This document shows, in pieces, positions 1 through 26,767 of a DNA stretch of 26,767 bases; the first letter of the stretch is position 1, and the number at the start of each line of letters is the position of its first letter. Position numbers and translations under genes: made by a program. The DNA comes from Flavobacteriaceae bacterium (lineage in GTDB: Bacteria; Bacteroidota; Bacteroidia; Flavobacteriales; Flavobacteriaceae), in the NCBI GenBank assembly GCA_015489265.1, contig WFZY01000029.1, positions 1 to 26,767 on the forward strand, in the 5' to 3' direction. Below the pieces are notes generated by a model. The model searched no databases. It saw nothing but the letters and a program-made list of their open reading frames with translations, and had not been told where the DNA came from.

Positions 1-2429
1 CGCAATTTAGCCCCAAATTTTTGCTCATAATTTTGAAAGATTTTCTTCATAACCTTATCTATTTGCTTATCATTCAGGGTTTTTCGCTTATCTTGTAAGA
101 CAAAACTCAAAGCATAAGATTTTTTTCCTTCAGCTATTTTATCACCTTCATATACATCAAACAAATTGACGCCTTGTAGCAGTTTTTTCTCAACATCGAA
201 AGCCATATCATACAAATCCTTATAACTTACATTCTTATCCACTTCCAATGCCAAGTCACGTCTGACCAAAGGAAATTTTGGAATCTCACGATAAGATATT
301 TGACTATGCTCTTTGACTTGTTCCAAAAGATTATCCCAAAGAAAATCGGCATAATATATATCTTTGTTAATACCAAAATGTTTTTTAACAGCCGGTTTGA
401 CTTTTCCCAAGCTAACTAACGGCTTTTTGTGAACTTCAAAAACAACACTTTCATACAAATCTGTATTTTTAGCCGGTTTTAAGTGGTAATCATTTATACC
501 AAAACGTTTTAAAATCGCTTCGACTTGTCCTTTTAAATGATAAAAACCGGTGGCAGTTGCCGGAACTAACCAATTTTCAGGTAAAAATTTACCGGTCATT
601 GTTAAAGACAAATGTTTTTCTTCTTCATATTTACCTTCTCCATATTGGTTATAAACTTTTCCAAACTCAAAGAATTTTAAATCCGATTGTCTGCGATTCA
701 TATTGTAAGCGACAGATTCCATGGCACTAAACAAGAGTGATTGTCGTAAAACACTTAAATCTTGACTCAACGGATTGAGTATTTCCACTGTAGATTTATC
801 ATTGATTTGAGATGATAATGACACATATTTCGGTGTCGTCAGTGAGTTAGACATAATTTCGGTAAAACCACGGGAAGACAACAGATCAGCAACAATATTT
901 TCAATTTTATAGGAAGCAAATTTGTCAGATGCTTCAACACTGGCATTTATTTTGGTTGAAAAATCAATGTTATTATATCCGTAAACCCGCAAGATTTCTT
1001 CGACTATATCCGCCGGTCTGGTCACATCTACGCGATATGCGGGCACAATTAAATTTAATCCATGGTCTGTTTCCGAAGCTATTTTAATCTCTAAAGAAGC
1101 CAAAATATTTTTGATAATATTCTTATCTATTGTATTGCCTACTAAAGTATTCAAATAATCATATGACAAAGAAATTTTATGCGGCTCTATTTTATTGGGA
1201 TAAACATCAACTAAATCCGTAACAATTTCTGCATCGGCATATTCTTTAATTAACGTAACGGCTCTTTTTAAAGCAAAAACTGTCATATCCGGATCAATAC
1301 CCCGCTCAAATCTAAATGATGAATCGGTGTTTAAGCCATGCCGCTTGGCAGATTTTCTAACAGTGACCGGATCAAAATAAGCACTTTCCAAGAAAACATC
1401 GGTTGTATCCTCGGTAATACCCGAATCAATTCCACCAAATACACCGGCTAAAACCATCGGTGATTTTTCATTGTAAATAATCAAATCTTCAGGATGCAGT
1501 TTTCGTTCAACACCATCCAAAGTGACCAAGGTATCACCCGGTTCAGCCGTTTTAACGATAATTTTATGGCCGTGTATTTTTTCTGCATCAAAGGCGTGCA
1601 AAGGTTGTCCCAATTCGTGCATCACATAGTTTGTTATATCCACAATATTATTAATAGGGGACAAGCCAATGGCTTTCAATCGGTTTTGCATCCATTCGGG
1701 TGATGGTCCTATCTTAACATTCTTAATAGTGATTCCGGCATAACGCGGGCATTTCTCTTTATCTTGAATCTCTATTTGGATGGGACGTGTTTTACTATCA
1801 ATATTAAATTTTGAAACGGATGGCGTATTAAAATTTACATTGTGATTAAGATGTGCCAAGCCGGCTCGCAAATCTCTGGCAACGCCCATATGACTCATGG
1901 CATCGGCACGGTTTGGGGTTAAGCCGATTTCAAAAACTTGGTCGGTTTCTACATCCAAAATCTCTCGTAATTCTTTACCAACTTCAACCGATTCATCTAG
2001 GACCATTATCCCATCGTGGTTATCCCCCAAGCCCAGTTCATCTTCGGCACAGATCATGCCGTAGCTGACTTCGCCTCTAATCTTACCTTTTTTGATTTTA
2101 AATTCATTGTTATCTTTATCATACAAAACAGTTCCCACAGTTGCCACCGGTACTATTTGACCTTCAGCTACATTCGGGGCGCCACAAACTATTTGCACCG
2201 GCTCACCGGTTCCCAAATCTACTTTTGTGACCGACAATTTATCAGCATTCGGGTGTTTAAACACTTCCAAAACCTTTCCGGTTACCACACCTTTTAAACC
2301 GCCTTTGACAGATTCGTAATTCTCAATTCCTTCAACCTCAAGCCCTAAATCGGTCAATAATTCTCCGGTTTTTTCAGCTTCCCAATCTATGTCTATAAAC
2401 TGTTTTAACCAATTATATGATATCTTCAT
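1..2429 (-). CDS. pheT: Phenylalanine-tRNA ligase beta subunit, 3' end cut by the window edge
   Basis: Manual translation from ATG at 2429 gives MKISYNWLKQF...HPNADKL...VCGAPNV...GLTPNRADAMSHMGVARDL...SSFRFERGID...VRRDLAL...KKSYALSF...FGAKL(R). That is 809 full codons plus a partial Arg codon, with the same frame at both ends. The stop lies outside the window, so the ORF track omits it. Confidence 0.97.
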   Translation of the reverse strand, partial: MKISYNWLKQFIDIDWEAEKTGELLTDLGLEVEGIENYESVKGGLKGVVTGKVLEVFKHPNADKLSVTKVDLGTGEPVQIVCGAPNVAEGQIVPVATVGTVLYDKDNNEFKIKKGKIRGEVSYGMICAEDELGLGDNHDGIMVLDESVEVGKELREILDVETDQVFEIGLTPNRADAMSHMGVARDLRAGLAHLNHNVNFNTPSVSKFNIDSKTRPIQIEIQDKEKCPRYAGITIKNVKIGPSPEWMQNRLKAIGLSPINNIVDITNYVMHELGQPLHAFDAEKIHGHKIIVKTAEPGDTLVTLDGVERKLHPEDLIIYNEKSPMVLAGVFGGIDSGITEDTTDVFLESAYFDPVTVRKSAKRHGLNTDSSFRFERGIDPDMTVFALKRAVTLIKEYADAEIVTDLVDVYPNKIEPHKISLSYDYLNTLVGNTIDKNIIKNILASLEIKIASETDHGLNLIVPAYRVDVTRPADIVEEILRVYGYNNIDFSTKINASVEASDKFASYKIENIVADLLSSRGFTEIMSNSLTTPKYVSLSSQINDKSTVEILNPLSQDLSVLRQSLLFSAMESVAYNMNRRQSDLKFFEFGKVYNQYGEGKYEEEKHLSLTMTGKFLPENWLVPATATGFYHLKGQVEAILKRFGINDYHLKPAKNTDLYESVVFEVHKKPLVSLGKVKPAVKKHFGINKDIYYADFLWDNLLEQVKEHSQISYREIPKFPLVRRDLALEVDKNVSYKDLYDMAFDVEKKLLQGVNLFDVYEGDKIAEGKKSYALSFVLQDKRKTLNDKQIDKVMKKIFQNYEQKFGAKL

Positions 2430-2449
2430 TTAATATAATTTTAGAATGA

Positions 2450-2457
2450 CAAATTTA
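2450..2457 (-). promoter_or_regulatory. Bacteroidota sigma-70 -7 element for pheT
   Basis: TAAATTTG on the minus strand matches TAnnTTTG, 20 nt upstream of the ATG. No properly spaced -33 TTTG. Confidence 0.6.
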
Positions 2458-2521
2458 CGGCAAAAGTTATAATTATAAAAAATTATATTGGGGATTTGAC
2501 ATTTCCGGTGGCAAACAAAAG

Positions 2522-2556
2522 AAAAACCGCTTGAAAAACAAATCAAGCGGTTTTTT
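2522..2556. terminator. Intrinsic terminator, probably bidirectional, ending the rpoBC-DUF3467 transcript
   Basis: AAAAACCGCTTGA-N8-TCAAGCGGTTTTT forms a perfect 13-bp stem with A/T tails on both sides, about 20 nt after the DUF3467 stop. Confidence 0.9.
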
Positions 2557-2576
2557 ATAATCTTATTTACAAAACA

Positions 2577-2888
2577 TTAAGCTTCGCTACCGCGACCAAA
2601 ATTGATCGGCGGATTACCTGCTTTTTCATAATCTTTAATAACACCGTGAACATTTTCAAAGCGTTTCACATTTTCATTCAACGCCCGTACCAAGCGTTTG
2701 GCATGTTGCGGGGTTAAAATGATACGTGACTTAACCTTTGCCTTGGGAACCCCCGGCATGATATTGATAAAATCAACAATAAACTCGGAAGCCGAGTGAT
2801 TGATAACCGCCAGATTGGCATAGATACCATCGGCAACTTCTTCGGTTAATTCTATATTGATTTGCTGTTGTTGCTTTGAATCGCTCAT
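2577..2888 (-). CDS. DUF3467 family protein
   Basis: INIEL..EVADGIYANLAVINHSASEFIVDF..MPGVPKAKVKSRIILTPQHAKRL; this family normally follows rpoC in Bacteroidota. Confidence 0.85.
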   Translation of the reverse strand: MSDSKQQQQINIELTEEVADGIYANLAVINHSASEFIVDFINIMPGVPKAKVKSRIILTPQHAKRLVRALNENVKRFENVHGVIKDYEKAGNPPINFGRGSEA

Positions 2889-2905
2889 AATATTAGTTTT
2901 AAAAA

Positions 2906-5900
2906 TTAATCTACAAAATTGTTTTGTATTTTATCAATAATCATGTTCTCATAGTCTTCTTTTTGAGAAACCGTGATATTTTCATATTCTTTCAAGCCGG
3001 TTCCGGCAGGAATTTTTCGACCGACAATCACATTTTCTTTCAAGCCCTCTAAACCGTCCACTTTGGCTCTGATTGCTGCTTCGTTCAAGACTTTGGTTGT
3101 CTCTTGGAACGATGCGGCAGAGATAAAGGATTTGGTTTGCAAGGATGCTCTGGTGATACCTTGTAAGACCGGTGATGCCGTTGCCGGAATCACATCACGC
3201 GCGACAACCAGTTTTTTGTCTTGACGACGTAGAATGGAATTTTCTTCACGCAATTGTCTGGTAGTAACCAATTGACCGGCTTTAAAGTTTTCGGAATCAC
3301 CCGGATCTTCCACTACTTTCATAGATGAAATACGGTCATTCTCTTCAATAAAGTCCAGTTTATGAACCAATTCACCCGGCAAGAAAGTCGTGTCACCAGA
3401 ATCTTCAATCATCACTTTTTGCATCATTTGTCTAACCACAACTTCAAAGTGCTTATCGTTGATTTTTACCCCTTGTAAACGGTAAACTTCTTGAACCTCG
3501 TTAACCAAATATTGTTGAACGGCAGACGGTCCTTTAATTTTCAAAATATCATTTGGTGTAATGGCTCCATCGGATAAAGGCGTACCGGCACGAATAAAAT
3601 CGTTTTCTTGAACCAAAATTTGATTAGATAATTTTATCAAATATTTCTTGGTTTCACCGGTTTTTGCCGTAACGACAATTTCACGGTTACCCCGCTTGAT
3701 TTTTCCAAAGGAAACCACACCGTCAATCTCTGAAACCACTGCCGGATTAGAAGGATTACGTGCTTCAAACAATTCGGTTACCCGCGGTAAACCACCGGTA
3801 ATATCACCGGCTTTAACCGATTTTCTGGGGATTTTAACCAAAGGTGTACCGATTTTAATTTTTTGTCCGTCTTCAACATTGATACGCGCACCAAGCGGTA
3901 AGTTGTAAGAACGTAAAACTTCACCGTTTTTATCAACAACTTTTAATGTCGGAATTAGTTTTTTATTCTTACTTTCGGCAATTACTTTTTCCTCACGGTT
4001 GGTTTGCTCATCTTTTTCAATTTGGTAGGTCACCCCTTGGATAATATTTTCATACAAAACTTTACCGGCAAATTCGGAAACGATAACCGAGTTCCAAGGA
4101 TCCCATTCGGCTACAATTTCACCTTTCAGCACTTTTTCTCCCGGTTTTTTGTACAATTTAGAACCGTAAGGCAACTGGTGTGTACTCAAAACTTTTCCGG
4201 ATTTTTCACCGATAATTTTCAGTTCTGATGTTCTTGAGATAACAATATCAACATTATCTTCTTCATCTTTAACGGTTTTTAACTCGTCAATATCAATAAT
4301 ACCGTCAAACTTAGCTGCAATATTTGATTGCTCGGACACGTTACCGGCAACCCCTCCTTGGTGGAAGGTTCTCAAAGTCAACTGCGTACCCGGCTCACCG
4401 ATAGATTGTGCAGCAACGACCCCAACAGCTTCTCCTTTTTCAACCATTTCGCCGGTTGCCAAGTTTCGTCCATAACATTTGGCACAAATACCGTGTTTGG
4501 CTTCACAGGTTAAAGGCGAACGTACTTCTACGGATTCTATTGTCGTTTGTTCTATTCTTTCTACCACTTCTTCCGTAAATTCCTCTCCGGCAGCTATGAT
4601 TAATTCATTGGTATCCGGATCATAAACATCATCAAGAGCTACCCGTCCCAAAATACGCTCTCCAAGTGATTCAACAACATCGTTGTTTTTCTTCAAAGCC
4701 GTTACTTCAATACCTCTCAACGTACCACAGTCTTCTTCTCTAATAACGACATCTTGCGATACGTCGACCAAACGTCTGGTCAAGTATCCGGCATCTGCTG
4801 TTTTTAATGCCGTATCAGCCAAACCTTTACGGGCACCGTGTGTAGAAATAAAGTATTCTTGAATGGACAAACCTTCTTTAAAGTTGGACAAAATCGGATT
4901 CTCAATAACTTCTCCTCCACCGGCGGTTGATTTTTTAGGTTTTGCCATCAAACCCCGCATCCCGATTAACTGACGAATCTGGTCTTTGGAACCCCTTGCC
5001 CCTGAATCAAGCATCATATAAACCGAATTAAATCCGGCTTTATCATTGGTGATTCGGTTCATCAATATTTCCGTTAATTCGGCATTGGCAGTCGTCCAAA
5101 TATCAACGGTTTTGTTATAACGTTCTTTTTGCGAAATAATACCTTCGGCATATTGCTCTTTGATATTATCCACTTTTTCTTGTGCTTCAGATACTATACG
5201 TTTCTTTTCTTCCGGCACCATAATATTGCTCAAACCGAATGACAAGCCGCCTTTGAACGCATAGTAATATCCCATTTGTTTAATATCATCAAGAAATGCA
5301 GCCGTTGTTGGCACATCGGTACGTTTCAAAATATCGGAAATAATACCTCTTAACGAACCTTTGGTCAAAACTTTGTTGATGAAAGGTACGCCTTCAGGTT
5401 TTACTTCATTAAATAAAACGCGACCGACAGTTGTTTCCATAATATGTTCAAAAGGTTTACCGGCATCGTCATAATCGGTAATAAGAACCTTGATAGCAGC
5501 GTGAATATCAATCTTACCTTCATTTAAAGCAATTTTGACTTCTTCGGGCGAGTAAAAGGTCATGCCTTCTCCACGAACACCTTTGCGTTCCTTAGTAATA
5601 TAGTACAAGCCCAAAACCATATCTTGCGACGGTACCGTAATAGGGGAACCATTAGCCGGATTTAAAATGTTTTGAGAAGCCAACATCAAAAGTTGTGATT
5701 CTAAAATAGCTTGCGGTCCTAAAGGCAAATGGACTGCCATCTGGTCACCATCGAAATCCGCATTAAACGCCGTACATACCAAAGGATGCAAACGAATGGC
5801 TTTTCCTTCAATCAATTTGGGCTGAAATGCTTGAATACCCAAACGGTGCAAGGTTGGCGCCCGGTTGAGCAAGATAGGATGACCTTTTAAAACGTTTTCT

Positions 5901-7183
5901 AAAATATCCCAAACAATCGGATCTTTTCTATCTATAATCTTTTTAGCGGATTTAACCGTCTTAACAACTCCCCTTTCTATCAGTTTTCTGATAATGAATG
6001 GTTTATATAATTCAGCCGCCATATCTTTAGGAATACCGGCTTCATATAATTTCAAATTAGGTCCGACCACAATAACTGACCGTGCAGAATAATCTACCCG
6101 TTTACCCAATAAGTTTTGACGAAAACGACCTTGTTTACCTTTTAATGAGTCGGATAGCGATTTTAAAGGTCTGTTAGACTCTGTTTTAACAGCCGATGAT
6201 TTTCGGGTGTTGTCAAACAGTGAATCAACAGATTCTTGCAACATTCGTTTTTCATTACGCAAAATAACTTCCGGCGCTTTGATGTCCATCAAACGTTTCA
6301 AACGGTTATTACGAATGATGACACGACGGTACAAATCATTCAAGTCGGATGTGGCAAAACGCCCACCATCCAAAGGTACCAAAGGTCGCAATTCGGGTGG
6401 AATAACCGGTATGATATTCATCACCATCCACTCCGGTTTGTTGGGTCTGTTTTCATTTGCCTTACGGAAAGCTTCAACGACTTGCAAACGCTTAAGAGCT
6501 TCGGTTTTACGTTGTTTGGAAGTTTCGTGGCTGGCTTTATGACGCAATTCGTATGACAATTCATCTAAATCGATAGATGCCAACAAGTCACGAATAGCTT
6601 CACCACCCATTTTTGCCACAAATTTATTAGGGTCACTATCTTCCAAGTATTCATTTTCAGGCGGCAGTTTTTCAAGAATTTCTTGATATTCTTCCTCTGT
6701 TAAAAATTGCATTTTTTGCACCGGATTACCTTCTGCATCAACTGCCGGACCCGGATTGATCACTACATAACGTTCGTAGTACACAATCATTTCCAACTTT
6801 TTGGTTGGCAAACCGAGCAAATAGCCGATTTTATTAGGTAAGGAACGGAAATACCAAATGTGTACCACCGGTACGACCAACTCGATATGACCAACGCGCT
6901 CTCTTCTGACTTTCTTTTCGGTAACTTCAACGCCACAACGGTCACAAACAATACCTTTATATCTGATACGTTTGTATTTGCCACAAGCACATTCGTAATC
7001 TTTAATGGGTCCGAAAATACGTTCGCAAAACAAACCGTCTCTTTCGGGTTTATGGGTTCTATAGTTGATAGTTTCCGGTTTTAAAACTTCACCGCGCGAT
7101 GCTTTTTTGATACGTTCGGGTGATGATAAACCGATGGAAATTCTATCAAACTTAATAGTTGTATATTTTTTCTTTTTTGCCAT
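2906..7183 (-). CDS. rpoC: RNA polymerase beta' subunit
   Basis: Catalytic NADFDGD, zinc motif CACGK...CDRC, bridge helix [14 protein letters not shown] and trigger loop QLTLRTFH; 1425 aa. Confidence 0.99.
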
Positions 7184-7197
7184 AATTATTGCTTGTA

Positions 7198-10100
7198 TTA
7201 AAATTTATCTGTTTTGTTTTTTTCCAAAACATCATTACCTTCTTTATCCTCCAAACGGACATCCAATCCCAAACCTTTCAATTCGTGCATTAATACATTA
7301 AATGATTCGGGAATACCCGGTTCAGGCATTACTTCACCTTTTACGATGGATTCGTAAGCTTTTGTTCGTCCCATAACATCATCTGACTTAATCGTCAACA
7401 TTTCTTGAAGCGTATGCGAAGCGCCGTAAGCTTCTAAAGCCCAGACTTCCATCTCTCCGAGACGCTGTCCACCGAATTGTGCCTTACCTCCTAATGGTTG
7501 TTGCGTAATCAATGAGTAAGGTCCGATAGAACGGGCGTGCATTTTATCATCAATCATGTGACCGAGTTTCAACATATAGATAACCCCAACGGTTGCGGGC
7601 TGATCAAAACGCTCGCCTGTACCACCGTCATACAAGTGGGTTTCTCCAAATTCAGGCAAACCGGCTTCTTTAGTCAAAGCGATGATATCATCTTCAGATG
7701 CCCCGTCAAAAATAGGGGTGGCAAATTTCTTACCGGTTTTCAGACCGATCCAACCCAGTACGGTTTCATAAATCTGACCGATATTCATACGCGATGGCAC
7801 CCCAAGCGGGTTTAACACGATATCAACCGGTGTACCGTCTTCCATAAACGGCATATCCTCACGGCGGACAATCTTGGCAACAATACCTTTGTTTCCGTGA
7901 CGTCCCGCCATTTTATCTCCAACTTTCAATTTACGTTTCTGAACAATAAAGATTTTTGCCAATTTTAAGATTCCGGGTGGTAATTCGTCCCCGACACTAA
8001 TAGCAAATTTTTCACGTCTCAAATTACCTTTAAGCTGATTCACTCTGATTTTGTAATTGTTAATCAATTCGGAAATCAACTCGTTAAGGTGTTTGTCCGT
8101 AGTCCATGTACCCAAAGTCAAGTGTTCAAAATCTTGAACGCTATTCAACATTTTCAGCGTAAATTTCTTACCTTTTGGGAAGATATCTTTACCTAAATCG
8201 TTTTTAACACCTTGTGCCGTTTTACCATTGACCAAAGCAAATAACTTTTCTATCAATTTTTGACGTAAAACTTCATATTTGGCTTCAAAATCTCTTTCAA
8301 GTTCTTCTATTTTGACTTTATCTTGTGCCGTTTTACGACGGTCTTTGATAGAACGGGTAAACAATTTTTTGTCAATCACCACACCTCTCAAGGATGGCGA
8401 TGCTTTTAACGATGCATCTTTGACATCTCCTGCTTTGTCACCAAAAATAGCCCGTAACAGTTTTTCTTCCGGGGTCGGATCAGATTCACCTTTCGGGGTT
8501 ACTTTACCGATTAAAATATCTCCGGGTTTGACCTCGGCACCGATACGAATCATTCCGTTTTCATCCAAATCTTTGGTTGCTTCTTCACTGACATTAGGAA
8601 TATCATTGGTCAATTCTTCTTGACCCAATTTGGTATCCCTAACTTCCAAAGCATGCTCAACTATATGTAAAGATGTAAAATAATCATTTCTAACAACATC
8701 TTCCGAAATCACGATTGCATCCTCAAAGTTATATCCGTTCCATGGCATAAATGCTACACGCAAGTTACGTCCTAAAGCCAATTCACCTTTATCCGTGGCA
8801 TAACCTTCAGTCAAAACTTGTCCTTTGGTAACACGGTCTCCTTTTTTAACGATAGGGGTTAAGTTAATCGTGGTATTTTGATTGGTTTTTCTAAACTTAA
8901 CCAAATCGTAAACTTTTTCGTCATCATCAAAACTAACTAAGCGTTCTTCATCGGAACGGTCATATTTGATAATAATTTTTTTGGCATCGACATAAGTTAC
9001 AACGCCTTCGCCTTCGGCATTGATTAAAATACGGGAATCTTGTACCAATTTGCGCTCCATACCGGTACCAACAATCGGGGCTTCAGGGGTCAATAATGGT
9101 ACGGCTTGCCGCATCATGTTGGATCCCATCAAAGCACGGTTGGCATCATTATGTTCTAAGAATGGAATTAAAGAAGCCGAGATAGACGCAATTTGATTAG
9201 GCGCCACATCCATATAATTGACTTCTTCTTTATCCACAACTGGGAAATCTCCTTCTTCGCGAGCTACCAAATGTTCCGGAATGATGTTACCTTCATCATC
9301 AGTAGGTGTTTCCGCTTGGGCAATTTTCATACCTTCTTCTTCTTCCGCTGTCAAATACTTAATCGGTTGATCATATTTGACTTTCGCATCTTCAACTTCA
9401 CGATAAGGTGTTTCAATAAAGCCCATATCGTTAATTTTGGCATAAACCGCCAAAGATGAAATCAAACCGATGTTAGGACCTTCGGGTGTTTCGATAGGAC
9501 ACAAACGCCCGTAATGGGTATAGTGCACATCACGCACCTCAAATCCGGCGCGTTCTCTGGATAACCCCCCCGGTCCGAGTGCAGACAAACGTCGTTTGTG
9601 TGTAATTTCGGACAACGGATTGGTTTGGTCCATAAATTGCGACAACTGATTTGTCCCAAAGAAAGATTTTATAACCGATGACAAGGTTTTGGCATTGATT
9701 AAATCAATGGGCGTAAAGACCTCGTTATCACGGACATTCATACGTTCTCTAATGGTGCGTACCATACGTGCCAAACCGACTCCAAATTGTTGTGATAATT
9801 GCTCACCTACCGTTTTTACACGTCTGTTAGACAAGTGGTCAATATCATCAACTTCCGTTTTGGAATTGACCAACTCAATCAATTGTTTGGTAATGGTAAT
9901 GATATCCTCACGTGTCAGAACTTGCACATCGAGCGGAATATCCAAATTTAATTTTTTATTGATTCTGTAACGACCGACTTCTCCCAAACTGTAGCGTTGG
10001 TCGGAAAAGAATAATTTATCTATGATGCCGCGAGCCGTTTCGTCATCCGGCGGATCGGCATTACGTAATAATCTATAGATATATTCAACCGCTTCGCTTT

Positions 10101-11079
10101 CAGAGTTGGTTGAATCTTTTTGTAAAGTGTGGTAAATAATTGCAAAATCAGATTGCGAAATATCTTCTTTATGTAATAAAACGGTTTTGGCACCCGAATC
10201 GAGAATGTCTTGGATATGCTCTTTTTCAATAACCGTATCACGGTCTAAAATAATCTCATTACGTTCGATGGAAACCACTTCACCGGTGTCTTCGTCAACG
10301 AAATCTTCATGCCAAGTTTTGAGTAAACGTGCTGCTAATTTTCTACCGATGATTTTCTTTAATCCGGTTTTAGAAACTTTTACTTCGTCTGCCAAATCAA
10401 AGATTTCCAAAATATCTTTGTCCCGTTCGTAACCGATAGCTCTTAATAAAGTGGTAATAGGTAATTTCTTTTTACGATCGATATAGGCGTACATCACATT
10501 ATTGATGTCTGTCGCAAATTCGATCCAAGACCCTTTAAAAGGAATGATACGGGCAGAATATAATTTGGTACCGTTAGTGTGCATAGATTGCCCGAAAAAT
10601 ACGCCGGGGGAACGGTGTAATTGTGATACAATCACCCGCTCAGCACCATTAATCACAAAAGTACCGCGTGGCGTCATATAAGGGATGTTACCAAGATAAA
10701 CATCTTGAACTACAGTTTCAAATTCTTCGTGTTCAGGGTCGTTACATTCCAATTTCAAGCGTGCTTTAAGTGGCACACTATAAGTCAAACCGCGTTCAAT
10801 ACATTCGTGAATAGAATATCGGGGCGGGTCAACAAAATAGTCAAGGAAAGACAACTCAAATTGATTTCGGGTATCACTAACCGGAAAATTGTCTTGAAAA
10901 GTTTTATATAAACCCTCATTATTTCGATTTTCGGGTTTGGTTTCCAATTGGAAAAAATCTTGGAATGATTTTAATTGGATAGCTAACAAATCCGGATAAT
11001 CCGGAATGTTTTTAACAGATGAAAAATTGACTCTGCTATTGGTATCCTTTGTAGGAAGTGATTTGGTATTATTTGTCAT
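7198..11079 (-). CDS. rpoB: RNA polymerase beta subunit
   Basis: [48 protein letters not shown] and [17 protein letters not shown]; 1293 aa. Confidence 0.99.
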
Positions 11080-11162
11080 ATCGGTAGGACAAAATTAAAG
11101 GTTATCAAAATGTTAAAACAGCTGAAAATCAGCGCATAAAGAGCGTTACATATTTTATATGC

Positions 11163-11215
11163 AAAATGGTTTAGGTCTATCCCGTTGCTTATTGGGAAGA
11201 CCTAAACCAAAAAAA
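11163..11215 (-). terminator. rplL-rpoB intergenic hairpin, attenuator or terminator
   Basis: TGGTTTAGGTCT (11167-11178) pairs with AGACCTAAACCA (11198-11209), with an inner TCCC/GGGA stem. It is followed by only UUUUG on the minus strand. Confidence 0.7.
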
Positions 11216-11230
11216 TATTCTATGTTAGAA

Positions 11231-11608
11231 CTACTTCAGCTCTACTTCAGCACCGGCTTCTTCCAAAGATTTTTTGATGCCTTCGGCTTCATCTTTAGAA
11301 ACGCCTTCTTTAACAGGTGCAGGGGCACTGTCAACTACCGCTTTGGCTTCTTTAAGACCTAATCCGGTTAACTCTTTTACTAATTTAACAACTGCTAATT
11401 TAGATGAGCCGGGGGCTTTAAGAATTACATCAAATTCGGTTTTTTCTTCTGCACCGTCATCGCCACCGCCTGCTGCGGGACCTGCTACTGCTACTGCAGC
11501 GGCTGCGGGTTCTATGCCGTATTCTTCTTTCATAATATCGGCTAATTCGTTAACTTCTTTTACTGTTAAGTTAACTAATTGTTCTGCTAATGCTTTTAAA
11601 TCTGCCAT
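11231..11608 (-). CDS. rplL: 50S ribosomal protein L7/L12
   Basis: [34 protein letters not shown] and GLGLKEAK. Confidence 0.99.
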
Positions 11609-11656
11609 TTTCTATCGTTTTTATAGTTTAAAATTTATTTTTAAATAAGTAAGTTT

Positions 11657-12181
11657 TTATTCAGACTTCTCTGATAGGGTTTTCAAAATACCTGCCAATT
11701 TACCACCGCCTGATTTAAGAGCGGAAATAACATTTTTAGCAGGCGATTGTAACAATCCGATTAATTCGCCCAGCAATTCTTCTTTAGATTTGATGCTTAC
11801 TAATGCGTCGAGTTGGTCATCACCTACATAAACCGATTCTTCAATCCAAGCGCCTTTTAAAACGGGTTTTTCAGATTTTTTTCTAAAATTTTTGATAATT
11901 TTAGCAGGTTGGTTACCAACATTAGACAACATCAGTGCCGAATTACCTTTCAACACCTCTCTCAAGTCACCAAATTCCTTGTTAGATTGGTCCATGGCTT
12001 GTTGCAACATCGTGTTTTTCACGACTTGTAACTTGACATCACTACCATAACAAGCCCGACGTAAATCGGAAGTAATTTGAGCATTCAAACCTAAAATATC
12101 CACGATGTAAATTACTTCGTAATCGGATAATTTTTGGGTTAATTCTTCTATTAATTGAGCTTTTTGTTCTCTTGTTCTCAT
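11657..12181 (-). CDS. rplJ: 50S ribosomal protein L10
   Basis: LRRACY...VVKNTML and SKEELLGELIGLLQSPAKNVISALKSGGGKLAGILKTL; sits between rplA and rplL. Confidence 0.97.
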   Translation of the reverse strand: MRTREQKAQLIEELTQKLSDYEVIYIVDILGLNAQITSDLRRACYGSDVKLQVVKNTMLQQAMDQSNKEFGDLREVLKGNSALMLSNVGNQPAKIIKNFRKKSEKPVLKGAWIEESVYVGDDQLDALVSIKSKEELLGELIGLLQSPAKNVISALKSGGGKLAGILKTLSEKSE

Positions 12182-12204
12182 TGATTAGATTTTTAGGGTC
12201 TTAA

Positions 12205-12894
12205 TTAGACACTTTTAGGGTCAACTTTAATACCGGGGCTCATGGTTGCAGACATACTGATACTTTTCATATATGTACCTTTAGCTGCAGATGGTTTCAA
12301 TTTATTTAAAGTCGTAATTAATTCAGCGGCATTTTCCTTTAATTTGTCGGCAGAAAAAGATTTCTTTCCGATAGCGGCATGAACAATACCTGTTTTATCC
12401 ACTTTAAAGTCAATTTTACCGGCTTTTACTTCTTTAACAGCTTTACCGACTTCCATGGTAACCGTTCCGGTTTTAGGATTGGGCATCAAACCGCGTGGTC
12501 CTAAAATACGTCCCAAAGGTCCTAATTTTCTCATGACTGCAGGCATAGTGATAATAACATCGACATCTGTCCAACCACTTTTAATTTTTTCAAGGTAGTC
12601 GTCCAGCCCGACATAATCAGCACCGGCTGCTTTTGCTTCTTCTTCTTTATCGGGTGTAACCAAAGCCAAGACTTTTTTATCTTTTCCGGTTCCATGCGGT
12701 AAAGTTACCACGCCACGTACCATTTGATTGGCTTTACGGGGGTCCACACCTAATCTTACAGCAATATCAATAGATTCGTCAAATTTAGCATTAGAAATTT
12801 CTTTGACTAATTTGGCTGCTTCTTCCAAAGTATAAACTTTGTTTTTATCTAATTTTGATAATGCTTCTCTTCTTTTTTTGCTTAATCTTGCCAT
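12205..12894 (-). CDS. rplA: 50S ribosomal protein L1
   Basis: [35 protein letters not shown] and [15 protein letters not shown]. Confidence 0.99.
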
Positions 12895-12908
12895 TTTCTA
12901 AAATCGTT

Positions 12909-13349
12909 TTAATTAAAAGGATTATCACCTTCAACAGTTAAACCCATTGATCTTGCGGTTCCTGCGACCATACGCATAGCCGATTCAACATTAAATGCAT
13001 TTAAATCGGGCATCTTGTCTTCTGCAATTTGTCTGACTTGTTCCCAAGTGACACTGCCTACTTTTTTTCGGTTTGGTTCGCCGGATCCTTTTTTGATTTT
13101 AGCCGCTTCCAACAATTGGACGGCAGCGGGTGGCGTTTTAACGACAAAATCAAAAGATTTGTCTTTATAAACATTAATTGCTACAGGTAATACTTTACCC
13201 ATTTTGTCTTGCGTTCTGGCATTAAATTGCTTGCAAAACTCCATGATATTTACCCCTGCGGCACCTAATGCGGGTCCAACCGGTGGCGAAGGATTCGCTT
13301 GACCTCCCCGAATTTGTAATTTAATTACTTTACTTACTTCTTTTGCCAT
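12909..13349 (-). CDS. rplK: 50S ribosomal protein L11
   Basis: [30 protein letters not shown] and GTARSMG. Confidence 0.99.
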
Positions 13350-13367
13350 TTCTGATATGTTTTTTAC

Positions 13368-13401
13368 AAAAAAAACTATTATTTTGGAAGCTTAATAGTT
13401 T
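13368..13401 (-). promoter_or_regulatory. nusG-rplK intergenic hairpin with a U tail
   Basis: AAACTATTA (13373-13381) pairs with TAATAGTTT (13393-13401) around an 11-nt loop. The AU-rich stem runs into an 8-U tract on the minus strand. Confidence 0.45.
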
Positions 13402-13416
13402 AATATGCGTAACAGT

Positions 13417-13965
13417 TTATATTTTTTTTACTTCAAAATAACCTAATTCCAAAGGTGTTTTTCTTCCGAAAAATTTCACCATAACAGTTACTTTCTTTCT
13501 ATCTTTATTAACATCTTCAATCGTGCCTTCAAAACCCTTGAAAGGGCCATCAGTTACAGTAACCGAATCGCCCACTTTATAAGGTATCACAATATTGTCG
13601 TCATTCATAGCCAACTCGTCAATCTTACCGAGTATTCTATTGACTTCCTTTTTGCTTAACGGCATAGGGTCTCCCCCTTTAACACCGCTCAAGAAGCCCA
13701 TAACACCGGGAATTGATTTTACCACGTGTGGTAATTCTCCTGACAGATTGGCTTCCATATAAATATAACCGGGAAAAAGTGTTTTATCTTTTTGGATACG
13801 TTTTCCATTTCTGATTTGAACGACTTTTTCAGTAGGTACCAAAATATCTCCAACGTAATCTTCTAAATGGTTACGTTGAATTTCATTTTCAATGAGCTTT
13901 TGTATTTTGGCTTCCTTGCCGCTAATTACTTTAACGACATACCATTTTTTAACTTGATCACTCAT
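13417..13965 (-). CDS. nusG: Transcription termination/antitermination factor NusG
   Basis: WYVV...FPGY, KOW motif GDSVTVTDGPFKGFEG and FGRKTPLEL; lies between secE and rplK. Confidence 0.97.
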   Translation of the reverse strand: MSDQVKKWYVVKVISGKEAKIQKLIENEIQRNHLEDYVGDILVPTEKVVQIRNGKRIQKDKTLFPGYIYMEANLSGELPHVVKSIPGVMGFLSGVKGGDPMPLSKKEVNRILGKIDELAMNDDNIVIPYKVGDSVTVTDGPFKGFEGTIEDVNKDRKKVTVMVKFFGRKTPLELGYFEVKKI

Positions 13966-13971
13966 CTAATA

Positions 13972-14172
13972 TTAGATTTTTAACAGCTTATAATAAGCTT
14001 GCAATACATATCTGAATATGTAATCGACGATTCCGATAAAAATGGAAAATATTGCTGAGAAAACAGAGACTACAATTGTCATTTTATAAACCTCATCCCA
14101 TTTTGGCCATACGACATGTTTTACCAATTCTTCGTAAGCGCCTTTTACATATTCTACAAAATTTTTAAGCAT
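13972..14172 (-). CDS. secE: Preprotein translocase SecE (66 aa)
   Basis: AYEELVKHVVWPKW plus one transmembrane helix. The ORF-track start at 14232 lies inside tRNA-Trp, so ATG 14172 is preferred. Confidence 0.92.
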   Translation of the reverse strand: MLKNFVEYVKGAYEELVKHVVWPKWDEVYKMTIVVSVFSAIFSIFIGIVDYIFRYVLQAYYKLLKI

Positions 14173-14202
14173 TGCTATAATTTTAATATTAAAAATATTT
14201 TG

Positions 14203-14275
14203 CACGGGTGGAGAGACTCGAACTCCCGACACCCGGTTTTGGAGACCGGTGCTCTACCAACTGAGCTACACCCGT
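14203..14275 (-). tRNA. trnW: tRNA-Trp(CCA)
   Basis: Acceptor ACGGGTG/CACCCGT, anticodon arm CCGGT-CT CCA AA-ACCGG, T loop TTCGAGT. The CCA tail is not encoded. Confidence 0.97.
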
Positions 14276-14310
14276 TTGTGAGGAGATTTTAGTTCCCCTA
14301 ATTTATAGAG

Positions 14311-14340
14311 AATTTGAAGCCCGAATTCGGGCTTCAAATT
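14311..14340. repeat. Perfect 30-bp palindrome after tuf
   Basis: AATTTGAAGCCCGAATTCGGGCTTCAAATT equals its own reverse complement. As RNA it gives a 13-bp stem with a 4-nt loop. Confidence 0.9.
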
Positions 14341-14367
14341 TCTTATACTTATATTATTAGAACTGAT

Positions 14368-15555
14368 TTAGTCTAAAATTTCAGTTACCTGACCGGCACC
14401 AACTGTTCTACCACCTTCACGAATTGCAAAACGCAAACCTTTGTTGATAGCTACAGGGTAAATCAATTCAACTTCAATAGTTAAGTTATCACCTGGTAAT
14501 ACCATTTCAACACCCTCCGGCAAATGAATTTCACCTGTAACGTCTGTTGTTCTTAAATAGAACTGCGGGCGATAATTATTATGGAATGGTGTATGACGAC
14601 CACCTTCTTCTTTTTTCAAAATATAAACTTCAGCTTTGAATTTTTTATGAGGTGTAATCGTTCCGGGAGCAGCGATAACCATACCACGACGGATTTGGTT
14701 TTTATCAATACCACGTAACAACAAACCTACGTTATCACCGGCTTCACCTCTATCCAAAATTTTACGGAACATTTCAACTCCAGTTACAACTGAAGTTAAT
14801 TTTTCGTTGCTGATACCTAAAATTTCAACAGGATCACCTGTATTGATAACACCGGTTTCAATACGACCGGTAGCAACAGTTCCACGACCGGTAATTGAGA
14901 ATACATCTTCGATAGGCATCAAGAAAGGTTTGTCTGTATCTCTTTCGGGTTCAGGAATCCATTCATCAACAGCATCCATTAATTCTTCAACTGTTTTAAC
15001 CCATTTTTCTTCACCGTTTAAGGCACCTAAAGCAGAACCTTGAATAACAGGGGTATTATCACCGTCGTATTCATAGAAACTCAATAAATCACGAATTTCC
15101 ATATCAACTAATTCCAATAATTCTTCATCGTCAACCATATCCACCTTGTTCATGAATACAACGATTTTAGGCACACCTACTTGACGTGCTAAAAGAATAT
15201 GTTCACGAGTTTGAGGCATAGGACCATCAGTAGCAGCAACTACTAAAATAGCACCGTCCATTTGAGCAGCACCTGTTACCATGTTTTTAACGTAGTCGGC
15301 GTGACCGGGACAGTCAACGTGTGCGTAGTGTCTTTTATCAGTTTGATATTCTACGTGAGCTGTGTTAATGGTAATCCCTCTTTCTTTTTCTTCGGGAGCA
15401 TTATCAATAGCATCAAAGTCTTTTTTTTCAGCAAGACCTTTTTTTGCTAAAACTTCTGTAATTGCAGCGGTCAATGTAGTTTTACCGTGGTCAACGTGAC
15501 CAATGGTACCTATATTAACGTGCGGTTTGGTTCTTTCGAATTTTTCTTTAGCCAT
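14368..15555 (-). CDS. tuf: Elongation factor Tu
   Basis: [29 protein letters not shown] and [10 protein letters not shown]. Confidence 0.99.
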
Positions 15556-15604
15556 AATACTAATTTTTAATCTTTATTTTTTTACTTTATTAAGCTCTCC
15601 TTAG

Positions 15605-15676
15605 AGCCAATGACGGGATTTGAACCCGTGACCTCTTCCTTACCAAGGAAGCGCTCTACCCCTGAGCTACATCGGC
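15605..15676 (-). tRNA. trnT: tRNA-Thr(GGT)
   Basis: Acceptor GCCGATG/CATTGGC, anticodon arm CTTCC-TT GGT AA-GGAAG; CCA not encoded. Confidence 0.96.
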
Positions 15677-15681
15677 CTTGA

Positions 15682-15758
<77 letters not shown>

Positions 15759-15825
15759 AATAAGCTGTATTTAAGCTTTCGATTGCCGAAGCACCCGAAC
15801 GCTGTCGGGAGAGCCACTCCCAGAG

Positions 15826-15906
<81 letters not shown>

Positions 15907-15929
15907 ATATTTTCATTATTTCAATCAAG

Positions 15930-16003
15930 AGCCGATGGAGGGACTCGAACCCACGACCTGCTGATTACAAATCAGCTGCTCTAGCCAGCTGAGCTACATC
16001 GGC
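15930..16003 (-). tRNA. trnT: tRNA-Thr(TGT)
   Basis: Acceptor GCCGATG/CATCGGC, anticodon arm GCTGA-TT TGT AA-TCAGC. It is the first gene of the canonical Thr-Tyr-Gly-Thr-tuf cluster. Confidence 0.97.
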
Positions 16004-16025
16004 ATCGCGCTCTTGTAACGGTTTG

Positions 16026-16056
16026 CAAATTTATAAACAAATTTTTAAACTGCAAA
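16026..16056 (-). promoter_or_regulatory. Proximal promoter of the tRNA-tuf operon
   Basis: TTTG (16056-16053), 19-nt spacer, TAAATTTG (16033-16026): a full match to the Bacteroidota TTTG-N19-21-TAnnTTTG consensus. Confidence 0.85.
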
Positions 16057-16106
16057 GAAAAAAAATGGATTTTTTTTAAATATTTTTCATCCGTTTTTTG
16101 CACTGG

Positions 16107-16138
16107 CAAAGGTAATAGATTAATTATATAACACCAAA
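16107..16138 (-). promoter_or_regulatory. Distal promoter of the tRNA-tuf operon
   Basis: TTTG (16138-16135), 20-nt spacer, TACCTTTG (16114-16107): also a full consensus match. Confidence 0.75.
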
Positions 16139-16222
16139 TTAAAATTTTATTAATTATTCATTTTTTTTACATATTTATACATTAAATATATTATAAATGA
16201 TAATGTCTATTAAAATTGTTTT

Positions 16223-17137
16223 TTATAGAAGCTGATAAGACCTTTCCTTAACCGCTGCTGCCCATTCATGCCGCGACTTACTATCATCAAAAGTTTGCCA
16301 AGGAATAGGTTTGCCAAAAATAATTTTAATCGTTTGGTTTCTTTTTTTTAGCAATTCGCGTGAGAGCCAAAATAATTCAATGTTAGCTTTTATACCCAGT
16401 TTACGACGCCAAGTAGCTACCCGATAAAAAATTTTGGAATTTTCGGTTGGGATATAAAACGGCACTACATCTTTGTGATATTTCCGGGCATACCGCACAA
16501 ATCCGCTACGCCATAAACCGTCATCGGGCTTACCGTTATATTTGCGCATCACTTCGCCCGAAGGAAACATGGTAACCGGCACGCTATTGTCCGACAAACG
16601 GTCTTCTAACAGTTGCCGGTCTTTTTCAGTGATTTTACCAAACACGTTTATCGGGACCAAAATACCGGACAAAGGTTTAACCGCCATCAACACCTCGTTA
16701 GCCGGATGATTGATGCGGGTAAATCCGGCTTGTTTTAACGCATGCACCAAAACAAAAAAATCCAAACCGCCCAAAGCATGATTGCCAACAAAAATCAAAT
16801 TGGTTTGCTTTGGAATATTTTCAAGCCCGACCACTTCAAATTTCAAATTCATTTCCTTGTTAATCGCTTCTACAAAATCAAAGTCTTTCAGATGTGATGT
16901 TTTTCGAAGCAATTCGTTCAATTCCTTTTCTTTGACCCACCACCGGATTAAATTGATTACAAATCCCGGCATATTGGCTACGGTTTTGTTTTTTTGTGAA
17001 CGGATAATTTTTTTGATGTCTATTTGAATAGGTTGCGAAAGTAAAGGTAGGTTGCTGAGTGTCCCGTCCTTCGCGGGGCGGGATGTATCGAAGCGACCGG
17101 TGTTTTTTTGAGGAATTGAAAAATTATTCTGCTTCAT
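16223..17137 (-). CDS. PlsC/LPLAT-family acyltransferase, resembling Bacteroidota amino-lipid O-acyltransferases
   Basis: Catalytic NHALGGLD (HX4D), MFPSG block, and a family-like C-terminus GKPIPWQTFD..KS..EWA. It has an N-terminal extension of about 37 aa before IDIKKII. Confidence 0.8.
   Translation of the reverse strand: MKQNNFSIPQKNTGRFDTSRPAKDGTLSNLPLLSQPIQIDIKKIIRSQKNKTVANMPGFVINLIRWWVKEKELNELLRKTSHLKDFDFVEAINKEMNLKFEVVGLENIPKQTNLIFVGNHALGGLDFFVLVHALKQAGFTRINHPANEVLMAVKPLSGILVPINVFGKITEKDRQLLEDRLSDNSVPVTMFPSGEVMRKYNGKPDDGLWRSGFVRYARKYHKDVVPFYIPTENSKIFYRVATWRRKLGIKANIELFWLSRELLKKRNQTIKIIFGKPIPWQTFDDSKSRHEWAAAVKERSYQLL
17050..17098 (+). repeat. Palindromic structured element, copy 1 (Flavo-1-like, K-turn topology), inside the acyltransferase 5' end
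   Basis: GGTTGCT-GAGTG-TCCCGTCC-TTCGCG-GGGCGGGA-TGTATCGA-AGCGACC; it shares its core with copy 2. Confidence 0.75.
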
Positions 17138-17354
17138 AGAATTTTTATTTTTTGATAATTACTCATTACTACATACTAAAATCCTGCTTTTAATTTGAGG
17201 AAATAAGGAATCTTTGGAATATCAAACAAGGAACGCTGATTTTAGATTTCAGAATTATTTGTTACAAAAAAACAGAACTTTTGTTAAAAACGTCATGCTT
17301 TCTTAAATCAGCCTGTCCGTACTATTGTCGGGGGTATTTGGTGATATGGTTATT

Positions 17355-17589
17355 TGATGTCCGATGTGTTTTTTATTTCAGATTTTCGATTTTTTAGAAA
17401 TTCTGTCAAAACGCCTCTTATCAATTTTCAATTCAGATGCACTGGTCGTGCATTTCTACGCACTTTCCACTTGGGACTAGGCAATTCCTACAAAAAAAAA
17501 TCTAAACTTTTAATCCGGTCACTTCGGTACAATTTTGATCGTGCCTCACAAAATCACTCAGTGACCTACACTCTGCACTTGGCACTTTG
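17355..17589. repeat. Degenerate 7-nt-period mini-arrays
   Basis: TGATGTC-CGATGTG (17355), ATTTCAG-ATTTTCG-ATTTTTT (17375), TCAATTT-TCAATTC (17421), CACTTTC-CACTTGG-GACTAGG-CAATTCC (17461) and CACTCTG-CACTTGG-CACTTTG (17569). Confidence 0.55.
17517..17566 (-). repeat. Palindromic structured element, copy 2 (Flavo-1-like), downstream of trmB
   Basis: Minus strand GGTCACT-GAGTG-ATTTTG-N11-CAAAAT-TGTACCGA-AGTGACC, with a perfect 7-bp outer stem and a 6-bp inner stem. Confidence 0.8.
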
Positions 17590-17599
17590 TTGCTTTCCA

Positions 17600-18274
17600 C
17601 TAACGCAATCTAAACTTTAAATACGTAATGGACTTGCCTTGCGCCAAAAACTGTTTTTCATAAAATGTCTGCACTTCGACAACTTCCTTTGGTGCTTCCG
17701 TGTTTTTATAAATATCGTGATGTGCCATCAAAATCTCTTGTCCCAAACCTTGTAATAATCCGATGGTATAACCGTGCAAAAATTCGCTATCGGTTTTGAG
17801 ATGTATCAAGCCGTTTGCTTTCAAAATATGTTTATACCGCTTTAAAAATTCCGGATTGGTCAAACGGTGTTTCATACGTTTGTATTTGATTTGCGGGTCC
17901 GGAAAAGTTATCCATATTTCTGAAATTTCGCCGAATGCAAAAGCATTTTCTATTAACTCAATTTGCATTCTGATAAAAGCAACATTATGACGTTGTTCTT
18001 GCAAGGCGGTCTTGGCACCACGCCAAATCCGGGCACCTTTGATATCTATACCTATAAAATTTTTATCGGGATATCGTTCCGATAATGCCAAAGTATATTC
18101 ACCTTTGCCACAACCCAATTCTAAAACTATCGGATGGTCGTTTTTGAAATAATCTTTGTTCCAACGACCTTTCATCTTAAATTGGTCCGCCAATAAAGTT
18201 TCCCGTGACGGCTGAAACAGGTTGGAAAAAGTCTCATTTTCCTTAAATCGTTTTAATTTGTTTTTACTCCCCAC
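17600..18274 (-). CDS. trmB: tRNA (guanine-N7)-methyltransferase
   Basis: GTG start MGSKNKLKRF, SAM motif LELGCGKGEY, GIDIKGAR, FPDPQ and HLKTD. Confidence 0.95.
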   Translation of the reverse strand: MGSKNKLKRFKENETFSNLFQPSRETLLADQFKMKGRWNKDYFKNDHPIVLELGCGKGEYTLALSERYPDKNFIGIDIKGARIWRGAKTALQEQRHNVAFIRMQIELIENAFAFGEISEIWITFPDPQIKYKRMKHRLTNPEFLKRYKHILKANGLIHLKTDSEFLHGYTIGLLQGLGQEILMAHHDIYKNTEAPKEVVEVQTFYEKQFLAQGKSITYLKFRLR

Positions 18275-18295
18275 TTTTTCTTAATTTTAACGACA

Positions 18296-18324
18296 CAAAA
18301 ATAGGCAATAATGCGCCAATCAAA
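18296..18324 (-). promoter_or_regulatory. Likely trmB promoter overlapping the divergent gene start
   Basis: TATTTTTG (18303-18296), with TTTG 17 nt upstream, slightly short spacing. Only 36 bp separate the two divergent starts. Confidence 0.5.
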
Positions 18325-19336
18325 AAATATTTTAATAGCACCGCTCAACTGGGGACTGGGACATGCCGCCCGTTGCATCCCCATCATCAAAGATTTACAG
18401 CGGCAAGGACATCATATCATCATCGCTTCCGATGGCGGCGCCTTAAAATTATTACAGGAAGAATTTCCGCAATTGGAATTTGAAAAACTGCCCGCCTATA
18501 ACATTACTTATGCCAAAATATCGTGGTTGAACCGGTGGCATTTGCTCAAACAATTACCGCATATTATCCGGACGATGAAACAAGAACGTCAATTGACATA
18601 CCAACTCATCAAAAAATATGATTTAGATCTGATTATTTCGGATAATCGTTTCGGGGTTTATTCAAAAGACGTTAAATCGGTTTATATCACGCATCAACTC
18701 AAAGTTTTATCCGGTTGGGCGACTAAAATAACGACTTGGTTTCACGCCAAAATTTACAAGAAATACGATGAAATTTGGGTGCCGGATGTAGCAGGTAAAC
18801 CGAATTTGAGCGGCAAATTGGGACATTTTTCCAAAATAAATAATGATAAAATCAAATATATCGGTATTTTGAGCCGGATGACAGCAAAAGCATTACCTAA
18901 AAAATATGATGTCTTAGCCATTCTCTCCGGACCGGAACCACAACGCAGTCAATTGGAAAAAATATTGTTAAAGCAATTTAAAACATTAGACCTGAAAACC
19001 GGCATAATTCGTGGTATCGTCAGCAAGAATAAAAACGTTGAAAATCAACATAATACAACAATATATAATTATGTTACCGGCAAGGAATTGGAACAACTGG
19101 TCAATCAATCAGAAGCCGTTATTTGCCGTTCGGGATATACGTCGGTGATGGATATGGCAAGTATGCACAAAAAAGTGCTGATGATACCGACGCCCGGACA
19201 AGATGAACAGCAATATTTGGCACAACATTTAGCCGAAATTTTTCAAATAAAAATAGTAGAACAAAAACATTTATGGATAGATTTTGATGTATTAAATCAA
19301 TTAACTCATCTTAATTTACCAAAAGACCAATCTTAA
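18311..19336 (+). CDS. GT-B glycosyltransferase, GT28/MurG-like family, substrate unknown
   Basis: APLNWGLGHAARC, LSGPEPQR, CRSGYTSVMD and PTPGQDEQ. Confidence 0.8.
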   Translation: MRQSKNILIAPLNWGLGHAARCIPIIKDLQRQGHHIIIASDGGALKLLQEEFPQLEFEKLPAYNITYAKISWLNRWHLLKQLPHIIRTMKQERQLTYQLIKKYDLDLIISDNRFGVYSKDVKSVYITHQLKVLSGWATKITTWFHAKIYKKYDEIWVPDVAGKPNLSGKLGHFSKINNDKIKYIGILSRMTAKALPKKYDVLAILSGPEPQRSQLEKILLKQFKTLDLKTGIIRGIVSKNKNVENQHNTTIYNYVTGKELEQLVNQSEAVICRSGYTSVMDMASMHKKVLMIPTPGQDEQQYLAQHLAEIFQIKIVEQKHLWIDFDVLNQLTHLNLPKDQS

Positions 19337-20217
19337 AAGTGCTTTTGAATTAATCCGGCTAAAAATTGCGCAAAGTCCGGATGGTCATTTAAACAATTAA
19401 CTACTTGATAATCTTTTATTTGAAAATGCTTAGCTATTTCAGCATATTCGATTTTCAGTTCAAAATCGGTTTCGGAATTGTCTATCAAAAACGAAATGGG
19501 ATAAATTACCACCTTTTCGTTTTTAAAACCCGCTAAAACTTCTTCCAAATAAGGTTTTTGCCATTTTACCGGACCTAAACGGGACTGAAAACCCACCGAA
19601 ATGGACTTAAAATCACCCAGTAAATTTTTTAATATCTCAACGTGTTCATAAATCTGTTTCACATAAGGGTCACCCTTTTTGATAATGTATTGCGGCAATC
19701 CGTGCGCCGAAAAAATCAAATGATAATCTGACGGTGTTTTAATTTGACTTAAAATGGTATTTTTTATCAACAAATTATAAGCCGGTTCCTTGTAGAAAGC
19801 CGGTACCATCTTGATATTTCCTTTAAAATTCAAGGATTCTATTTCATCTAAAATACTACCGGTGGTGGTAGTGGAATAATGCGGATACATCGGTACTACC
19901 AATACTTCATCATAAGTATCGGTTACATCTTGCAGATAAGGTTTGGTGTAGCGCATACTCAACGCTACATCATAATCCGTTAAAACTTTCAGACGTTTTA
20001 CCAGTTTTTCCGTCCAAGCATATATGGCACTGCCACCGATTTTTTCATAGTTTTTCCAAACTTTTTTATAGCGAAAATTGGAAAGCACAATTGACAAGGG
20101 AAACCTTACAAGTCCGGGAATAATCCGTTTGTCCCTAAACATATTTTTTAGAAATAATTTCAATTCGGCGGGTGTTCCGGCACCGCCCATATTGGATAAA
20201 ACCACGAGCTTTTTCAT
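19333..20217 (-). CDS. hemH: Ferrochelatase
   Basis: NMGG, PMYPHYSTTT, FSAHGLP, FQSRLGPVKW and SFLIDNSET. ATG 20217 overlaps the upstream TGA; the ORF track starts at TTG 20220. Confidence 0.95.
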   Translation of the reverse strand: MKKLVVLSNMGGAGTPAELKLFLKNMFRDKRIIPGLVRFPLSIVLSNFRYKKVWKNYEKIGGSAIYAWTEKLVKRLKVLTDYDVALSMRYTKPYLQDVTDTYDEVLVVPMYPHYSTTTTGSILDEIESLNFKGNIKMVPAFYKEPAYNLLIKNTILSQIKTPSDYHLIFSAHGLPQYIIKKGDPYVKQIYEHVEILKNLLGDFKSISVGFQSRLGPVKWQKPYLEEVLAGFKNEKVVIYPISFLIDNSETDFELKIEYAEIAKHFQIKDYQVVNCLNDHPDFAQFLAGLIQKHF

Positions 20218-21557
20218 CAATCCGATAGTTTTTGAGCGGTTTTGTATGCTTGTGCTACCCTGTCGGCAATACCGATACCGTCTTTGATGTTGCCCCGCAG
20301 TAATAGTCCCTGATACCTGTTTTCGATTGCAGCAATGCTGTCTAAACGTTGCTTGGTATCTACACCATATTGCGCTATGGCTTTCGGATGTCGGCTGATT
20401 TCAATCAAATCCGGATGAAAAACATCCAATTGCATCACATTTTTGAAATCCGGGGCTATTGTTTGGATAAGTGCTTCATCATCAAGCTGCAACATTTCCG
20501 GTTTTTTAATACCGCCCGCAAAGACCGAAAAAAAGGCACCACCTTCGGGCGCTCGGTTGGAAAATTGCGATGACATAAACAAAATACCCAAAATATTTTT
20601 TCGTTCTTTAGTAGGAATTAAACCGCCAAAAGCATCTAACTTTATGCCTTTCCATTGTTTGAAACCCAATGATATTTCAACCACGGGTGCATATAATAAA
20701 TTTTGAACCGGCAGACATAAATCCGGTGCCGCAAAGGGTAATATTTTTACTGTTTCTGCTGCATTTACAGTAGTAACCACGTGTGTAAATTTTTGCCCGT
20801 TTACACGAAAACGATGGGACGATTCATAAATAATTTCAATATCCAGTTGATTCAATAAAATATTTTCACGCCCCACTTTTTGCACTAGCGCATCGGTTAA
20901 AGCTTGCAAACCGTTGGCAAATGAAAAAATCCGCTTGTTTACCTTTTTTTTGTATGCGTCGCCGCGTTCTTTGGCGATTTTTATACTTCCTTTGATAAAA
21001 CCGCCATATTTATCTTCCAAATTATAAAGTTTCGGAAAAGCATATTTGGTTACCAAATAATGCGGATCGCCGGCATAAACCCCCGACACAAACGGATCAA
21101 TGGCATAGTCCAAAAAACTTTTACCCAAACGTCTTACAACTGTATCGGCTAAGCGTTCGGTTTCGGTATTCCCTTTTTTTCTAAAATATTCGCCGGCTAC
21201 TTTTAACTTGTCTTTCCAAGTAAACAAGGGCGTCGCAATTGCCGATTTAAATCCCGAAGGTAATGGTTGCCACTTGCCGTTTTTCCAAATCAAGCGTTTT
21301 TTGGCGACTTCATCGGCATATTGCACAGTGGCAATATCCGAAATCTCTTCCAGCAAATCGGCTATTTCCAAATTGGCAACTACACCGGTATTGGGTCCTT
21401 TTTCCAAGATAAAATCACCTGTTTTTTTGGATTGTATAACCCCGCCCGAACGATGATTTTTTTCAAAAATCACAAAGGGAATTCCTGCTTTTTTAAGCCG
21501 GAACGCCAAAGTTAAACCGGTAAGTCCCGCACCGATGATTGCCACATTGTTTTTCAT
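20217..21557 (-). CDS. hemY: HemY-type FAD-dependent protoporphyrinogen oxidase (PgoX; often annotated hemG)
   Basis: Dinucleotide fold IIGAGLTGL..EK...GG, EKGPN, DPFVSGVYAGDP and GIGIADRV; 446 aa, too long for flavodoxin-type HemG. Confidence 0.92.
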   Translation of the reverse strand: MKNNVAIIGAGLTGLTLAFRLKKAGIPFVIFEKNHRSGGVIQSKKTGDFILEKGPNTGVVANLEIADLLEEISDIATVQYADEVAKKRLIWKNGKWQPLPSGFKSAIATPLFTWKDKLKVAGEYFRKKGNTETERLADTVVRRLGKSFLDYAIDPFVSGVYAGDPHYLVTKYAFPKLYNLEDKYGGFIKGSIKIAKERGDAYKKKVNKRIFSFANGLQALTDALVQKVGRENILLNQLDIEIIYESSHRFRVNGQKFTHVVTTVNAAETVKILPFAAPDLCLPVQNLLYAPVVEISLGFKQWKGIKLDAFGGLIPTKERKNILGILFMSSQFSNRAPEGGAFFSVFAGGIKKPEMLQLDDEALIQTIAPDFKNVMQLDVFHPDLIEISRHPKAIAQYGVDTKQRLDSIAAIENRYQGLLLRGNIKDGIGIADRVAQAYKTAQKLSD

Positions 21558-21560
21558 TTT

Positions 21561-22940
21561 TTAAAGTGCTTTTGAAAAATTCTTTTTATTAGTTTTCATA
21601 TTCGGGTCAAATGCCGCTGCAATAATTCGCATAAAAAATTGTCCTTTGGGCGTCAATTTCAATTGATGATTCGAAAAATGTAAAAATCCTTCGGCTTCAT
21701 ATTGTCGTAAGCTAACTAAATCCACTTGTGTAATCTCATAAATTTCTTTTAAACTTTTGCCATATTCCAATGCGATATCCGGCAACGATACTGCCATATT
21801 ACACATAATATCCTCGATGATTTTTCTGATAATTTTTTCTTCGGGTGATACCAAATAATATTTTTCAACAGCAAACTCGCCACGGTTTATGGCTTCTTCA
21901 TATTTTTTCAAGTCCTTGGTATTTTGCAGATAAGCATTTTCCATTTGACTAATACCGCTAACCCCCAAAGCATAAACTTGCCCGGTGGTTTCCAAGGTGC
22001 AATAACCTTGAAAGTTGCGATGTAATTTCTTGTTTTTCAAAGCAATACTTAAATCGTCATCGGGCTTGGCAAAATGGTCTAAACCAATGATTTCATAATT
22101 ATTTTCGGACAACAACCGGTAGGCGGTTTCAAACAATTCGATTTTTTCTTTGGCAGTAGGCAAACCGTATTTTTCCAAAGATTTTTGTTGCTTTTTAATC
22201 CAAGGCACGTGCGCATAAGAAAAAACAGCCATCCGGTCGGGATTTAAAGCAAGCGCATTTTGCATAGTTTCTTTGTAAGAATCCAAAGTTTGATAGGGCA
22301 AACCATATATAAAATCAAGATTTAAAGACAGATTTTCAAACGATTGGATGTATGAGACCATTTCTTCTATGGGCATCAAAGGTTTTTCGCGATGTACGGT
22401 TTCCAAAACCTTGTCGGAAAAATCTTGAACGCCGAAACTCAACCGGTTAAAACCCATTTCCACCAATTTATCCACATAAATTTTGGTAAGGTGTGCCGGA
22501 TGACATTCCATAGCCACTTCGGGCGCAGTAATAAAATCAAAATGTTTGTGCAAACGCTTCATAACACGTTCAACATCCTCAACAGGCAAATAATTAGGCG
22601 TTCCCCCACCCCAATGCACCTGTGACACCTTACGGTTTTTATCTAAAAGCGCTGCCAACAAGTCAATTTCTTTTAACAAGGTATCAACATAGCGACGCAT
22701 CGTTTCCTTGTTTTGGGTGATATGCGTGTTGCAACCGCAATACAAACAAAGCTGTCCGCAAAAGGGAATATGTATGTACAACGAAATATTTTGGGGCTGA
22801 TGCTTATTTGATTCGACAATAATTTGCTTTATATCCGGGGTGTTTTTTCCGGTTTCTTTAAAATAATTTGCCGGTGGATAACTGGTATAACGCGGGGTCG
22901 GAATATTATATTTTTCAAAAAGTTCAACTTGAAATTTCAT
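21561..22940 (-). CDS. hemN: Oxygen-independent coproporphyrinogen III dehydrogenase (radical SAM)
   Basis: PRYTSYP, YIHIPFCGQLCLYCGC (CX3CX2C), HWGGGTP, GLDHF and RNFQGY; no HemW HNxxYW motif. The start is set at MKFQVE (22940) rather than 22976. Confidence 0.93.
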   Translation of the reverse strand: MKFQVELFEKYNIPTPRYTSYPPANYFKETGKNTPDIKQIIVESNKHQPQNISLYIHIPFCGQLCLYCGCNTHITQNKETMRRYVDTLLKEIDLLAALLDKNRKVSQVHWGGGTPNYLPVEDVERVMKRLHKHFDFITAPEVAMECHPAHLTKIYVDKLVEMGFNRLSFGVQDFSDKVLETVHREKPLMPIEEMVSYIQSFENLSLNLDFIYGLPYQTLDSYKETMQNALALNPDRMAVFSYAHVPWIKKQQKSLEKYGLPTAKEKIELFETAYRLLSENNYEIIGLDHFAKPDDDLSIALKNKKLHRNFQGYCTLETTGQVYALGVSGISQMENAYLQNTKDLKKYEEAINRGEFAVEKYYLVSPEEKIIRKIIEDIMCNMAVSLPDIALEYGKSLKEIYEITQVDLVSLRQYEAEGFLHFSNHQLKLTPKGQFFMRIIAAAFDPNMKTNKKNFSKAL

Positions 22941-24141
22941 ATTGTAAAGTTTTTTTATAAAATAAAGGAATGACAATCAGCAAGATAACACTCATAACCA
23001 AACCGGCAAGATATAAACCGGTATAACCCAACATATGAGATAATTTGCCACTTAATACCGCCACAAAAAGACTGCCGATATGCGCCAAGACAATTTGGAT
23101 AGTAAAATCGGTGCCTTCGCGTCCGGCTCTAATTCGGTTCATCAAAAAAGCATAAACAAAAACCGTGGTCATACTATAAATACCCCAAATACCGATAATA
23201 CCAATCTGCAACATCAGGTAAGACGGACTTTGACGACTGAGTAGATAAAAATACAAATTAACGGCAAGAAAAAGGTATAAAAGCCATTTCAATAAAAACT
23301 TTTGACCTTTGATTTTAATCAATTTGCCGGCTAAATAGGCAAAAACGACACCCGAAGCCGGACCAATCAAACCCGAATAAATCCCTATTTGTTTGATATT
23401 ATAACCCAAATCAACCATCCAAGGTTTGAGCATAGTCAATATACCGATAATTGCCGAATATATCAAAAGTAATAAGCCGACGCGATATTTAATATGTGGC
23501 TGATTAAAAAAACTGAATATATCGCCGAAACTTACTTTCGGGATATTTTGATGCGACGGAAATATTTTTTTAGGTCGATACAATCCTAGCGGGACAAGCG
23601 CCAATACAACAAAAATTGCAAGTGCGACAATCAATATTTTCCAACCGAAATAATGGTAAATAATCAACAGTAATCCGCTGCCGACCAGAGTTCCCAAAAA
23701 TTGACCGATGGTTTGTGTGCTGCCGCCCGGTCCTCTTTCGTTTTTATTTAAAATCAAATAAGAAAAGGCATCCGTGGCAATATCTTGCGTAGCCGATGCC
23801 GTAAATGCCAATAACAAAAGTACGACGATGAGCTTAAAATCGGTTTGTAAATCAAAAAAAGCAATGCTCAAAATAACCAGTGCATAAAACAATTCAGACC
23901 CGAAAATCCATTTTTTGTATGACGAAATGTTCCCTTGTGATGTGTCCACCAAAGGCGCCCAAGCAAATTTTAACAACCACGGCAGTTTGACCAACTGAAT
24001 CAATCCGATAGATGTCAAAGAAAAATGATGCTCACGCATAATCACCGGCAATACCGTTGAGAAAAAACTCATAGGTATGGATTGTGCCAAATACAAATTT
24101 AGCATCACGCCGTATTTGATATGTTCTTTGGTTTGATTCAT
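22924..24141 (-). CDS. MFS permease, RhtX/FptX/YbtX (AmpG-like) family
   Basis: LYLAQSIP..F..VLPVIMR, LPWLLKFAWAPLVD, SATQDIATDA and GREGTDFT; about 12 hydrophobic segments. The start is set at MNQTKE; the gene overlaps hemN by 17 nt. Confidence 0.82.
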   Translation of the reverse strand: MNQTKEHIKYGVMLNLYLAQSIPMSFFSTVLPVIMREHHFSLTSIGLIQLVKLPWLLKFAWAPLVDTSQGNISSYKKWIFGSELFYALVILSIAFFDLQTDFKLIVVLLLLAFTASATQDIATDAFSYLILNKNERGPGGSTQTIGQFLGTLVGSGLLLIIYHYFGWKILIVALAIFVVLALVPLGLYRPKKIFPSHQNIPKVSFGDIFSFFNQPHIKYRVGLLLLIYSAIIGILTMLKPWMVDLGYNIKQIGIYSGLIGPASGVVFAYLAGKLIKIKGQKFLLKWLLYLFLAVNLYFYLLSRQSPSYLMLQIGIIGIWGIYSMTTVFVYAFLMNRIRAGREGTDFTIQIVLAHIGSLFVAVLSGKLSHMLGYTGLYLAGLVMSVILLIVIPLFYKKTLQYEISS

Positions 24142-24207
24142 TTTGAATTGTGTTATTTCTCGGCTATTTAGTTTTAATAAAAACATTGTTTTCTAACAAC
24201 GTTTTTA

Positions 24208-24238
24208 GACCTGGCAGGTTTTGGAAACCTGCTAGGTC
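24208..24238. repeat. REP-like palindrome
   Basis: GACCTGGCAGGTTT-TGG-AAACCTGCTAGGTC forms a 14-bp stem with one G-T pair. It resembles a recurring Bacteroidota ACCTG.CAGGTTT..AAACCTG..AGGT palindrome (from memory). Confidence 0.75.
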
Positions 24239-24304
24239 AAGCAATCTAAATAGTCTGCTTTACATCTTTTAATAATTTTATAGTTTTCAAACCTACCGGA
24301 TTGG

Positions 24305-26371
24305 TTAGAACAAATTAACTTTTGCATAGATTCCAAAACTAACGGGTCTGGACAATTCGGCGTATGCATTATGTAATGTCGAAATGCTAAAATAGTATTG
24401 AATATATTTTTCGTTGGTCAGGTTTTGTGCCCACAATCCGATACTGGCATTTTTCATTTTCAAACTAATGTTGGCATTCAAGATGCGATAAGGTTTCTGA
24501 TAAGTATCATTGCCAACCGTCCAATAATAACGCCCGTAACGATTACAGTTTAAATGGAAAAGCACATATTTGAATGTATCACTTTTTAGGCGCCATTTGT
24601 AATTGGCATTAACACCCAAAGTATATTCGGGAACAAAAGGCAGTTTATTACTACTGTAATCCGTAGAGTCATTGTATTTATAGGTAATAAAATGCGCATC
24701 GGTGTAACCGTAATTGATACCCAAATTAAAATCGCGCGTAAACCGGTAAGCCGTTTCGATTTCCACCCCTTTGCTTACCGATTTTCCGGCATTTTTTATC
24801 ATAAATCCCCTTCCGCTCGGCACCGATTGCAATACCTGTTGATTTTTCCAATCAATATAAAACACACTTGTATTGAATATCAACTTATTGTTTAAACCGT
24901 TGAATTTGATTCCGGTTTCGTAATTAATGCTATATTCCGGCGCATAGGTTTCGTCTTCATCCCGTTCTATGGTCGAATTAAAACCACCGGCTTTGTAGCC
25001 TTTGGTAACACCGGCATAAGCCGTCCAATGTGCATTGGGCAAATAGCTAATGCTAAATTTAGGAAGGAACTGATTAAAATTTAATTGATGAACAAAATCG
25101 TCCTTATGTATTTTATGACCACTTACCAACAAATCATAATTATAATTCAACGACGACCCTTCCAAATCATATCGCAATCCGGTGGTGAACAAAAATTTGT
25201 TCCACTCATAAGAAATTTGTCCGTAAGCGGCATAAGCATTGATTTTTTGGTCATAATCCTTTAAAATGGTCATTTTACCATGGCTTGTAGTTATATCAAA
25301 ATCAACGTCCTTCAATAAATGCCGTTGCAAAGCAAATAAACCGCCAATCCATTGAAAAGGTTTTTCACCTTTGGATTTGGCATATAATTCCTGAACAAAC
25401 GCCTGATTGTTTCTTGCCATATTGACCACATAAATATCATTTGGTGTAAAGTCTTGATCTACCAAAAAAGTATCTTTCAACTTTTGGTAACTCGCAGAAA
25501 AATTCAATTCATAACCGGAATGTTTGTATTTTAAATGCAATCCTGTCGAACCGAAATCACGGTCGTATTTACTCGGTTGGTTATAATTAATATCGCTAAC
25601 CTTTTGATTTTGAATATCATAAATACCATAAGCAAAACCAAATTGGTTATTCCGTTCGTAGTTGCCTAATAATTTAAGTGTCCAATTATCGCTTAAATTA
25701 GCTTTGTATTTCAATCTTCCGCCATAAGTTTTTTCGGCATCCACTTTTTTATTGTCAAATTGATTGACATAATAGCCGTCATCATTTTTGTAATAACCGT
25801 CAAGTAAAAAAGCCGAATTTTCCGTTACCGGTTGGTTATAGCCGAAACTTCCTTTAAATTGATTGAACTTGCCATAATCAAGCTTAATGTCCGCTTTTCT
25901 TTTTTGAACGGGATCGGGTGTATAAATTTTTATCAAACCACCCATCGTATTGCGTCCGTATAAAGTGCCTTGCGGACCACGCAAAACCTCAATTTGTTTA
26001 ATATCGGCAAATTCAAAATTAATAGCGCCTCTATCAAAATACGGAATATCATCCACATAAATCCCCACCGAAGGTTCATCCTTACTAACCCCGATTCCTC
26101 TTATAAATATATCCGTATTCAAGCGGGCACCGTGCTTCGGAATAAACAGGTTAGGTACCAAACCGTTGAGATCGGTTACATCCTCTACTTTTTGAATGTC
26201 GATTTTTTGTGCTTTAAGCGCCGTTACCGAAACAGGAATCTGTTGTATCTTTTGATTCTGCTTGGTTAAATCAATTCTTACCTCGTTAAGATTGATGGTG
26301 TCTTTTTGTTTTTGTTGGGCAAATGCACCAAAAGCCATCATCAAAAATACTATTAAAAAAGTTGGTTTCAT
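24305..26371 (-). CDS. TonB-dependent receptor, FyuA/pesticin-receptor-like
   Basis: Signal peptide ending AFA, TonB-box-like DTINLNEV, plug IFIRGIG...IEVLRGPQGTLYGRNTMGG, GYKAGGFN, and a C-terminal Phe; 688 aa. Confidence 0.9.
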   Translation of the reverse strand: MKPTFLIVFLMMAFGAFAQQKQKDTINLNEVRIDLTKQNQKIQQIPVSVTALKAQKIDIQKVEDVTDLNGLVPNLFIPKHGARLNTDIFIRGIGVSKDEPSVGIYVDDIPYFDRGAINFEFADIKQIEVLRGPQGTLYGRNTMGGLIKIYTPDPVQKRKADIKLDYGKFNQFKGSFGYNQPVTENSAFLLDGYYKNDDGYYVNQFDNKKVDAEKTYGGRLKYKANLSDNWTLKLLGNYERNNQFGFAYGIYDIQNQKVSDINYNQPSKYDRDFGSTGLHLKYKHSGYELNFSASYQKLKDTFLVDQDFTPNDIYVVNMARNNQAFVQELYAKSKGEKPFQWIGGLFALQRHLLKDVDFDITTSHGKMTILKDYDQKINAYAAYGQISYEWNKFLFTTGLRYDLEGSSLNYNYDLLVSGHKIHKDDFVHQLNFNQFLPKFSISYLPNAHWTAYAGVTKGYKAGGFNSTIERDEDETYAPEYSINYETGIKFNGLNNKLIFNTSVFYIDWKNQQVLQSVPSGRGFMIKNAGKSVSKGVEIETAYRFTRDFNLGINYGYTDAHFITYKYNDSTDYSSNKLPFVPEYTLGVNANYKWRLKSDTFKYVLFHLNCNRYGRYYWTVGNDTYQKPYRILNANISLKMKNASIGLWAQNLTNEKYIQYYFSISTLHNAYAELSRPVSFGIYAKVNLF

Positions 26372-26390
26372 CGTTATTATTTTTTTAGGA

Positions 26391-26398
26391 CAAAAGTA
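26391..26398 (-). promoter_or_regulatory. -7 element for the receptor gene
   Basis: TACTTTTG, 19 nt upstream of the ATG. The nearest TTTG is only 14 nt away, so there is no canonical -33. Confidence 0.6.
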
Positions 26399-26415
26399 TC
26401 TATCCGGTAAATCAA

Positions 26416-26487
26416 AAAATAACGATAGCTGATAACAAATGTCGAGTAATCAAAGTAAAAATATCGAAAACTTAAACTAAAATATCG
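26416..26487. promoter_or_regulatory. Four phased direct repeats, candidate regulator sites
   Basis: AAAATAACG (26416), CAAATGTCG (26436), AAAATATCG (26458) and AAAATATCG (26479); spacings 20, 22 and 21 bp. Confidence 0.55.
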
Positions 26488-26767
26488 CTTTAAACCAATA
26501 AAGGAACCTTTATTACAATTAGCAAACCATCACATCGTAAAGACTTGAACGGGAAAATGTTATTTACATTTATCAAAACAAAAAAATTAAACATTAATTC
26601 ACTTAACCCTTACATCCGCAACAAGGTACAAAAATTTAAAAAATAGACTTTTCCAATATTTATTGTGTAAAATCTAGCGTAAAAATAGTCGGTAGATTCA
26701 ACTTAAAACTCATTAGGAACAGTTTTCAACACTGCAAGTATGATTATGTCATTAGGCGGTTTAAGAG

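Follow-up and report, generated by a model that had tools for sequence, protein, structure and literature searches.

Receptor-permease pairs are known from siderophore systems, namely FyuA/YbtX (yersiniabactin), FptA/FptX (pyochelin) and RhtA/RhtX (rhizobactin 1021). Like these, the locus analyzed here combines a TonB-dependent receptor with a single MFS permease of the AmpG/RhtX/FptX superfamily and has no ABC transporter. Unlike them, it lacks nearby genes for siderophore synthesis or for a regulator, and in all related loci the partners of the pair are hemN, hemY and hemH.

A partial heme pathway has been described in Porphyromonas gingivalis, which possesses HemD, HemN/W, HemG and HemH without hemA, hemB, hemC and hemE, and whose Hus system has been suggested to import precursors (PMC12094164, PMC13096392). 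That this organism salvages coproporphyrinogen III or PPIX by way of a TonB-dependent receptor is a published hypothesis (PMC12094164). Recent reviews on P. gingivalis call the retention of late enzymes in many Bacteroidota that have lost the first ones, and the entry of metal-free porphyrins into their cells, unexplained and leave precursor salvage as a hypothesis (PMC12094164, PMC13096392). The genome studied here likewise belongs to the Bacteroidota, is missing hemA, hemB, hemC and hemE, and has kept late enzymes together with HemD. In P. gingivalis, however, the genes do not lie together, its HemN homologue resembles HemW, the oxidase is HemG, and HusA and HusB are unrelated and unlinked. 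Our locus instead encodes a true HemN alongside a HemY, in one predicted operon that also includes its own, dedicated receptor and MFS permease. Leishmaniinae and Strigomonadinae trypanosomatids carry out just the final three heme-synthesis steps, and they have been proposed to import coproporphyrinogen III from a partner (PMC4870792). They too have lost the early pathway and have acquired or retained the last three enzymes by gene transfer, but they are eukaryotes with HemF and HemG types, unclustered genes and no identified importer (PMC4870792). An initial annotation of our locus had offered two readings, a module that imports coproporphyrin(ogen) or protoporphyrin from neighbors and finishes it, or xenosiderophore iron delivered to ferrochelatase, and knew of no description of either arrangement. 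No paper describing a receptor-MFS-hemNYH operon was found in the literature searched, and to that extent the claim holds; precursor salvage with HemN, HemG and HemH had, however, already been put forward for P. gingivalis (PMC12094164).

The five genes and their products

The window, by which we mean the whole stretch of 26,767 nucleotides that was analyzed, contains five genes on the minus strand (19333-26371) that gene calls and family profiles place in the order receptor, MFS permease, hemN, hemY, hemH. Their junctions can be read off the sequence. The MFS stop codon ends at 22924 and the hemN ATG lies at 22940, giving an overlap of 17 nt. The hemN stop, TAA at 21563-21561, is separated by 3 nt from the hemY ATG at 21557, and hemY meets hemH in TGATG (20219-20215), an overlap of 1 nt. 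A gap of 163 nt (24142-24304) separates the receptor stop at 24305 from the MFS ATG at 24141. This arrangement is exactly the one given in the initial annotation, which also reported that the window has no siderophore synthesis genes, ABC transporter or earlier hem genes; gene calls and family searches across the 26,767 nt likewise found none. Judging by these junctions, the MFS permease is translationally coupled to hemN and not to hemH, and the five genes are probably transcribed together as one operon. Public sequencing runs, when searched, comprised DNA runs from hydrothermal-vent metagenomes, with no RNA run among those listed. The other genes in the window are rpoBC, ribosomal protein genes, tuf, trmB, an acyltransferase and a glycosyltransferase. 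Because the bin's only rpoB and rpoC sit on this contig, the contig is chromosomal.

The first gene (24305..26371, minus strand) encodes a FyuA-like TonB-dependent outer-membrane receptor of 688 aa with Plug (PF07715, 66 bits, residues 42-145) and TonB-dependent barrel (PF00593, 150 bits, residues 165-651) domains and a hydrophobic N-terminus that ends in AFAQQ, so that plug, barrel and signal peptide of the superfamily are all present. Its closest solved relative is FyuA (4epa, E 1.2e-45 over the full length). The top-scoring subfamily model is that of the TonB-dependent siderophore receptors (TIGR01783), at 183.5 bits and below the curated cut-off of 223.5. Membership of the heme/hemoglobin receptors was judged by a score of at least 316.85 bits on TIGR01785 together with FRAP/NPNL motifs with a conserved histidine. 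The receptor scores 79 bits, and a motif search of the protein found neither FRAP, NPNL nor near variants, in agreement with the initial annotation. These results argue against the possibility that the pair imports heme or a metal-coproporphyrin, with the hem genes sharing the operon only as a heme-supply regulon, a possibility to which we return below.

The second gene (22924..24141, minus strand) encodes an MFS permease of 405 aa, the form that is also called in databases, which family profiles and structure-sequence matches place in the AmpG/RhtX/FptX superfamily. A database search yielded more than 2387 homologues, all unnamed, and a protein atlas search gave unnamed MFS clusters only. The best named model is that of the RhtX/FptX siderophore permeases (TIGR02718), at 138.5 bits with a cut-off of 356.15. 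The score on the AmpG muropeptide permease model (TIGR00901) is 126.4 bits against a cut-off of 350, and the AmpG structure 8zgz is matched only at E 8e-22. AmpG-like paralogues with 29-36% identity occur in Bacteroidia without receptor or hem neighbors and, given these, the tie of the receptor-permease pair to the hem genes is specific. These paralogues, which gave matches of 210-270 bits in other families of Bacteroidia, form a separate group and were left out of the counts below.

The remaining three genes are assigned with high scores, each on the minus strand. HemN (21561..22940, 459 aa), an oxygen-independent coproporphyrinogen III dehydrogenase, scores 490.2 bits on TIGR00538 (cut-off 324.95), compared with 162 bits for HemW and 179 for HutW. 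It possesses the Radical_SAM and HemN_C domains, an N-terminal PRYTSYP and the CxxxCxxC motif (CGQLCLYC at residue 61), and it matches E. coli HemN (1olt) over its full length at E 2e-91; equivalog score, radical-SAM motif and C-terminal domain thus all identify it as HemN. HemY (20217..21557, 446 aa), a protoporphyrinogen IX oxidase, reaches 259.6 bits on the equivalog model TIGR00562 (cut-off 97.85) and is nearer to Myxococcus PgoX (2ivd, 3.7e-47) and plant PPO (1sez, 3e-43) than to Bacillus CgoX (3i6d, 6.6e-31). HemH (19333..20217, 294 aa), a protoporphyrin ferrochelatase of the short Campylobacterota-like type, reaches 228.7 bits on the equivalog model TIGR00109 (cut-off 124.6). It matches human PPIX ferrochelatase (FECH) at 7e-29 and the coproporphyrin ferrochelatases (CpfC) at 6e-12 and 8e-11, and it is the sole ferrochelatase of the genome. 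By these comparisons HemN, HemY and HemH belong to the classical protoporphyrin-branch types. The nearest named homologues of HemH come from Lebetimonas, Caminibacter and Nautilia (52-59% identity), and this Campylobacterota-type ferrochelatase is a peculiarity of the window's copy of the module.

Loss of the early pathway and conservation of the module

The genome is a bin of 403 contigs (N50 7.7 kb, completeness 96.7%, contamination 5.7%). In this 96.7%-complete genome HemD has been kept, and searches for hemA, hemB, hemC and hemE found nothing. When the hem block that relatives in the family carry was run against the genome by tblastn, the window's HemH, at 30%, was the only match. All eight family relatives sampled have hemE and a typical HemH. 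One contig (C226), syntenic with divergent relatives, starts 252 nt short of the site where these carry hemH. Heme is needed, since the genome has genes for heme-copper oxidases and for cytochrome bd; HmuY was not found in the genome, and both of these observations could be read in favor of direct heme uptake. At the level of gene content, then, this hydrothermal-vent flavobacterium lacks the early heme pathway while it needs heme. The initial annotation had held that such an inventory would decide between its two readings, and the absence of hemA, hemB, hemC and hemE favors porphyrin salvage.

It might be argued that there is no functional link at all, that an ancestral late-heme operon came to adjoin a receptor-permease pair by accident, that the order has been passively inherited and that the missing early genes are assembly gaps. 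The fragmentation of the bin (N50 7.7 kb) lends this some support, but the joint absence of four early genes from a 96.7%-complete bin is unlikely to arise in this way. The comparison of related loci bears on the same point. From 589 genome matches about 80 loci were fetched, and across these 80 the only conserved genes are the MFS permease (79), the receptor (73), hemN (71), hemY (67) and hemH (at least 48), with unrelated flanks. The order receptor-permease-hemN-hemY(-hemH) recurs in essentially all of the 80 loci with enough flank, with median gaps, in gene order, of 0, -11, 13 and 14 nt. Orthologues of the MFS permease always adjoin a receptor and hemN, a receptor orthologue lying upstream in 73 loci. 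Since the same order recurs across 80 related loci, the linkage is far beyond chance, and the transporter pair is tied to hem genes in all related loci, the recurring linkage on which the initial annotation had made its proposal depend. That the genes stay joined with near-zero gaps while the flanks differ in nearly every locus, and that hemH has been replaced or relocated with the core unbroken, are difficult to reconcile with an accident. Among Flavobacteriales bins that carry the module, three lack both hemB and hemE and a fourth (the L004 genome) lacks hemE, which is again not expected of assembly gaps. In spite of the prototrophic carriers described below, which would fit passive inheritance, we regard this explanation as very improbable.

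The conserved core, as defined by these loci, is receptor-MFS-hemN-hemY. Among 14 genomes whose module lacks hemH, nine have no ferrochelatase anywhere. At the hemH-less loci the genes 3' of hemY are unrelated (RHS repeat, histidine kinase, nitroreductase, Leu/Phe transferase), and in L009 and L011 an unannotated membrane protein of 150 aa occupies this position. These facts bear on the second reading of the initial annotation, in which a FyuA/YbtX-like pair would bring in an iron chelate for ferrochelatase and for the Fe-S cluster of HemN, with porphyrin entering otherwise. The relationship to FyuA and the best subfamily models, those of the TonB-dependent siderophore receptors and of RhtX/FptX, speak for an iron or metallophore importer, as does the supply of late heme enzymes by the module in prototrophic carriers. 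However, both proteins lie under the curated cut-offs of the siderophore subfamilies (183.5 against 223.5 bits and 138.5 against 356 bits), which sets the pair apart from FyuA/YbtX, FptA/FptX and RhtA/RhtX. In addition, the permease is coupled to hemN rather than to hemH, the core does not include ferrochelatase, and purifying selection on hemN and hemY in hemE-less genomes is left unexplained. Delivery of xenosiderophore iron to ferrochelatase is thus disfavored, also by the genomes that have no ferrochelatase to receive it, and we judge an iron importer to be unlikely.

The module is strongly enriched among hemE-less genomes. Of 81 genomes that carry the module, 64 are without hemE. Within 301 sampled Bacteroidia, the module occurs in five genomes from five different families, all of them hemE-less, and hemE is missing from 11 of the 202 that have ferrochelatase without the module. 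The module is nevertheless not confined to auxotrophs, because 17 of the 81 carriers have hemE and are prototrophs. In four of five prototrophic carriers that were checked, the sole ferrochelatase lies in or near the module; in Puteibacter it is on another contig. When this genome is compared with that of L003, both of them hemE-less, dN/dS is 0.06-0.11 for all five genes, which indicates strong purifying selection on each. If heme itself were imported, hemN, hemY and hemH would be dispensable, and yet they are strongly purified in hemE-less genomes.

Upstream elements and leader peptides

Upstream of the receptor promoter are three phased direct repeats, CGAYATTTK, spaced 21-22 nt apart (26436..26487, minus strand). 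Three of the five matches to this sequence in the whole window fall here, and the two distal repeats are kept in L003, an 83%-related locus. The repeats are a candidate operator for some regulator. A candidate Bacteroidota -7 promoter box, TAnnTTTG, lies 20 nt upstream of the receptor ATG (26391..26398, minus strand). This box occurs 45 times in the window, not above the chance expectation of 36.4, so that support for the copy before the receptor is positional. Scans of the window for sigma-70 promoters and terminators, with models ill-suited to Bacteroidota, gave counts at or below the shuffle expectation.

The spacer between receptor and MFS permease contains a palindromic hairpin (24207..24238, minus strand; -27.6 kcal/mol, z -3.3) that is not followed by a U-tract. 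The same element recurs through the genome as a dispersed repeat, with dozens of copies on other contigs. The spacer measures 163 nt here versus a median of about 0 nt in relatives, and by this comparison the dispersed palindromic repeat widens the gap in the window.

RAPP/RGPP leader peptides occur upstream of TonB-dependent receptors, for example in CruR-BfrG (PMC12992588, PMC10987492). Similarly, in Bacteroidales modules a small ORF precedes the receptor; its N-terminus contains a membrane segment, and R-(P/A/G)-PP stands at its C-terminal end, 2-6 residues before the stop. These features were found in 51 of 58 upstream ORFs from related Bacteroidales loci, and the leaders matched no family in Pfam or NCBIfam. 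They differ from the described RAPP/RGPP leaders in that RPPP is the dominant variant, in that the downstream operon serves heme supply and in that two prototrophs have this leader type at the head of both the early hem operon and the receptor-MFS-hem module. The window has no RAPP-like leader; the only ORF upstream, of 34 aa (26490-26594), is without the motif. The shared leader suggests control by heme status, as would be expected of a heme-supply regulon attached to an importer of heme or metal-coproporphyrin. Weighed against the receptor scores and the selection on the three enzymes, such an importer nonetheless seems quite unlikely.

Probable salvage of a heme precursor

As a whole, these results lead us to favor a self-contained heme-precursor salvage operon, which would probably import a late tetrapyrrole and finish it to heme b. 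The FyuA-like receptor would let the intermediate pass the outer membrane, and transfer through the inner membrane would fall to the AmpG/FptX-like permease. HemN would then convert coproporphyrinogen III to protoporphyrinogen IX, HemY would oxidize this to protoporphyrin IX, and HemH would insert iron to yield heme b. The precursor would come from neighbors, and the operon would stand in for the de novo pathway that the relatives of this vent flavobacterium possess. We infer that coproporphyrinogen III is the best-fitting substrate, either taken up as such or as coproporphyrin III that is reduced afterwards, and that transport is inward. The locus displays the features of a cofactor-precursor salvage operon, namely a putative importer genetically coupled to finishing enzymes, a missing upstream pathway and a need for the cofactor.

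Several observations count against this interpretation. The closest solved relative of the receptor is a siderophore receptor, and the nearest named families of the permease transport siderophores or muropeptides. The bin is fragmented, with 5.7% contamination and a contig break where relatives carry hemH. HemN requires the reduced porphyrinogen, which air oxidises, and we know of no porphyrin reductase. The proposal of the initial annotation that porphyrin from neighbors is imported and finished is therefore upheld in part: the hem inventory, the linkage and the enrichment among genomes that have lost hemE speak for it, and the 17 prototrophs among 81 carriers count against it. More tentatively, the receptor-MFS pair could be the first importer in bacteria that is dedicated to a heme precursor without metal, either coproporphyrinogen III or coproporphyrin III.

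The module offers two concrete candidate transporter genes in what is probably one operon with the enzymes that would act on the imported compound and, since some carriers are cultured, the transporter question is directly testable. If the salvage interpretation is true, FyuA-like receptors and AmpG/FptX-like permeases would acquire a new substrate class, and hemE-less genomes with the module would be precursor users, not heme auxotrophs, which would change how metagenomes are scored. Coproporphyrin(ogen) would be another shared microbial public good, in a tetrapyrrole cross-feeding economy comparable to the sharing of B12 and thiamine precursors. In the vent lineage the module would have taken over from the whole de novo pathway, and hundreds of environmental Bacteroidota species that seem to be heme auxotrophs would live on porphyrin intermediates leaked by their neighbors.

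Gene order and conservation of the locus

Five genes make up the module, all on the minus strand between 19333 and 26371: a TonB-dependent receptor with plug and barrel domains (24305-26371), an MFS permease identified by gene call and family search (22924-24141), hemN (21561-22940; TIGR00538, 490 bits against a cut-off of 325), hemY (20217-21557; TIGR00562, 260 bits against 98) and hemH (19333-20217; TIGR00109, 229 bits against 125). A convergent glycosyltransferase gene bounds the locus. The initial annotation had described this five-gene arrangement, and its observations are confirmed. Read from the sequence, the junctions comprise a 17-nt overlap of the MFS gene with hemN, a 3-nt gap between hemN and hemY, a single base common to hemY and hemH (TGATG), and 163 nt separating the receptor from the MFS gene; as had also been claimed, a motif search of the receptor protein found neither FRAP nor NPNL. 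The source bin derives from hydrothermal-vent metagenomes and contains 2.47 Mb in 403 contigs (N50 7.7 kb), with 96.7% completeness and 5.7% contamination. Because the only rpoB and rpoC of the bin sit on C29, the window's contig, whose GC content is similar to that of the bin (0.379 vs 0.364), the locus is part of the organism's own chromosome.

The window permease has more than 2387 homologues, every one of them unnamed, and a scan of the genome collection returned 589 relatives, 80 of whose loci were fetched for a survey of gene neighborhoods. Across these 80 loci the MFS gene was found in 79, the receptor in 73, hemN in 71, hemY in 67 and hemH in at least 48; no other genes were conserved. 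Order and single strand are kept, the flanking genes are unrelated, and members are missing nearly always at contig ends. The estimated intergenic gaps have medians of 0, -11, 13 and 14 nt. The linkage of transporters to hem genes, whose failure to recur would have counted against the proposal in the initial annotation, is thus a recurrent one. It is also specific to the orthologue group of the window permease, since a second MFS group, 29-36% identical to it, has neither receptor nor hem neighbors. In two loci the module may be decaying: hemN is in two pieces in one (L034:10818-12293) and is absent between the MFS gene and hemY in another (L066).

Carriers include the Prolixibacteraceae Maribellus, Mariniphaga, Draconibacterium and Puteibacter, as well as Paludibacter, Lentimicrobiaceae, Marinifilaceae and Flavobacteriales. 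In a quick tree of the permease the Flavobacteriales copies are nested within the Bacteroidales diversity (SH-aLRT support 88-92), a pattern that fits acquisition of the module by gene transfer. Three loci labelled Omnitrophica, Thiohalospira and Chitinophaga (L036, L041 and L032) yet nest among the Bacteroidales copies, which could reflect mis-binning or recent transfer.

Late heme enzymes and loss of the early pathway

The three enzymes are those of the classical protoporphyrin branch. The alignment of HemN with its E. coli counterpart (1olt, 2e-91) spans the whole protein; a CxxxCxxC motif and an N-terminal PRYTSYP are present, and the HemN model scores it far higher than do those for HemW and HutW. 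HemY is nearer to the protoporphyrinogen oxidases of Myxococcus and plants than to the Bacillus coproporphyrinogen oxidase, and HemH is nearer to protoporphyrin than to coproporphyrin ferrochelatases. Jointly the three are predicted to take coproporphyrinogen III to heme b. The substrate of HemN must be a reduced porphyrinogen; most carriers live in vents and anoxic sediments, where its supply in this form is plausible.

Profile searches of the 96.7%-complete source genome detected no hemA (PF05201), hemB (PF00490), hemC (PF01379) or hemE (PF01208, TIGR01464), while the same searches did recover one HEM4-domain gene and the window's ferrochelatase. Absence of these genes had been named beforehand as the outcome that would favor import of a heme precursor. 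The bin is fragmented, and one syntenic contig begins just where hemH lies in relatives, a caveat on this absence; tblastn with the relatives' hem blocks returned nothing from the source genome beyond a 30% match to the window HemH. Heme is required, since several heme-copper oxidases and cytochrome bd are encoded; HmuY was not found in a search of the source genome. As each of the eight genomes sampled from the organism's family possesses hemE and a typical ferrochelatase (~333 bits), the module appears to have taken the place of the de novo pathway in the vent lineage. Three further module-bearing bins of Flavobacteriales (those of L003, L006 and L004) also lack hemE, and hemB is absent from the two checked for it (L003 and L006).

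This association extends to the carriers generally. True hemE was found in 8 of 31 and 9 of 50 module genomes, so that 64 of 81 are without it, and hemB is missing in 19 of 30. One cultured carrier, Bacteroidales bacterium 6E (L017), is without both hemB and hemE. For comparison, 301 evenly drawn Bacteroidia genomes were examined, with ferrochelatase in 207 and hemE in 197; these tallies take in one unpublished genome, G094 (hemH and hemE present), and the conclusions are independent of it. The module occurs in five, from five different families, and all five have ferrochelatase and lack hemE. Among the 202 genomes with ferrochelatase and no module only 11 lack hemE, and most of these are low-completeness bins. 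Three genomes of one genus (G040, G084 and G122, family f41) each have two ferrochelatase genes with neither hemE nor the module; this could be a further arrangement limited to the late heme steps, possibly relying on some other importer.

Between the source genome and that of L003, both without hemE, dN/dS is 0.06-0.11 for each of the five genes; synonymous sites are close to saturation, so that these values are rough, and still far below 1. This indicates that hemN and hemY are working genes, and they would function in organisms unable to make their substrate. In the remaining 17 of 81 carriers, which are prototrophic, the module appears to serve de novo synthesis too, since each of the five checked has a single ferrochelatase, located in or beside the module in four and on another contig in Puteibacter.

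Elements upstream of and within the module

In most Bacteroidales versions a small same-strand ORF (~110-145 aa) lies directly 5' of the receptor gene (L022:6484-6822, L017:6234-6575, L019:6405-6758 and ~48 other related loci). Its N-terminus is conserved (MFxFGIFxTHxPY, with one membrane helix), its middle is hypervariable, and 51 of 58 such ORFs carry R-(P/A/G)-PP 2-6 residues ahead of the stop; end motifs were RPPP in 37, RAPP in 6, RGPP in 6 and KPPP in 2. They matched no Pfam or NCBIfam family. From its sequence the ORF looks like a ribosome-arrest leader of the RAPP type, and RAPP/RGPP leaders have been described ahead of TonB receptors (PMC12992588, PMC10987492). Of five prototrophs checked, two, Mariniphaga sediminis and Puteibacter, also have a leader of this type directly ahead of the early hem operon, which runs from hemA to hemE (L094:14051-14398, minus strand, and L095:3655-4014, plus strand); it was not found there in the other three (L092, L093 and L096). 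This shared leader suggests that the module is part of a regulon for heme supply.

No R-(P/A/G)-PP leader is present upstream of the window receptor. A 34-aa ORF at 26490-26594 (minus strand), whose MFNFF start recalls the leader N-terminus and which has no RPPP end, could be a relic of it or a chance ORF. Two further elements lie upstream of the receptor: a TAnnTTTG box at 26391-26398 and, at 26436-26487, three phased CGAYATTTK repeats that are partly conserved in L003.

A hairpin (24207-24238, z -3.3) in the receptor-MFS spacer is one copy of a ~32-nt palindromic repeat with the core AGCAGGTTT...AAACCTGC, which looks REP-like and is dispersed in dozens of copies genome-wide, on contigs C333, C277, C227, C47, C189, C156, C60 and others. 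This copy accounts for the width of the spacer, for which the median in relatives is ~0 nt. On some contigs (C189, C156) copies are arrayed in tandem, recurring every ~101 nt.

Import of precursor or of iron

The initial annotation had offered two models, in one of which the receptor and permease import coproporphyrin(ogen) or protoporphyrin from neighbors for completion to heme, and in the other of which they bring in xenosiderophore iron for ferrochelatase. The affinities of the pair lend the iron model some support: the best solved relative of the receptor is the yersiniabactin receptor FyuA (1.2e-45), the top named models are a siderophore receptor and RhtX/FptX, and the receptor-permease architecture is that of FyuA/YbtX, FptA/FptX and RhtA/RhtX. 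However, both proteins fall under the cut-offs of these models, and their partner genes differ from those of the siderophore systems. The permease, moreover, is translationally coupled to hemN, which is unexpected of an iron feeder for ferrochelatase.

The behavior of hemH is also mismatched with that role. The conserved core of the module is receptor-MFS-hemN-hemY and hemH is its loosest member, being ahead of hemY in some loci, convergent in others and absent in others. Among 14 module genomes without an adjacent hemH, nine have no detectable ferrochelatase anywhere, although the completeness of these nine is not known. They are G330, G332, G339, G347, G369, G370, G374, G376 and G326, with receptor-MFS-hemN-hemY at loci L009, L011, L023, L035, L073, L074, L079, L082 and L077. 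In two of these loci (L009:8548-9009 and L011:4091-4540) the usual hemH slot, 3' of hemY on the same strand, is occupied by the gene for a ~150-aa protein that matched no family and has about four membrane helices. The window ferrochelatase is of the short type (294 aa); its closest named homologues, at 52-59% identity, are from the vent Campylobacterota Lebetimonas, Caminibacter and Nautilia, and its identity is 25-30% to the Bacteroidales module HemH and ~30% to that of the organism's family. These identities suggest that, within the module, hemH was replaced across phyla by a Campylobacterota-type gene.

The hem inventory, the gene neighborhoods and the carriers without ferrochelatase thus favor the first model and disfavor the second. 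We consider it rather probable that the module salvages a late heme precursor, a substrate deduced from the gene content; the siderophore-type affinities of the pair, the prototrophic carriers and the need of HemN for a reduced substrate make this reading provisional. The closest functional parallels are found in those trypanosomatids that retain no heme steps but the last three (PMC4870792), and in P. gingivalis, whose heme pathway is partial and whose Hus system, unrelated to the importer of the module, is hypothesized to salvage precursors (PMC12094164, PMC13096392). A full-text literature search found no description of a receptor-MFS-hemN-hemY-hemH operon. As a whole, these results favor a cofactor-precursor salvage operon made from known protein families, a new form of a kind already known, with late heme precursors as its putative substrate.
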